Shown here piece by piece: positions 1 to 64,000 of a stretch of 64,000 bases of DNA (position 1 is its first letter; each line of letters begins with the position of its first letter). The position numbers and the translations under genes were made by a program. The notes under the pieces were generated by a model. It saw nothing but the letters and a program-made list of their open reading frames with translations, searched no databases and was not told the DNA's origin. Source of the stretch: an uncultured Puniceicoccaceae bacterium (lineage in GTDB: Bacteria > Verrucomicrobiota > Verrucomicrobiia > Opitutales > Oceanipulchritudinaceae); the NCBI GenBank assembly GCA_963933835.1, contig CAWVVV010000002.1, positions 224,001 through 288,000 on the forward strand. The letters are read 5' to 3'.

Positions 1-283
1 ATCAAGACGCGCTTGAGGCGAGGGAGGTTAAAGTGGCCACTGATCACCATGATCTTGGTGTCTGGCAGGTCTTGCTTAACGCGCTGAACAATTTCGACGC
101 CATTGAGGCCTGGAAGTTGTAAGTCGGAGATCAGAATGTCTGGCTTTTTTCAAGCGCTTCTTTGAGCCCCTGCGTGCCGTCGTCACTGACGCCTATAATC
201 TCGAGTTCGTTGTCTGAGTTGATCAGATCTGAAAGCAGATCTCTTAGGAGGATTTCGTCCTCAATGATATATACTGTTTGCAT
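1..283 (-). pseudogene. NarL/FixJ-type response regulator receiver domain; frameshifted at a T6 run (145-150) and running off the window edge
   Basis: Manual translation gives MQTVYIIEDEILLRDLL...EALEK, then a stop. Adding one A restores KPDILISDLQLPGLNGVEIVQRVKQDLPDTKIMVISG, a typical receiver domain. Confidence 0.75.
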
Positions 284-495
284 GTGCGTTCCTGGGATCG
301 AATTTCACCTACTTCAGCGTAGAAGGCCTATATGGAATCCTGTATAGGATTCTATCGGCTAAAGAAGGTAAACTTTTAGGGCAATTGGTAGCGATATCTC
401 TCAGACAACGCTTTAGATGTATAAAATATATACCTGTTTGCAAGTAGGGAACGCTACTTACAGGTGATATTTTTACATTTGAGACCCAGCCCTAT

Positions 496-912
496 CTACC
501 GCCGAGAGTCCGAGATGATTTTTTGGATCACCGCGAAACGGGCCTTTGTCTCAAGCTCTTCAAGCACGGCGGGATCTTGCCCACTCGCCTTGGCTTCTTC
601 GAGGGCTTCTTCAGCGCGAGCCCGTGCGTCATCTAAAGCACTCGCGTCGATCTCATCGACCTCGATAGCTGCTTCAGTCAATACTTTGATCGTATCCTTC
701 GCGACTTCGATGAAGCCCCGAGCAATCGCAATCGACTCTTTATTGTTCCCCTTGAAGTACTTCAGCTCCCCGGGCTCGATCATCGCCATCAACGGCACGT
801 GGCCGGGAAGGATATCGAGCTCGCCGCCCGCTTCGGTTGGAAGCGAGACGTGGTCTACCGTCTCATCAAGGACGAGGCGTTCGGGGGTGACGATTTCGAG
901 TCTGAGCGACAT
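496..912 (-). CDS. atpC: ATP synthase F1 epsilon subunit
   Basis: LEIVTPER, GELDILPGHVPL motifs; last gene of the atp operon. Confidence 0.97.
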   Translation of the reverse strand: MSLRLEIVTPERLVLDETVDHVSLPTEAGGELDILPGHVPLMAMIEPGELKYFKGNNKESIAIARGFIEVAKDTIKVLTEAAIEVDEIDASALDDARARAEEALEEAKASGQDPAVLEELETKARFAVIQKIISDSRR

Positions 913-937
913 GGGAGGTTCCTAAATTAAATCGAGG

Positions 938-2389
<1,452 letters not shown>

Positions 2390-3259
2390 CTAAATGCTCG
2401 CGGCAGCGGTGATCTCGAGGATCTCCTGCGTGATACCTGCCTGACGGGCTTTATTGTATTGGAGAGTGAGATCGTCGGTTAAGCTCTTCGCATTGTCGGT
2501 CGCAGACTTCATCGCAACCATCCGCGCACTGTGTTCAGAGGCGCGGGAGTCCAGAAGAAGCTGGTAGATTTCACGGCGAAGAAAGAGATCGAAGAGTTGT
2601 GGAAGGATTTCCGCGGCAGTGGGCTCAAAAATAAACTCGCGGTCATCCTGGACGAGCTCGGTGCCTTCTTCAGCAAGCAGCTTTTGCAGCGCCGCTTGGA
2701 AGTTTTCCAAGGGGAGGAAAGGAACCACTTCAGGCTCTTGAATAAGGGTGTTTTTGAATCGTGGGTAGAGGACCTCGATGGTGTCGATCGTGCCCGCCTT
2801 AAAGTCTTCGATCATCGCTTCCATGACGGGGCGAAACTCCTTGAAAGGGGCTTTTTCCGAAATCTGGAAATCAGCTTTGAGCGAACGTCCGCTGCGAGAG
2901 AGGAACTGGCGGCCTTTTTTCCCGATCGTGTAGAAGTGGGTGCTGTCTTTATCAAGCGCAGCGGCTTCACGGAAGAGGTTGGCGTTGAGCGAACCACAGA
3001 GTCCACGGTCCGTCGAAATGAAGAGGATGCCACGCGTCTTCACTTCACGCTCTTCAAGGAAGGGGTGAGGAATCTCAGGCAAGTGCTCGCTCAGAACACC
3101 CAGAAGACGGGAGAGGAGCTGCGCATAAGGACGCCCTTCGACGGCGCGGTCCTGCGCCTTCTTCATCTTCGAAGCAGCCACAAGTTGCATCGCCCGAGTG
3201 ATCTTGGCGGTGTTCTTGACCGACTTGATGCGGTTGCGGATGTCGCGAGTGTTCGGCAT
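2390..3259 (-). CDS. atpG: ATP synthase F1 gamma subunit
   Basis: KITRAMQLVAASK, RGLCGSLN, RQAGITQEILE. Confidence 0.99.
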   Translation of the reverse strand: MPNTRDIRNRIKSVKNTAKITRAMQLVAASKMKKAQDRAVEGRPYAQLLSRLLGVLSEHLPEIPHPFLEEREVKTRGILFISTDRGLCGSLNANLFREAAALDKDSTHFYTIGKKGRQFLSRSGRSLKADFQISEKAPFKEFRPVMEAMIEDFKAGTIDTIEVLYPRFKNTLIQEPEVVPFLPLENFQAALQKLLAEEGTELVQDDREFIFEPTAAEILPQLFDLFLRREIYQLLLDSRASEHSARMVAMKSATDNAKSLTDDLTLQYNKARQAGITQEILEITAAASI

Positions 3260-3296
3260 GAGAGGCTAGCGCGTCGTTAAAAAGGAGACAGGGTTC

Positions 3297-4844
3297 TTAG
3301 GCGGATTTCCAAGTGCTCTTCCAGGCGCCAACGGCATCCTTGAGCTTAGCTTGGTTATCGTCGTCGAGTTTCTTCTTCGAGAGGATGTCGCCGAGGATGG
3401 CTTCCTTGCCGGACTCGAGGAATTCCTTGAGTGAGTTGGCTGCCTTAACGATGTCATCGACTTCAATGTCGTCGAAGAACTTGTTCTGCAGGGCCCAGAG
3501 AAGGGCCACTTGAGATTCGATACGCAGAGGAGCGTTCGCTGGTTGCTTGAAGAGCTCAACGGTGCGGGCACCACGCTCGAGCTGACTCTTGGTCTTCGCG
3601 TCGAGGTCGGAACCGAACTGAGCGAAGGCGGCGAGCTCACGGTAAGCAGCGAGTTCGAGCTTCACCTTACCAGCCACTTGCTTGGTCGCCTTGATCTGCG
3701 CAGCAGAACCGACTCGGCTAACCGAGAGACCCACACTGACCGCTGGGCGAACACCTTGGTTAAAGAGGTCGGTTTCGAGGAAGATCTGTCCGTCGGTGAT
3801 CGAGATCACGTTCGTCGGGATGTAAGCGGATACGTCACCAGCTTGCGTTTCGATGATCGGAAGCGCTGTGAGGGAACCATTGCCATTCTTCTCGTTGAGA
3901 CGCGCGGAGCGCTCGAGGAGGCGGCTGTGGAGGTAGAAAACATCGCCCGGATACGCTTCGCGGCCCGCTGGGCGTTTGAGAACGAGGGAAATCTGACGGT
4001 AAGCAGCAGCGTGCTTGGAAAGGTCATCATAAACGATGAGCGCGTCCATGCCATTGGCCATGAACCACTCACCCATTGCGCAACCAGAGAAAGGAGCGAT
4101 GTAGAGGTTAGCCGCGTTTTCCGCAGCCGCCGCACACACTACAATAGTGTATTCGAGTGCACCGGCGGCTTCGAGTGTCGCGATCGTGCGGGCGATGGTT
4201 GAATTCTTCTGACCAACCGCAACGTAGACCGAGTAAACCGGGCGGAAGCCTTCTTCAAATCTGCCGTCTGCTTGGCGATGCTGGTTGTTGATCTTCGCTT
4301 GGTTGATGATCGTATCGATCGCGATGGTCGTCTTACCGGTTTGGCGGTCACCAATGATGAGCTCACGTTGACCACGGCCAATTGGAATCATCGAGTCGAT
4401 CGACATGATACCGGTCGAGAGAGGCTGATCAACCGACTTACGTGGGATGATGCCGGGAGCGATCTTTTCGACTGGGTAGTTCTCAGAAGCATTGAGCGGA
4501 CCCTTGCCATCAACAGGATTACCGAGCGCGTCAACAACGCGACCGAGCAACTCGCGACCGACAGGAACAGAGAGGAGGCGACCGGTGCACTTGGCTTCGT
4601 CACCTTCCTTAAGGTCAGCTACATCACCGAGCGCGACGACACCGACTTCATCTTCTTCGAGGTTAAGCGCGATGCCCATGACGCCGCCAGGGAACTCGAC
4701 CATCTCATTATACATGACCTCGGAAAGTCCTTCGACTTTAGCTACACCGTCGGCAATCGCGACGATATTTCCGGTGTTGGTCTTGGTGACGCCAGTGCTA
4801 AGGCCGGCGATCTCTTGTTCGATCTGATCTAGGAGGGAGCTCAT
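3297..4844 (-). CDS. atpA: ATP synthase F1 alpha subunit
   Basis: [27 protein letters not shown]. Confidence 0.99.
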
Positions 4845-4870
4845 CGATTAAATGGAAAATTAATTAGGGA

Positions 4871-5269
4871 CTACAAAGTGGAGGTGGAAAGGCGGGCCAA
4901 GCGGCCCGCGACAGAAGCATCAAAAACATTGTCGCCGAGGGTCACCCGCACACCACCGAGGATGCTCGGCTCTTCGCGGGTTTCAACGGTGAGGCCTTCG
5001 ACTTTCGAAGCAAACTCAGCCTTAACAGCATCGATGTCTTTGGGAAGGATCGGACCAGCGTGCTCGATAAGGAGATGGCGAGCGCGTTGTTCACGCTCGA
5101 GGCAAATGAGGAAGTGCTTGATGAAGCGGCGGCGCGCGGAAAGCGCGCGAGAGCCAATCAGCTTTTCGAGGGCAGGCAGAACTTCGCCTTTAACAGCGTC
5201 GCCCTTGCTCGAGACCAATTGCGCGATGCGCTTGGCGAGCTTCTTGTCCTTGTAGTTGAGGTCGGCCAT
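4871..5269 (-). CDS. atpH: ATP synthase delta subunit (short, 132 aa)
   Basis: C-terminal EPSILGGVRVTLGDNVFDASVAGRL; position between atpF and atpA. Confidence 0.9.
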   Translation of the reverse strand: MADLNYKDKKLAKRIAQLVSSKGDAVKGEVLPALEKLIGSRALSARRRFIKHFLICLEREQRARHLLIEHAGPILPKDIDAVKAEFASKVEGLTVETREEPSILGGVRVTLGDNVFDASVAGRLARLSTSTL

Positions 5270-5281
5270 TTCCGGAAATTC

Positions 5282-5836
5282 TTAGTTGGCGCTCATCTCA
5301 CGCGCAGCGGCGGAGTTGAGGCGGGTCTTTTCTTCGTCCGAGAGTTCTTTCTTAAGGACTTTACCAGAAGTAAGAACAACGAGACGGGCGATGTCGGCGC
5401 GGGCTTCGTTAAGAACCTTTTCGCGCTCGAGCTCAATCGACTCTTCCGCACGGCGACGCTTGTCGGCGAGGTCGAGGTCGAGTTGCTCTTTTTGCTTCAC
5501 TGCAACCTCTTCAGCCTGTGTGCGGGCTTCAGTCACAATCGCTTGAGCAGAGATGTTCGCCTCTTGGAGCTTAGTGGCCTTTTCTTGCTCAGCACTCTCG
5601 AGCTGCTGCTTTGCCTTCTCGGCATCGGCCAGACCTTGGGAGATCTTCTCTTCGCGCTCAGCCATCGTCGCCATCACTGGCTTGAAGGCAAACTTCCAGA
5701 GGAGGAAGGCGACGAGGAGGAAGTTGATTCCTTGGGCGATGATGATCTTCGCATCGAGGCCAAAGGTGCCAACGAGCCCGCCAGAATCATGGCCAGCTTC
5801 GGCAGCAGCGATGAAGAGTGGTAGTTCTTGAAGCAT
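5282..5836 (-). CDS. atpF: ATP synthase Fo b subunit
   Basis: QGINFLLVAFLLWKFAFKPV TM segment followed by coiled coil; start taken at MLQELP. Confidence 0.95.
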   Translation of the reverse strand: MLQELPLFIAAAEAGHDSGGLVGTFGLDAKIIIAQGINFLLVAFLLWKFAFKPVMATMAEREEKISQGLADAEKAKQQLESAEQEKATKLQEANISAQAIVTEARTQAEEVAVKQKEQLDLDLADKRRRAEESIELEREKVLNEARADIARLVVLTSGKVLKKELSDEEKTRLNSAAAREMSAN

Positions 5837-5855
5837 GTCGTCGTCGTTGAGGAGT

Positions 5856-5894
5856 AAAGAAAACAACCGCAGCCGCCTAAAACTAGGCGGCTAC
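5856..5894 (-). terminator. Intercistronic stem-loop with U-rich tail between atpE and atpF
   Basis: AGCCGCCTA (5871-5879), 4-nt loop, TAGGCGGCT (5884-5892); followed on the minus strand by GCGGTTGTTTTCTTT. Confidence 0.6.
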
Positions 5895-5908
5895 GATCAA
5901 AGATATAC

Positions 5909-6121
5909 TTAGAGGAAGAGGGCGTAGAACGCGACCGCCTCAGCCAAAGCCATCCCGAGGATGGATTGAACGAGGATCGCACCTGAAGCGCCTGGGTTAC
6001 GGCCGACAGCTTCAACAGCTTTCATGCCTGTGAGGCCTACGCCGATAGCTGCGCCAAAACAACCGATTGCTCCTTGAAGTTCGCCTGCTTCGAATGCTGC
6101 GAGTGTGATGATGATGTCCAT
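5909..6121 (-). CDS. atpE: ATP synthase Fo c subunit
   Basis: GxGxG helix, GRNPG loop, conserved Glu in LAEAVAFY. Confidence 0.97.
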   Translation of the reverse strand: MDIIITLAAFEAGELQGAIGCFGAAIGVGLTGMKAVEAVGRNPGASGAILVQSILGMALAEAVAFYALFL

Positions 6122-6218
6122 TTTGTATGTTTCCTATTTAGTGATTTAACGGTGAACTTGATCGTCTAGCACTCAGTGAGGATTGGTTACCTCTGGCACT
6201 AGTCCCAATCATGAAAGT

Positions 6219-7061
6219 CTAATGATGCTCTTCCCCGTGGTTACAGATGAGCCCGATGTAAACCGCCGTCAGTAGAGTAAAGACGAGCGCCTGAACAAGG
6301 CCGATGAGGGTTTCTAAAAAGTAAAACGGAACCGGCACGATGTAGGGAACGATGCCAGTCATGTTTGTCAGGAGGTTTTCACCACCGAAAACATTACCGA
6401 AGAGTCGAAAAGAGAGGGAGACGGGGCGGAAGATGATCGAGATCACTTCAATGAATCCGACGCCAATGAAGACTGGTATAAGAAGAAGCCAAATCGGAGT
6501 GCCGACGTCTTTGCGGTTAGCCTTATTTCCAAAGAGATCGATAATCAGCGTTTTGAAACCCGCGTATCGCAGAACGAAATAGAGCCATGCGAACACTCCT
6601 GAAATGAGAGCGATCGCAATCGTCATGTTGAGATCCGCATTCGCAGGGCGCCACCAATAAATCAGATGGCCGTGGTCATCGTAGAGGCCAAAAGCTCCGA
6701 CGCCTGGAAGCAATCCGCTCCAGTTATGCATAAGGATGAAGAAAAAGATCCCCACAAGGAGTGGGAAGGTCGGTCCAAACATCTTCTTACCAACGATCGG
6801 CTCCATGATCCCACGCACGCCTTCGATAGCGCTCTCGATCACGGCCTGGCCCTTGCTTGGCACGAGGGTTGGTTTTCCAACCATCAGGCGGATTCCGACG
6901 ATCACCGCTACCGAAATGATCCATCCCATCACCATCGAATTGGTGATCGGGAGAGGTCCGATTTGGGTGAGCTCGTACGGTGCCGTCGAGACTGCCGACG
7001 CCTCTGAGGCGATCAGGCTTATGGCTCCAAGAAAAGTGCGTGTTTTCAAGCTTCGTGTCAT
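6219..7061 (-). CDS. atpB: ATP synthase Fo a subunit
   Basis: [32 protein letters not shown]. Confidence 0.98.
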
Positions 7062-7229
7062 GAGTTCCGACTAAGGACTCCACCAAAAAAAGAACTGCTT
7101 GGATTGAAGTGGCACCTAGGTAACGTCAATCCCCTATTTATAAAAGTCCGCGTGAAATCTTCTTATAAGAATTATTAGGCTGACTGATAGACAATTTTCG
7201 GCATACCTAATCAGCTCAGAAGCAATTCC

Positions 7230-7427
7230 ATGCCGACACCCAAAGACATCACGAACGACCTCTCGCGTCTTCACCGCAAACCCCTCCCGCGTGCCCCCAT
7301 AAAAGCGCAGGAACCTGCCTTCCCTGGGATGCGAAAGATGGCCTTTGATCCCATCCTTTGGCTTACCCTTGCGCTCCTTGCTGGAACCCTCATTAGCCAG
7401 CTGATCCTGCCCTTTTGGCGCTGGTGA
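7230..7427 (+). CDS. Small protein with a C-terminal membrane helix
   Basis: 65-aa ATG ORF filling the intergenic gap, with a hydrophobic C-terminal helix. Confidence 0.5.
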   Translation: MPTPKDITNDLSRLHRKPLPRAPIKAQEPAFPGMRKMAFDPILWLTLALLAGTLISQLILPFWRW

Positions 7428-7431
7428 TCAA

Positions 7432-8052
7432 TCAGGCCCGATGAGCAACGAGCGACTGCCACTCTTCCATAAACTCCTGGAAGTAGCTTGTCGATTCCCA
7501 CGGCCAAGGCGCGTCAACTTCGATCTGCCAATCTGGATGCTCTGAAATGTGCTCGCTCGTCCAGCTGAAATAGTCGGGGTGATCGGTGCGAAAGTGAAAA
7601 GGGGCATCGAGGGGCATTCGGGCCGCAAGTTGAGATAGAAACGCAGGCTGAATCATGCGGTTCTTAAAATGCCTTTTTTTCGGCCAAGGATCCGGAAAAA
7701 GCATAAAGGCCTGCGATATCGGGATGTCATCGGGCCAGACCGAGAGCAGCTCAGCAGCCTCGGCTTTAATGAAGTGGAGGTTATTTAAGCCACGCCGGTC
7801 GCGCTTCCCATTGCCCTTCCTCACCCGCGCCGAAATCAAATCAACGCCCAGGCAAAAAACATCTGTAAACGCCTCGGCATAACTTGTCAGCCAATGCCCA
7901 TGCCCGCAGCCAAACTCAAGGACCAGCGGCCTTCCACCGATAGGCAGCCCTTCGACCTCCTTTCGGATTGATTCCGCTCGCGCCAATTGGGCCGCCAAGA
8001 CCTTGGGCGGGACTCCCCCACCCTTGCTTTCAGATTCACTCATGCCGCCCAT
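7432..8052 (-). CDS. trmB: tRNA (guanine-N7)-methyltransferase
   Basis: LEFGCGHG, FPDPWPKKRH, FRTD motifs; start uncertain (8052 or 8043). Confidence 0.93.
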   Translation of the reverse strand: MGGMSESESKGGGVPPKVLAAQLARAESIRKEVEGLPIGGRPLVLEFGCGHGHWLTSYAEAFTDVFCLGVDLISARVRKGNGKRDRRGLNNLHFIKAEAAELLSVWPDDIPISQAFMLFPDPWPKKRHFKNRMIQPAFLSQLAARMPLDAPFHFRTDHPDYFSWTSEHISEHPDWQIEVDAPWPWESTSYFQEFMEEWQSLVAHRA

Positions 8053-8053
8053 A

Positions 8054-9397
8054 TCAGGAGACCTGATCTGATTCCACCGCTCTCGAAGAGCGCTCATCTC
8101 TAACAAAATTCATCAGCGCCTTTTCTGTCAAAGGGCCGGGAAACGGAAGCTTAAAACCGATCACTGTTTCACCGCCGGGCAAACTCGAGGCCGTCGCCTC
8201 ACCTCCATGCTGCTGGATGATGTGTTTGACGATGCTCAACCCTAAGCCCGTTCCACCCGAGTCACGTGAGCGCCCTTTGTCGGCTCGATAAAAGCGCTCG
8301 AACACATGGGGCAAGTCCCGCTCCGGAATGCCCGCTCCATCATCTAAAACAGCGCAGGTGACCCCTCCCTCCTCGATTCGCGTGCTCACCTCGATTCGGG
8401 TAAAGCCCTTCGCGTGACGGACAACGTTCTCCATCAGATTTTCGAGCACCTGCGAAATCCTCAGAGGATCGATCATCAGAACATCATTCCCTTCAGCAAA
8501 GTTGAAGACGAACTGCGTGTCCCCCTCCAAGCGGATGCGAAAATTCTCAGCCACCTCACGCACGACCTTCGTAAGTGAATACATCTCCATCTGGAGGGCG
8601 TTCGGGTTATTCTCAAGACGCGTCAAGAGAAGCAGCTCCTCAAGCATCGCATTCAACCGGCTGACGCTGTTCTGGATTTTCGTCAAAAAGTGGCGACGCT
8701 CTTCCGCACCCAATTCTTCATTATCTTCGATCAGGGCATCCGCAAAACCCTTAATGATCGTCACGGGCGTGCGCAGTTCATGAGAGAGATTTGCAACGAA
8801 CTCGGTCCGCACCTCTTCAAGCCGCTTCTGCTCCGAGATATCGTGCAGGATCACGAGCGTCATTGCGCTGCCTTCGGCCCCGCTCTGCAGCGACGTGCCT
8901 GTAATTTCAAGCCAACGAGTCATCGTACCCAAGGTTACCTCTATGGTATAGAAATCTGATGCATCACCTGTTTGAATCGCCCTCACATAATCAAAGAATT
9001 CACTACTTTTAATAATAGACTCCAAACGTTTTCCTGCTACAGGCTCAGAACCAAGGTTCAACAAACTCCTGAAGGCGTCGTTTGCCATTAGAAGCCTATT
9101 GTCTGTATCCACAATGAAGACAGCCTCTCTCAAGCGACCAAGCGTTGCATTGATCTGATCAACTGAGCTCCTCACTGATTCTCCCTGCTTCGCTAATTCC
9201 CGAAGTAAATTGTTTGTATTATCTTTTAACTGTTCAAATGAGCAACTACTTCCAATGCCACTCGCGCGCTGCAGAAGAAGCGGGCTGCGATTCTCGACCG
9301 CACCCTTCAAGAGTCTAATACGTTTTCGCAGGACGTATAGTTGTATTCCTAATACAACTAAAATCGCGATTAACGTGATAATTATCCAAGTCGACAT
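8054..9397 (-). CDS. PhoR-like sensor histidine kinase (TM, PAS, HisKA, HATPase)
   Basis: RTEFVANLSHELRTPVT, FERFYRADKGRSRDSGGTGLGLSIVKH. Confidence 0.92.
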   Translation of the reverse strand: MSTWIIITLIAILVVLGIQLYVLRKRIRLLKGAVENRSPLLLQRASGIGSSCSFEQLKDNTNNLLRELAKQGESVRSSVDQINATLGRLREAVFIVDTDNRLLMANDAFRSLLNLGSEPVAGKRLESIIKSSEFFDYVRAIQTGDASDFYTIEVTLGTMTRWLEITGTSLQSGAEGSAMTLVILHDISEQKRLEEVRTEFVANLSHELRTPVTIIKGFADALIEDNEELGAEERRHFLTKIQNSVSRLNAMLEELLLLTRLENNPNALQMEMYSLTKVVREVAENFRIRLEGDTQFVFNFAEGNDVLMIDPLRISQVLENLMENVVRHAKGFTRIEVSTRIEEGGVTCAVLDDGAGIPERDLPHVFERFYRADKGRSRDSGGTGLGLSIVKHIIQQHGGEATASSLPGGETVIGFKLPFPGPLTEKALMNFVRDERSSRAVESDQVS

Positions 9398-9421
9398 AAT
9401 GCTTCCACACGAGATCCGTAG

Positions 9422-10132
9422 CTACTCAACAATACGGTAGCCAACGCCTCGGACCGTCTCGATCATATTAGATTGAGAACCTAGTTTTTCGCGGAGGCGT
9501 CGCACGTGTGTATCGATCGTTCGAGTTTCTGTATCGGTGTCATAATTCCAGACATTTACAAGAAGGGTTTCCCGCGTTAGCACCCCACCCTTCCGCTCCA
9601 TGAGGAGTTTTAGCAGCTTGAATTCTGTCGCAGTCAAATCGAGTGGTTGCCCTCCAGCCGTAACAGCATGCATCTCATCATCAAGGGTCACGTCGCGGAT
9701 ATGAAGCGTCTTGCCCGAAGAGCCCTGATCCACGCCCAGGTGGCGAAAGATAAGTCCGATTCTAAGGATGAGCTCCTTCGTATCGAAGGGCTTACAGATG
9801 TAATCATCTGCACCCAGTTCTAGGCCAGCAATGCGGTCTTCGGCTTCGCCGCGCGCCGTAAGAAAAACAACCGGAACGTGCTTCAACTTCTTATCCGCTC
9901 GAATCATGCGACACGCCATCAACCCGTCCAGCTCAGGCATCATGATATCGAGCAGGATCAAATCGGGCATGAAGTCGCGAGCCAACCCCATGAACTCTAG
10001 GGGCTGATTCGTCATCGATACCTCATAGCCCTCCTTCTTCAACCGATAGCTCAAGAGCTCGGTAACGTCAGGCTCATCATCAACGACGAGGATACGTTTC
10101 GTCCCAACATTGGTTGCAGGTGCAGAGTCCAT
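9422..10132 (-). CDS. PhoB/OmpR-family response regulator
   Basis: ILVVDDE, DLILLDIMMP, GADDYICKPF, RTIDTHVRRLREKL, ETVRGVGY. Confidence 0.95.
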   Translation of the reverse strand: MDSAPATNVGTKRILVVDDEPDVTELLSYRLKKEGYEVSMTNQPLEFMGLARDFMPDLILLDIMMPELDGLMACRMIRADKKLKHVPVVFLTARGEAEDRIAGLELGADDYICKPFDTKELILRIGLIFRHLGVDQGSSGKTLHIRDVTLDDEMHAVTAGGQPLDLTATEFKLLKLLMERKGGVLTRETLLVNVWNYDTDTETRTIDTHVRRLREKLGSQSNMIETVRGVGYRIVE

Positions 10133-10180
10133 TATCCCATGAATACATAGTTTAGGGCGGGGCTCAGGCAACCGAAATAT

Positions 10181-10213
10181 CCGATACAACCCTGATACAG
10201 AGCCGAAACTTAG
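10181..10213 (-). promoter_or_regulatory. Three 11-bp-phased direct repeats, candidate pho-box-like autoregulatory site
   Basis: CCGATAC at 10181, CTGATAC at 10192, CCGAAAC at 10203; about 50 bp upstream of the response regulator. Confidence 0.5.
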
Positions 10214-10220
10214 ACCTTAC

Positions 10221-12137
10221 CTATTTGATTCTGGCCTTTGATTGAAGGGCAATCATGAGGATGGTTACATCGGTTGGATTTACCCCGCTGATGCGTCCAG
10301 CCTGCCCAAGCGTTGCGGGTCGAATCTCCTCCAGCTTGCTTCTGCTTTCCGCTCTCAATCCATTCACATTACTATAATCAAAATCCTGCGGAAGGCGTAC
10401 GCAATCTGCCTTCGCTAAACGTGCAACGAGTCGATTTCCACGCTCGAGATAGCCCTGATAGCGCACCCGATATAGAACCTCATCCTTTGCATCAGGGCTC
10501 AGTGATGCGAAAGCCTCTGGCAAGCCCTCTGCAGGGGCGCCGCGCCGAAGATGCGTACCCCAGGTATCGCCTTCAAATCGTTCTTTCTCAAGGGTTTGCA
10601 CAGCCGTCATGATCAAAGATGCTTGAGACTCCATCCGCTTTAGACGCGCCTCTGGCGCCAAGCTAAGGGCCCTCGTATGGCCCCCAAGGCGCATCTCAGC
10701 ACTGCCATGGTTAAAGAGCAATCGATGCTCCGCGCGGCTCGTAAACATTCGATAAGGCTCCAAGGTTCCCTTTGTCACTAGATCGTCGATTAAGACGCCA
10801 ATGTAACCCTCATGGCGACCGATGATCAGCGCCTCCTCTCCCCTCACCTTCTGAATAGCATTTACCCCCGCAATAAGCCCTTGAGCGGCGGCTTCTTCAT
10901 AGCCCGAGGTGCCATTGATCTGCCCAGCAAAGAAGAGCCCTTCGACCTTCTTCGACTCTAAGCTCGCGAATACCTGCGTAGGTGGGGCGAAATCATACTC
11001 CACGGCGTATGCAGGCCTAAGCATCTGGGCAGATTCGAGGCCTGGGATCGTTTTCAGCATCTCCTCTTGGATATCGAAGGGCAGACTCGTAGATAAGCCG
11101 TTGATATACCATTCGTCGGTGTTTCGGCCCTCAGGCTCCAAATACAGGCGATGCCCCGGTTTATGGGCGAATTTGACGTATTTGTCTTCAATGCTCGGAC
11201 AGTAGCGTGGGCCTGTTCCTTCAATCATGCCTCCATATAGTGGTGAACGATGAAGGTTTTCTGTAATCAAGTCCCCTGTTTCCTGCGTCGTCGACGTCAT
11301 CCAGCAAGAAACTTGGTCTACGCCCGGCGTCCAACCAGGCAAACGCTGGTCGTTTTGTTCCACGTGGAACATTAGCTCATCATACTTCGTATTAAAAATC
11401 CGTTTACCTTGTTCCACGTGGAACAATGGCTCATCCGACCTCGTCTCATAGAAGCCAAATAAGCTCGGGAGCGTGTCACCAGGCTGTTCTTCAAGCCCTG
11501 TAAAATTAATCGAGCGGCCTAAAAGGCGGCATGGCGTACCTGTTTTGAGTCGCTGGAGTTCAATTCCCGCCTCCTCAAAGCTGCCCGAGAGCGTCTTTGC
11601 AGTGAAATCGCCCATCCGGCCACCTTCCGTCTTATTTGAGCCAACATGCATCATCGCTCGAAGGAACGTGCCCGTGGTGACGATGACTGTTTCCCCTTTG
11701 AAATCGATGTCCAGATTGGTTCGAACCCCTAGAACACGACCTGATTTAAAGATCAGGCCTGTCGCAACCGCCTGAAATACGGTCAAATTCTCCTGACATT
11801 CAAGCCGGTGCTTCATTCTGAGTTGATAAGCCTTCTTATCGCACTGCGCGCGTGGCCCCTGAACGGCCGGGCCCTTCGAGCTATTCAAAAGACGGAATTG
11901 AATCCCACTCACATCGGCATTTACGCCCATTTCTCCGCCAAGAGCGTCAATTTCCCGAACAATGTGGCCTTTAGCGAGGCCACCGATTGCAGGGTTGCAG
12001 CTCATCTGGGCAATTGTGTCCAGATTTCCAGTTAGCAGAAGGGTGCGACCACCCATGCGTGCGGCTGCCAGGGCCGCTTCGCAGCCAGCATGGCCTGCGC
12101 CGCAGATAATCGTGTCGTAGTTGTCCGTTAAGCTCAT
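10221..12137 (-). CDS. mnmG: tRNA uridine 5-carboxymethylaminomethyl modification enzyme MnmG (GidA)
   Basis: [46 protein letters not shown]. Confidence 0.99.
11356..11371. other. parS: parS centromere site (perfect palindrome) inside mnmG
   Basis: TGTTCCACGTGGAACA, exact match to the canonical parS consensus TGTTNCACGTGNAACA. Confidence 0.9.
11410..11425. other. parS: Second parS site inside mnmG
   Basis: TGTTCCACGTGGAACA, 54 bp from the first copy; the palindrome extends to 18 bp (11409-11426). Confidence 0.9.
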
Positions 12138-13501
12138 TTTCCGATGCAGAATGAGCCAAAGAGCTCATCAAGCATCTGCTCGCTGTCAATTCTGCCAACG
12201 ATACGGCCAATTGCTTCGATCGCTAAATGCAAATCAGTTGCGGCCAACTCAATTGAACTTCCCGCCCTGAGCTTCCCAAGAGCTTCTGACACTTTCGACT
12301 TCACCTCCGCAAGTGCAGCTGAATGCCGTGCAGAAACCGCCACGTCAGCATCTTCAGGCACTTTAAAGTCGGTATCAAGATATCTGATGAGCGCCTTTTG
12401 CAGATCATACAGGCCGTCACCCGTTAAGGCTGAAACCCTGATGATATCTACGCTTGAAGGCGATACATCCATCACGCTCGAGGCCTCATCAACCAAATCT
12501 GCCTTATTCAAAACCCGAATCAGGGCTTTCTTTTCAAAATCCTTCAGCGTGTTCGCATCCAAGGCGATATGATCCTCCTGGGCATCAATAATATGGAGGA
12601 TCAAATCTGCCTTTTTGGCCATTTCGAGACTCTTGGCCATCCCGGCTTCTTCGATTTTCGACCCAGAATCTCTCAATCCGGCGGTATCAAAATAGCGAAC
12701 GAGATGCCCGCCCAGGGTGCCACGCACCTCGATGAAGTCTCTTGTCGTGCCTGCTTCTTCGCTGACGATCGCGCGGTCATCAGCGACTAAGCGGTTGAGT
12801 AGGGAGCTCTTACCGGCATTCGGTGCGCCGACTAGGACGACACTAATTCCATCTTGAAGACGATTCCGATACTGCTCCGTCGCCATCAGTTGATCGATTG
12901 CGTTCTGAAAGTCGCTCAATTCAGCCACGGGCCCAGAAACATCTTCTGCGGGCAGGTCTTCATCAGGAAAATCAATGTAAGCCTCTAAGTGAGCCGTCAC
13001 TCTAAGCAATCGCTCTACCAAGTTTGATACATGCTTCCCTAGGGCGCCTGCTAGCTGCTGCTGCGCGATCTTTAGCGATTGCTCACTACGGGCCCGAATG
13101 ACGTCAACGACGGCCTCAGCTTGGGCCAAGTCCATCTTCCCGTTAACAAAGGCTGTTTTAGTGAACTCTCCTGGCTCAGCCTGCCGCGCACCGCGCTGCT
13201 CTAGGTCCTCGAGTAACCGTTGTACAATAAAGGGGCTACCGTGCGAGATCAGCTCCAGCATGTCTTCGCCGGTAAACGATTTTGGTCCAGCGTAGTAGAC
13301 CCAGACGAGATGATCGAGCGTCTTGCCTGAGAGATTACGGTAGTGACTTAGCCGGGTCAGCCTAGGCGCAAGGGTAGGGGAGCGGTCCTTCTCAATAAGG
13401 GCGCCTTCGATGATCGAACGAACCAAGCTTCCTGAGATTCGCATGACCGCGAGGGCTGCTTCGCCCGGCGGCGTTGCAAGAGCTACGATTGTATCGCTCA
13501 C
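12134..13501 (-). CDS. mnmE: tRNA modification GTPase MnmE (TrmE)
   Basis: [31 protein letters not shown]-terminal FCIGK. Confidence 0.99.
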
Positions 13502-13519
13502 CTGTATGTAGTAAGAATT

Positions 13520-14599
13520 CTACGACGCTTCGATCGCGGGTGTTTCTTTCTCGCTAGCGGCGAGCGAGCTACCACCGACGACCTTAACCTTGCCGTAAAT
13601 CTCTTGAGTGATTTTCTCAGCAACATCTTGATTCTCAGCAAGATACAACTTTGATGCTTCACGACCCTGGCCAATTAAATTTCCTTCGTAGGAAAACCAT
13701 GAGCCTTTCTTTTCAACGATTTTATGTTCTAGGCCGAGATCCAAAATAGAACCGTTTCGAGATATGCCTTCGTTATACATGATATCGAATTCACAGTCGG
13801 TGAAGGGTGGGGCGACCTTGTTCTTCACGACTTTTAGGCGAGTGCGGTTGCCCACCACTTTGCCTGTGGTGTCTTTGATTTGACCGATGCGACGAATGTC
13901 CATCCGGATCGAAGCAAAGAACTTAAGAGCACGACCACCCGGTTGAGTTTCAGGGCTACCAAACATCACTCCGATCTTTTCTCGGATTTGGTTCGTAAAG
14001 AGAACAACACACTGCGTGCGGCTGATCGCAGCGGTGAGACGACGCATCGCTTGACTCATCATACGGGCCTGAAGCCCTACGGTGTTATCACCAAACTGGC
14101 CATCGAGTTCGTTTTTCGAAACGAGCGCCGCCACCGAGTCGATCACGATGATATCGATTGCGCCGGAACGAATAAGCGTCTCGGTGATATTCAAGGCGTC
14201 TTCACCGCTCTCTGGCTGTGCCACCATCAAGTTATCGATGTCGACGCCGACAATGCGCGCGAAGCGGGGGTCGAGGGCGTGCTCAACATCGATAAAGACG
14301 GCATTTCCGCCCTTGCGCTGAGCTTCTGCAATGAGCGCCAAGCAAAGGGTTGTTTTCCCCGAGGACTCCGGACCATAAATCTCCGCAATCCTTCCTTTTG
14401 GAAGGCCTCCGACGCCGAGCGCTAGATCAATTGAAGGGCAGCCCGTCGGGATGACCTTCACATCCATCTTATTCGAGTCACCCAGCTTCGTGATCGCCAT
14501 AGCGCCGAACTGTTTGTTGATCGCAGCCAAGGCGTGATCGAGGTCTTTGTTCCCGCTACTAATTGGAGCCGGGGTGAGGGTTCGGGAGGATTTAGCCAT
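13520..14599 (-). CDS. recA: Recombinase RecA
   Basis: [35 protein letters not shown]. Confidence 0.99.
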
Positions 14600-14685
14600 A
14601 GAAAATCGGTGGAGTGTTCGTAAGCAGTCAGAGGCTGCCGTTGGTAGTGGGAATGTGAGCAACTTACTTTCCAGAGCAAGTGAAA

Positions 14686-14703
14686 AGTGTTTATTTGTTC
14701 ACT
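14686..14703. promoter_or_regulatory. Imperfect palindrome upstream of recA, candidate LexA operator
   Basis: AGTGTTTATTTGTTCACT; 3 mismatches to TGTTC-N4-GAACA, the motif I recall for Verrucomicrobia LexA. Confidence 0.3.
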
Positions 14704-14777
14704 ATTTATCACCCTTGGTACTTTTTCAGTATTGGTTTCGATTTGCTCAATTCATCCGGCCGCGTTTCCATCTTGAT

Positions 14778-16541
14778 ATGCAGGTCGCTGAAACCGCTGA
14801 AAATCTCCGTGTCGCTCCTCACGCATACTTTTGCGTCTTTAATTCGCGCAACAAGCTCTGGGTTGAAGGACCCCCTTCAGAAACCGGAAAACGCTCGCCA
14901 TTGAGCCTCGCGGGCGACTCGAAGTCTACTGATGTAGAGCAACTTATAGCATCGAACTGGCCAGGGGTAGGAACACCAAAGTCTGTTCTTGGGGGCAGCG
15001 ACACCTCGCCGGGCACGCCGCTATGGCTCGCTCGCTGGGAACATCCGCTTGAGGAAGATCCGCGTCCCGAAAGGGCAGGGGATTGGTTCGCCCTGAGGGG
15101 CCTTAGCAGCGCCATAGAGAGCCAACCAGAGGCATGGGATCCCGTTTGGAAGTCGATCATCGAGACTCTAAATCTCCACGCCATCGAAATTCCTTACCTC
15201 AATTTCGGCCGCAATGAGTTCATTTACCGTTTTCGGACCGACCGCCAACGCAACCGGGAGATCTATCAATCGGACGCGGTTTCAAAAGCGCTCTACCAAA
15301 GCCAACTATGCGCCGCCGTTAAAGCCGCTCGTCGACTGCGTGAAAATACTAGTGGCGAACCCGCCCGGCTGAATTTTGGCCGCATCGAGTACCTTCTACC
15401 GAGTCACTTCGGTTTTTGCCTTGGGGTCCAAAATGCGATCGAACGGGCCTATGAAGTGCTCGCGGCGCATCCCGACAAGCGGGTCTTCATGCTCAGCGAA
15501 CTCATCCATAACCCTTTTGTAAACAAAGACCTACAGAGGCGTGGCTTACATTATCTTCAGACTGACAAAGGCGTCACTCTCGATGATCCCGAAACCGGAA
15601 AACCGTACTGGGAAACCCTCTCCGATAAGGACATCGTCATTGTTCCTGCCTTCGGCGCGACGAACGAAGACAAAGTCCGCCTTGTCCAGCGTGGCCTCCC
15701 ATTCAACGAATACGACGCGACCTGCATGCTCGTTGAAAAAGTCTGGAAGGCCGGGCGGCGCTTCGCCGACGAAGGCTACACTGTAGTGATCCACGGCAAG
15801 GCAGAGCACGAAGAAACCAAGGCGACCTTCTCAAACATCGCCCGCTATGGTCCGGCACTGGTTGTGCGGGATTCGGCTGAGACCAAAATCGTTGCTCAGA
15901 TCATCATGGAAGACGATCCGAAGAGCGGCGAAGCACTCTTCGAAAAACACTTTAAAGCGAAAGCAACAACCGGGTTCGATCCCGCCCGAGACTTGAAGAA
16001 AATTGCCGTCGTCAATCAAACAACCCTCCTGCGTAACGAGACTCTCTCAATCATTGAAGTATTGGAAAAGGCGCTCGAAGAACGCTTCCCGGGGACGCCC
16101 AATCTGCATCCAAAGAACCGCGGAGATACCCTCTGCTACGCAACGCAGGTCAACCAAGATGCTCTGCAAAATGCGCTCGAAGAAGGCATCGACCTTGCTC
16201 TCGTGGCAGGCGGCAAAAATTCGAGCAACACTTTCCAGCTCTACCGTGTCTGCCAAGCATCGATGGGAGACCGGTCCGCTTACATTCAAAGCGAAGAAAA
16301 CCTTTTGAGCAAAGAGCACGTCCTGCACTACCACTTCGCCCAGAATTCGAATGACGAGAAAGCCGGCACCTTTGAAAAACGGGCCATCGATCTCTCAGGT
16401 GAGAATCCAATCAAGGTACTGATTACGGGTGGAGCCAGCTGTCCAGATGGGATCATCCAACAGATCATCACCCGCTATAACAGCTACTTTGACGCGGACA
16501 AACTGCGTCCGATTGAAGCCATTCTCGAAGAGCTTGAGTAA
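14778..16541 (+). CDS. ispH: 4-hydroxy-3-methylbut-2-enyl diphosphate reductase with an extra N-terminal Nudix/Idi-like domain
   Basis: FGFCLGV, LIHN, DATC, HEE, NQTT, DTLCYATQVNQ, GGKNSSNT, TGGASCP; about 200 aa precede the core. Confidence 0.93.
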   Translation: MQVAETAENLRVAPHAYFCVFNSRNKLWVEGPPSETGKRSPLSLAGDSKSTDVEQLIASNWPGVGTPKSVLGGSDTSPGTPLWLARWEHPLEEDPRPERAGDWFALRGLSSAIESQPEAWDPVWKSIIETLNLHAIEIPYLNFGRNEFIYRFRTDRQRNREIYQSDAVSKALYQSQLCAAVKAARRLRENTSGEPARLNFGRIEYLLPSHFGFCLGVQNAIERAYEVLAAHPDKRVFMLSELIHNPFVNKDLQRRGLHYLQTDKGVTLDDPETGKPYWETLSDKDIVIVPAFGATNEDKVRLVQRGLPFNEYDATCMLVEKVWKAGRRFADEGYTVVIHGKAEHEETKATFSNIARYGPALVVRDSAETKIVAQIIMEDDPKSGEALFEKHFKAKATTGFDPARDLKKIAVVNQTTLLRNETLSIIEVLEKALEERFPGTPNLHPKNRGDTLCYATQVNQDALQNALEEGIDLALVAGGKNSSNTFQLYRVCQASMGDRSAYIQSEENLLSKEHVLHYHFAQNSNDEKAGTFEKRAIDLSGENPIKVLITGGASCPDGIIQQIITRYNSYFDADKLRPIEAILEELE

Positions 16542-16559
16542 GCCCCTTCGCATTGGAAT

Positions 16560-17453
16560 CTAGTACTTCCGCGAAATTCCGAAGTAGGCGAGGGTCCAGA
16601 TTTCTTTCCATATCCGGGCTCTACCAGCAGTACTGATTCGGTGGAGATCGTCTTCACTTAAGGTGCTCAAAAATCCGAGCTCTCGATTTAACTGCTCGAT
16701 CGTCCGATTTGACCTATTCAAGTCCTCAAGCGGCTCGGCTTCATTTTCTGACAAAGGCAGGTCTAGCGCATCACAGCGGGCGAGATGGCGATTGTAGAGG
16801 CGCTCAATCGAGCGCGTGCGTGGCCGCCGTTCGATTTGCCATCCTTCTGGATAAAAGCCCCCGTAAGGGAGAAAGAAATTGTCCGTGATCAGGCGCTCTT
16901 CCGTCTCGGTCACCGACTGAAACGTAGCCGCATAGGCGCCCACTCCCTGCCGATGCGGAAAAAACAGAAACGCGGCGCGCACCAAATGATCACTGCGATC
17001 GAAGACAACGAGCCGGATCGAAATCTCATCATGGTGCTTCGCGATAAGCGATTGCGTCTGGGTAAAGCCATTCTTCCGCAGCCAGTCACGGAGCCGGATA
17101 TAGGGCTCATCACTCGGCCATTCGGCACCTGCGGTATTTTCGCTGAAGCGCGGAAAGAGGGGGAGGTCACTTTGACTAATCGTCGAAACAACGAGCCATG
17201 TGTAGATGCTCTCGAGCAAAAACCAGCCAAGCAGCGTGACGGAGGATATGACCCAAAGAGGATGTCCCTTATAATCAAAGGCAAGCGCGACGCTCGCGCT
17301 CGTAAGGGCGACAAGCGACCACCAGATCCACCGCGCCCCAATGCTCACATTGGGCGAGGCACCCTGTCGAATCCTCCAAAAGAGGAAGGCCATGCATAGA
17401 GCAGCGAAAAATTGCGCTCCGTACAGGAAGGTATGCCCTGGATTAAGCTCCAT
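16560..17453 (-). CDS. Hypothetical membrane protein (about 3 N-terminal TM helices)
   Basis: 297-aa ORF downstream of dnaN with a hydrophobic N-terminus. Confidence 0.75.
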   Translation of the reverse strand: MELNPGHTFLYGAQFFAALCMAFLFWRIRQGASPNVSIGARWIWWSLVALTSASVALAFDYKGHPLWVISSVTLLGWFLLESIYTWLVVSTISQSDLPLFPRFSENTAGAEWPSDEPYIRLRDWLRKNGFTQTQSLIAKHHDEISIRLVVFDRSDHLVRAAFLFFPHRQGVGAYAATFQSVTETEERLITDNFFLPYGGFYPEGWQIERRPRTRSIERLYNRHLARCDALDLPLSENEAEPLEDLNRSNRTIEQLNRELGFLSTLSEDDLHRISTAGRARIWKEIWTLAYFGISRKY

Positions 17454-17520
17454 CTAAATTATTTTGGGCTCTGCGGGGTGTGGGAAGATCAATCACAGAG
17501 ACAGCTGGACCACAGGGGCC

Positions 17521-18654
17521 TTAGTTCAGCCGCAAGGGCATGACGACACAAAGGAAGCTGTCTGGAGTGCGAACGACTCCAGGGCTAAGCTCATCTTTGA
17601 ATTCGAAGATAATCTCGTCACGAGTGACCGCTTTTAGCGGATCGAGAAGGAAGCTTGGATTGAAAGCAACCGAGACGTCCGGACCGGAATATTCGACATT
17701 CAAAGAGACGTTCGACTCTCCAAATTCTGGGCTAAAGCCCGTCACCTCAAGTTGGTTTTCCGTCACATTGACCTTCACCGAATTGCTCTTGTCGCTCGCA
17801 ACGAGCGCCGCGCGACTGATGCATTTCGCAAACGACTCGCGGTTCACTTTGAAGTGCTGGTCGTTCTCTTTCGGTATGACTTGGCGGTAGTTCGGGTAAT
17901 TCCCTTCAACCACTTTTGAAACCAGGTAGATGTTGTCCAAAAGACCTGCCTCGGCCGCAGCATCAGCCTCGGTGTTGATCTCAAACGCAACTTGGCGGTC
18001 ATTGAAAGCGATCTTAACGCTATCACCTTGACCGAGCAGACGCTCCACTTCGCCAACCGTCTTTGCTGGGAGGATGAGGTGCCCAGCGTTGTCGTCGGTC
18101 ACTTCGACTTCTTTGCTGATCACCGCGAGGCGGCGACCATCTGTAGCAGCGAGGGTGAGACCATTGCTTTCGAAATTAAAGAAAACGCCGTTCATGATGT
18201 AACGAGTCTCATCAGAAGACTGGGCGTAAGAGACGCTCTTGAGCATGCGGACCAAATCGTCCTGACGGAGCATGAAGATGTGCTGATCGTTGAAGGTCGG
18301 CAGCGGCGGAAACTCCTCCGAGCTGATCCCCATCATGCGGAAAAGCGTCTGACCCGAACTGAGCTTAGCCTGGTGGTTGCTGTAGGTCTCAACTTCGACA
18401 TCCAACGAAGGCAATTCGCGGACAATGCTGAAAAGTTTACGCACTGGCAGGGTGAGGGCTCCTTTTTCGACAACGTCTGCTTTGATTCGGCAACGAATAC
18501 CGAGATCCAGATTTGTCGTCGTGAGCGAAATTTGATCATCGGCAGCTTCGATCAACACATTGCTGAGGATCGGCATCGTAGCACGGGTTCCGACGACGTT
18601 GAGAACTTGCTGAAGGCCACTGGTGAAGTGATCACGATTTATCTTAAACTTCAT
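17521..18654 (-). CDS. dnaN: DNA polymerase III beta sliding clamp
   Basis: [36 protein letters not shown]. Confidence 0.99.
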
Positions 18655-18739
18655 GAATGCTAAGGATTTGAAGGGGCTCAAAGGTGAGGAGCAATCCATT
18701 TTCAAATTGGATCGAAACCGCTTGAGGTTAGGAAAACTA

Positions 18740-18960
18740 AGGTTGGCTGAATAACAACTGACAATGCTTATCTATTATATAGATATATCATATAAATATC
18801 TATCTTCTTAATATAGGCTGTAAATTTGAGAATAGTCTCCTAAATCACTCATTCAGAAACTCCTAAGTGACCTTTACTGGGTAGAACAACTTGTCGAAGC
18901 AGATTCACCAATTGTGTGTATGAGTGTAAGTCAGGTGATATTCACAGTGACTTCACAGGC
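18740..18960. other. Putative chromosomal replication origin (oriC)
   Basis: AT-rich tract 18768-18815 (42/48 A+T) beside DnaA-box-like 9-mers at 18819-18827, 18827-18835, 18849-18857, 18915-18923 and 18938-18946; upstream of dnaN and 7 kb from parS/mnmG. Confidence 0.7.
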
Positions 18961-19052
18961 TGTCAGCGGACTAATCTCATTTGCGCCCGAAAATGCCAGA
19001 TATGGCTTGAAGACGAGTGTTTAAGGGACATCCAGCTTGATTAAGGATGGGA

Positions 19053-19940
19053 TCAACCCTCAAGCTCTGCGACTCGTTTATCTTGCCTCCATTTTTGAAA
19101 AGCGCGGAAGACACCAAAGAGGATATAACCAACGAAGGATGCCGCGACCGCGATAAAGTGAAATTGGTAGATGATCACGGCCGCTAGGAGGACGAGTAGA
19201 AAGCTTGTAAGACTAAGGCGCGTTTTTTGGCCGATCGATTTGAAACTTGGATAGGGTAGGCTGCTCACCATCAGGATCGAAATGACGACGAGCAGGAGTG
19301 GAAGTCCAAGGACGGCTAATTTGAGCTCAGGAAACCCTTCAATCTCTGAATTAACCAAGAGAACAAACGAGGCCACCGTGCCTGCTGCTGCTGGCACAGG
19401 TAGTCCTAAGAAGTCCTTAGTGGTCTCTTCGCCATTCACTTGTGCTTCTGCCAGAACATTAAATCGAGCAAGGCGCACGGCCGCACACAGTAGATAGAAG
19501 AAGCCGACAATGCCGCCGAGTGTCCGGACGAGTGGAAAATCCTGCCCGGGATTCAAAAGAAAGAAGAAGACGAGCAAGGCCGGAGCCATTCCGAAGGATA
19601 CCACATCGGCGAGCGAATCAAACTCGCGGCCGAAGCTAGACTCTTTACCCGTGATCCGCGCCATGCGGCCGTCGAGGCTATCGAAGAGGACCGCCGCGAG
19701 GATAAACCAGACCGCCTGTGTGTAGAGTGCTTCAGTCGTCGACGCACTCGTTTCCAAGAACTCGATCGACTGCCCCTGGCTGATCATAAGCGCTTGGATG
19801 CAACGAATGACGGCGACAAATCCGCAAAATAGATTCCCCGCTGTAAAGAGGTTTGGCAGAGCATAGATCTCTACACTCTCTCCCAACGCGCTGTTTTTGT
19901 CGGAAGCGCCCGCGTCGGGCTTCTCTAGTGAATCAGACAT
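19053..19940 (-). CDS. pssA: CDP-diacylglycerol--serine O-phosphatidyltransferase
   Basis: LPNLFTAGNLFCGF, DSLDGRMAR...FGREFDSLADVVSFG, RLARFN, FLGLPVPAAA. Confidence 0.92.
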   Translation of the reverse strand: MSDSLEKPDAGASDKNSALGESVEIYALPNLFTAGNLFCGFVAVIRCIQALMISQGQSIEFLETSASTTEALYTQAVWFILAAVLFDSLDGRMARITGKESSFGREFDSLADVVSFGMAPALLVFFFLLNPGQDFPLVRTLGGIVGFFYLLCAAVRLARFNVLAEAQVNGEETTKDFLGLPVPAAAGTVASFVLLVNSEIEGFPELKLAVLGLPLLLVVISILMVSSLPYPSFKSIGQKTRLSLTSFLLVLLAAVIIYQFHFIAVAASFVGYILFGVFRAFQKWRQDKRVAELEG

Positions 19941-20012
19941 TCACACTAAAAAAGAGAACGTTGCCCTGACTGACAAGTTGCTTCGAGGGTCCGAATCCGC
20001 CGCCCGTTCGTC

Positions 20013-21212
20013 TTAGCTCGGTTGCTGTGGGCCCAGATCGTTTGGCAAATCGACACCGCCAGCCAGCTTACGCGCATTTTCCCCTTCAAGGTAGAGAGTG
20101 CGGGTCGGAAAGGCCACCGAACTGCCATGGGCAGCGACCGACTGAGCTAGCTTCGTGTTGATGCGCTGGCGAATATCCATGTATTCGAGCCACTTTGTAG
20201 TCGTGGTAAAGTAGTAGACGAGAATATCGAGAGAACTCGCGCCGAAGTCGGTCCAATTCACGAGGATGAAGTCCTGGTTCACGCCCTCGTCTTCCTTGAG
20301 GACCCGCCTGAAATCCTCGACGATTTCATTCATCATTTCGGGGCTGGTCTCGTAGGTCACACCGATGACCTGCTTCACTCGGCGCTTCGGCATGCGTGAC
20401 CAATTGTTGATCTTCTCATTCGCGAGGACGGCATTGGGGATCGAAATGACGGTCTTTGGCCAGGTGCGCACTTTCGTCGAGCGCAGACCGATTTCCTCAA
20501 CATCGCCGTCGACATCGCTGCCGACTTGAATCCAGTCACCGACCTTAAACGGGCGATCGAGGATGAGGGCGATCGAGCCGTAGAGATTCGCGACCGTATC
20601 TTTTGCGGCGATCGCGAAAGCGAGACCGCCCACCCCGAGGGTAGCGAGGATACCGCCGATGTCGTAGCCGAGATTGTCGACCACCATCACGACGGCGACG
20701 ACGCTGAGAAATAGGCGCGCCGCTTTCTTTATTAAAGGAGCAAAACCGAAGAGCGCCCTTTGCCCTTCCGTTCCACCCATCGCGGCCGTCGCGGCATCGA
20801 CGAGGACATCGACGAGCCGTAGTAGACCCCAGAATACGATCACCATCGAAATGCCGCGAAAGGCTAGTGAGGCGAGGTCGTTCCATTCCGATTCGAGCGG
20901 AAGGACGCGAAAGGCGAAGAAGATCCCGAGGATGAGAATGAGCATCGAGGCAGGTTTCTCCAACGCATGGAGAAATCGGTCATCATACTCCATCTTGGTC
21001 CGCGCCGCGATCACCTTGAGCTGCGCGAAGACGATCCGCGTCAGTATCCCCCGCAAAACGAGCGCCCCTAAGATAATTCCGAAGGATAGAAACAATTGCC
21101 CAAGCGTAAATGGGCCGACCGCTTGTTCCGCGATCGAGGCATACCAGCTGTAGGCACTTTCCTCGGTCGCGGTTGCGTCAACTTGTGCGAAGAGTACGGG
21201 GAGAGAATTCAT
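20013..21212 (-). CDS. MscS-family mechanosensitive channel
   Basis: DRPFKVGDWI, VEEIGLRSTKVRT, IPN, AFPTRTL. Confidence 0.95.
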   Translation of the reverse strand: MNSLPVLFAQVDATATEESAYSWYASIAEQAVGPFTLGQLFLSFGIILGALVLRGILTRIVFAQLKVIAARTKMEYDDRFLHALEKPASMLILILGIFFAFRVLPLESEWNDLASLAFRGISMVIVFWGLLRLVDVLVDAATAAMGGTEGQRALFGFAPLIKKAARLFLSVVAVVMVVDNLGYDIGGILATLGVGGLAFAIAAKDTVANLYGSIALILDRPFKVGDWIQVGSDVDGDVEEIGLRSTKVRTWPKTVISIPNAVLANEKINNWSRMPKRRVKQVIGVTYETSPEMMNEIVEDFRRVLKEDEGVNQDFILVNWTDFGASSLDILVYYFTTTTKWLEYMDIRQRINTKLAQSVAAHGSSVAFPTRTLYLEGENARKLAGGVDLPNDLGPQQPS

Positions 21213-21293
21213 GAGGCAGGATTGAATGCCTCAATTTTTTTTGCGCAATGGCTTTTCCTCGCGAGAAATCGTTCGCTTCAAAGAAGCATAGCC

Positions 21294-21788
21294 TTACCGC
21301 CTGTAGAAGCGGTGGTCGCCGATGTTGGCGACATTTGTGAAGGCGGCTTCCCAGCCAGCTGGCGGATGGGTGCAGTAGTGCGTTTCGCCGTCAGTGATGT
21401 CCCGACCGAGGCGACCTGCTTCGTAATCGCGGACCATCTGCATCGCGACGGGCCACGTCCGGTCTTTCATGGCGCGGCGCAGGGCAGGTCCATAGTCTGG
21501 GTGCTTCTGGCTCGTGATCGAGTTGATGCAGGAGAATGCTTTCCGGCGTGCAACCTGTCCAACAGCCCGAGCAGGGTCGTTTCCAGCGCGGTTATTGATC
21601 ACGTGGAGTACTGCGAGCATGCCATCTTCACCTTGATTTGCAGCCTCGAGAACGAGCACTGCGGCGATGACTTGGCGGTCGTAAGAGCTTAAGACCGAAG
21701 AGGCTTCGACTGTCAGGGGTCCTGCTACGGCCGCAACAAAAAGTGCTACGACTGGAGAGAGGAGTCTGTTGATTCGGAGGGAGTTCAT
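21294..21788 (-). CDS. Secreted SleB/Hydrolase_2-type cell wall hydrolase
   Basis: Signal peptide, LEAANQGEDGMLAVLHVINNR, AFSC, THY, IGDHRFY. Confidence 0.85.
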   Translation of the reverse strand: MNSLRINRLLSPVVALFVAAVAGPLTVEASSVLSSYDRQVIAAVLVLEAANQGEDGMLAVLHVINNRAGNDPARAVGQVARRKAFSCINSITSQKHPDYGPALRRAMKDRTWPVAMQMVRDYEAGRLGRDITDGETHYCTHPPAGWEAAFTNVANIGDHRFYRR

Positions 21789-22118
21789 CACTGTCCTTGG
21801 TTGGTGTTTCCCAGTCAGAATCGAAGAACCGTGATTCCGAATTTGGGGCGGCGAACCGTGGCCTCGAAACTTTAGCTGGCAAGGTCGAAACAGGCTTTTT
21901 TTACAAGAAAAGAGCCTATTAGCTGTTCTTTTACGGATTAGGGCGATTTCGCCTCAATAATGCCCTAGGGTGTAGTCTCAGGGCCGCTCTAGAAATTGGC
22001 CTCACCCCTTCTGCATTCGGAGGCAGTAGATGCCGCGCGTGCGAAGGCTCGAGTATAAACACCGAAGAAGGTAACGGAATTCTTGCCTGTGCGCGGCGAA
22101 GAACTATCTTAGTTACAA

Positions 22119-22535
22119 ATGTCCACGGATGAGTCCCAGTCTAGTTCGCCCGAATACCAAGCCCTCGGGCGACGCGCCCAGCGCGTATTCCAAGTCACGT
22201 TCAGTGACCAAAGCATGTCTGAGATGAACGAGCTTCCGATCGACGAGCAGCTTAAGCTCGTTGATCGCATCAGCAGCATCACCTCCGATCAGCTAAAGGA
22301 GCCAACGGGCGCCCTGACCGTATTTCATCGGGATGGCGGCACGTTTTACCGCGTCCGTGTGGGAGAACTGCGCTGTTATTTCGAGATCCGCGGTGATGTG
22401 CTCTTCAGCCACTACATCCTCCATAAGAACACCCTGACAGATTTCATCTACCGGAATAAACTCCCGGTCAAAGAAGAGACGATGGTTGAGCAAGAAGGCT
22501 CTTTCTGGAAGTATCTCGAATCACTCCGCAAATAG
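22119..22535 (+). CDS. RelE/ParE-fold protein with no adjacent antitoxin
   Basis: FQVTFSDQS...FYRVRVGELRCYFEI pattern; candidate promoter TTGCCT-N16-TATCTT at 22083-22110. Confidence 0.7.
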   Translation: MSTDESQSSSPEYQALGRRAQRVFQVTFSDQSMSEMNELPIDEQLKLVDRISSITSDQLKEPTGALTVFHRDGGTFYRVRVGELRCYFEIRGDVLFSHYILHKNTLTDFIYRNKLPVKEETMVEQEGSFWKYLESLRK

Positions 22536-22546
22536 TCCGGCAGCGA

Positions 22547-25486
22547 GTGCCAGCAGCGATGCCTCGATCGGCACAACTCTTCAGCTACACTGATCCTCGG
22601 GAGCTCTGGCTCGAATCGCTCCCCGAATGGTTCGAAACCAATGCCTCTCTCCGTCCTCCGGGAAGCGGCCCGGTCATCGTCCTCGCCCCTGAAGTTACCC
22701 GCCTTGGATGGCTAAAGAAAACGTGGCTCGAACAGGGGGGGCGACCCCTCCTTGGGGTTGAGTTTTGGACGCCAGGAAAGTTGCGGCGCTATCTCCTTGA
22801 TCGCTTAGCCCTCAACACCCAGTTGGCTACGGCGGAAGACCTCGCGCTGATGGTGCGCCTCGTTCTGAAAGATGAGCCGACGGATGCGCCCCTCGGAGTC
22901 ATTGCCCAAAATCCAAACAGCTTCCTCTATGCTTGGGATACGTGGATGGCAGCCCGGGCCGACCCCTCGCTTTTTGCACGGCCTTGGCGCGATCTGCCTC
23001 GTCGACTTGAAAAGGCTCTAAAGCGCATCGACTTGCAAAGCGTGCGTGCGGTCGATGCCGAACTCGCATCTTTCGCCGAACCATCGACGCCCCTGCTGGG
23101 CCCGATCCTCATCGATGGATTCTCGGCCGTTCATTCGAGCCTCTTCCCCCTTCTCACAGCAGCAATGCGCCAATCGGAATCGAGCCTCTGTACTCTACCG
23201 TTTCCGCGAGAACGCAGAATGGAGCTCGTGTGGAACGGCACTTTCGAGAGCGTCATGGAGACAATGGCAGAACTGGCTCCACCCGTGCCCGATATGGACC
23301 GACCATTTGCGACCTGGGCCGAGCGAGCTGAATCAGGGATCGTGGCCGAAGAGAGACCCGAGAAGACGCATTTTCGCCTCTTTGAAACTCGGACCGACGA
23401 GATCACGGCGCTAGCTCAGCGTATAGAAGTTCTTTTTGCACAAAGCGGGGAGGGGACGATCGCGGTCGCCCTGCCTTCCGACCCCTATCTAATCCGCCGC
23501 CTCACCGCTCAACTCATCGAATCGGGGATTCCGATTCACGACAGTTTCGGATTCTTCCCCACTGGCACCGATGCGGAACACCTCTTTGCGGCTTGGGTTG
23601 CTTTTCAGCGCACCGGCCAACTCATCGAGGCCGATTCTTTTATCGACGCGCTAGTGAATAGCGGTGACCTGAGCGCCCTCGAAGCCAAACGCACTCGCCG
23701 AGCCTGGACGACGGCACGTGAGCGAACGCTCAGCGACGAGCTCTCTGTCCTCTCTGCTTATTTGAGACTCGAAGGCGACCAGTTACCCGGCCAGCCATCC
23801 GCCGTTGAATGGGCCAATACGTGGTCTCGCTTGCCCGACAACGCCACGATCGCGCTCTATCTCGAAATCAGCGCACCCGCCTTCGCTCAATGGGATAACG
23901 CGCTCAATTTCGAAGAAGCACGCTCTGGTTGGGATAAGACATGGGAGCATTTCGAGGAGAAGATTGACCGCTCCCGTTTCCTCGAATGGCTCTGGGAATC
24001 CCTTCGTCGGCCTGGACGAGCGCGGGATCAGAGTGCTCGCGATGCCTTTGCACCCGTTCAAATCATCTCCTACGATATGCTCGGCAGCGCTGCTTGGTCG
24101 CAGCTTCTCCTCGCGGGTCTAAACGAACGACTTGTCCCAGCTCCGTCCCGCGAAACCGCCTTTCTTCTACCCGACGCGGCCCACCGTCACCTCTCGAAAA
24201 ATATTGTCGAAGGCTCACAAGGCGAAGGCCATGAAGTGCTTCGCCCTGAAAGTGGATTTCTCCTCGAAGATAGAGACCGTAGAGCCCTCCTGAGTGGTGC
24301 GCTTTTCGATGCCATCGCGGCAACCTCAGATCGTGTTGAACTTTTCGCTACCTATGCGCCCGAGGGAACCGATCGGACCGCCACTGTCCTGAGTGAATAC
24401 TATCAACGACTTTACCGCGCCGCGATGGGGCGAGCCGCCGCCTTCCCGACCACCGGAAAAGCAGTTCGCAATGAGCAGAAAGAAGAGGGTTCTGTATCCA
24501 CAATTCCTCTGCGAAATACGGGTGAAGCCTACGCGCATCGATTCGATCCGGAAACGCCCTTCGATGAGTATTCATTTTCTTATGACAAGGCGCCACCTGA
24601 GCCGCTCACTTTAGGTGCTCGACAATGGGAGGCGTTGCTCAAGCGCCCTGCCACCGTCTGGCTGGAGAGCATTGCTCATCTGCGTCCGCGCGAGGACTAC
24701 AGTGAGCCCGTGCAGCTACCCCTCCTGCGGGGATCAGCGGTTCACCGTCTTTTACGACGCCCCAGTGCGCAAAAGTGGTATCCACTCACCGATAGCGGGA
24801 CCTCATGGCTCGATTCGGTGCGTGAGCAAGCGCTCCGCTGGCAGCGCTTCGTCGAGCAAGCCCATGAGCATGCCGGCCTCCAGCTTTCTCCTCTATGGCG
24901 TGAACAATGGGGCTGGGCTCAGCAACAAGCGCTCGTCCTTGCCAACCTCGTCGCCACTGAAGCGAGAGACCTCTTCCTCGCCACCGAGTATTCCTTGCCT
25001 GATGGCGGGCGGTGGACGTCCGCCGCTGGCGACGCGATTTCCATCCGAGGGCGCATAGACGCTCTCCTCGTCGACAATCCCGATAATCCAAGTACAGCCA
25101 CCGTGATTGATTTTAAGACCGGAGGGGACTCGGCCTTGAAAACGAATAAGCTCGGGCAGGGCGATGGTTTACAACTGCTGCTTTATGGCGGTGCGCTCAC
25201 CGATCTTTGGCAGTGTGAAGTCGGCCTGACGATCGTGAAGCCGGGTGACGCATCCGTTGCTGCGCAAATTTTTCTCTCGGGCGGAGAAGACCCATCGGAG
25301 GCACTCTCTGATCTCTCAACTATTGGACGAAACGGTCGGATCGGTTTCGCAGGTCAAGTGCGCTCAGCGTACGCCTATGTCGGCGAATACCCAATCGCAT
25401 TTGTCGCGCCCCCTTCGGAGATTCTAGTAGAAAAATGGCGACATACACATATCGGACTTAAGTTGCCGAAAGGAACGGAGTCCTGA
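22547..25486 (+). CDS. addB: AddB-like protein with C-terminal PD-(D/E)XK nuclease
   Basis: IRGRIDALL, VIDFKTG, LQLLLY; TGATG coupling to the downstream helicase. Confidence 0.8.
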   Translation: MPAAMPRSAQLFSYTDPRELWLESLPEWFETNASLRPPGSGPVIVLAPEVTRLGWLKKTWLEQGGRPLLGVEFWTPGKLRRYLLDRLALNTQLATAEDLALMVRLVLKDEPTDAPLGVIAQNPNSFLYAWDTWMAARADPSLFARPWRDLPRRLEKALKRIDLQSVRAVDAELASFAEPSTPLLGPILIDGFSAVHSSLFPLLTAAMRQSESSLCTLPFPRERRMELVWNGTFESVMETMAELAPPVPDMDRPFATWAERAESGIVAEERPEKTHFRLFETRTDEITALAQRIEVLFAQSGEGTIAVALPSDPYLIRRLTAQLIESGIPIHDSFGFFPTGTDAEHLFAAWVAFQRTGQLIEADSFIDALVNSGDLSALEAKRTRRAWTTARERTLSDELSVLSAYLRLEGDQLPGQPSAVEWANTWSRLPDNATIALYLEISAPAFAQWDNALNFEEARSGWDKTWEHFEEKIDRSRFLEWLWESLRRPGRARDQSARDAFAPVQIISYDMLGSAAWSQLLLAGLNERLVPAPSRETAFLLPDAAHRHLSKNIVEGSQGEGHEVLRPESGFLLEDRDRRALLSGALFDAIAATSDRVELFATYAPEGTDRTATVLSEYYQRLYRAAMGRAAAFPTTGKAVRNEQKEEGSVSTIPLRNTGEAYAHRFDPETPFDEYSFSYDKAPPEPLTLGARQWEALLKRPATVWLESIAHLRPREDYSEPVQLPLLRGSAVHRLLRRPSAQKWYPLTDSGTSWLDSVREQALRWQRFVEQAHEHAGLQLSPLWREQWGWAQQQALVLANLVATEARDLFLATEYSLPDGGRWTSAAGDAISIRGRIDALLVDNPDNPSTATVIDFKTGGDSALKTNKLGQGDGLQLLLYGGALTDLWQCEVGLTIVKPGDASVAAQIFLSGGEDPSEALSDLSTIGRNGRIGFAGQVRSAYAYVGEYPIAFVAPPSEILVEKWRHTHIGLKLPKGTES

Positions 25487-28400
25487 TGTCTGACCGTCCT
25501 CCGCTGCCTGATCAATTGGAACGTGATCGTTTTTGCACTGAGCTGGAAACGAACTACTCGGTCATCGCCCCTGCTGGAGTAGGGAAAACGACAAGTATAG
25601 TGGCGCGAATCATTGCGATTGCGAAAGCTGATGCACGACGCCTAGAAGATCCCGTGCTCCCGCATCTCGTGGTTGTCACCTATACGAAGAAAGCAGCCGA
25701 CGAGATGTTTTCCCGCGTCCGCACTGAGCTCGACCGTGTTCAACCACACGCCGATGTCCACGCCCACCTTGCGCAGGCATTCTTTGGTACGATTCACAGT
25801 TTTTGCCAACGCCTCCTCTTGCTCGCTGGCCCTCTCTGTGGGTTTCCCAGTGAAGCCGAAGTCGCGACGGATACAGAACGCCTCTGGGAGCGCTTCCGCT
25901 TAGAACTCGGTAGCGCAGCCCTTCCAAGCCTCCCGGATGATCTTAAGCGAGCCTTTGCGATTCATGGGAAGTGGGAGGATGTCTACCTGCTAGCGAAGCA
26001 GTGGCCAGGTCGTCCAACCGAACCGGCCTTGCCGGGTCTACCGCTGCGGGTCAGTGGGGCAGGAGTTCAGGCGGTCGAACCGAAACGAAAGAATAAGTAT
26101 TTAGAACGAGGGAAAGTAGTCTTCGCGCAATGGTTGTCCCAGATTACACTACAATCTAAGGGTGACAATCCACTGCCTTGCCCCGAACCGAAATATAAAA
26201 ATGGGGGGACCGATTTCCAAGAGGCGTGGCGCGACTCGGTTGCACCGCTGAGACGGTGGCGGGCGGAAGCGACGCAATACCTCGCAGCCAAGTTGGCATT
26301 GAGCTTTGTCCAGTATCGTCGACGTGCGGGCCAGTTCACTTTCGATGATCTCATATCATTCTCGTGCCAGTTATTAGAAGATAAGGAGGCCTGTGCGATT
26401 TTAAGGCATCGTGATTGGCGTGTCATTCTAGACGAAGCCCAGGACACCGACCCGCAGCAGTTTGTCATTCTAACCGAAGTCACTCGACCCGTTGAAGCCA
26501 CGGGATCTTGGCTCGATGGCGCAGCCCATGGCCCGAGACCGGGTGCATTCTCCATGGTGGGCGATCCTCAGCAATCAATCTACAGCGATCGCGCTGACCT
26601 AGGCCGCTACTTGGCGGTGCACCAGAGACTCATCGAAGAAGGGGGAGAGGGCGCGACTTTTAGTGTCACGATGCGGTGCCCTGTCAGCGTGGTTGAAAGC
26701 CTCAACAGAGTCTTCCCCTCTGTGCTCAAGCCCGAAGGCCCAGAGAGCCGGCAAGTTAATTACGTCAGGCTCGACAATCCAAAGGGTGCACGCACCGGTC
26801 AAATCGTTCGAATTACTGCGCCATCGCCAGATCCTGATGTGGATGCGAAGTCAGGTCCCAGGGAAGCGGCCAATGTTCAGTCCTTTGCTCGCTGGCTTAA
26901 GGATCTATCGCCGCAGGACTTGGGAACAGATTCTTGGGCGCAGGTGGCGGTGCTTTGTCCGCGTAATCGCTGGCTAGATGCCCTAGCCGAATCGCTCACT
27001 GCGGCAGGTCTCCCCATTCAACAAATTTCACGCAGTGCGACTCGGGCAGGCGATCCAACCTATGCTTGGTTTGCAGCTCTCTTAAGTGTCTTCGCTCAGC
27101 CGAGGGATAGCTTCGAGCTCTATGGTGTCCTCCGCGATGTATTTGGTTTTTCAGACGATCATCTTGTGCAGTTTATTGAACGCACCTACACCCACGGCGA
27201 GGCACATCCGCTGAGAATTGATATGCTGCCTGGTGACATGAAAGGAGCGGTGGCTGACGCGCTCAGAGAATTAAATGCGCTCTACCTGCGCGTCCGCGTG
27301 CTTCCGCTATATGCTGCAGTGGAGTTGATTCTTAAACACTGCCAGCTGGGCGAACGCCTCGTTCAGGTGCCAGGCATCGACCAGCAAGCAGTCGACTCGA
27401 CCATCGATACGCTCAGACAACAAACGGCCGAAGCGGAAAGCCTCCAGAAGAACCTCATTGAATGGGCAGAAGAACAACGGCGAGCCTTGCCCCAGCCCAT
27501 TGATGAAAAAGAAAGTAGTGAAGAAGCCATTACACTAGTGACAGCCCATAAGTCGAAAGGGCTCGGCTTTGATGTTGTCATCCTGCCGTTCTTTTTTAGA
27601 AAGTTCGGAATGCCTCCTGAAGCCTATCCCTGCTTTGAAAGCGGCGGGACAGCGGGACCGAAAATTCTTTTCGGGAGCGACGATAGGGATGAAACCACAA
27701 AGGACTGGCAAGAAACCCGACGCCGTGAGCTCCATGAGCGACTGCTTTACGTCGGACTCACACGGGTGAAGCGTAGTCTTATCCTCTTTGATGACCGGGC
27801 ATGGTGGGCTGATTTACGTGCACAAAAAGGTGTCTCTTGGGCACAGTTAATGAAAGTCGATGATCCTGAGGAACCCAATGCAAAGACTTGGAACGCTCTT
27901 CCCACTCAGCTTGTAGATCTAGATGAAGACGAGGCGCGAGCGGAGGCGTCGCCAGAGCCTCCTGGCGCGAGCATAGTTGCGCAGTCGATTGAAGCGGGAT
28001 CTAGTCCAACCTTCTGGCGACGGGTGACGCCGAGTAGTCTTCAGCTCCATGAGGAACCGAGCGAACGGATCGAACCCGACTTGAGTAGCGACGAACGCTT
28101 CCCGGAAGAAATTCGCGAACTCTACCTCAAGGATCCGGCGGCCTACGGCAACTGGTGGCACGATATGATGGAGCATGCTCCATGGGAGATGGACGAAGCG
28201 CTTATCCGTATCCATTTCGAGAATACATTGAAAATATGCCCCGATCCAAATCGAGGGGCGAAGGAACTGGATACTTTTCTAAGCAATGATCTTTTTCGGC
28301 AACTTTCCCAAGAAATATGGAAAGTGTATACCGAAGTTTCCTTTCTCTCCGGAGACACGTCATCGAAAACTGGATACGAAGGGTTTATCGACCTTCTTGC

Positions 28401-28623
28401 CGTTAAGGTCGAATCAGATGATTGGCTGATTATCGACTGGAAAACTGATCGAATGGGAAGCGAAGATCCGATGGGTGCACTACTGCATGCCTATGGGCCA
28501 CAACTTGCAGTGTATGATGCGACGATGCAGCAGTCGCTAGGAGAGAAGGGTCAAAGCCTCCTCTACAGCACAGTGACGGGAGAAACGGTGTTCCTCACCG
28601 CAGATGGACGCGGATCATCTTAA
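25486..28623 (+). CDS. addA: AddA-like UvrD helicase-nuclease
   Basis: APAGVGKT, LDEAQDT, VGDPQQSIY, TAHKSKGL, LLYVGLTR, GFIDLL..IIDWKT..QLAVY. Confidence 0.88.
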   Translation: MSDRPPLPDQLERDRFCTELETNYSVIAPAGVGKTTSIVARIIAIAKADARRLEDPVLPHLVVVTYTKKAADEMFSRVRTELDRVQPHADVHAHLAQAFFGTIHSFCQRLLLLAGPLCGFPSEAEVATDTERLWERFRLELGSAALPSLPDDLKRAFAIHGKWEDVYLLAKQWPGRPTEPALPGLPLRVSGAGVQAVEPKRKNKYLERGKVVFAQWLSQITLQSKGDNPLPCPEPKYKNGGTDFQEAWRDSVAPLRRWRAEATQYLAAKLALSFVQYRRRAGQFTFDDLISFSCQLLEDKEACAILRHRDWRVILDEAQDTDPQQFVILTEVTRPVEATGSWLDGAAHGPRPGAFSMVGDPQQSIYSDRADLGRYLAVHQRLIEEGGEGATFSVTMRCPVSVVESLNRVFPSVLKPEGPESRQVNYVRLDNPKGARTGQIVRITAPSPDPDVDAKSGPREAANVQSFARWLKDLSPQDLGTDSWAQVAVLCPRNRWLDALAESLTAAGLPIQQISRSATRAGDPTYAWFAALLSVFAQPRDSFELYGVLRDVFGFSDDHLVQFIERTYTHGEAHPLRIDMLPGDMKGAVADALRELNALYLRVRVLPLYAAVELILKHCQLGERLVQVPGIDQQAVDSTIDTLRQQTAEAESLQKNLIEWAEEQRRALPQPIDEKESSEEAITLVTAHKSKGLGFDVVILPFFFRKFGMPPEAYPCFESGGTAGPKILFGSDDRDETTKDWQETRRRELHERLLYVGLTRVKRSLILFDDRAWWADLRAQKGVSWAQLMKVDDPEEPNAKTWNALPTQLVDLDEDEARAEASPEPPGASIVAQSIEAGSSPTFWRRVTPSSLQLHEEPSERIEPDLSSDERFPEEIRELYLKDPAAYGNWWHDMMEHAPWEMDEALIRIHFENTLKICPDPNRGAKELDTFLSNDLFRQLSQEIWKVYTEVSFLSGDTSSKTGYEGFIDLLAVKVESDDWLIIDWKTDRMGSEDPMGALLHAYGPQLAVYDATMQQSLGEKGQSLLYSTVTGETVFLTADGRGSS

Positions 28624-28644
28624 TCACGGCTGAACACAGATGTG

Positions 28645-28731
28645 GGTAGGGCCGCCTGTCCCCAGGGGCCGAGCAGCAGTTGTAGATCTGGCTTTTAGCG
28701 CCTGAGGATGTCTGGGACAGCCATCCTCACC
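28645..28731. repeat. Inverted pair of GTAG-type REP-like hairpins (REPIN-like)
   Basis: GGTAGGGCCGCCTGTCCCCAGGGGCC on plus; GGTGAGGATGGCTGTCCCAGACATCCTC on minus; shared CTGTCCC(C)AG core; between convergent genes. Confidence 0.6.
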
Positions 28732-28742
28732 TTTACGGGATG

Positions 28743-30611
28743 TTACTCTTTCACCTGGCCGGCTTTTTGTTCCCAGGTTTTGGTCGCTTTTTCTAGGGCA
28801 GTGGCGATTCCGTCGGATTCGGTTTGGAGCTTTCGAAAGAGGGCTGCGTCATTGTAGGTAGTGCTGTCCGAAAGTTTTTCGGAGAGTTCGACTTGGCGGG
28901 TTTCGAGGCGGGTGACCTCGGCTTCGAGGGCGGTGACTTCGCGCTTAATCTTAGACTGAGCGTCGCGGGCTTTTGCGGCTAGGCGGCGGCGTTCTTTGGG
29001 ATTTTGGCGAGGCTCTCTGGAAGTGGGTTTGGGCGGTGCATAGCCAGCGTTTTGTTGGCTGGAGACGAGCGCGGAGCGTGCGTCATTAGCCTTGGTCTTG
29101 TGCATGTAGTAGTCGTAGTCACCGGCGTAGGGGGTGAGGCGACCGGCTTCGACATGGACGACTTTTTTCGCGACGGCTTTGATGAAGTGGACGTCGTGGC
29201 TGATGAAGACGAGGGTGCCCTGGTAGGTTTTCAGAGCGCCGATAAGGGCGTCGATCGAGGGGATGTCGAGGTGGGTCGTCGGCTCGTCCATGAGGAGGAG
29301 CGATGGTGGGGCGAGGAGGAGTTTGACGAGAGCGAGGCGGGACTTTTCGCCGCCAGAGAGCACACTGACGGATTTGCCCATCGAGTCGTCGCCGCGGAAG
29401 AGGAAAGCACCGAGAAGGTCGCGCGTCATCTGCTCGGTGATGCCGGGGTTATCGGCGCGGGCAGAGAGGGCTTCATCGAGGACGGTGTGGCGTGGATCGA
29501 GATTCTCGCTACGGTTCTGGGAAAAGTAGCCGACTTTGACGCGCAGGCCGGGGGTGCGTTCACCCGCAAGGAGTGGAAGGCGATCGGCGAGGATCTTCAA
29601 GAGGGTGGATTTACCGGCACCATTGGGCCCGATGAGAACCTGTTTTTCGCCGCGCTCGATCTCGTAGTTGAGATTCTGATACACGACTTTGTCATCATAG
29701 GCCTGCTTGATGGCTTTGAGTTCGATGACTTTATGGCCCGTGCGGTCCGGCTGGGGAAAATTGAAGCGACCAATTTTTGGGCCATCTCCTGTTGGGGCAT
29801 CGATCGCGTCGGCTTCCATGCGAGCGATGGCTTTCTCCTTCGATTTCGCGCGTGAGGCCATCGTCGCTTTGGCTCCGAAGCGGTCGACGAACTTCTGGAG
29901 GTGGGCGATTTCGCGCTTCTGGTTTTTATGGAGTGCGGCCTGTTGCACTTCGTGGGCAGCTTTTTGTTCGAGGAAACTGTCGTAGTTGCCGGTCCAGCGG
30001 TAGAGCTGACGCTGGCGGAGCTCAAGCATGCTCGAGCAGATGGCGTTGAGGAAGGCGCGGTCGTGAGAAATTACAATGATCCCGCCGGGGTAGTTCTTTA
30101 GGTAATCCTGAAACCAGAGGAGAGCGGAGAGGTCTAAGTGATTTGTCGGCTCATCGAGGAGGAGGAGGTCGGGCGCATCGACGAGGAGTCGAGCGAGGTG
30201 CGCGCGCATGATCCAGCCACCGGAGAAGGTGCGGGCAGGGGCGGCGTGGTCGCCTTCTTGGAAGCCGAGTCCAGCGAGGATTTTCTTTGCTCGGGGCTCG
30301 AGGGTGTAATCGACCTCGTGATGATGATCATCTTCGGCGGCATCGACATGCCCGATGGCGATGTCGAGAATGCTGGCTTCGCCAGTTTGCATAATCTCCT
30401 GCGGGAGGTAGCCAAGGCGGACACCACGTTCCCAAGAGACTTCGCCACTATCGGCTTCTTCTTCGCCAAGGAGGATGCGGAAGAGGGTGGATTTACCTGC
30501 GCCATTTGGGCCGACGAAGCCCATGCGCTGCCGTCGTTGGAGATGGAGCGTGATGCCGTCGAAAAGCGTTCGCGGGCCGTAGGACTTATGGAGTTCGGAG
30601 AGGGTGAGCAT
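28743..30611 (-). CDS. ABC-F family ribosome-associated ATPase
   Basis: Two GPNGAGKSTL, FSGGW/LSGGE, DEPTNHLD/DEPTTHLD; no TM segments; C-terminal coiled coil. Confidence 0.95.
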   Translation of the reverse strand: MLTLSELHKSYGPRTLFDGITLHLQRRQRMGFVGPNGAGKSTLFRILLGEEEADSGEVSWERGVRLGYLPQEIMQTGEASILDIAIGHVDAAEDDHHHEVDYTLEPRAKKILAGLGFQEGDHAAPARTFSGGWIMRAHLARLLVDAPDLLLLDEPTNHLDLSALLWFQDYLKNYPGGIIVISHDRAFLNAICSSMLELRQRQLYRWTGNYDSFLEQKAAHEVQQAALHKNQKREIAHLQKFVDRFGAKATMASRAKSKEKAIARMEADAIDAPTGDGPKIGRFNFPQPDRTGHKVIELKAIKQAYDDKVVYQNLNYEIERGEKQVLIGPNGAGKSTLLKILADRLPLLAGERTPGLRVKVGYFSQNRSENLDPRHTVLDEALSARADNPGITEQMTRDLLGAFLFRGDDSMGKSVSVLSGGEKSRLALVKLLLAPPSLLLMDEPTTHLDIPSIDALIGALKTYQGTLVFISHDVHFIKAVAKKVVHVEAGRLTPYAGDYDYYMHKTKANDARSALVSSQQNAGYAPPKPTSREPRQNPKERRRLAAKARDAQSKIKREVTALEAEVTRLETRQVELSEKLSDSTTYNDAALFRKLQTESDGIATALEKATKTWEQKAGQVKE

Positions 30612-30624
30612 GGCGGCGGTCTTA

Positions 30625-30797
30625 AATAATGAATGGTGAGTGATGTATGATGACGGGGGAGAGGGGAAGGGGGAATTGATAAATGATGAATTATGAGTGA
30701 CGAATGAGGGTGGAAGGGGCCGAAAGGGGGATACTTTTTACTTCAGGATAGGTTGAGAGCTTATTCATTCATCACTCCTTATTCAAAATTCATCATT
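30625..30797. repeat. Degenerate heptamer (AATGATG) tandem arrays, two direct and one inverted
   Basis: 30625-30652 (4 units) and 30682-30709 (4 units) on plus; 30763-30797 (5 units) on minus. Confidence 0.75.
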
Positions 30798-30839
30798 TGT
30801 ATCGTTGTGGGGGGGGCGCTAGTGAGGTGAGGTCGGGGG

Positions 30840-32075
30840 GTGTTGAATTCTAAACGTATCGTGGTTGTTGGAGGTGGAGCTGCTGGGATCTTTGCGGCGA
30901 TTACGGCGGCAGAGGCTGATCCTTCTGCAGTGGTCGAGGTGTATGAGCGGGGAAGCAGTTTTCTTTCGAAGGTGAAGATTTCGGGTGGAGGCCGGTGTAA
31001 TGTGACGCATGCGTGCTTTGAGCCGAGGCGACTGGTGCAGAATTATCCTCGGGGCGGGAAGGCCTTGATCGGGCCGTTTCACCGCTTCCAGGTGGAGGAT
31101 ACGGTGGCCTGGTTTGACGCGCATGGAGTCGAGCTGAAGACGGAGAAGGATGGACGAATGTTTCCCGTGACGGATGATTCGCTGACGATCATGGAAGCGC
31201 TGCTGGGGGCGTGCCGTAGTTTAGGCGTAAAGCTCTCAAAAAGCGTTGAGGTGACGGGGGTTGAGCAGCTGGAAGAGGGTGGCTTTCAGCTCAGCTTAGG
31301 CAAAGTGGGCGAGGTGACGCGGTGTGATCGGCTCTTACTTGCGACCGGCGGCCCGACAGGAGGGCGTTTGCAGGATTTGATTATGGGACTCGGGCACAAG
31401 GTGATCGCGCCAGTGCCGTCGTTGTTTACTTTTAACATTGAGCTGGAGTGGCTTCGGACGCTTTCGGGCCTGTCTGTTCCGGACGTGGTGACGGCGGTCG
31501 AGGGATCGAAGCTAAAGGAGCGCGGGCCTGTGCTGATCACCCATTGGGGAGTGAGCGGTCCGGGGATTCTCAAGCTGTCGGCTTGGGGCGCGCGCGAGCT
31601 GCATGCTCGTGGCTATGGCTTTACGCTGGAGCTGGATTGGCTGGCGGGTCTTTCGCGGGGCGATGTGGAGGCTGCGCTGGATGAGCGGCGACAAAAGGCG
31701 CCGGCGAAAATGGTCTCGAATTGGCCACTTCAACCGATTCCGGCGAGGCTTTGGGAACAGTTTCTTGTGCAAGCAGGGATTGCGGGGGAAACGCGTTGGG
31801 CGGAGCTGCCAAAGGCACAGGAGCGGGCGCTGATCGAGATACTCAAGAGCTCGAAGTTGCCTGTTCGCGGCAAGAGCACGAACAAAGAGGAGTTCGTTAC
31901 ATGTGGAGGTGTGTCGTTGGACGAAGTGAATTTCAAGACGATGGAGAGCCGCCTCGTTCCTGGGCTGCACTTCGCTGGAGAGACCCTCGATATTGATGGC
32001 GTAACCGGTGGATTCAACTTTCAGGCGGCGTGGACCACGGGTTGGCTCGCTGGGCATGCAATGGCTGAAGGCTGA
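30840..32075 (+). CDS. HI0933/YhiN-family flavoprotein
   Basis: GGGAAG, KVKISGGGRCNVT, GRMFP, THWGVSGP, VTCGGV, GGFNFQAAWTTG. Confidence 0.95.
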   Translation: MLNSKRIVVVGGGAAGIFAAITAAEADPSAVVEVYERGSSFLSKVKISGGGRCNVTHACFEPRRLVQNYPRGGKALIGPFHRFQVEDTVAWFDAHGVELKTEKDGRMFPVTDDSLTIMEALLGACRSLGVKLSKSVEVTGVEQLEEGGFQLSLGKVGEVTRCDRLLLATGGPTGGRLQDLIMGLGHKVIAPVPSLFTFNIELEWLRTLSGLSVPDVVTAVEGSKLKERGPVLITHWGVSGPGILKLSAWGARELHARGYGFTLELDWLAGLSRGDVEAALDERRQKAPAKMVSNWPLQPIPARLWEQFLVQAGIAGETRWAELPKAQERALIEILKSSKLPVRGKSTNKEEFVTCGGVSLDEVNFKTMESRLVPGLHFAGETLDIDGVTGGFNFQAAWTTGWLAGHAMAEG

Positions 32076-32084
32076 GCCTTTTGC

Positions 32085-32674
32085 TTGCGGCGAATAATGG
32101 GTGCTCCAACCTCAAGGCGGATGTCCAGCTGGCTGCAATTAGGCTTCAATCGGAGAGCGCGTCGTTGCGTTGCTTTCGCAGGGCTTTGCTTCGGCACGCT
32201 TCTTCCGGCGCAGCGGGAACTCACCTTTGAGGCTCTTCTGCAGACAACCCTCACGGCCGCAAATGAGCAGCGCTTTGCTGAGGCCTTAAAAGGTTTTGAG
32301 GAGCTCGAAAAAACATTTGGCCGCGAACCGGAGCAACGTTGGCCAAGGCGCTTGAGCAAGCGCATGGTGAAATGATTCGGCATCGGCTGGTTGTTCAGCG
32401 TTACATCGAGAATACCCCCTCTCCGGAAATGGGGCTGTCGATCATTGATGACACTCAAGACAAGAGGGCGCTCTACTTTGCGCTGAAGTCGGGCCGGACG
32501 CTCTTTCAAGATCGGATCGACTCCGGGCCTTGGGCACCTATTGCCAAACCTAAGCAGGTCTTTAATGGCTGGATGCCAGGTCCGTGGGATCGCTACGCGA
32601 CGGTCTGGCGCTGCCTTTTTGAACCGCCATCAGACGAGTCAGCGAGTACTCGGATGGACTATTTCTTCTGGTAG
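32085..32674 (+). pseudogene. Two overlapping ORF fragments: signal peptide plus TPR-like helix joined out of frame to an unrelated-looking C-terminus
   Basis: ORFs 32085-32375 and 32339-32674; protein-like character switches frame near 32332. Confidence 0.4.
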
Positions 32675-32678
32675 TCGA

Positions 32679-33149
32679 CTAGTTGCAGTCGCCCAGATAA
32701 GTTGTAGGCACGACGATATCATTTTCGGTGAAGAACGGCTTAATCACTGCCGGGAAAAAAGCGATGTTATCGATATTCGCGAGGTCTAGCCAAGCAACCC
32801 CTATTTGTAGATTATCCGTCTCTGAACCTGAGCAAATCGCATGGGGGTCATCGATCTCGCAGCGAAAAACATGCTCGAGTTGGTGAAAGTTTTTATGCCG
32901 CCGATTGAAGTCGTGATTCCTGCCGATGTATTCCCGCGCATACAGGAGCGGTCCGATTTTCACCTCAACACCGACCTCCTCTTTGCACTCGCGCACCAGT
33001 GTTTCGTGAAGGTTCTCACCGTGCTTTTGGCCGCCGCCGGGTAAGATGTAGTAAACGCCCCGCTTATCTTTCATTTTCACAGCCAGTAGCTTGCCGCCGC
33101 AAATGACGATGGCTCGGGCAGCAGTGCGAATGGAGCGGTGGGGTATCAT
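32679..33149 (-). CDS. Nudix hydrolase
   Basis: Nudix box GGGQKHGENLHETLVRECKEEVG. Confidence 0.93.
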   Translation of the reverse strand: MIPHRSIRTAARAIVICGGKLLAVKMKDKRGVYYILPGGGQKHGENLHETLVRECKEEVGVEVKIGPLLYAREYIGRNHDFNRRHKNFHQLEHVFRCEIDDPHAICSGSETDNLQIGVAWLDLANIDNIAFFPAVIKPFFTENDIVVPTTYLGDCN

Positions 33150-33264
33150 ACGGAGTGCTTACAGTTTGAGTCCTTGCGCTGGGCGACAACTTTTTTCCGG
33201 CGAAGATCGAATCAATGTCTTCAGAGGATTGCCGCGAACGGATTTCACCTCTCTTTTTAACCGC

Positions 33265-33837
33265 GTGGCTGAATGGGAAAAACGATGGCAAGCAGGTGAC
33301 ACCGGTTGGGATCATGGCGAACCCTCGCCTCCGCTCTTGGAGTACCTCGCATCCAATTTGATCGATGGGCAGGTGCTTGTCCCCGGTTGTGGCTCCGGTC
33401 ATGATGTGCGAGCGCTGGCTCGCGGCGGCTCAGCTGTTCTAGGATTGGATATTGCGCCGTCCGCTCTCACCAAGGCGCACCGCTTTCCACCTGTGGGCAA
33501 AGAACGCTACGAGCTCGGCAACTGGCTAAAGCCTGACCCTGAGTTAAAAGAGCGCTTCGACTGGGTCGTCGAGCACACCTGCTTCTGTGCGCTCGAACCA
33601 TCTGCCCGCGCAGAATACGTCGCGTCCGTTGATTTTGCCCTGCGGCCGGGCGGTCAATTTCTAGGGATCTTTTACCTCCGACCCAGAGCAGAGAACGGTC
33701 CGCCCTTCGGCGTCAAAGCAACCGAGCTTGATGCGTTTTTCAGCCGTTTTGAACTCAAACGACAATGGACGCCATCAAGAGCCTACCCCGGCCGCGAAGG
33801 CCGCGAGCAGATGCGGGCGTATTACAAGTCGGCTTGA
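33265..33837 (+). CDS. TPMT-family SAM-dependent thiol/halide methyltransferase
   Basis: WEKRW...GWD, LVPGCGSGHD, EHTCFCAL, GPPFG; GTG start inferred. Confidence 0.88.
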   Translation: MAEWEKRWQAGDTGWDHGEPSPPLLEYLASNLIDGQVLVPGCGSGHDVRALARGGSAVLGLDIAPSALTKAHRFPPVGKERYELGNWLKPDPELKERFDWVVEHTCFCALEPSARAEYVASVDFALRPGGQFLGIFYLRPRAENGPPFGVKATELDAFFSRFELKRQWTPSRAYPGREGREQMRAYYKSA

Positions 33838-34685
33838 TCCGTGTCCGGCACTTGTTCGATCCGCACGAGTTCAGCCCAGAATTTACCGACGGCGACGGCG
33901 CTTTCCATTCGAAGCGGGAGTTGTTGATCGTCATCTGAGAACCAGAAGCGGATGGAGGCATCCTTGCTTTTGCGGAAGACGCCACCGAGGTCTTTTATAT
34001 TGGGTTCGAGGAGGATGGCATCGCGGCGCCCGATCTTAAACTTGCGGCGCTTTTTTTCGACGACGTCGACTTCAGTGAGGAACAGTTCTTTTCCGTTGGT
34101 CGTCGGGATGATGAGTTCTTGTCCGATTTCTAGAGGGAGGCTGCGCACGTAGTAGGTGATGCTCATCGGATCCCAGATACTGTCGGTCACAGGGATAGGT
34201 CCGAGGATGTCTCCGCTGCGAAGATTTTCGTAGGTGGCGGTATGATTCTCTGGGTCGAGGTGGATGATGGTGTCGCGCTCCCGTTTGCCTTCACGTTGCT
34301 CAGATTTGTAGGCGAGCGATTGCGACATGTCGGGTAGTATCCAAGTGGTGGACCGATTCCTCACTTTATAAAAGGCATCGGCAAACGAGTTGGTCTTGGC
34401 CTCGAGCTCCATCTTGAGAACAGGAACGCCTTCGTAGGTGTCCTCAGTGAGCGAGAGGACGGCTTCACCAACGTCGAAAAAGCTCCAGCCGATTTTGTAG
34501 ACGAGGCGTTCGCCTACCTTGAGCGGCAGCAGGGTATCGGCAGGGGAATGGGTGATCCTTGCTCGATCCTCGGCGCTCAAGTCCTCGGCCGTGAAAGGCG
34601 CGTCGGGCTCGTTGCCAAAGACAGAGCCTGCCAGCACGAAGGCTAGCAGGCTCAGGAAAAACGGAATTGTTCGACGAGGCGTCAT
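33822..34685 (-). CDS. Secreted DUF3108-like protein
   Basis: Signal peptide, GERLVYKIGWSFFDVGEA, DPMSITYYVR, WFSDDDQQLP. Confidence 0.75.
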   Translation of the reverse strand: MTPRRTIPFFLSLLAFVLAGSVFGNEPDAPFTAEDLSAEDRARITHSPADTLLPLKVGERLVYKIGWSFFDVGEAVLSLTEDTYEGVPVLKMELEAKTNSFADAFYKVRNRSTTWILPDMSQSLAYKSEQREGKRERDTIIHLDPENHTATYENLRSGDILGPIPVTDSIWDPMSITYYVRSLPLEIGQELIIPTTNGKELFLTEVDVVEKKRRKFKIGRRDAILLEPNIKDLGGVFRKSKDASIRFWFSDDDQQLPLRMESAVAVGKFWAELVRIEQVPDTDQADL

Positions 34686-34696
34686 GCCTCTAAGAG

Positions 34697-37231
34697 TTAA
34701 TCAATCTTAACAGCGTTCAAATCCCAAATCTCTTTGGCGTATTCGCTGATTGTCCGATCGGAGGAGAATTTACCGACACGGGCCGAGTTATGGATCGCCA
34801 TTTTAGCCCAGCGCTTCTTGTCGCGGTAGGCCTTGTCGATCGCTTCGTGTGCCTCGACATAGCTCCAGAAATCGGCGAGCAGCATGTAAGGATCACCGCC
34901 CTGTAGGAGGGAGCTCTTGATTGGCAGGAGAGCCTGTGGGTCTTCAGGTGTGAAGAAGGCTGAACCGATCCAGTCAACGATGGCACGAAGCTCTTCGCTC
35001 TTGTAGTATTCGTCGTAGGGATTGTAGCCGACAGCATTGCGTGCTTCGACCTCTTCGACGGTCATGCCAAAGATGAAGATGTTCTCGTCACCGACCTCTT
35101 CTTTGATCTCCACATTGGCGCCGTCGAGGGTGCCAACAGTGAGTGCACCGTTGAGGGCAAACTTCATGTTCCCGGTGCCACTGGCTTCTTTACCTGCGGT
35201 CGAGATTTGCTCGCTCACGTCGGTTGCTGGAATCATGCGCTCAGCAAGTGTAACGCGGTAGTTTGGCAAGAAGACGACTTTGATGCGGTCGCGCACGCGT
35301 GGGTCATTGTTGACCTTAGCGGCCACGGCGTTGATCGCGTGGATGATTTTCTTCGCCAGCCAATAGCCAGGAGCGGCCTTTGCACCAAAGACGAAGACGC
35401 GCGGCACCATGTCCAGATCTGGCTCGTGGAGGATGCGGCGGTAGAGGTAGAGAATGTGCAGCAGGTTCAAGTGCTGACGCTTGTATTCGTGCAAGCGCTT
35501 GATCTGCACATCGAAGATCGCATCCGGGCTGACCGTGACGCCGACTTCATCGAGAATGATTTTAGCGAGGCGAACTTTGTTCTCCCGCTTGATTGCCATG
35601 AAGCGCTTTTGGAAGGCCGCATTGTCAGCGAACTTGTCGAGCTTTTGGAGGCGATCGAGATCGTTCTGCCAGCCATCACCGATCGTCTCGGTGAACAAAT
35701 CAGCGAGTGGTGGGTTACAGGCCAAGAGCCAGCGACGCGGCGTGATGCCGTTGGTCTTGTTCTGGATTTTGCCTGGGTAAAGGTCGTCGAAATCCTTGAA
35801 GAGATTCTCGCGCAGGAGACGGGTGTGCAGGGCAGCGACACCATTCACGGCGCTCGAGCCGACGACACTGAGGTGTGCCATGCGGATCATCTTCGGGTTG
35901 CCTTCCTCGATGAGGGAAAGGGCGGCCTTCTTGCTGTCGTCTCCCGGCCATTTCTTTTCGACCTCGTCTTCGAGGAAACGGCGATTGAGTTCGAAGATAA
36001 CCTGAAGGTGGCGCGGGAGAACCTTTTGGAAGAGAGCGACACTCCACTTCTCGAGCGCTTCGGGCAGGAGCGTGTGGTTGGTGTAGTTGCAGACTTCGCG
36101 GGTGATCTTCCAAGCTTGATCCCATTCGATGCCTTCCTCGTCGACGAGGAGGCGCATGAGTTCGGCAATCGTGATCGCCGGGTGGGTGTCGTTGAGCTGG
36201 AGGACGTTCTTGTCGGCAAATTTGCTCCAGTCTCCGTCGTTTTTTGAGCGCCAGCGGCGGATGATGTCCTGAAGCGAGCAGCTTACGAAGAAGTATTGCT
36301 GAACGAGGCGAAGCTCTTTGCCCGACTCCGAAGAATCATTCGGGTAGAGCACCTTGGAGACGGTCTCAGCAATCGCTTTTTCGCGCACCGCTTCGACATA
36401 GCCACCTTCGTTGAAGACCTGGAGGTCAAAGTCTTCCGAAGCGCTCGATTCCCAGAGGCGAAGGAAGTTAACCGTGCCCGCACCGTAACCACAGATCGGA
36501 ATATCGTAAGGCTGACCAATGATCTCAGTCGTATTGACCCAGGTAGGGCTCGGGTCGCCGACTTTGTTGAAAGTCATTTCGACGTTACCGTAAAGACGGA
36601 CGCGTTGGCAGTATTCTGGGCGAACGATCTGCCATGGACTGCCAAACTTGCGCCAAGCATCCGGGTGCTCGGTTTGCTGACCATCGACGAACTCCTGCTG
36701 GAAAATACCAAACTCGTAGTAGATCCCGTAGCCGATCGCTGGGAGATCAAGCGTCGCGAGCGAATCTAGGAAACAAGCGGCAAGGCGCCCGAGGCCACCA
36801 TTGCCGAGGCCCATGTCTTCTTCTTCTTTGCAGAGCTCGTCGTAATCGAGGTCGAGTTCTTTCAATGCACCGGAGGCAGAATCGAAGAGGCCTGAATTAC
36901 AGATATTGTTCACGAGCATGCGGCCCATGAGGTATTCGAGGCTCAGATAGTAGACGCGACGAACGTTCTCTTCGTGGTGCGTCTCCATCGTTTTGATGAA
37001 GCGCTTGAGCACGCGGTCATGTACCGCACGGCTGAGAGCAATCCACCAGTCACGCTGGGTAGCGGAGGCTCGATCACGGGCGAGGGTGAACTTCAAGTGG
37101 TTGAGGATCGAGTCCTTCATTCCGTCAACCGTATCGGTGACATCAAAGGCGAATCCAGGATGGGTGAGCTTCGTGTCTGCAGCCGGGTTTTTGGCGGCAG
37201 TTTTCTTCCGAGTCGTTTTCTTGGTCGGCAT
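34697..37231 (-). CDS. glgP: Glycogen/starch/alpha-glucan phosphorylase
   Basis: [46 protein letters not shown]. Confidence 0.98.
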
Positions 37232-37455
37232 AATAGAAAAGTCAGATTTGTTTTTTTCGCAGAGCAGTTGGCTCCAGCATTAAAAAGAATCGCACAGATG
37301 AGCCGATCCTTGAGTAAGTTTCAAGAATAGTCGGTCTTTGAGGCCCGTTTTGAATGCATAATTGGGGCCGAATCATTATTTACCCGGTTTTCTTTGGGAT
37401 TATGGCCCAAAAACGGACGCTTCGGCTTACACAAGGCAGAGCCCGCCCAGGATCC

Positions 37456-39261
37456 TCAAAGCCCGAGGCGGCGTTCCCACTCTTTTCTCGAAAGCTCAAA
37501 GAAGGTCGGTCGACCACGTGGGTCGGAGAGGGGTTGCTCACAGCGTAATAGGCGTTGAGCGAGGGCTTCGACGTGCTGAGTGTCCCAGTTTTCACTACGT
37601 TGACTTAGCTTGCGTGCGGCGAGCTGGGCAATCGTTTTGCGGACTGAGTCATCTTCGCTTTGGCGTAGCCCGCGTTCGGCGATCTCGGGGACGAGGTCGC
37701 GCACGAAATCCGTCGCACCTTCGGGGGTAAAAGCCTGAGGGGTAGCGCTGAGCCGGTAGAAGTTCCGACCGAAGGGCTCGATCGTGAACCCCATCGACCT
37801 AAAGAGGCTGAGGTTGCTCTCAAGGGTCTCCGATCTGATCGGATCAAACTCAAGGCTAGCTGGAAAGAGGAGTGTTTGCACTGGCTTATCAGCGCTGTCC
37901 CACTGCTTGAGAAACTCCTCGAAATGGATACGCTCCTGTGCTGCCTGCAGGTTGAGGAGGATGAGGCCCTCGTTGCTCTCGAAGAGCGCGAGTCGCTTTT
38001 GCACGAGGTTGAGAAAGGTCCAGCTGAGGGCTTGTTGTTTTTGTGGCGCTGGTGCGGGAGGCGGTGTTGCTTTTTGCAGCGGTGGTGTGGCTGCGGGCGT
38101 GCTTGCCAGAGAGGGTGCTGGCTTGATCGCTTGAGGCGGCTTGACCGTGGTATTCTGCGCTGGGCGAGATGGAGGCGGTGCGGGGAGGTGAGCGCGCGAT
38201 TGCGTCGAAAGGGGCCGTGCATCGGTGACAGGGACAGCCTGCCGAATGACGTTTTCACTCTCGGCTTTGAGGGTCGCAAGGAGGGCTTCCATGACGGCGC
38301 TGCGGACCTTGGCATCATCGCGAAAGCGCACTTCACGCTTCGTCGGGTGGACGTTTACATCGACGGCATCCGAGGGGAGTTCGATGAAGAGAAAGCAGGC
38401 CGGGTAGCGGCCTTTGGGGATGAAGGTGTGGTAGCTTTCAATCAGCGCATATTGCAAGGTGCGGCTTTCGACCGGGCGCCGATTGACGAACGTGAAAAGC
38501 TCGGCGCGGGTAGAGCGGCCTTTGCCGGGGTGGGCGACCAGACCCGAAACGGCGATGCCGCCGCTCGCTGCATCGGGCTCGAAAGGAGGGAGCGGCGTGA
38601 GGTCAGCGGCGAGTTGTTTGCCGAAGACTTCGCGGACGCGGGTGAGGCTGTCCTTTGCCTGCGCGGCGCGAAAGCGCACTTGGCCATCTTCGAGCAGGGT
38701 GAAGCTGATTTCCGGGTGGGCGACGGCGAAGAGGCGGCAGAGGAGCGTAATGTGCGCTGCTTCAGTACGGTCGGTTTTAAGGAATTTACGCCGCACCGGT
38801 ACACTGTGAAAGAGGCGGGAAACCTCGACTGTTGTGCCAGGCGCGATGCCGCAGGCTTTAGCCTCGGGTGGACGGCTTCCGTCGGTCGTGATTTCGACGC
38901 CTTCCTCTGCGTCGGCCTCGCGGGTGCGGAGGCTGAACCGGCTGACGCTGGCGATACTCGGGAGGGCCTCGCCGCGAAACCCAAAGCTGTTCAGGGTGAG
39001 TAAGTCCGTCGCCTCGCTGAGCTTGCTCGTGGCGTGGCGCTTGAGCGACATGAGGGCATTGGCCTCATCCATTCCGCAGCCATCGTCGGTAACACGGAGG
39101 TAGCTTTTCCCACCGTGTCGGAATTCGATTTCGATGTGATCGGCGCCCGCATCGAGGGCATTCTCGACGAGCTCTTTGACGACGGCAGCAGGGCGCTCGA
39201 CGACTTCGCCGGCTGCAATCTGGTTAGCGACGCGTTCGCTGAGCTGTTGAATCCGAGGCAT
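37456..39261 (-). CDS. mutL: DNA mismatch repair protein MutL
   Basis: IAAGEVVERP, KELVENALDA, GFRGEALPSI, VDVNVHPTKREVRF. Confidence 0.98.
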   Translation of the reverse strand: MPRIQQLSERVANQIAAGEVVERPAAVVKELVENALDAGADHIEIEFRHGGKSYLRVTDDGCGMDEANALMSLKRHATSKLSEATDLLTLNSFGFRGEALPSIASVSRFSLRTREADAEEGVEITTDGSRPPEAKACGIAPGTTVEVSRLFHSVPVRRKFLKTDRTEAAHITLLCRLFAVAHPEISFTLLEDGQVRFRAAQAKDSLTRVREVFGKQLAADLTPLPPFEPDAASGGIAVSGLVAHPGKGRSTRAELFTFVNRRPVESRTLQYALIESYHTFIPKGRYPACFLFIELPSDAVDVNVHPTKREVRFRDDAKVRSAVMEALLATLKAESENVIRQAVPVTDARPLSTQSRAHLPAPPPSRPAQNTTVKPPQAIKPAPSLASTPAATPPLQKATPPPAPAPQKQQALSWTFLNLVQKRLALFESNEGLILLNLQAAQERIHFEEFLKQWDSADKPVQTLLFPASLEFDPIRSETLESNLSLFRSMGFTIEPFGRNFYRLSATPQAFTPEGATDFVRDLVPEIAERGLRQSEDDSVRKTIAQLAARKLSQRSENWDTQHVEALAQRLLRCEQPLSDPRGRPTFFELSRKEWERRLGL

Positions 39262-39320
39262 CGACTAGAAATGTGCAGGGTCTGAGGCGGGGAAGAAAGC
39301 CTGAACTGCTTCGCCGCTCG

Positions 39321-41600
39321 CTATCCGCGTGCGTCTGCGAAAGGCGTGTGGAGGCGGCGGTAGGTGCGGATGAGCGCCTGAACGTCTTCCGGTGTTTTAG
39401 CGCTGCGTAGTTGTTCGCGTACCGAGGGGTCTTTCATCAGCCGGGCGATCTCACCGAGGATGGCGAGGTGCAGCTCCGGTTGATCGGACGGACTGAGGAG
39501 GAGAAAGGCGATGTTGATCGGGTCGCCGTCTTCGGCGTCGAAATCGAGCGGTGGATCAATTTGGGCGATGGCGCAGACGGGGGTTTCAAGGCCGTCGATG
39601 TGTGCGTGCGGAAGGGCGACACCATGACCGAGGGCGCTCGGCACCGCTGCGTCACGTTGGACGATGCGGGCGACGATGTCTTCTTGGCTAAGCTCGGGAA
39701 AGAATGCCGTGAGGGTGTGGGTCAGCTCGTGGAAGAGTTCACTGCGGTCTTGGGCTTTCGAGCGGAAAATCCACTTCGCGTCGAGGGCGGCGAGGAGGTA
39801 GTCAGCCTCGCGCTGGAGATAGAGGGTTTTCGCCTCACTCTTCGCATCCTTGAGTTTCGAATTTTGGCCGGGGTCGATGAGGACTTCTTTTGCGTTAGCG
39901 GTAAGGAGGGCGGCGAGGCCACTGGGGTTGTTCATCCGCTGGCCTTCGAACTCAACCATCGCAGCTTCACCGAGAAGAAGTTCCGAGCTGACCATCGAGG
40001 GCTTTGGCATCCACGCCCAGAGGATGGTTCCTGTAGCGGTTTTGTCGGAGGTTGCATTGGCTGCCCAGCGGTGCACGCGGCCCTTTCCAAAGGTGGGCTC
40101 CCACTTTTTGCACAGAAGTTCGTTGAGGTCTTCGTTATCGGTGAAAGCAAGGAGGCGGCCGATGCCTTGAAGCTCGTCGCGGTCGAGCAAATCGTCGATC
40201 TCTCTCGCGTCACCAAAGATCGCCGTTTCGCCGGTCTCTTTCGCTTCTTTGACGGCGCCGCGGTTGCCGTCGATGAGGACAACGGGCACGCCACGAGTTT
40301 CGCGTAGGAAGCGCGCGACTTCTCGCCCGACGTGGTGGGCACCGACGATGAGCCAGCCCTCGGGCTCTTTCGCGCGGACCTTGAGCAGGCTTGCCAGGGG
40401 CCCAGCACTCAGTCCCTGAAGCACTACTGTGACGGAAATGACGGTGTAGACAAAAGCCTCGAGAAAGGCCGGATCTCCGCTCGCGCTATCTTGCATGCGG
40501 AGGGCAAAAAGAGATGCCATCGAGGCGGCGACAACGCCGCGTGGCGCGAACCAGCCAAGAAAAACACGCTCTTGTATAGAGAGTTCACTGCCGGAGGTGC
40601 AGGCGCTCACAGCCATCGGACGAACGATCAAGATAACGATCGCAACAAGGATGAAGCCCTGGGCTCCGAACTCGGCAAATTGCGCGAGCTCTAGTCGGGC
40701 AGTGAGAAGGAGAAAGACAAAGCCGATGAGCAAATCGACGATAGTGCTCTTAAACTCGACGATCGACTTCAGGTTTGGCGGTTGGCGTGAACCGATGATG
40801 AGACCAGCGACGGTAACGCCGAGCAGTCCACCTTCTGCTACAAAGCTTTCGGTCGTGGCGAAAACAACGACGGCTACGCCGACCATGAAGATGTTCAGCA
40901 TCTCGTCGGAGATTAATTTCCGCTTGAGGAGGAAGCAGGTCAGCTCGCCTCCGATGACTCCGATGACGAGGCCGGAAACGACACGCATTCCGAGGTTGAG
41001 AAGAGCTGCTTCGCCACCACCGATGATGGCCCATTCAAAAGCGAGGACAGCGAGGAAGACTCCGATCGGATCGATCAGGACGCCTTCCCGGTGGAGTGTA
41101 TGGTGGAGGTTCCAGCTCAGTCGGGTCCTTTTCAGGATCGGCTGGATGACGGTCGGGCCGGTGACGATGACGAGGCTACCCGCGAGGAGGCAGAATGAAG
41201 CGTCAAAATCGTAGAGGAGGAAAATGGCGCCAGCGGTGCCAATCCACGTCACGATAACACCGAACGAAAGCAGTCGGCGAATGACGGATCCCGCCGTTCG
41301 ATAGCCATCGAGGTTGAGCGTTAAACCGCCTTCAAAAAGGATCAGTCCGACGGCGAGGGAGACGAGGATGTTGAGGGTTGGGCCGAGCTCCCCCGGCTGA
41401 ATGATATTTATGCCCTCCGGCCCGAGGAGAACGCCGCCAAAGAGGAGTAAAATGATCCCTGGGATGTGGAGCTTCTTCGCGATGATGGTCAGAAAGGCGC
41501 CGCCACCGAGAGCCAGGGCAAGCGTCGTCAGCACGGTGCTCCCGTGAGCGGAGCCACTGGCGAGAAGTGTCAGCGGCGAGAGAGCGTCATCCATTCCCAT
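39321..41600 (-). CDS. CPA1/NhaP-type cation:proton antiporter fused to RCK-N and PTS EIIA domains
   Basis: ILFEGGL, TGPTVI, EGVLIDPIG, APRGVVAAS; LIVGAHHVG; C-terminal ALGHGVALPHA...HLAILGEIA. Confidence 0.88.
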   Translation of the reverse strand: MGMDDALSPLTLLASGSAHGSTVLTTLALALGGGAFLTIIAKKLHIPGIILLLFGGVLLGPEGINIIQPGELGPTLNILVSLAVGLILFEGGLTLNLDGYRTAGSVIRRLLSFGVIVTWIGTAGAIFLLYDFDASFCLLAGSLVIVTGPTVIQPILKRTRLSWNLHHTLHREGVLIDPIGVFLAVLAFEWAIIGGGEAALLNLGMRVVSGLVIGVIGGELTCFLLKRKLISDEMLNIFMVGVAVVVFATTESFVAEGGLLGVTVAGLIIGSRQPPNLKSIVEFKSTIVDLLIGFVFLLLTARLELAQFAEFGAQGFILVAIVILIVRPMAVSACTSGSELSIQERVFLGWFAPRGVVAASMASLFALRMQDSASGDPAFLEAFVYTVISVTVVLQGLSAGPLASLLKVRAKEPEGWLIVGAHHVGREVARFLRETRGVPVVLIDGNRGAVKEAKETGETAIFGDAREIDDLLDRDELQGIGRLLAFTDNEDLNELLCKKWEPTFGKGRVHRWAANATSDKTATGTILWAWMPKPSMVSSELLLGEAAMVEFEGQRMNNPSGLAALLTANAKEVLIDPGQNSKLKDAKSEAKTLYLQREADYLLAALDAKWIFRSKAQDRSELFHELTHTLTAFFPELSQEDIVARIVQRDAAVPSALGHGVALPHAHIDGLETPVCAIAQIDPPLDFDAEDGDPINIAFLLLSPSDQPELHLAILGEIARLMKDPSVREQLRSAKTPEDVQALIRTYRRLHTPFADARG

Positions 41601-41709
41601 AGGCAGTTACCTAGGTCCGGTGCTCAATCCATGGCGAGGGCAAAGGCCGAGAATTTGACGGTAGCCTGATGACGAAATCAAGTGGTGGAGAAGAGACAGC
41701 ATGGCCCTT

Positions 41710-41757
41710 AAAAAAACAAAAATCCCCCGTCTCCAGATGAATTGGAAACGAGGGATC
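41710..41757 (-). terminator. Intrinsic terminator after the crystallin gene pair
   Basis: Imperfect hairpin ATCCC.CGT.TCCA / TGGA.ACG.GGGAT preceded on plus by a long A tract. Confidence 0.6.
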
Positions 41758-41816
41758 GGTTGTTAGGTGTCGTTACGGTTCGGGGGCTTTGGGCCGCCCG
41801 GTTTGGTTAGGAGTTG

Positions 41817-42836
41817 TTATCGTGGTGGAGGAGCACTGCGGTTGTTGGATGAACGCTGAGGTGGTGGACTAGAGGGTGCACTGCGTGGATTGCTTCGGGC
41901 GGCGGGCTGGCGGGATTGTTTGGGCGCCCGTGCAGCAGGAGCTGAACTAGGAGCACGAGAGGCTGGCCGCGTCGCAGGCGGTGATTTACTTTCACGTGTC
42001 TGTGGACGAGCGCTTGGAGACTTCGTGGGCGCTGTGCGTGACGGTTGGCGTGTAGTGGGAGTTTCATTACGACTTGGCGGTCGAGCGGATGGGCTCTTGC
42101 CGCGTTTTGGTGGCACACTTTGTGGACGGTTGCGTGGAGCGCCCGGGGGCGTTGTGCGCGGAGGTGCATTGGGTGGGCGGCCTTTCGGCGTTACGCGTGG
42201 CGGGAGTCCTGGCGGTTGGCGGTAGGTGCGCGAGTGGGGTGGATGCGGAACTGCTTTTGGGCGTTCGTGATACCACTTTGGCCGTGGATGATGGTAGCGC
42301 TTGGGCTGAGGTATCCAGTAGTAGTGTGGGGTAATCGGGCGTCCGCAGAAGATGCGGGGGAGGATCCGGCCGGGTCCGATCTGGATACTGATCGAGACCT
42401 CCGGGTCGCGGTAGCTGACGAAAGCCGAGCGCGCGCGGTTGTGCCAGCAGAAGCTGCTGTAGTTGTTCAGGCGCATGCGGTAATCGCTCAGGTCCGGAAT
42501 GTCGCGGTAGACATCTAGCTGGTGTCCCCAGAGGCCAGTCTCGTCGAAGAGGACGGTGCTGACCGGACCAATCACTTCGATCGAGCGGACGCGAAAGACC
42601 CATTCGTAATGATCAAAATTATCGATTTGTTCGCCCGGGTAGAGAATGAGCGAGCGTCCGCGATAATGGCTTTGCTCGTAGAGAATGATGGCGGCCTCGA
42701 AGTCATTGTATTCGTAATCTGACCTCCATTTCAGTTCGAGGCGAAAGTCGTCAACAAGGCCTCCGGCATGGGCAGTGCCATGACCGAGGAGGGCAACAAG
42801 GCCGACGACGAGAGTTTGGGTGAGTTTTAAGTTCAT
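41817..42836 (-). CDS. Secreted beta-gamma-crystallin-like protein with a long Pro/Arg-rich disordered tail
   Basis: Signal peptide ending AHA; ILYEQSHYRG...VRSIEV...WHNRARSA Greek-key pattern; low-complexity C-terminus. Confidence 0.7.
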   Translation of the reverse strand: MNLKLTQTLVVGLVALLGHGTAHAGGLVDDFRLELKWRSDYEYNDFEAAIILYEQSHYRGRSLILYPGEQIDNFDHYEWVFRVRSIEVIGPVSTVLFDETGLWGHQLDVYRDIPDLSDYRMRLNNYSSFCWHNRARSAFVSYRDPEVSISIQIGPGRILPRIFCGRPITPHYYWIPQPKRYHHPRPKWYHERPKAVPHPPHSRTYRQPPGLPPRVTPKGRPPNAPPRTTPPGAPRNRPQSVPPKRGKSPSARPPSRNETPTTRQPSRTAPTKSPSARPQTRESKSPPATRPASRAPSSAPAARAPKQSRQPAARSNPRSAPSSPPPQRSSNNRSAPPPR

Positions 42837-42899
42837 GTGGGTGTACTTTCTATTTGGATGGCGCAAAGGGCCATGGATGAGCTGCTGGTAGCGCTAAGC

Positions 42900-43523
42900 T
42901 TAGCGGATGTTCCAGCCGTAGGTGTCGTCGTAGAACCAGCGTTCTTGGGAGTTCTCGGTGTAGTAATAGTAGGCTTCGCCGCTGGGTCCGATGAGCCATG
43001 GGTAGATCGATGCGTTGGTGTAGACCCAGCCGAGGCTGATATCCCAGAGCCAGCCACCGACGGAGGGCTCATAGTCGCCTCCGTAGATCCAACCGAGACC
43101 TTGCTCGTGCCAGATCCAGCCGTCGGCTTCCCAGTAGACCCAGCTATCGAGGCTCGTGTCTTCGACCCAGCCAGTGAAGGGGGTGTATTCGACCCAGACC
43201 GAGGAGGCTTCGTCATTCCACTCATAAAGGGCATCGGTGTGATCGTTCAGAACGATGACGTCCCCTTGATAATTGGCGTGCTCGTAGAGGTAGACCGTGA
43301 CAGGTCCCCAAACAGCAACCGAGCCGACATCGTCGTTCCAGCTGTCGAAGAAGCCTTTCCAAAAGTCTTGGAGGTTCGGAATGCCTTCACCGGGGTAGAG
43401 CGCGAGGCTGTCGCCCCCGTAGTTGGCATGTTCGTATAGGACGACGCCTTCATAGTCGGAGGCGTGAGCGGAGCCGATGAGGAGGGCTCCGAGGAGAGAG
43501 GTTTGGGCGAGTCGTTGAATCAT
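42900..43523 (-). CDS. Secreted beta-gamma-crystallin protein with Trp-rich C-terminal repeats
   Basis: Signal peptide ending AHA; two LYEHANYxG...WNDxx(G/S)SV motifs; GW(I/V/L)(Y/W) repeats. Confidence 0.82.
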   Translation of the reverse strand: MIQRLAQTSLLGALLIGSAHASDYEGVVLYEHANYGGDSLALYPGEGIPNLQDFWKGFFDSWNDDVGSVAVWGPVTVYLYEHANYQGDVIVLNDHTDALYEWNDEASSVWVEYTPFTGWVEDTSLDSWVYWEADGWIWHEQGLGWIYGGDYEPSVGGWLWDISLGWVYTNASIYPWLIGPSGEAYYYYTENSQERWFYDDTYGWNIR

Positions 43524-43682
43524 TGAGCGTGTGGTTTGAAGTGAATTGAGCGCGTTGGGCGCTGTGAACCTACACCTATTAAAGCCGTTTTAGGGGCAAA
43601 AAACTCCCAAACCCTTCTCAATTCTTTTTCAGGCCTGTTACAGGAGAGTTAACCCATTGTAGTAGAATGAGATACCATCCAT

Positions 43683-43711
43683 TCCAGACTTTCTCCAAAC
43701 TCTCCCCAAAC
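43683..43711. promoter_or_regulatory. Three 11-bp-phased direct repeats in a divergent promoter region
   Basis: TCCAGAC 43683, TCCAAAC 43694, CCCAAAC 43705; another CCCAAAC at 43606 is 77 bp away and in phase. Confidence 0.45.
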
Positions 43712-43825
43712 AGCAAAATTTAGGCTGCCTAGGGCACTTTTGTGACTCTGTGCAGAAAAGAAGTATTCGTTCTTCTGAAAATGAACCTTTGCCCCGCCTT
43801 TTCGGACAGATAGCTTGCACACCTT

Positions 43826-44164
43826 ATGAAAGGGAGACTTTTCCAACTTGGCCTCTGGCCCTTGATTTTGCTCTACTTTTTCCTCCTGGGCGCGGCGCCA
43901 ATGGAAAGCACCCGGACGAGCCGCGCACTCTTCAGCCCAGAGCGCGAAGTCACGCCGACGATTCAGATCACGGGCACGCAGGTATCGGTTCAGCACCGAG
44001 CTACGGGTAGTGGCAAAATTCGTGGAACAGCCCTGAGGGGTCGGAGAACCTACGAATTTAAGAAAAGCGGGACCTACACCGTCGAACCCGGGACCTATAC
44101 CCACATCGTCTATGGACAAGTGCCTTCAGGCGGGACCCTCGAGAGCACAATTAGGTATCAATGA
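43826..44164 (+). CDS. Small exported beta-rich hypothetical protein
   Basis: N-terminal hydrophobic signal/anchor; ATGA overlap with the next gene. Confidence 0.7.
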   Translation: MKGRLFQLGLWPLILLYFFLLGAAPMESTRTSRALFSPEREVTPTIQITGTQVSVQHRATGSGKIRGTALRGRRTYEFKKSGTYTVEPGTYTHIVYGQVPSGGTLESTIRYQ

Positions 44165-45468
44165 ATTCCGACGGTGAGGTAGAAGCGGCCGGAGCAGCGC
44201 CGCAGTTTGAACTGGTTTTCAGCCCCCGAGCGCTTGTGCGCAGTCGCTTGGTCTTGGCTGATGGGGCGATCCTCGAAAGTGGACAAAAAGGAGCCGAGGT
44301 ACGCTGGCAGCAAGGCGCGATCGCTGTCTGTATTCTCGCCGTCTGGACGCGCTTGTGTGCTCTACGTGGCGACGACGAGCTGCCCTTGCTCCAAGGCTCG
44401 CGAGGGAGTCCGGCTCGGTCGATTGATAACTTACTCACGAAGCCGGGAGACTGGGCCCTGAACATGTTCGGAGAGCTTAATGGCCAGCCCGGTATCCGTG
44501 ATTTTATCTACCGCAAACGCGCGGTTTCAAAAAGCAACGCGGTCTCGGCGGTGCAGTGGGACGCGACTCATTTTCCTGCGAGCGCGATTCAAATCGTGAG
44601 GGAGAATGCCGCCCTCGAAACGGAGGCGGAACTCGCCGACCTGTTGCGCGTACTCTTAGAGGAGTTCAACCCGCGCCGAGTGGAGAAAGAGTGGGCTCTG
44701 CTCTTTCCCGATCTGCCTTCGGCGGGACCGAGCGAAGCTTCGCCGATTGTCAGCGACGAGGCAGAATCCCAGCGCCCTTGGCTACTCTTGGCCTCCTTGT
44801 TTGTTTTTGTCGCGCTGGGTTTCTATTTTCTTGGTCAGTCGATGAGCATCGCACCTCGACCCGTTCCACTTGTAGCAGGCGTTTCGGCCTCTGCCAGTGC
44901 GGGCACGCTTGAGGCCTTTATTGACTATCTCAATGCGCAGGAGCTGGAGGCAGCTTACGGATTTACGAGCGCTGCTTACCGAGAGGAACTCTCGCCTGAG
45001 GCATTCGCCGTCGCGCTCGGCGGGCAGCGGTTCAACTTTCCCCGGATCGCTGGCAATCCTTACCGTAATTTGCAGGGACAGCGCGTTCACGAGTATCGCG
45101 TCACGCTCTATGTTGAGACAGAAGTGCATCGCATTCCCGCACTGGAGGGCCTGAGCCGGACGCCTGTGACGGAGATCGATGCCTATGCCGAGGCTTTGAA
45201 GCAGTTTACGGAGGAGCTGACAACGGCCGGAGTGGATCCATCTTTCATTCGGCAGCTCAAAAAAGAGCGCTTGGAGCGGTCAGACGCCTCCCGTTACGTG
45301 CAATTGATCTGTGGCTTGAACGCGTCTCAGATGACGGAACTTTATCCAGAAACGCTCACCGTGACGCTTGATTTGACTTACTTTTTCGAGCTCTTGCAGG
45401 ATCCGCTCGATGGGACTTGGCGGGTTCAGAGTGTTTCGGATGCGGCTGACCGCCTAGTGGCGTTTTAG
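44161..45468 (+). CDS. Single-pass membrane protein: cytoplasmic N-domain, TM helix, NTF2-like external domain
   Basis: Central TM WLLLASLFVFVALGFYFLG; FIDYLNAQELEAAYGFTS...GTWRV resembles NTF2-like folds. Confidence 0.75.
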   Translation: MNSDGEVEAAGAAPQFELVFSPRALVRSRLVLADGAILESGQKGAEVRWQQGAIAVCILAVWTRLCALRGDDELPLLQGSRGSPARSIDNLLTKPGDWALNMFGELNGQPGIRDFIYRKRAVSKSNAVSAVQWDATHFPASAIQIVRENAALETEAELADLLRVLLEEFNPRRVEKEWALLFPDLPSAGPSEASPIVSDEAESQRPWLLLASLFVFVALGFYFLGQSMSIAPRPVPLVAGVSASASAGTLEAFIDYLNAQELEAAYGFTSAAYREELSPEAFAVALGGQRFNFPRIAGNPYRNLQGQRVHEYRVTLYVETEVHRIPALEGLSRTPVTEIDAYAEALKQFTEELTTAGVDPSFIRQLKKERLERSDASRYVQLICGLNASQMTELYPETLTVTLDLTYFFELLQDPLDGTWRVQSVSDAADRLVAF

Positions 45469-45579
45469 ACGAGGCTGTGAGCAGATATTTGATCCATTGG
45501 TAAAAGTTCGATTTTCCCCTGTATATAAGAGGAGAAAAAGTGGATTTACGACCCGCCGAACCGTTGTTTGTAAATTGAT

Positions 45580-45822
45580 ATGCGGCCGCTTTTTGTATGG
45601 AACGGACGCTCAGGCGAAGCGAGAGGACCCTCCGAACTCAATACGGGGAACAAGCGCCGCCTTAGAGATTATGCAGTGCTTGCGGGTGGACTCAATCTCG
45701 GGCTGGCAACCGCTTTCTTACTGCTACCGGCGGCGCCTATCGCCGTGACCGTACTCATCTCCGGTTTTGTCGGCGGGAACATCACCTTGAGCTGGATCTT
45801 CGGCGTAGTCCTTAATTACTAG
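45580..45822 (+). CDS. Small two-TM hypothetical protein, possibly 5-prime truncated
   Basis: RRLRDY followed by two hydrophobic segments. Confidence 0.45.
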   Translation: MRPLFVWNGRSGEARGPSELNTGNKRRLRDYAVLAGGLNLGLATAFLLLPAAPIAVTVLISGFVGGNITLSWIFGVVLNY

Positions 45823-46484
45823 AGGGCGTCGAGCAGTTCTTCGATCTTGGTTACAACTTCGGCGAGGCTGAGGTTCGAATTATCGATTTTGATCGCGTCC
45901 GAAGTGGCGCTGAGCGGAGCCGTTTTGCGTTTCTCATCCATCTGATCGCGTTGAGCAATGGCATCGCTGATGCCCTCAGCTTGTCGCCTTTTTTCGCGCG
46001 TTTGAGCATCGGCGAAGAGAAAAAGCTTAAGGTCGGCGCCTGGCAGGATGACGCTCCCGATGTCGCGGCCGTCCATGATGATTCCGTTGAATCGGTTGCT
46101 TCGCGCAACCTCGACTTGCGATTTCTGATAGCGCTTTACCGCTTCGCGCACGGCGGGAATGGCGGCAAATTTCGATACGGCGGCATTCACCGCTTCGGTT
46201 CGGAGAGTCGCGTCTACGGGGACCTTGCCGTTGATCTTGAGCAAGCCGGAGCGTGTGGAGATTTCAGTCTCGAAAGTGAGGTCTGCAAGGAGCGATTCTA
46301 GCTCTGGTCCGGCGGTCGGTTCAATCGCCGCTTCGAGAGCGTGTGCAGTGACGGCGCGGTAGTGTGCTCCAGTGTCGATGTGGAGGAAGTGTCGACGCGC
46401 TGCGAGTTCGCGGGAGGATGAGGATTTACCCGAGGCAGCTCCGCCATCGAGGGCGATGACATGAAAGCGGTCGTTCTCAGGCAT
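45819..46484 (-). CDS. cmk: Cytidylate kinase
   Basis: IALDGGAASGKSS, DTGAHYRA, MDGRDIGSV, RDQMD. Confidence 0.96.
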   Translation of the reverse strand: MPENDRFHVIALDGGAASGKSSSSRELAARRHFLHIDTGAHYRAVTAHALEAAIEPTAGPELESLLADLTFETEISTRSGLLKINGKVPVDATLRTEAVNAAVSKFAAIPAVREAVKRYQKSQVEVARSNRFNGIIMDGRDIGSVILPGADLKLFLFADAQTREKRRQAEGISDAIAQRDQMDEKRKTAPLSATSDAIKIDNSNLSLAEVVTKIEELLDAL

Positions 46485-47811
46485 GGCTAGCAGTGTGAAG
46501 GGCTTGAAGCTTATCGAAGAAATCGGGGAAGGTCTTTTTACAGCAAAGAGGGTCGTGAATCTTTAGCCAAGGCGTTTGAGCACCAAGGAGATCGGCGCAG
46601 CCTAGAATGCCGAAACTCATCGCAAAACGATGGTCTTCGTAAGTCTCGATTTCAACGCCTTGCTGAGCGGCGGCGAGGAGGCGGTTGCGGTCAGGTGTGA
46701 TGTGGAGACTGTCCTCTTTTTCGATCACCTCGCAGCCAAGCTTGAGGAGCTCTTTAGCCATCGCAGCGACACGGTCGGTCTCTTGTTTTCGGGTGTGTGC
46801 GATCCCTTCAATATAGGTAGGTGTATCCAAAAGTGGCGACAGGGCAGCTAGAGTGAGAAAGGTATCCGAGAAGGTTTCGAAGTTTTCGTTCAGCCCGGCT
46901 CGATTTTCAGAGGCGGCCCTCACAGTCCATTGCTCGGCGGATTTAGTAATCGTCGCACCGAGCCGTTGCATGACCTCGGCAAAGGCCACATCTCCCTGAA
47001 GCATCTCTGGCTGAAGACCCGGCAGCTGAATTTGACCGCCGGTCACGATCGGAAGGGCGAGGAAGTAACTCGCCGCCGTCACATCGGGCTCAATCGCATA
47101 AACCCCGGGCGACCGATAGCCTGTGCCAGTCGGGACGATGAGGCGCCCAGCGCTGTCCTGTGAAACTTCGACCCCAAACTGCGCCATCATCTCAGTCGTT
47201 ATTTTGACAAAGGCAGGGCGCATCCCCTCGACCGCAAGTTGTAGAGGCGCCTTGCCATAGGGAGAGGCAAGGAGGAGCGACGAGACGAACTGGCTGCTCG
47301 CACTTGAATCGATTTGAGCCGGTCCACCGGAGAGCCCGCGGGTTTTGAGGCGGAAAGGGAAATGACCGGGCTCATCGCCGAAAATAATTTCAGCTCCCTG
47401 TGCTCGAAGGACATCAAGGAGTTCCTTCATCGGGCGTTTCCGCATCGGCGCATCGCCATCAAGCCGATACTTAGCCCAAGGATGTAGGGCGAGAAAGCTA
47501 GTGAGAAACCGTGCCGCCGTGCCTGCATTGCCGATATTGAAGTCTGCGGAGTGGGTTGACCACTTGCCGCCGGAGCCGACGACGACGACCTTCTTGGCTG
47601 TTTCATCAACAGTGATCTGCAAGCCGAGCTCCCCGAGTGCCTTCAGCATGATGCGGGTATCGCGGCTGAAGAGGACCCCCGTGAGTGTGGTTGTTCCCTC
47701 GGCCAAGGCGGCGAGGATCAGCGCTCGGTTTGTAAGGCTTTTCGAGCCGGGTAGCTCGACGGATCCATTGACCGCTGTGTTGAAAGGGAGGATGGGAAGC
47801 GGATCAGTCAT
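46477..47811 (-). CDS. aroA: EPSP synthase
   Basis: PGSKSLTNRAL, GNAGTAARF, SSQFVSSLL, RKQETDR, DHRFAMSF. Confidence 0.98.
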   Translation of the reverse strand: MTDPLPILPFNTAVNGSVELPGSKSLTNRALILAALAEGTTTLTGVLFSRDTRIMLKALGELGLQITVDETAKKVVVVGSGGKWSTHSADFNIGNAGTAARFLTSFLALHPWAKYRLDGDAPMRKRPMKELLDVLRAQGAEIIFGDEPGHFPFRLKTRGLSGGPAQIDSSASSQFVSSLLLASPYGKAPLQLAVEGMRPAFVKITTEMMAQFGVEVSQDSAGRLIVPTGTGYRSPGVYAIEPDVTAASYFLALPIVTGGQIQLPGLQPEMLQGDVAFAEVMQRLGATITKSAEQWTVRAASENRAGLNENFETFSDTFLTLAALSPLLDTPTYIEGIAHTRKQETDRVAAMAKELLKLGCEVIEKEDSLHITPDRNRLLAAAQQGVEIETYEDHRFAMSFGILGCADLLGAQTPWLKIHDPLCCKKTFPDFFDKLQALHTASHA

Positions 47812-48661
47812 CGTAACTACTCAATTCGCTGCGGTATCCGCGGCCTTCTTCGAGGAGGCCTTCGAGGCGATCGAAATCCTTGCTCTCGAGTGCATCGGTA
47901 AAGGCGGTCAGGCTGCCTTGAAAATCTTTTAGAACGTTGAGCAGGGCTTCGCGGTTTTGCAGGCAGATGTCCCGCCACATCTCCGGATGGCCAGCTGCCA
48001 CACGCGTCGTATCGCGTAGGCCTTGCCCGCAGGCTTCTTTCCAGGGGAGATCCGTGCGGCCAACCGTCACGCTCAGAGCGCTCGCGATAAAGTGGGGTAG
48101 GTGGCTGACCCGAGCAACGAGCTTGTCGTGAACATCGGGTGCGGCTTCGAGGATCTGCATGCCAACGCCTTCCCAGAGATCGCGGACGGTTTGGAAGGCT
48201 TGGTCAGGAGTTTCTTCCAGTGGCGTAATGAAGCAGGGGCTATTTTGAAAGAGGTCGCGCCTTGCGTGTTCCAAGCCGCTTTTTTCCGAGCCTGCCATCG
48301 GGTGAGAGCCGACAAAGAAGCAGCCCTCGGGCAATGAGTTTGGAGCCTCGTGACTGATGACCGCTTTTGTGCTGCCAACATCGGTCACCACAGCACCGGG
48401 CTTGAGGATCGGCGAGATCTCGCGGATGAGAGGCAAGATGTGTTCCACCGGCGTGCAGACGACGACGAGATCGGCTTCGCGAGCGGCTTCAGCTGCGGTA
48501 TCGAAGGTGGCATCGCACCAATTGCCATTTGCGCATGCCTGGCGAATGGCGGGGCGGCGCGCCCAGACAACGATACGCTTAGCTAGACCTTTTTCGTGGC
48601 AAGCCATCCCGAGGGAGCCGCCGAGTAGTCCGGGTGCGAGGATGGCGAGGGTTTCAATCAC
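47804..48661 (-). CDS. tyrA: Prephenate/arogenate dehydrogenase
   Basis: GLLGGSLG, TDVGSTK, HPMAGSEKSG, SHLPH, DTTRVA. Confidence 0.95.
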   Translation of the reverse strand: MIETLAILAPGLLGGSLGMACHEKGLAKRIVVWARRPAIRQACANGNWCDATFDTAAEAAREADLVVVCTPVEHILPLIREISPILKPGAVVTDVGSTKAVISHEAPNSLPEGCFFVGSHPMAGSEKSGLEHARRDLFQNSPCFITPLEETPDQAFQTVRDLWEGVGMQILEAAPDVHDKLVARVSHLPHFIASALSVTVGRTDLPWKEACGQGLRDTTRVAAGHPEMWRDICLQNREALLNVLKDFQGSLTAFTDALESKDFDRLEGLLEEGRGYRSELSSYDD

Positions 48662-48776
48662 AATATGCAGTCGTATGCGAATTACGCCTTTTGGCTTTGA
48701 CGCAGCCTAGGCAGTTCATGGAAGTGTTGGAAGCATTCGTAGTGCCCATCTTCTGACAAGTTGATTCGCTGAAACT

Positions 48777-50554
48777 GTGAGCTTCTTCAAAAAATACGGA
48801 ACCCGTTCCAACGAACGCCGCAAGGCCAAGCAAGAAGCCCTCGTTATCGGGCTCCTCCTCGGCGTTGGCGTACTTTTTCTCCTCGGTATGCAGTTGCTTT
48901 CGCAGCTCGGCCCGCAAGGTGCCTCCGACTCGAACCAAGAGGAAGCGGAGGCCTTCGAGCTCGAGCTTCATCAGCTTGAACAGCTCGTCAAAGAGGTAGC
49001 TAAGCTGCAGGAGCAGTTCGTCGCCGTGATCGCCGACGGCGACGTTTCGGAGAAAGATCTGGAACTCATGCAGTTGGCTATATCGAAACAGCGTGAGGTC
49101 AGCTCTACCGGCATCTACGGTGATTCGAGCGCGCTCGATAAATTGACTGGTATGGAGGCGCAGTATCAGACCTATGCGGGTGCCACTTTACTAAAGTCCT
49201 CTGAGGCGCCGGAAGCAGAGGCAGAGCAGGCTTTCAATCAAGGCCGAACAGAGGAATGGCCTCGCTGCCCTGAACAAGGATTCAGCTTCAAGAGGACATT
49301 AACACGCTGTATGCACGGGGTGAGCACCGCAGTGTTATGCGTGTTCGTCAGCTGCAAATGCAGCGCGAGAATTTGGAAGCAGCTCCCCTCGCGAGTCGAG
49401 CTATAGAACTGGCTCAGGAGGCTAAGCTGATGATTACGGAAGGCGAGGCAGATGCCGCCATCCCGCTTCTCCGGGAAGCCGCTGAGCTCCATGCCACTTT
49501 GCAGCGCGATTTCCGCGCGAGTCGCTACAACAGCCGTTCGGATCAACGTGAAGTCGCCACTCTCCTTATTGATGCGGAGGCGTCGGGACTCGCTTCTAGG
49601 CGCAATGCTTTGAAAGCTGAGGCGACTGCGCTGATTGAAGCAGGCGAATACGTTGTTGCGGCGGAACGGCTTGAGGAAGCCCGTGATGTTCAGCGCGAGC
49701 TCACGGCGCAGTTTCCAGACAGCTCAGAGGCGGGATCAGGTTTACTCGAAGAGCTCGAGGGCGAGCGCCAATCCGTTCTCAGCGCGAGCACGGCTGATAG
49801 TATTCAAAAGGTCCGCGCTCAGCTCATTGCTCTTTTGCAGGCGCGCGAAGGTCGCGATGCGAGTCCACTTGCAGCGGACTTCTTTCGCGGTGTTGAACAG
49901 CTGCATGCTAACTTTTCTGCTAGTCGCCATCTCAATCCGGAATGGTTGCTTGAGTCGCGTTATTTGAATTTGAAACGGGATGACCTCGGGACGATTCAGG
50001 ATGCGGTTTACAGCCGGCTAGTGCCGTTGCCTGGCTCAGCCGATAAGAAGATGCTCTCAAACGAGGTCTCGCAGATCCTCTTCCAACTCGTGATGGGCGC
50101 CAATCCTTCCAGCCAGTCAGGGAATCAGTTGCCGGTCGACTCGATCGATTTTAGCGCGGCGCAGGAGTTTTGCCAGCGTTTGAGCTGGATCATGGCATTT
50201 GAAGTTAAGCTTCCGACGAGAGAGGAATACCAAGCTGCGCTCGGCGAAGTTGATCGAGCCTTAGTGATGCGCATGGCGTGGTCGAGCCAAAATGCGGAGC
50301 GCCGCACGCATATCGTCGGCACCCGCGAAGCGAATACGTTTGGTTACTTCGATTTGCTCGGCAACGCAAGCGAGTGGACGGCTGATCGCCGGACAAATGA
50401 CGAACGCCAAATCCTTGTCTGGGGTGGGTCGGTGCGTGATACGCTGGAAAGCCTGACGCGTGTTCCTGCCGTCTTTGTTTCGTTGAACGAGCGCTCCCGT
50501 TTCACCGGATTTCGCTTTGTAGTGGATTTTTCAGACGCATCAACCGCTGAGTAA
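48777..50554 (+). pseudogene. Membrane-anchored helical protein with C-terminal FGE/SUMF1 domain, split by indels near 49257-49279
   Basis: ORFs 48777-49406 and 49337-50554; LPTREEY, NTFGYFDLLGNASEW, TGFRFV; rejoined reading GRTEE-GLAALNK-x-IQLQEDIN. Confidence 0.75.
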
Positions 50555-50557
50555 GTG

Positions 50558-50713
50558 ATGAGTAGCGAACAGGATCCTGAGCTCGATTTGGTCGAGCCGA
50601 TGACGCTAAAAGCAAGATGCCACCGGCGCATCATTTTTGCCGTCATGTTGCTCTTCTGCGCCGTTCCGATCATTCTTCTTCTCCTGAAGCTTCCGCCTCC
50701 GGAATCGCCTTAG
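50558..50713 (+). CDS. 51-aa single-TM protein (below the ORF-track length cutoff)
   Basis: MSSEQDPELDLVEPMTLKARCHRRIIFAVMLLFCAVPIILLLLKLPPPESP; starts 3 bp after the upstream stop. Confidence 0.55.
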   Translation: MSSEQDPELDLVEPMTLKARCHRRIIFAVMLLFCAVPIILLLLKLPPPESP

Positions 50714-50735
50714 GCATCGAAATTATAGACGCTTT

Positions 50736-52049
50736 TTAGTCTTCGAGGGCTAGGCCAGTTTGCTCGGCCACTTCCTTCTTCTTGGGGTCAAGACGAAGGG
50801 TGCCATCGATCCATTCGAGTTCCAGTTTTGCGTTCTTTGGCAAGTGGGCCCGGCGCGTAATGAGGTTTTGCTTACGGTCGCGCACGAGGACGTAGCCGCG
50901 GCGCAGTGGTGCTTCCGGGCTGGATTGAGTGAGTCGCGATGCGAGCTGCCCGAGAAGTTGCCGAGCGTGTTTAATCGGGAGCTCAGGAGAATGTTTCGAC
51001 AAGCTTAGGTGCTTTTTTGCGAGCTCAAGTCGAGACGCTTGAAGTTTAGCGACGCCTTTTTGGGCGAGCTGGGTTCGGAGGTCATCTAGCTTCAGCCATG
51101 CTTGCTCGATACGATGCTGTGGTGTTTGACGCTCGAGAGTGATCTTCATCCGTTCGATGCGTTCAGCTTCAAATTTTAAGCGCTGATCGACGAGGCGGCG
51201 CAGACGCTGACGGAAGGTATCGATACTCTCGTGGAACTCGACGAAGTTACTCGTTAAGAGTTCAGCGGCGGCGGAGGGTGTTTCTGCTCTTTGGTCGGCA
51301 GCAAAGTCGCTCAACGAATAGTCAATTTCGTGTCCGACGGCAGAAATGATGGGAAGGGAGCTTGCCGCGATCGATCGCGCGACGGCTTCTTCATTAAACG
51401 GCCAAAGGTCTTCGAGACTCCCACCGCCACGGGTCAAAATGATGACATCTCCCAGATTTTCGGCGTTTGCTTTTTCAATCATCGCGACAATTTCCAGGGC
51501 GGCTTCTTTTCCCTGCACGCGGACCGGTAGAATGCGAACGTGGCCGCGCCACTCCCGACGTTGGAGAATGCTGACAAAGTCTTTGAGCGCCGCTCCCGTA
51601 GCCGAAGTGATGACGGCGAGGCGTGCTGGAAGCTTCGGAATCAGTTGTTTGCGCTCGCGGTCGAAGAGCCCCTCAGCCGCGAGTTTGGCCTTGAGGGCTT
51701 CGAAGCGTTGGCGGAGGACGCCTTCCCCTCCTGGCTGTAGGATCCGGACGACAATTTGGTAATTACCCCGGGGGGGATAGACACTGAGCCCTCCGTAGAT
51801 GATCGCTTCCATCCCGTCGCTGATTTGGCCGCTGATCCGGCTCGCATCTCCGCGAAACATGACGGCGCTGATCTGCGCACCGTCATCTTTGAGGGTGAAG
51901 TAGAGGTGCCCGCTGGCCTGGCGGCGAAGGTTCGAAATCTCTCCGCGTATCCAAAATTCACCGACCGATCGCTCGAGCAAGGCCTTGATCTGGTGGGTCA
52001 AGGCGCTGACGCTCAGAAGCTCTTCTGGCGGCTCAGGCTCCAGCGACAT
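50736..52049 (-). CDS. xseA: Exodeoxyribonuclease VII large subunit
   Basis: GEISN, SGHLYFTLKD, RGGGSLEDLWPFNEE, SAVGHEID, TPSAAAE. Confidence 0.97.
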   Translation of the reverse strand: MSLEPEPPEELLSVSALTHQIKALLERSVGEFWIRGEISNLRRQASGHLYFTLKDDGAQISAVMFRGDASRISGQISDGMEAIIYGGLSVYPPRGNYQIVVRILQPGGEGVLRQRFEALKAKLAAEGLFDRERKQLIPKLPARLAVITSATGAALKDFVSILQRREWRGHVRILPVRVQGKEAALEIVAMIEKANAENLGDVIILTRGGGSLEDLWPFNEEAVARSIAASSLPIISAVGHEIDYSLSDFAADQRAETPSAAAELLTSNFVEFHESIDTFRQRLRRLVDQRLKFEAERIERMKITLERQTPQHRIEQAWLKLDDLRTQLAQKGVAKLQASRLELAKKHLSLSKHSPELPIKHARQLLGQLASRLTQSSPEAPLRRGYVLVRDRKQNLITRRAHLPKNAKLELEWIDGTLRLDPKKKEVAEQTGLALED

Positions 52050-52722
52050 TGACTTTTTGTTGATTGCGACGACGCCACCACGAAACGGCCACCATCGCGA
52101 CAAAGAAGAGGAAGAGCCCGAAGAGAGCGTATTTGAAGTTTCCTTCAAAGAGACTTCCACCGACAATAATCATACCTGCGCTGAGAGACCCTTGGGAGAG
52201 AACGGACCAAATCATGTAGCCACGGAATGGCACTCCTCCGATAGCCAGGCCATAGTTTTGCAAAACAAAGGGGAGGGGAGAGAGCCTGACCATGATCGTT
52301 ACCGCGACGTGGTTTTCGGCCGTAATTTGAGGCATTTCCATCCCTTTGCGCTCAACCCATTTTAGGATAAACTCGCGCCCAAATCCTGCGCTTACCCAAT
52401 AGCAGAGGGCGCAATTTCCTGCGATACAGATCAAAGAGGTGAGGAGTCCGCCGAAAAGGCTTCCCGCGACAGCTGCGACGGTGAGGTAGAAGACACTGAC
52501 AGGAGTGCCAAGAGCGGGAAGCATTATAAAGGCAGCGATGTAAAGTGGCAGGGGAATTCCAAGCAGCCATGCTTGCAGGTTCTGCATTCCCGCGAGCGCG
52601 AGCGCCTTCAACTCTTCACCGCTGAGGCCGTTCGCACGAATGATGACGAATGCGATGACGATGAGAAGCACTCCAAAGAGGGCGATCCACTTTATCGGTA
52701 GTTTGAGTTTATGTTCAGGCAC
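52033..52722 (-). CDS. VTT/DedA (TVP38/TMEM64) family membrane protein
   Basis: Multi-TM protein with VRLSPLPFVLQNYGL. Confidence 0.85.
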   Translation of the reverse strand: MPEHKLKLPIKWIALFGVLLIVIAFVIIRANGLSGEELKALALAGMQNLQAWLLGIPLPLYIAAFIMLPALGTPVSVFYLTVAAVAGSLFGGLLTSLICIAGNCALCYWVSAGFGREFILKWVERKGMEMPQITAENHVAVTIMVRLSPLPFVLQNYGLAIGGVPFRGYMIWSVLSQGSLSAGMIIVGGSLFEGNFKYALFGLFLFFVAMVAVSWWRRRNQQKVNVAGA

Positions 52723-52819
52723 GGAATCAAATAGGGGCGAGTCGTCTTAGCTAGTTGTGACGATGCTGAGTCGGAGGCGGAGGGAAAGCTTCTTCCATCG
52801 AATGGCTATGCGCGTACAT

Positions 52820-52851
52820 AAAAAAAGCGTGCCTCTTTCGAGGACACGCTT
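52820..52851 (-). terminator. Intrinsic terminator of the pilin gene
   Basis: AAGCGTG-CCTC-TTTC-GAGG-A-CACGCTT hairpin with A7 tract. Confidence 0.8.
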
Positions 52852-52874
52852 GAGTTATAAAAACTTCGAACTGA

Positions 52875-53210
52875 TTAGAAGGTATATGTAATGCTACCTG
52901 TCGTGATCGACGAATCAGTGGCACCGATAGTGAAAGCGTATGTTTCACCACGAACAGCTGTAGGCGCTGCTGAGATATACTTGTCAGTACCATAGAGATC
53001 TGTGGTAGCGACGGCTTGTGTTACACCGCTTTCGAGCATGTACTGCTGAGCAGCTGATGCAACTTGGCGCAAGTTGTTCGTGATCGCCTTGTCTTGTGAT
53101 GTTGTGCGGACCTTTTGGAACGCGGGGATAGCCATAGCGGCCAAGAGGCCGATGATGACCACAACGATCATAATTTCAACGAGGGTGAATCCTTTTTTGC
53201 TATTCTTCAT
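52875..53210 (-). CDS. Type IV pilin-like protein, probable major pilin
   Basis: KKG/FTLVEIMIVVVIIGLLAAMAIPAF class III signal; own AT-rich leader and terminator. Confidence 0.92.
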   Translation of the reverse strand: MKNSKKGFTLVEIMIVVVIIGLLAAMAIPAFQKVRTTSQDKAITNNLRQVASAAQQYMLESGVTQAVATTDLYGTDKYISAAPTAVRGETYAFTIGATDSSITTGSITYTF

Positions 53211-53330
53211 GATGTTCTCTCTTTTCTTAGTATTATTGGTTTATGATAGATTTGTAGAAAATAAAATTCTTTTTTGCAAGCCCCTGAGGGGCTCTTTGGT
53301 CATCTTTGCAAATTTGTTAAGCTTTGATAA

Positions 53331-54383
53331 TTAGTAAGCTAGGGATCTATGCGTAGTCTCTTCCAAGGTGCCAAAGACCATTTTTCCGGAGGTCGATGAG
53401 TGAACGTTCTGAACGTGTACTTCCACCGTTGAACCGATTTCGGAGGCCGCATCCTCGACCACGACCATCGCCCCATCGGCTAAGTACCCAACAGCTTGCC
53501 CAGGTTCCTTGCCCGACTTCATCAGCTCGACTTCGAGCGTCTCCCCGGCGTTGGTTTCCGGAGCGAGGACTTTTGCAAGTGTTGTTATATTTAACCATTC
53601 GACGTTTTGTAGATCAGCAAGCTGTGCCAAATTGAAATCGGTCGTGAGTATCTTAGCTTTAAGCGATTGCGCTAAAAAAACTGATTTTGCGTCAATTTTA
53701 CGGTAATCTTCGATCGTACTCTCGTGAATACGTAGATCGACGTGGCTTAAATTCTTGAGCTTGGCTACGGATTCGAGGCCGCGACGCCCTCTACTACGGC
53801 GCTGTGGATCATTGCTGTCGGCAATAAAGTGCAATTCATCGAGGACGAACTGAGGGACGATCAAGGCGTGGCCGAGAAACTTGTTTTCGGCAATACCTGT
53901 GATGCGACCATCGATCAGCGCGCTGGCGTCTGTCACTGCGAGAGGAACATCGACCCCATGAGGCACAAACCGAACGTAGGGAATGACGAGGTTGAACTCG
54001 TCTTTGCCGCGCAGGGCGATGACGGCTCCTAGATACATCAGGACGGTAAAGACGGCGACGCGGGCGATAAAGAAATTCTGCAGGTAGATCGCACTTGCTT
54101 GGGTGGGATCATCAAAAGTGAGATCAAAGAGCGGTGAATTCGTAATGAAGTAGGCGGCGAGCCAGCCCGTGAAAAGGCCAAATGAGATGGCTGAAAGCCC
54201 GCGCAACGAAAAGCCTTTGAGGAGGATGTCAGTAAGGATGACGAGGGCGCCGAGGGCACCGCCGCCGACCATTGCTCGGATGCCTTGCGTTTCCCAACCG
54301 GGAATCACGAGCGTCGAGATATAGCTTCCTGCGATACAGAGGAGGAAGAAGAAGATTCTGATGGCGCGTAGCGTGGCCGACAT
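53331..54383 (-). CDS. YacL-like membrane protein with PIN and TRAM domains
   Basis: TM helices, DASALIDGRI, RGRRGL, TTDFNL, GKEPGQAVGYLADGAMVVV. Confidence 0.92.
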   Translation of the reverse strand: MSATLRAIRIFFFLLCIAGSYISTLVIPGWETQGIRAMVGGGALGALVILTDILLKGFSLRGLSAISFGLFTGWLAAYFITNSPLFDLTFDDPTQASAIYLQNFFIARVAVFTVLMYLGAVIALRGKDEFNLVIPYVRFVPHGVDVPLAVTDASALIDGRITGIAENKFLGHALIVPQFVLDELHFIADSNDPQRRSRGRRGLESVAKLKNLSHVDLRIHESTIEDYRKIDAKSVFLAQSLKAKILTTDFNLAQLADLQNVEWLNITTLAKVLAPETNAGETLEVELMKSGKEPGQAVGYLADGAMVVVEDAASEIGSTVEVHVQNVHSSTSGKMVFGTLEETTHRSLAY

Positions 54384-54519
54384 AGGTGTCTCTCATATCG
54401 GCCCGTAAAGCGTCGGCCTTTACCCATTCATGCGTTTAGACGCGGAATTTCGTTAAATTTTTTACAATTGTGTTCTGATTTGCCGATAAAGAGTTCTAGT
54501 TTGTTCTCACCGATTCACC

Positions 54520-56421
54520 ATGGCCGCAAAGACCGCTCTTAGAGTTTCTCGTCAAACCACCCTCATGCTAGCCATCAGCTTACTGATGGCCGTCGTGACG
54601 TTGGTGGGGTGCCTCTTCGTCATCAGCCCGCCTCAGTCGGTCTTCCTCATCAAGTATGTGGGCTATTGGCTGATGTCGGCAACGCTTGCGCTGTTTTTCG
54701 TCATCTGCTGGAAGGACCTAAAGGAGCTGGGCGCTGTGCTGAGAAGCCATTGCCGAGCTCACAAGGTGGCGATTGCGTTCGTTCTTTTGCTCTCCGGTTT
54801 CTTGCATCTGCACGAGATTCACATGATGAAGATACTGGCTGATGAGGCAGTCATCTCGGGAACTGCACAGAGTATGCATGAGGATCGCTATGTTGCCATT
54901 CCATTACAGGCGCACTACTTGAATGGGCACTTGGAGCTGATGACGGATATGCCGGACAAGCGGCCATATCTGGTCCCATACCTGTTCTCGGCGCTGCATG
55001 ACTTGACCGGTTTTCGCGCTGAAAATGCCTTTATCCTCAATGCGCTGGCCGGAACCGGCCTGCTTCTTGCGCTGTATTTTTGGGGCTTCCACTTAGCGGG
55101 CGTTCGAATGGGACTGACTCTAGCCCTGCTCATGGCGGGTTTGCCGTTGCTGGCTCAGGTGGTGACTTCTGCAGGGTTGGAACCAGTGAACGCATTTCTC
55201 TTGGTCGCCTTTGCCTTGGCTGGCTGGCGGTATTTTCGGAGTTCGGGAATAGAGGGCCTGACCCTCTTTATCTTCCTCGGCGTTATCCTTTCGCAGGCTC
55301 GCTACGAATCGATCCTTTATACGGCGTCGATTCCCGTCCTCTTTATTTTAAAGGGACTGCGCGAGAGGACCTTTAGCCTGACATGGTTCTCCGTCTTTTC
55401 ACCAGCCCTTTTGGTCCCGCCGTTGCTCGTGCAAAAGATCTTTCAGAGCAACCGCTCCTATTTACAGCTCGATAGCGCTGATGAGGTAGCGTTCGGGTTG
55501 GGGTTTTTGTCCGAGAATATCTCCCATGCACTCTACTATCTTTTCAATCTAGGCATATATAATACAAATGCACCGTTGATATCGGTGATTTGTGTCGTCG
55601 CTTTTTTGTTTATTTGCCTGCGCATACCGAAGTGGATCGGACAAACTCATGTCGTATGGGTTTGGGTGGCTATTGGCCTGCCGACGTTGTTTAACTTTGG
55701 TCTCCTCATGTTCTACTACTGGGGAAATCTAGATGACTTGATGGTCTCTCGCCTCTGCTTGCCACTACTGATTTTTGGCCTCATGGCCGTTCCGATTATT
55801 CTTCAAGAACAGTACCGAAATAAAAGACTACCACTTGCATTCCCAATTTTGGCCGCCGCACATCTCTTAACGTTCACTCTCGCTTCGAACACACAGGGCG
55901 AAGCAACGAGTCGATTGAAGCCGGCCATTGCGTTGGAATTCGGATACGAGCAGCTGAGTAAACTACCCGCTGAATCGAGACCCTTTGTATATAGCAGAAC
56001 GAGCACGGCCTTTATCATCAAAGGCTATGCCTCATCGTATCCAGAGGCCCTCTTCTATAAACTGAATTCAATTCCCTGGATGCAAGACATCGGACTCTAT
56101 GACGACGTCTATTTGCTCCAGCAGTATAGAGTCAATCTAACGACGGGGGATGAAGTGGAATACATGTCTCCACCGCTGGATCTTTTCTTTGATAAAGAAG
56201 TTGTAGCGGAAATGTGGGTCGACGCCATGTGGCTCGTGCGTTTTTCCAGAGTGACGGGAGTTCGCGCTGTCACGGATAAAGCAATGAGTGACTGGCTTGA
56301 AGTGCACAATTTAGATCCGACAGAGTATGAAGAGATGGTGACGCCCAACTACACTTGGCCCACAGATGGATACGAGGCCGAGGGCGACTACCTTAAGGAC
56401 TGGTACACGCGCCTCCCTTGA
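54520..56421 (+). CDS. Polytopic GT-C-like (ArnT/PMT-type) glycosyltransferase
   Basis: More than 10 hydrophobic segments, acidic ADE motif in the first large loop, ARYE motif, soluble C-terminal domain; adjacent GT2 gene. Confidence 0.65.
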   Translation: MAAKTALRVSRQTTLMLAISLLMAVVTLVGCLFVISPPQSVFLIKYVGYWLMSATLALFFVICWKDLKELGAVLRSHCRAHKVAIAFVLLLSGFLHLHEIHMMKILADEAVISGTAQSMHEDRYVAIPLQAHYLNGHLELMTDMPDKRPYLVPYLFSALHDLTGFRAENAFILNALAGTGLLLALYFWGFHLAGVRMGLTLALLMAGLPLLAQVVTSAGLEPVNAFLLVAFALAGWRYFRSSGIEGLTLFIFLGVILSQARYESILYTASIPVLFILKGLRERTFSLTWFSVFSPALLVPPLLVQKIFQSNRSYLQLDSADEVAFGLGFLSENISHALYYLFNLGIYNTNAPLISVICVVAFLFICLRIPKWIGQTHVVWVWVAIGLPTLFNFGLLMFYYWGNLDDLMVSRLCLPLLIFGLMAVPIILQEQYRNKRLPLAFPILAAAHLLTFTLASNTQGEATSRLKPAIALEFGYEQLSKLPAESRPFVYSRTSTAFIIKGYASSYPEALFYKLNSIPWMQDIGLYDDVYLLQQYRVNLTTGDEVEYMSPPLDLFFDKEVVAEMWVDAMWLVRFSRVTGVRAVTDKAMSDWLEVHNLDPTEYEEMVTPNYTWPTDGYEAEGDYLKDWYTRLP

Positions 56422-56427
56422 CCTAGA

Positions 56428-57174
56428 ATGACTGATATAACTTACGATTTAAGTCTCTTGGAGGCGAGCGAAGCGAAGTGGAAATCGTCGCCCGCTTTGC
56501 GCTACATTTATGGCCGGTTTTACCAACAAGCTCTAGGCTGGATCGTCGATGGCCCCTGTCTTGAGCTCGGCGCTGGTATCGGCGCGGGCCGCGAGCTCAT
56601 TCCCGGCCTCGTAACAAGCGATCTGGTTCAGACTCGGTTTGTCGATCAAGCGGAGGATTGTTACGAGGTCACAAGACACCCTGATGGTTGGTCTGGCCTG
56701 CTTGCGATTGATGTTTTTCATCACCTTACTGAGCCGTTGCGATTTTTAGAATCGGCCGCGAAGGCCCTGCGCCCTGGAGGACGGCTGGTTCTCGTCGAGC
56801 CTGCAGCAACACCGGTTGCGATGCCGCTATACAATCGTTTTCACGTCGAACCGATGCGGCCGAGCGAACTGGATCCTCCCTTTTCATTCGACGTAGATGA
56901 GAAAGGTGAATTTGCCAACATGGGGATGGCGGTTGCTCTGTTTCTCCATCATCGCGAGTGGTTTGAAGCGCACTGTGAAGAGCTTGGGTTACGCCTCCTT
57001 GAGGTGAAGTTTTCAGATCCATTAGCGTATCCACTGACGGGCGGATATTCTGGCCGCCAAAGGCTCCCAGATAGCTGCATCCGATTTTTGGGAAAGTTTG
57101 AGAAAATTCTCCCATCCTTTATTCACCGCCTCTTCGGCTGGCGCATGACCGTCGTCCTTGAGGCCTGCAACTGA
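56428..57174 (+). CDS. Class I SAM-dependent methyltransferase
   Basis: LELGAGIG, DVFHHL, LRPGGRLVLVEP. Confidence 0.9.
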   Translation: MTDITYDLSLLEASEAKWKSSPALRYIYGRFYQQALGWIVDGPCLELGAGIGAGRELIPGLVTSDLVQTRFVDQAEDCYEVTRHPDGWSGLLAIDVFHHLTEPLRFLESAAKALRPGGRLVLVEPAATPVAMPLYNRFHVEPMRPSELDPPFSFDVDEKGEFANMGMAVALFLHHREWFEAHCEELGLRLLEVKFSDPLAYPLTGGYSGRQRLPDSCIRFLGKFEKILPSFIHRLFGWRMTVVLEACN

Positions 57175-57185
57175 GTCTATTTATT

Positions 57186-58664
57186 ATGTCCGCACCCAAA
57201 CGATTTAACTACAAGGCCTACTTTGAGGCTGTCTCGAAGTCACAAGAACGCGCCCAACGCTATCAAAAAGGCTTTCATCGGCAGATCGCGGGGCTTCTCA
57301 AACACCACGTCCTCCCGGGGCAGCGTATTTTGGAATTGGGCTCGGCCCGTGGTGATTTGCTCGCCGCGCTTGAGCCGAGTTATGGGCTAGGCCTCGACTT
57401 GAGTGAAAATCAAGTCGACCGGGCAAAGAGGGCGCACTCCGACCCCTCACTAGAATTTCGCCAACACGATGTTGAGGAAGGGCTTCCGGTCGAGGCCTAC
57501 GATGTCATCTTGATGGATTACCTCATCGGCTATCTGCCTGATGTGCAGAAGGTCTTGGATCTTTTGAGGTCCTGCAGGCACCCGCGGACGCGCCTCTATA
57601 TCACCTCGCTCAATTATATCTGGAAGCCATTTCTGGTTCTTGCCCAGCGCCTGGGATTGGTCTCTGCCCAGCCGGCGAATAACTGTTTGAATAGTCAGGA
57701 TTTGATTAACCTTCTCGAGCTCAGTGGCTGGGAAGTCGTGCAACAGGGTAGTGAACAATTATTCCCATTTGAGATCCCGTTTATTTCTAGCTTCTTTAAC
57801 CGGTTTTTGGTGCGCCTCCCGGGTCTTCGGCACCTTGGTTGTTCGCTCTTTTTGACTGCACGACCGAAGCTTGAGCCACGCCTGACCGAAGAAGTTTCTT
57901 GTAGTATCGTTATCCCCGCTCGGAACGAGTCGAGCAACATCCGCGCAGCGCTTGAAACGATCCCAGTTCTTGGCAAGGGGACCGAAGTGATTATCGTCGA
58001 AGGCCACAGCACAGACGATACGTGGGAGGTTGTTCAGCGTGAGTGCGAAGCGTATGAAGGACCGCATAAATTACATTGGTGTCAGCAGCCCGGAAAAGGG
58101 AAATGGGATGCTGTCTACGAAGGCTTTAAGCATGCCAAGGGTGATGTATTAACAATCCTCGACGGCGACCTCACTGTCCCTCCGAGCGATCTGACAAAGT
58201 TCTACGATGCGATCGCTTCCGGTAATGCCGAGTTTGTGAATGGTTCCCGTCTAGTTTATCCGATGGAGAATAGGGCCATGCGTTTCTTGAACTTTATCGG
58301 AAACAAGTTCTTTGCTATGACCTTGAGCTTCATTCTCGGGCAGCCGGTTAAGGACAGTCTGTGCGGGACCAAGATGATGCTAAAGAGCGATTTTTGGCGG
58401 CTAATGAAACGGATTGAGGAGTTTGGTGACTTTGATCCCTTCGGAGATTTTAATCTCCTCTTTGGGAGTTCACTGCTAGACCTTAAGATCCGTGACTTGC
58501 CAATTCGCTATCGTGAACGGACATACGGCGATACGAATATTCGGCGTTTCTACCACGGCCAGATTCTACTGCGGATGTCTTGGTTCGGGCTCCTGAAACT
58601 GCGTTTCCACTCTTTGCGCACGAGACAGATTCGGGAAAAAGAAAAGCACCTCGCCGCAAAATAA
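57186..58664 (+). CDS. Methyltransferase-GT2 (DPM1-like polyprenol-phosphate glycosyltransferase) fusion
   Basis: ILELGSARG; SIVIPARNE, GKGK, LDGD, VNGSRL, DSLCGTK, YRERTYG. Confidence 0.9.
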   Translation: MSAPKRFNYKAYFEAVSKSQERAQRYQKGFHRQIAGLLKHHVLPGQRILELGSARGDLLAALEPSYGLGLDLSENQVDRAKRAHSDPSLEFRQHDVEEGLPVEAYDVILMDYLIGYLPDVQKVLDLLRSCRHPRTRLYITSLNYIWKPFLVLAQRLGLVSAQPANNCLNSQDLINLLELSGWEVVQQGSEQLFPFEIPFISSFFNRFLVRLPGLRHLGCSLFLTARPKLEPRLTEEVSCSIVIPARNESSNIRAALETIPVLGKGTEVIIVEGHSTDDTWEVVQRECEAYEGPHKLHWCQQPGKGKWDAVYEGFKHAKGDVLTILDGDLTVPPSDLTKFYDAIASGNAEFVNGSRLVYPMENRAMRFLNFIGNKFFAMTLSFILGQPVKDSLCGTKMMLKSDFWRLMKRIEEFGDFDPFGDFNLLFGSSLLDLKIRDLPIRYRERTYGDTNIRRFYHGQILLRMSWFGLLKLRFHSLRTRQIREKEKHLAAK

Positions 58665-58703
58665 GGGGAGATGCTTTGAAAGAAAATCGGGGTTAGCTGT
58701 TGA

Positions 58704-59192
58704 TTACTCTGAGCTCTTTAGCGTCTGGCGCGCCCAGTCCTCGAGCAGCGTCATTTCGTATTTGAAATGCGAATTTCCGATGCTCGTGATTCCGAAGTCA
58801 AAGTTCAGATCCTTGATCGATTCTTCACCTTCCGCAACGATCGCACCGCTTGGGTCGCGCAGGGTATATTTGAAGTCCATCGATGGGGGATAGATGCCTT
58901 CTACGTAGCGAATGTCGGAATTCTGCCGATTGCGCCATGGCTGGATGTCGCCCGCCATATCAATATTGTCGAATGTGATTTCGAGTTTTCGGTCTTCGCC
59001 AACAATTTTTTTCAGTCGGAGGCTTCGTTTTACTTCTTTCACGAAGATGTTTTTCGTCTTTTCCTCCGACAAGCCTTGGAGAGAGAAATCTGTGTAGTTG
59101 TCGAGGTCTTCAAAATTGAGCTTAAGGGTCGCGGCATTGAGCGCGGTAGAAAGAGCCAGGAGGGCGGTGGTCGCTAGGGTAATGTGCTTCAT
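58704..59192 (-). CDS. Secreted DUF3016-like protein
   Basis: Signal peptide, YTDF, DMAGDI, DIRYVEGIYPP, YEMTLLEDW. Confidence 0.75.
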   Translation of the reverse strand: MKHITLATTALLALSTALNAATLKLNFEDLDNYTDFSLQGLSEEKTKNIFVKEVKRSLRLKKIVGEDRKLEITFDNIDMAGDIQPWRNRQNSDIRYVEGIYPPSMDFKYTLRDPSGAIVAEGEESIKDLNFDFGITSIGNSHFKYEMTLLEDWARQTLKSSE

Positions 59193-59222
59193 AGTTCTCT
59201 ATGTGTGTTAATTGATGCTAAA

Positions 59223-59250
59223 TACGATATAACTAAGAGGCCTGGATGCA
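59223..59250 (-). promoter_or_regulatory. Candidate ECF-sigma promoter
   Basis: Minus strand TGCATCC-N17-CGTA, 30 bp upstream of the DUF3016-like gene. Confidence 0.35.
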
Positions 59251-59307
59251 GAATTTTATTCTCAAAAAGTATCCACGGTTCCTCCTTTTGTCAACTTTTC
59301 GACCGTA

Positions 59308-61831
59308 TTAGCGCCACTCGTGCTTTGGATAACGTCCCCGGAGCTCCTTTTTGACCGCCTGGTAGGAGCCCTGCCAAAAGGCGTCGAGGTCATCCGTGAG
59401 CTGAGCAGGCCTTTGATTTGGAGCAAGGAGCTCCACCCGGGGCCGGACGCGGCCTTCGGCTAGGGCGAAGCTGGCGTGAGGGAGGTCGTAGAATTTCTGT
59501 AGCTGGCCCGAGACGACAGGCGAGCCCTCCTCGGGATAGCGGACACGAAATCGCTTTCGGTCTCCAAAATTCAGTTCCCGTGGAGCTAGTCGTTCCACTT
59601 CAGGTGCGAGACCCGCTGGCATCCAGTCTTCCATCACAGGCATGACAGGCTTCTTTTTGATTTCTGAATAGCTCTTTGCTCCGAAACAAAGCTGCTCAAT
59701 AACGAGCTCTTTATCCTCCTCGGTAAAAGGGGTGAAACCGTAGTCAGCGCATGTCTGGGCGAGAAAGTTGACGCGAGATATCCACTCGTCGACACGGTGG
59801 GTCCATTCCTTGAGCACGACATCACCTCTCCGAACGGCTTCGGCAAGGAGGCCGGCGGCCGCATCCGGGTCCACTTCGTTAGCCTCCTTGCTAGAAATGA
59901 CGAGTTCGCGGAAGCGTTCCTCCATCACGGTGACGATCCGCCCCTGGTTTCCCTCGAGGCGGGTTTCGCGCTGCGCAGTGAATTGGTCTTCGAAGCATTC
60001 TTTGAGCAAAGCAGGGTCAATCGGCGTGTTTTGAGTCAGAAAAACTGAGACCTCCTTGCCGATCGTGCGTTCCTGTAATTCGGTGGCGACGACCCATTCC
60101 GCAGTCCGTGCCAGGCTCTGGCGGTCGATGTCGCCACGGCGCCCACGCGCTGTTTGCGCACTGTAGTTTTGGCGGTTGAGCCTTTTGGCAACATTGTCCG
60201 CGAAGCCTGCGAGGAGTATTCTTTGAAGAGTCTCTAGGGTGAGAGCGGCGGGCTCGGTTTTGAACTGATCAATGTCTTTCAAGGCGCTGATGAGCTGGGC
60301 GACTGAGCGGGCTGTCTCGCGGGCCGCGTTCATCTTGATCCCGTGCGCCTTGCCCCAGGGGAGCGAAAATCGGGCTTGCTGGGCTCCCTGCCAAGCGAGG
60401 ATGAGGGCTAAGTGATCTGAGCCGAGGTCGATCGCAGGTTCCAGCAGGGCCTCTCGTTGCTTTTCGACCGATCGGTCAACTCGATGCTCTAAAATGGAGC
60501 GACTCTCGAGGAGGCCGGCCAAGGGGCAGCCCAGATCAGCTTGTTTTAGCTTTGCTGCTTCGAGAACAAGGGACCCTAGGCGAGGATGAAGTGGCAGGCG
60601 GGCAAGGTGTTTCCCCTTGGTTGTAAGACCGCTATTCAGATCGATGGCGCCGAGTTGGGTGAGCAGTTCCTCTGCTTCCTGGACGCGCTCTTTGTTAGGC
60701 GGATCAAACCATTCAAGGGACTCGATCGACTCAACCCCTGCGGCATGGAGCCCGAGGAGGGTTTCCGCTAGCTCCAATCGGTGGATTTCTGGAGCGAGGA
60801 AAGCTTGGCGATGGGCGTGCTCTGACTCTGTCCATAGGCGCAGGCAGCGCCCGGGAGCGACTCGCCCGGCCCGGCCCGCGCGTTGATCGGCCGAGGCGCG
60901 GCTTATGTTCTCTACAATCAAGGTATTGAGGCCGCGGCGGGCGTCATAGCCGGCGATCCGGGCCAGACCTGTCGATCACGAGACGAACCTCGGGGAGAGT
61001 GAGGGAAGTTTCGGCGATATTTGTCGCGACGATTACTTTGGGCCGATTCGAGGCGCGAAAGGCTCGATCTTGTTCCTCTGAGGCTTGTTCGCCGTGGAGG
61101 CGTAATATTTCATAAGGCCGCGCATCGGGCAGGGCTTCAAGGGCTTCGATCGTTTTACGAATTTCGAAGGCGCCCGGCATGAAGATCAAGCAGTCGCCTT
61201 CAAACCCGTTGCGCGCTTCTCGCCTAAAGGCACTTGCGACGTTTTTCCAAACAGGGGCACGGCTATCGACTTCGCTGGCTCTCGTATAAGCTATTTCAAC
61301 GGGGAAGGTGCGCCCATCGGAGCGGAGGGTTTGGGCCGGAGCTAGGTAGTCCTGCAGTCCCTCGGGGGAGAGGGTGGCGGACATCACAAATAGACGTAGA
61401 TCAGCTCGGTCTTCTTTCTGGAGACGCCGGACCATCGCGAGGCCCACATCGCCAGCGAGGTGTCGTTCGTGAAATTCATCAAAGATGACCGCCGCGACGC
61501 CTATGAGCTGTGGGTCATGTTGGAGTCGTCGTAGAAGAATACCCTCCGTGAGAAACACGATCCGGGTGGCGGCGGTCATCTTCTTGTCGTGGCGGATGTG
61601 ATAGCCGCCGTCTTTTCCTAGGGGCGTCTGCCATTCCTCTGCGACTCGGCGTGGCTGGAGCACGAGGATCGTTTTTTCAGACCCCGCGAGCTGCGCCAGC
61701 ATTTGGGGTATACGGGTGGATTTGCCCGATCCAGTCGGTGCGCTGAGGACAACGTTTTGTCCGGTGTTCCACAGCCCCTCGACGTCTGGAGACAGCGCAT
61801 CGATGGGCAGTGGTGTGAGGATATTTGCCAT
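59308..61831 (-). pseudogene. hrpB: ATP-dependent helicase HrpB with a frameshift near 60970 and an in-frame deletion in motif Ia
   Basis: APTGSGKST, DEFHER, MSAT, ATNIAETSLT; second frame ISRASADQRAGRAGR ... ELRGRYPKHEW. Confidence 0.9.
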
Positions 61832-61922
61832 GTTTCCCCGACCATTGGGGTGCACGGGGACGGTCATCAACAGTTTTGCGGTAAAATATTTTTGCCAAAC
61901 GAGGTAGAACCCTGAGTAATAG

Positions 61923-61953
61923 AAAGCCGACAGGTGTGGGACCTGTCGGCTTT
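61923..61953. terminator. Perfect 13-bp stem terminator downstream of hsp20
   Basis: AAAGCCGACAGGT-GTGGG-ACCTGTCGGCTTT. Confidence 0.85.
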
Positions 61954-62119
61954 TGAAGCCTCCTGAATATGGAGGGTACTCATTGCTTTGCTATCTCTTG
62001 TGTCTCTCACTCGAGAACTATGTCTGAATGAGGGTGTCTTAAGTCCTCATCTTGGTGTTAAAGGTTAGAGCTTTAAACATCCTCACCTATTCCAGTAGAC
62101 GCGCGTTTTTCTGAAGTGT

Positions 62120-62569
62120 TCAGGTGATTTCAATTTGGCGCGCTTTTGCCTGAGCCGCCTTGGGAAAGCTGACGGTCAAGATGCCGTTCTCCAGCGGAGC
62201 TTTTGCTCCTTCGAGGTCGAGGTGGCGCGGAAGGCGGACTTGGCTTTGGTAGCGAACTTTGCCGCCTCCAGTCCTTTCGTTGTCTTCCCCGTGGATGTTA
62301 TCGGCGCCCGGGTTCTCGGTGCTGACGGTGAGGACATTCTTCTCAACCTGAAGGTTAACGTCTTCCCGGCTCGTCCCAGGGACTTCGAAGATGAAATCGA
62401 AGCCTGCCTCGTTATCTTTGTAGCTCACGCGCTGGCTACGGGGGCTTTGATGCGTTTGTTCACTCGAGCGCCCAAGAGGAGCCAGGCGGGTCAGCGCGTC
62501 TTCGAAGAGGCTGCTGAAGTTGCCGAGGGAACTGTGAATGTCGGGTTGTTGGTATCTGATGAATTTCAT
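62120..62569 (-). CDS. Small heat shock protein (Hsp20/alpha-crystallin)
   Basis: EVPG..REDVNLQVEKNVLTVS, APLENGILTVSFPK, RQIEI. Confidence 0.93.
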   Translation of the reverse strand: MKFIRYQQPDIHSSLGNFSSLFEDALTRLAPLGRSSEQTHQSPRSQRVSYKDNEAGFDFIFEVPGTSREDVNLQVEKNVLTVSTENPGADNIHGEDNERTGGGKVRYQSQVRLPRHLDLEGAKAPLENGILTVSFPKAAQAKARQIEIT

Positions 62570-62612
62570 TGTTTTATCCGTTAATTGTTGGGTTAGGGTG
62601 TGCCCAACAGAT

Positions 62613-62628
62613 TGCACGGATGATACCA
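62613..62628 (-). promoter_or_regulatory. Candidate sigma-54 promoter of hsp20
   Basis: Minus strand TGGTATCATCCGTGCA = GG-N10-GC; palindromes upstream at 62646-62667 and 62692-62706. Confidence 0.55.
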
Positions 62629-62753
62629 ATCTAATGAAATCTATAAGTGCCTGATATAGAAGGCACTGCAAATTGAGGCGAAATCAATAAAGCGACATAC
62701 TGTCACACTTCGGCCGCATATTGGGACGAATTATCGACCTGCGAGAGGAGCCT

Positions 62754-64000
62754 TTAGAAGCTCCAGAGCATCGGAATTAGAATCACTGCCCCGGCCATGT
62801 AGATGAGGTTCAGTGGAATTCCGACTTTGAGAAAGTCTTTAAATCGATAGCCCCCTACGCCGTAGACGTAAGTGTTTGTCTGGTAGCCGATAGGAGTGCT
62901 GAAGCTCGCCGAACTGGCCATACAAGTGGCGATGACAAAGGGCCTTGGATCGACCCCCAGTGTTGTTCCAAGGGCGATCGCGATCGGCGTCATGAGGACA
63001 ACCGTTGCGTTGTTTGAGAGTAGCTCGGTGAGGGCATTCGTCACGGCATAGAGCGCGATCAACAGCACATACGGCTGCCACTCGGGCGAAATGCCAACGT
63101 TTGTCAGCCCGACGAGGCCCTCTGTGACGAGGCCGCTCGCACCCGATCGATCCATCGCCATGCCGAGTCCGAGCATACTGTAGATCAAAATCAGCAGGCT
63201 CCAGTCGACGGCGGCATACGCCTCCTTCGGCTTCAAAGTATTCGTTACGAAAAGGACGACGACACCGAGAATTGCAGCGGCAGAGATGGGAAGGAATCCG
63301 AACGATACGGAACCAATGATGCCGGCGAGAACACCGAGCACGATCGGCTGCTTCGAACGCATGTTTTGCGCCGGAGTGTGGGCATGGTCGAGGAGCAGGA
63401 TGTCGCCCCCTCGTCTAATCTGCTCTTTCGCCTCGTCGGTCCCCATCATCAGAATGGTGTCACCAAATTCGAGGGGCAGCGTATCGATCTTGTCGCGCAT
63501 GTTAATCCCTCTGCGGTGGATCGCGATCAGGATCATACGGAAGCGCTGGCGAAAGTTCAGTTCTTTGATCGTTTTGCCCACGACACTGGAGCGCGGGCCG
63601 ATGACGCCCTCAACAATCGATCCTTCGTGGGCAGCAATCGTTTGTAGCCCCGTCTCTTCACCCAAGAGATGAAGGCCTTCAACGGAGGAGGCCTCGACAA
63701 AACCGGATGGACGGCACGAGAGAATGAGGCGGTCGCCCGCTTGAAAGATGATCGTGCGGATGTCGTCTTTGACTGCAACTTCGTGGCGGACGAGCTCAAG
63801 GATGCGCACCCCTCTTTGTTTTTTAAGCCCGCTTTCAGCAATCGTTTTTCCGATCAGTTGAGAGCCGGAACGGATGTAAGCTTCTGTGATGTATTCGCGG
63901 CGCTCTTCTTCTGAGAGGATCGCCGTCAGCGATTGGCGCCGAGGAATGATTTTAGTGCTCACAAAAGCCAAGTAAATAGCTCCGAGGATGAGCAGTGGGA
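62754..64000 (-). CDS. SLC13-family permease with two TrkA-C domains (5-prime part outside the window)
   Basis: TrkA-C repeats, TELLSNNAT, SFSTPIGYQTN, GGYRFKDFLKVG. Confidence 0.93.
   Translation of the reverse strand, partial: PLLILGAIYLAFVSTKIIPRRQSLTAILSEEERREYITEAYIRSGSQLIGKTIAESGLKKQRGVRILELVRHEVAVKDDIRTIIFQAGDRLILSCRPSGFVEASSVEGLHLLGEETGLQTIAAHEGSIVEGVIGPRSSVVGKTIKELNFRQRFRMILIAIHRRGINMRDKIDTLPLEFGDTILMMGTDEAKEQIRRGGDILLLDHAHTPAQNMRSKQPIVLGVLAGIIGSVSFGFLPISAAAILGVVVLFVTNTLKPKEAYAAVDWSLLILIYSMLGLGMAMDRSGASGLVTEGLVGLTNVGISPEWQPYVLLIALYAVTNALTELLSNNATVVLMTPIAIALGTTLGVDPRPFVIATCMASSASFSTPIGYQTNTYVYGVGGYRFKDFLKVGIPLNLIYMAGAVILIPMLWSF

Follow-up and report, generated by a model that had tools for sequence, protein, structure and literature searches.

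Two identical copies of a perfect 16-bp palindrome, TGTTCCACGTGGAACA, lie within the mnmG (gidA) coding sequence of an uncultured Puniceicoccaceae bacterium (Verrucomicrobiota), and together they very probably form the parS centromere of its chromosome, as comparison with related genomes indicates. The same bases would also be translated, as part of a predicted flexible loop of the MnmG enzyme. Intragenic parS sites are known from Pseudomonas; what appears new is dual coding within mnmG across a phylum, together with probable switches in the pairing of ParB and parS. In the literature we found no description of parS in mnmG/gidA or of ParABS in this phylum; the site tables of Livny et al. 2007 (PMC2168934) may give coordinates of this kind.

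Two palindromes in the mnmG coding sequence

Positions below refer to the window, the 64,000-nucleotide stretch of DNA that was analysed, unless a contig is named. Its mnmG gene (10221..12137, minus strand) is an intact ORF of 638 amino acids with a TIGR00136 score of 729 bits (cut-off 525) and a GidA fold in the AlphaFold2 model. It overlaps its upstream partner mnmE (12134..13501, minus strand), and is followed downstream by genes encoding a PhoB-like regulator and a PhoR-like kinase, and then by trmB. In reading order, the first palindrome (11410..11425) is translated as L238-FHVEQ and the second (11356..11371) as M256-FHVEQ, both in frame and spaced 54 bp apart. An earlier note, made from the letters of the window, had proposed two perfect parS-type sites here, and both are indeed exact copies of TGTTCCACGTGGAACA, which differs from TGTTTCACGTGAAACA at two positions.

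No third match to either parS consensus (up to two mismatches) occurs in the 1.94-Mb, 97%-complete assembly, and TGTTCCACGTGGAACA is the sole repeated sequence among 36 distinct perfect 16-bp palindromes in the genome; 1.4e-4 copies are expected by chance under a fifth-order Markov model. Each copy is covered by near-identical contigs of three public runs (X4, X5, X6), for which neither a gap nor a joint is recorded there; X4 and X5 are flagged as near-identical and possibly the source of the window DNA. RNA run X12 covers mnmG at 10900-10998 and 11138-11293 only, outside the loop. A dispersed palindromic repeat element of the kind inserted in genes (Rickettsia RPE/REP-like) is ruled out, as there are two copies only, both in the mnmG loop.

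The palindromes belong to two units of 54 bp, or 18 codons each (11343..11450, minus strand), described in the earlier note as a duplication with diverged flanks. The identity of the palindromes stands, but the flanks have diverged only in part: the units share 38 of 54 bases, including 22 of the 38 outside the palindrome (17/25 on the 5′ side, 5/13 on the 3′ side). Sixteen further genomes of the order also have two copies, four of them family members with identical 54-bp spacing; their 5′ flanks match at 2-10 of 25 positions, and the visible duplication is therefore peculiar to the window genome, where it would reflect later conversion between the copies, or chance. When the spacers of two-copy loops were compared by profile in search of an ancient tandem duplication, no consistent trace emerged (17 scored, four too short; best p 0.03-0.06, most above 0.3), leaving a single ancestral duplication behind such loops unsupported.

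A predicted flexible loop in a conserved enzyme

Both copies fall in a 45-residue loop of insertion domain 2 (residues 230-274; 11316..11450, minus strand), which replaces a 9-residue loop in E. coli; the earlier note's lengths for the interval from FSF to QVPC (9 in E. coli, 45 here) are confirmed. The AlphaFold2 model of MnmG (101-sequence alignment) has a mean pLDDT of 93.4, a confidently folded enzyme core and a TM score of 0.87 to Aquifex GidA (2ZXH). C47 and C313 (the RYCPS cysteine, C277 in E. coli) are retained, so that fold and cysteines resemble those of E. coli MnmG (3CES, 9HIP) and 2ZXH. In contrast to E. coli, the loop is 36 residues longer, and the span from KTGT to RYCPS, 82 residues in E. 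coli, reaches 391 in relatives. Residues 231-260 form a low-confidence stretch (blocks at 57, 45 and 57, with residues 235-247 below 50), a drop that may reflect a shallow alignment there; the loop is predicted to be flexible within an otherwise well-folded enzyme.

The earlier note had also held that the insertion exists to host and amplify the centromere, which is borne out for the extra copies but not for the basic insert of 18 residues. Additional copies lengthen the loop: the median KTGT-to-RYCPS span is 100 amino acids with one copy, 116 with two and 133 with three (Spearman 0.76 over 92 genomes, kin among them not being independent). The motifs bordering the loop, D231-T232-R233 (90-96%) and G268-W269-x-P271-G272 (88-93%), are conserved with free codon choice, and a span of 97-100 residues is kept in 21 of 24 same-class genomes without a loop site. 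Since these motifs are conserved at the protein level and the span outlasts the site, the basic insert is not just a vehicle for parS.

Probable origin, ParB and a candidate ParA in the window genome

On this contig the cumulative GC skew reaches its minimum at 25900..25970 (C2:249934, window position 25934), a distance of 14.5 kb from the sites, or 0.75% of the genome; the minimum is likely near the replication origin, the origin being placed here by skew alone. Elsewhere in the assembly only contig C4 shows a comparable turning point, a maximum (C4:157728). The origin-proximal position that the earlier note gives as usual for such sites is supported, and dnaN, an origin-region gene, lies nearby (17521..18705, minus strand). 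No DnaA-box cluster was seen near the skew minimum, where one near-match occurs at 23434.

Some features of the surrounding genes may be recorded here. The skew minimum (~25934) falls inside an addA-like ORF (25486-28623); dnaA lies at C4:126762-127244, ~31 kb from the skew maximum and hence near the likely terminus; and an ispH/lytB-like ORF (14547-16541) has ~240 extra N-terminal residues before its family match, which begins at residue 245-285.

A genome scan of the kind suggested in the earlier note recovered a canonical parB, a ParA-like gene and no further parS site; parB, whose absence that note would have counted against its proposal, is thus present. The single ParB gene lies on the same contig, 230 kb from the sites, and its product matches PF02195 at 110.6 bits and TIGR00180 at 177.9 bits (cut-off 58.45). 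Aligned by exact spacing to Caulobacter ParB, with which it shares the DNA-binding helix, it carries the CTPase motif GERRxRA and Q162, R173, N178 and G201, residues of the parS type rather than the Noc type (numbering as in PMC7383237). A Noc-binding site was rejected: the protein has R173, S179, Q184 and G201 and scores 246 bits against a Noc cut-off of 315, and the site differs from TATTTCCCGGGAAATA, the type bound by Noc (Q173, K179, K184, R201).

The candidate ParA is a 258-aa Walker-A protein (AAA_31, 163 bits; below the NF041546 cut-off) encoded apart from parB. The genes for this ParA-like ATPase, scpB and dnaA are on contigs other than that of the sites, and parA-like, parB and scpB genes are unlinked to each other and to the origin region.

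Distribution of the loop site and its link to parB

The loop was read in 208 mnmG genes, a non-random sample from three sources: 130 genes from the 150 matches listed of a 301-genome phylum search, 38 of 44 genomes chosen in families with a split match, and 40 of 41 additional genomes of the same order. The counts leave out one gene in which the motif was unmatched (G306, which has an FHVEH site) and a divergent second mnmG in G325. The latter (G325:C1, L233), whose contig is 1.8 kb long and whose 81-residue segment lacks a site, is likely assembly contamination.

A loop site (up to two mismatches) is found in 92 of 100 same-order genes, exact in 84, with one copy in 72 loops, two in 19 and three in one. 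It also occurs in 14 of 30 genes from other orders of the class and in all 48 from other site-bearing lineages, and in none of the 30 genes of a short-loop group (85-90 residues from KTGT to RYCPS), which forms one clade (support 100) when the loop is left out of the tree. Named records sharing the loop of the class relatives are Verrucomicrobiia, Akkermansiaceae, Methylacidiphilales and Verrucomicrobiales; the other clades in the sample are presumably those named Kiritimatiellia and Lentisphaeria.

Genome-wide, 52 of 61 same-order genomes contain 71 exact sites, 56 of which lie in the mnmG loop; at least one is in the loop in 48 of the 52 genomes, and all are there in 39. Many of the exact sites outside the loop flank mnmG. 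In one family (f10) the site is mostly gone from the loop and, in several genomes, has moved to the 3′ part of mnmG, where a second parS place lies ~330 codons after KTGT (L077-L083); one member (G081) has three sites in mnmG, and eight of the 15 loci read in this family have none in the gene.

Presence of the loop site goes together with parB. Among 103 genomes scored, 51 have both, 15 parB only, one the site only and 36 neither, which means that all but one of the 52 genomes carrying a loop site have a chromosomal-type parB, and that no site is found in 36 of 37 genomes without parB, 29 of the 37 belonging to the short-loop clade. As there are only 4-5 independent contrasts between parB and loop site, a pair test is not significant (median p 1). 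The one exception with a perfect loop site and no parB found (G307) is 95% complete in 160 contigs, and the 15 of 66 parB-bearing genomes without a loop site indicate that the mnmG location is not obligatory. Searches of the short-loop genomes, several of them complete (L132-L160, L240, L241), found no chromosomal-type parB in 29 of 29; nine of these have weak ParB_N matches of 21-44 bits, where the chromosomal type scores 103-118. This suggests a whole class without ParABS. One genome in which no parB was found (G090) keeps a remnant two mismatches from the general consensus, and two small genomes, likewise with no parB found, retain the peptide with drifted codons (FHVRQ, FHVKQ).

Where mnmG and the origin have parted, the sites are found with the origin. 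G303 has kept parB and has a loop without a site; its mnmG is at 250 kb, and both of its sites lie 210 kb away, at the skew flip (~460 kb). In complete site-bearing relatives, the skew turns from negative to positive across mnmG in three of five and within 200 kb of it in one, the remaining case (G023) being ambiguous.

These observations bear on the alternative that ParB, or a ParB-like protein, acts here mainly as a regulator or roadblock for the mnmE-mnmG-phoBR-trmB genes, segregation being achieved otherwise, e.g. by SMC alone. A response-regulator gene does lie 1.2 kb downstream of the sites, parA and parB are unlinked in the window genome, and the cited part of PMC7022226 reports that P. 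aeruginosa ParB represses genes beside parS3 and parS4. The same part of that source, however, attributes such repression mainly to intergenic sites upstream of promoters and describes Spo0J as without effect on genes next to B. subtilis parS; the sites in the window lie 0.7 kb inside an ORF, far from a promoter. They are, moreover, the only sites of the genome, and in G303 they follow the origin, not mnmG. We therefore regard regulation as the main role as improbable, and retain the centromere reading. The earlier note's suggestion that ParB spreading might also modulate mnmG and the phoBR-like genes drew no support from the analysis and has weak precedent.

Selection on the DNA letters of the site

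The earlier note had suggested a synonymous-site test across the phylum, and the codons of FHVE prove to be frozen rather than freely varying. TTC CAC GTG GAA encodes 173 of 185 FHVE tetrapeptides, where 6.6 would be expected from each gene's own codon use; with one FHVE per family, the figures are 54 of 57 and 2.0. In 100 mnmG genes of the order, 302 codon columns are conserved in 85% or more of the genes; ranked by the share of the majority codon, the four FHVE columns of the site come first, at 0.98-0.99 (median over the 302, 0.45; next highest column, 0.87).

The reading frame, in turn, is free. The 213 loop sites in the 208 genes are read as FHVE in 188 cases, in the VPRGT frame in 10 and in the CSTWN frame in 15; off-frame copies occur in 15 genomes of seven families, eight of these genomes being without any FHVE-frame copy. 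Codon use and frames together indicate that selection is on the letters of the DNA and not on the peptide, and the loop peptide is likely a by-product of the DNA signal.

That selection instead keeps an FHVE(Q/H) peptide, e.g. for contact with tRNA or MnmE, its likeness to parS being incidental, is very unlikely. FHVE is 90-95% conserved in the order, and F and Q outlast decay of the DNA site in other orders (FHVRQ, FHVKQ, FxxxQ). Against this stand the frozen synonymous positions, the loss of the peptide in genomes without parB and the absence of the loop from the MnmE-contact stretches that the part of PMC12397908 at hand names; above all, the reading of the same DNA as VPRGT or CSTWN, and of variant sites as CATWH or VSTWK, largely refutes a peptide role.

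Variant palindromes track ParB residues

In three lineages, variant palindromes track DNA-contact residues of ParB, so that loop sites and ParB are genetically coupled. The co-variation set comprises 198 genomes of one further order (that of G068), with sites of three types that never occur together in one genome. The canonical site is present in 152 of 173 genomes outside two genera (g73 and g82), and in none of the 25 inside. The variant TGTGCCACGTGGCACA is found in seven genomes (3/3 of g73, 4/22 of g82) and the variant GTTTCCACGTGGAAAC in 12, all of g82; the six g82 genomes without a site are exactly the six in which no mnmG was found. Both variants lie in the same mnmG loop and carry symmetric changes that keep the palindrome, at position 5 of each half-site or at positions 7 and 8. 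Variant loops hold up to six copies, lengthened in frame to as many as 391 residues from KTGT to RYCPS, and the sites are translated as CATWH or VSTWK, the latter being GTTTCCACGTGGAAAC.

The ParB proteins of 64 genomes were aligned. Those of TGTGCCACGTGGCACA genomes have His at N178 in seven of seven cases and fall into two separate clades (AU p 8e-6 against a single clade, the group having been defined before the tree). Those of GTTTCCACGTGGAAAC genomes have Tyr162, a one-residue insertion before R173 and Gly181 in ten of ten, a count of the genomes with a readable helix that leaves out G400 and G402. Canonical loops of the same order go with Q162 and N178 in nine of nine, as do all 31 ParBs of the window's own order. 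Q162 and N178 are among the parS-contacting residues conserved in ParB and Noc, according to the part of PMC7383237 considered here. The relevant loci are, for TGTGCCACGTGGCACA, L236, L237 and L263-L278 (His178 ParB: L260, L262, L279-L283, L301, L302) and, for GTTTCCACGTGGAAAC, L309, L310, L312, L314-L316, L320, L323, L324 and L328-L330 (ParB: L284-L298).

Counted by descent, these are three events rather than 17. Each pairs a change in the protein with a change in the site; only an experiment could show more convincingly that the loop is read by ParB, which would likewise bind the loop sites in the window genome. Our literature search found no paper on ParB/parS specificity switches of this kind.

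The same co-variation tells against a role in mRNA, in which the two copies would pair into a long stem tuning mnmG translation or decay: a 17-bp stem is indeed predicted (-49.3 kcal/mol, z -5.65), but pairing is inevitable between two copies of one palindrome, which makes the fold a by-product, and with a single copy in 72 of 100 same-order genes, conservation of exact letters rather than of pairing, sites outside mnmG as well and site changes that track ParB residues, this role is scarcely credible.

Comparison with known systems

The closest parallel is P. aeruginosa, whose parS2 and parS3 are origin-proximal 16-bp palindromes identical to TGTTCCACGTGGAACA. In the part of PMC4368675 cited here, these two are its highest-affinity ParB sites, one origin-proximal parS is necessary and sufficient for segregation, and nine of ten predicted sites lie within coding sequences. 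Its sites are, however, spread over several loci, whereas here all are in one enzyme loop, whose position is kept across the phylum, whose copies alter the length of the protein and whose frame is free.

A known change of specificity, from ParB to Noc, was ascribed to R173Q, T179K, A184K and G201R (Jalal et al. 2020, PMC7383237, as excerpted). There, as here, specificity changes map to DNA-contact residues; there, the product is Noc, a protein with another job, whereas the switches described above touch Q162 and N178, leave R173 and G201 unchanged, and seem to re-code the chromosomal centromere itself.

A parS site also occurs in the MnmG loop outside the phylum. A collection scan for the TGTTT form at narrow spacing, with phyla that use the TGTTC form outside the survey, placed TGTTTCACGTGAAACA in this loop in nine alphaproteobacterial assemblies, eight of them Sphingomonadales (nine of 13 scan matches; L246-L248, L250-L253, L255, L256). 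Unlike the sites described here, TGTTTCACGTGAAACA is read as VSRET, the loop is not lengthened (81 residues), and the site is one of two or three around the gene. An independent origin is likely, and suggests that the loop readily accepts such sites. In one alphaproteobacterial assembly, mnmG and its surroundings hold 13 exact sites in a stretch of ~3 kb. As for published accounts, PMC13371061 names a Caulobacter gidAB-parAB operon, PMC10197239 describes a parS scan of Akkermansia and, in the part considered, leaves the host gene unnamed, and the main text of PMC5815017, as far as it was covered, does not mention gidA.

Discussion

On the centromere reading, and by analogy with established ParABS biology, ParB-CTP clamps would load at the two loop sites and spread, and the loaded ParB, together with the ParA-like ATPase and SMC-ScpAB, would segregate the origin. 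More loading capacity, or redundancy, is the likely gain from a second copy. An ancestral single site may have become fixed in a loop already tolerant of insertions because mnmG stays near the origin; further copies would have arisen by local duplication or new mutation, the need for the enzyme holding them in frame. Loss of parB, or a move of mnmG away from the origin, would be followed by departure of the site from the loop.

A broader reading seems to us somewhat more probable than its contrary: that most of the phylum carries its whole centromere in the mnmG loop, and that ParB and palindrome have switched together three times, giving natural chromosomal pairs orthogonal to the near-universal one. 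It includes copies gained as in-frame insertions of up to 300 residues, the switching of every loop copy, the replacement of N178 by His twice and that of Q162 by Tyr, with neighbouring changes, once.

Among bacteria chromosomal parS hardly varies, and natural, repeated ParB/parS switches would therefore offer testable predictions on the ParB recognition code; if the broader reading is true, they amount to a two-position extension of that code. Orthogonal ParB/parS pairs are wanted for multi-colour DNA labelling (PMC11109969, PMC11798528). For annotators, FHVEQ, VPRGT, CSTWN or VSRET in origin-proximal proteins can be parS read-through rather than protein motifs.

For the phylum itself, a DNA signal would dictate part of a conserved enzyme throughout, with proof that is unusually clean (three frames and frozen synonymous sites), and the mnmG loop likely provides both a centromere and an origin marker in a group whose dnaA, parA and parB genes are scattered.
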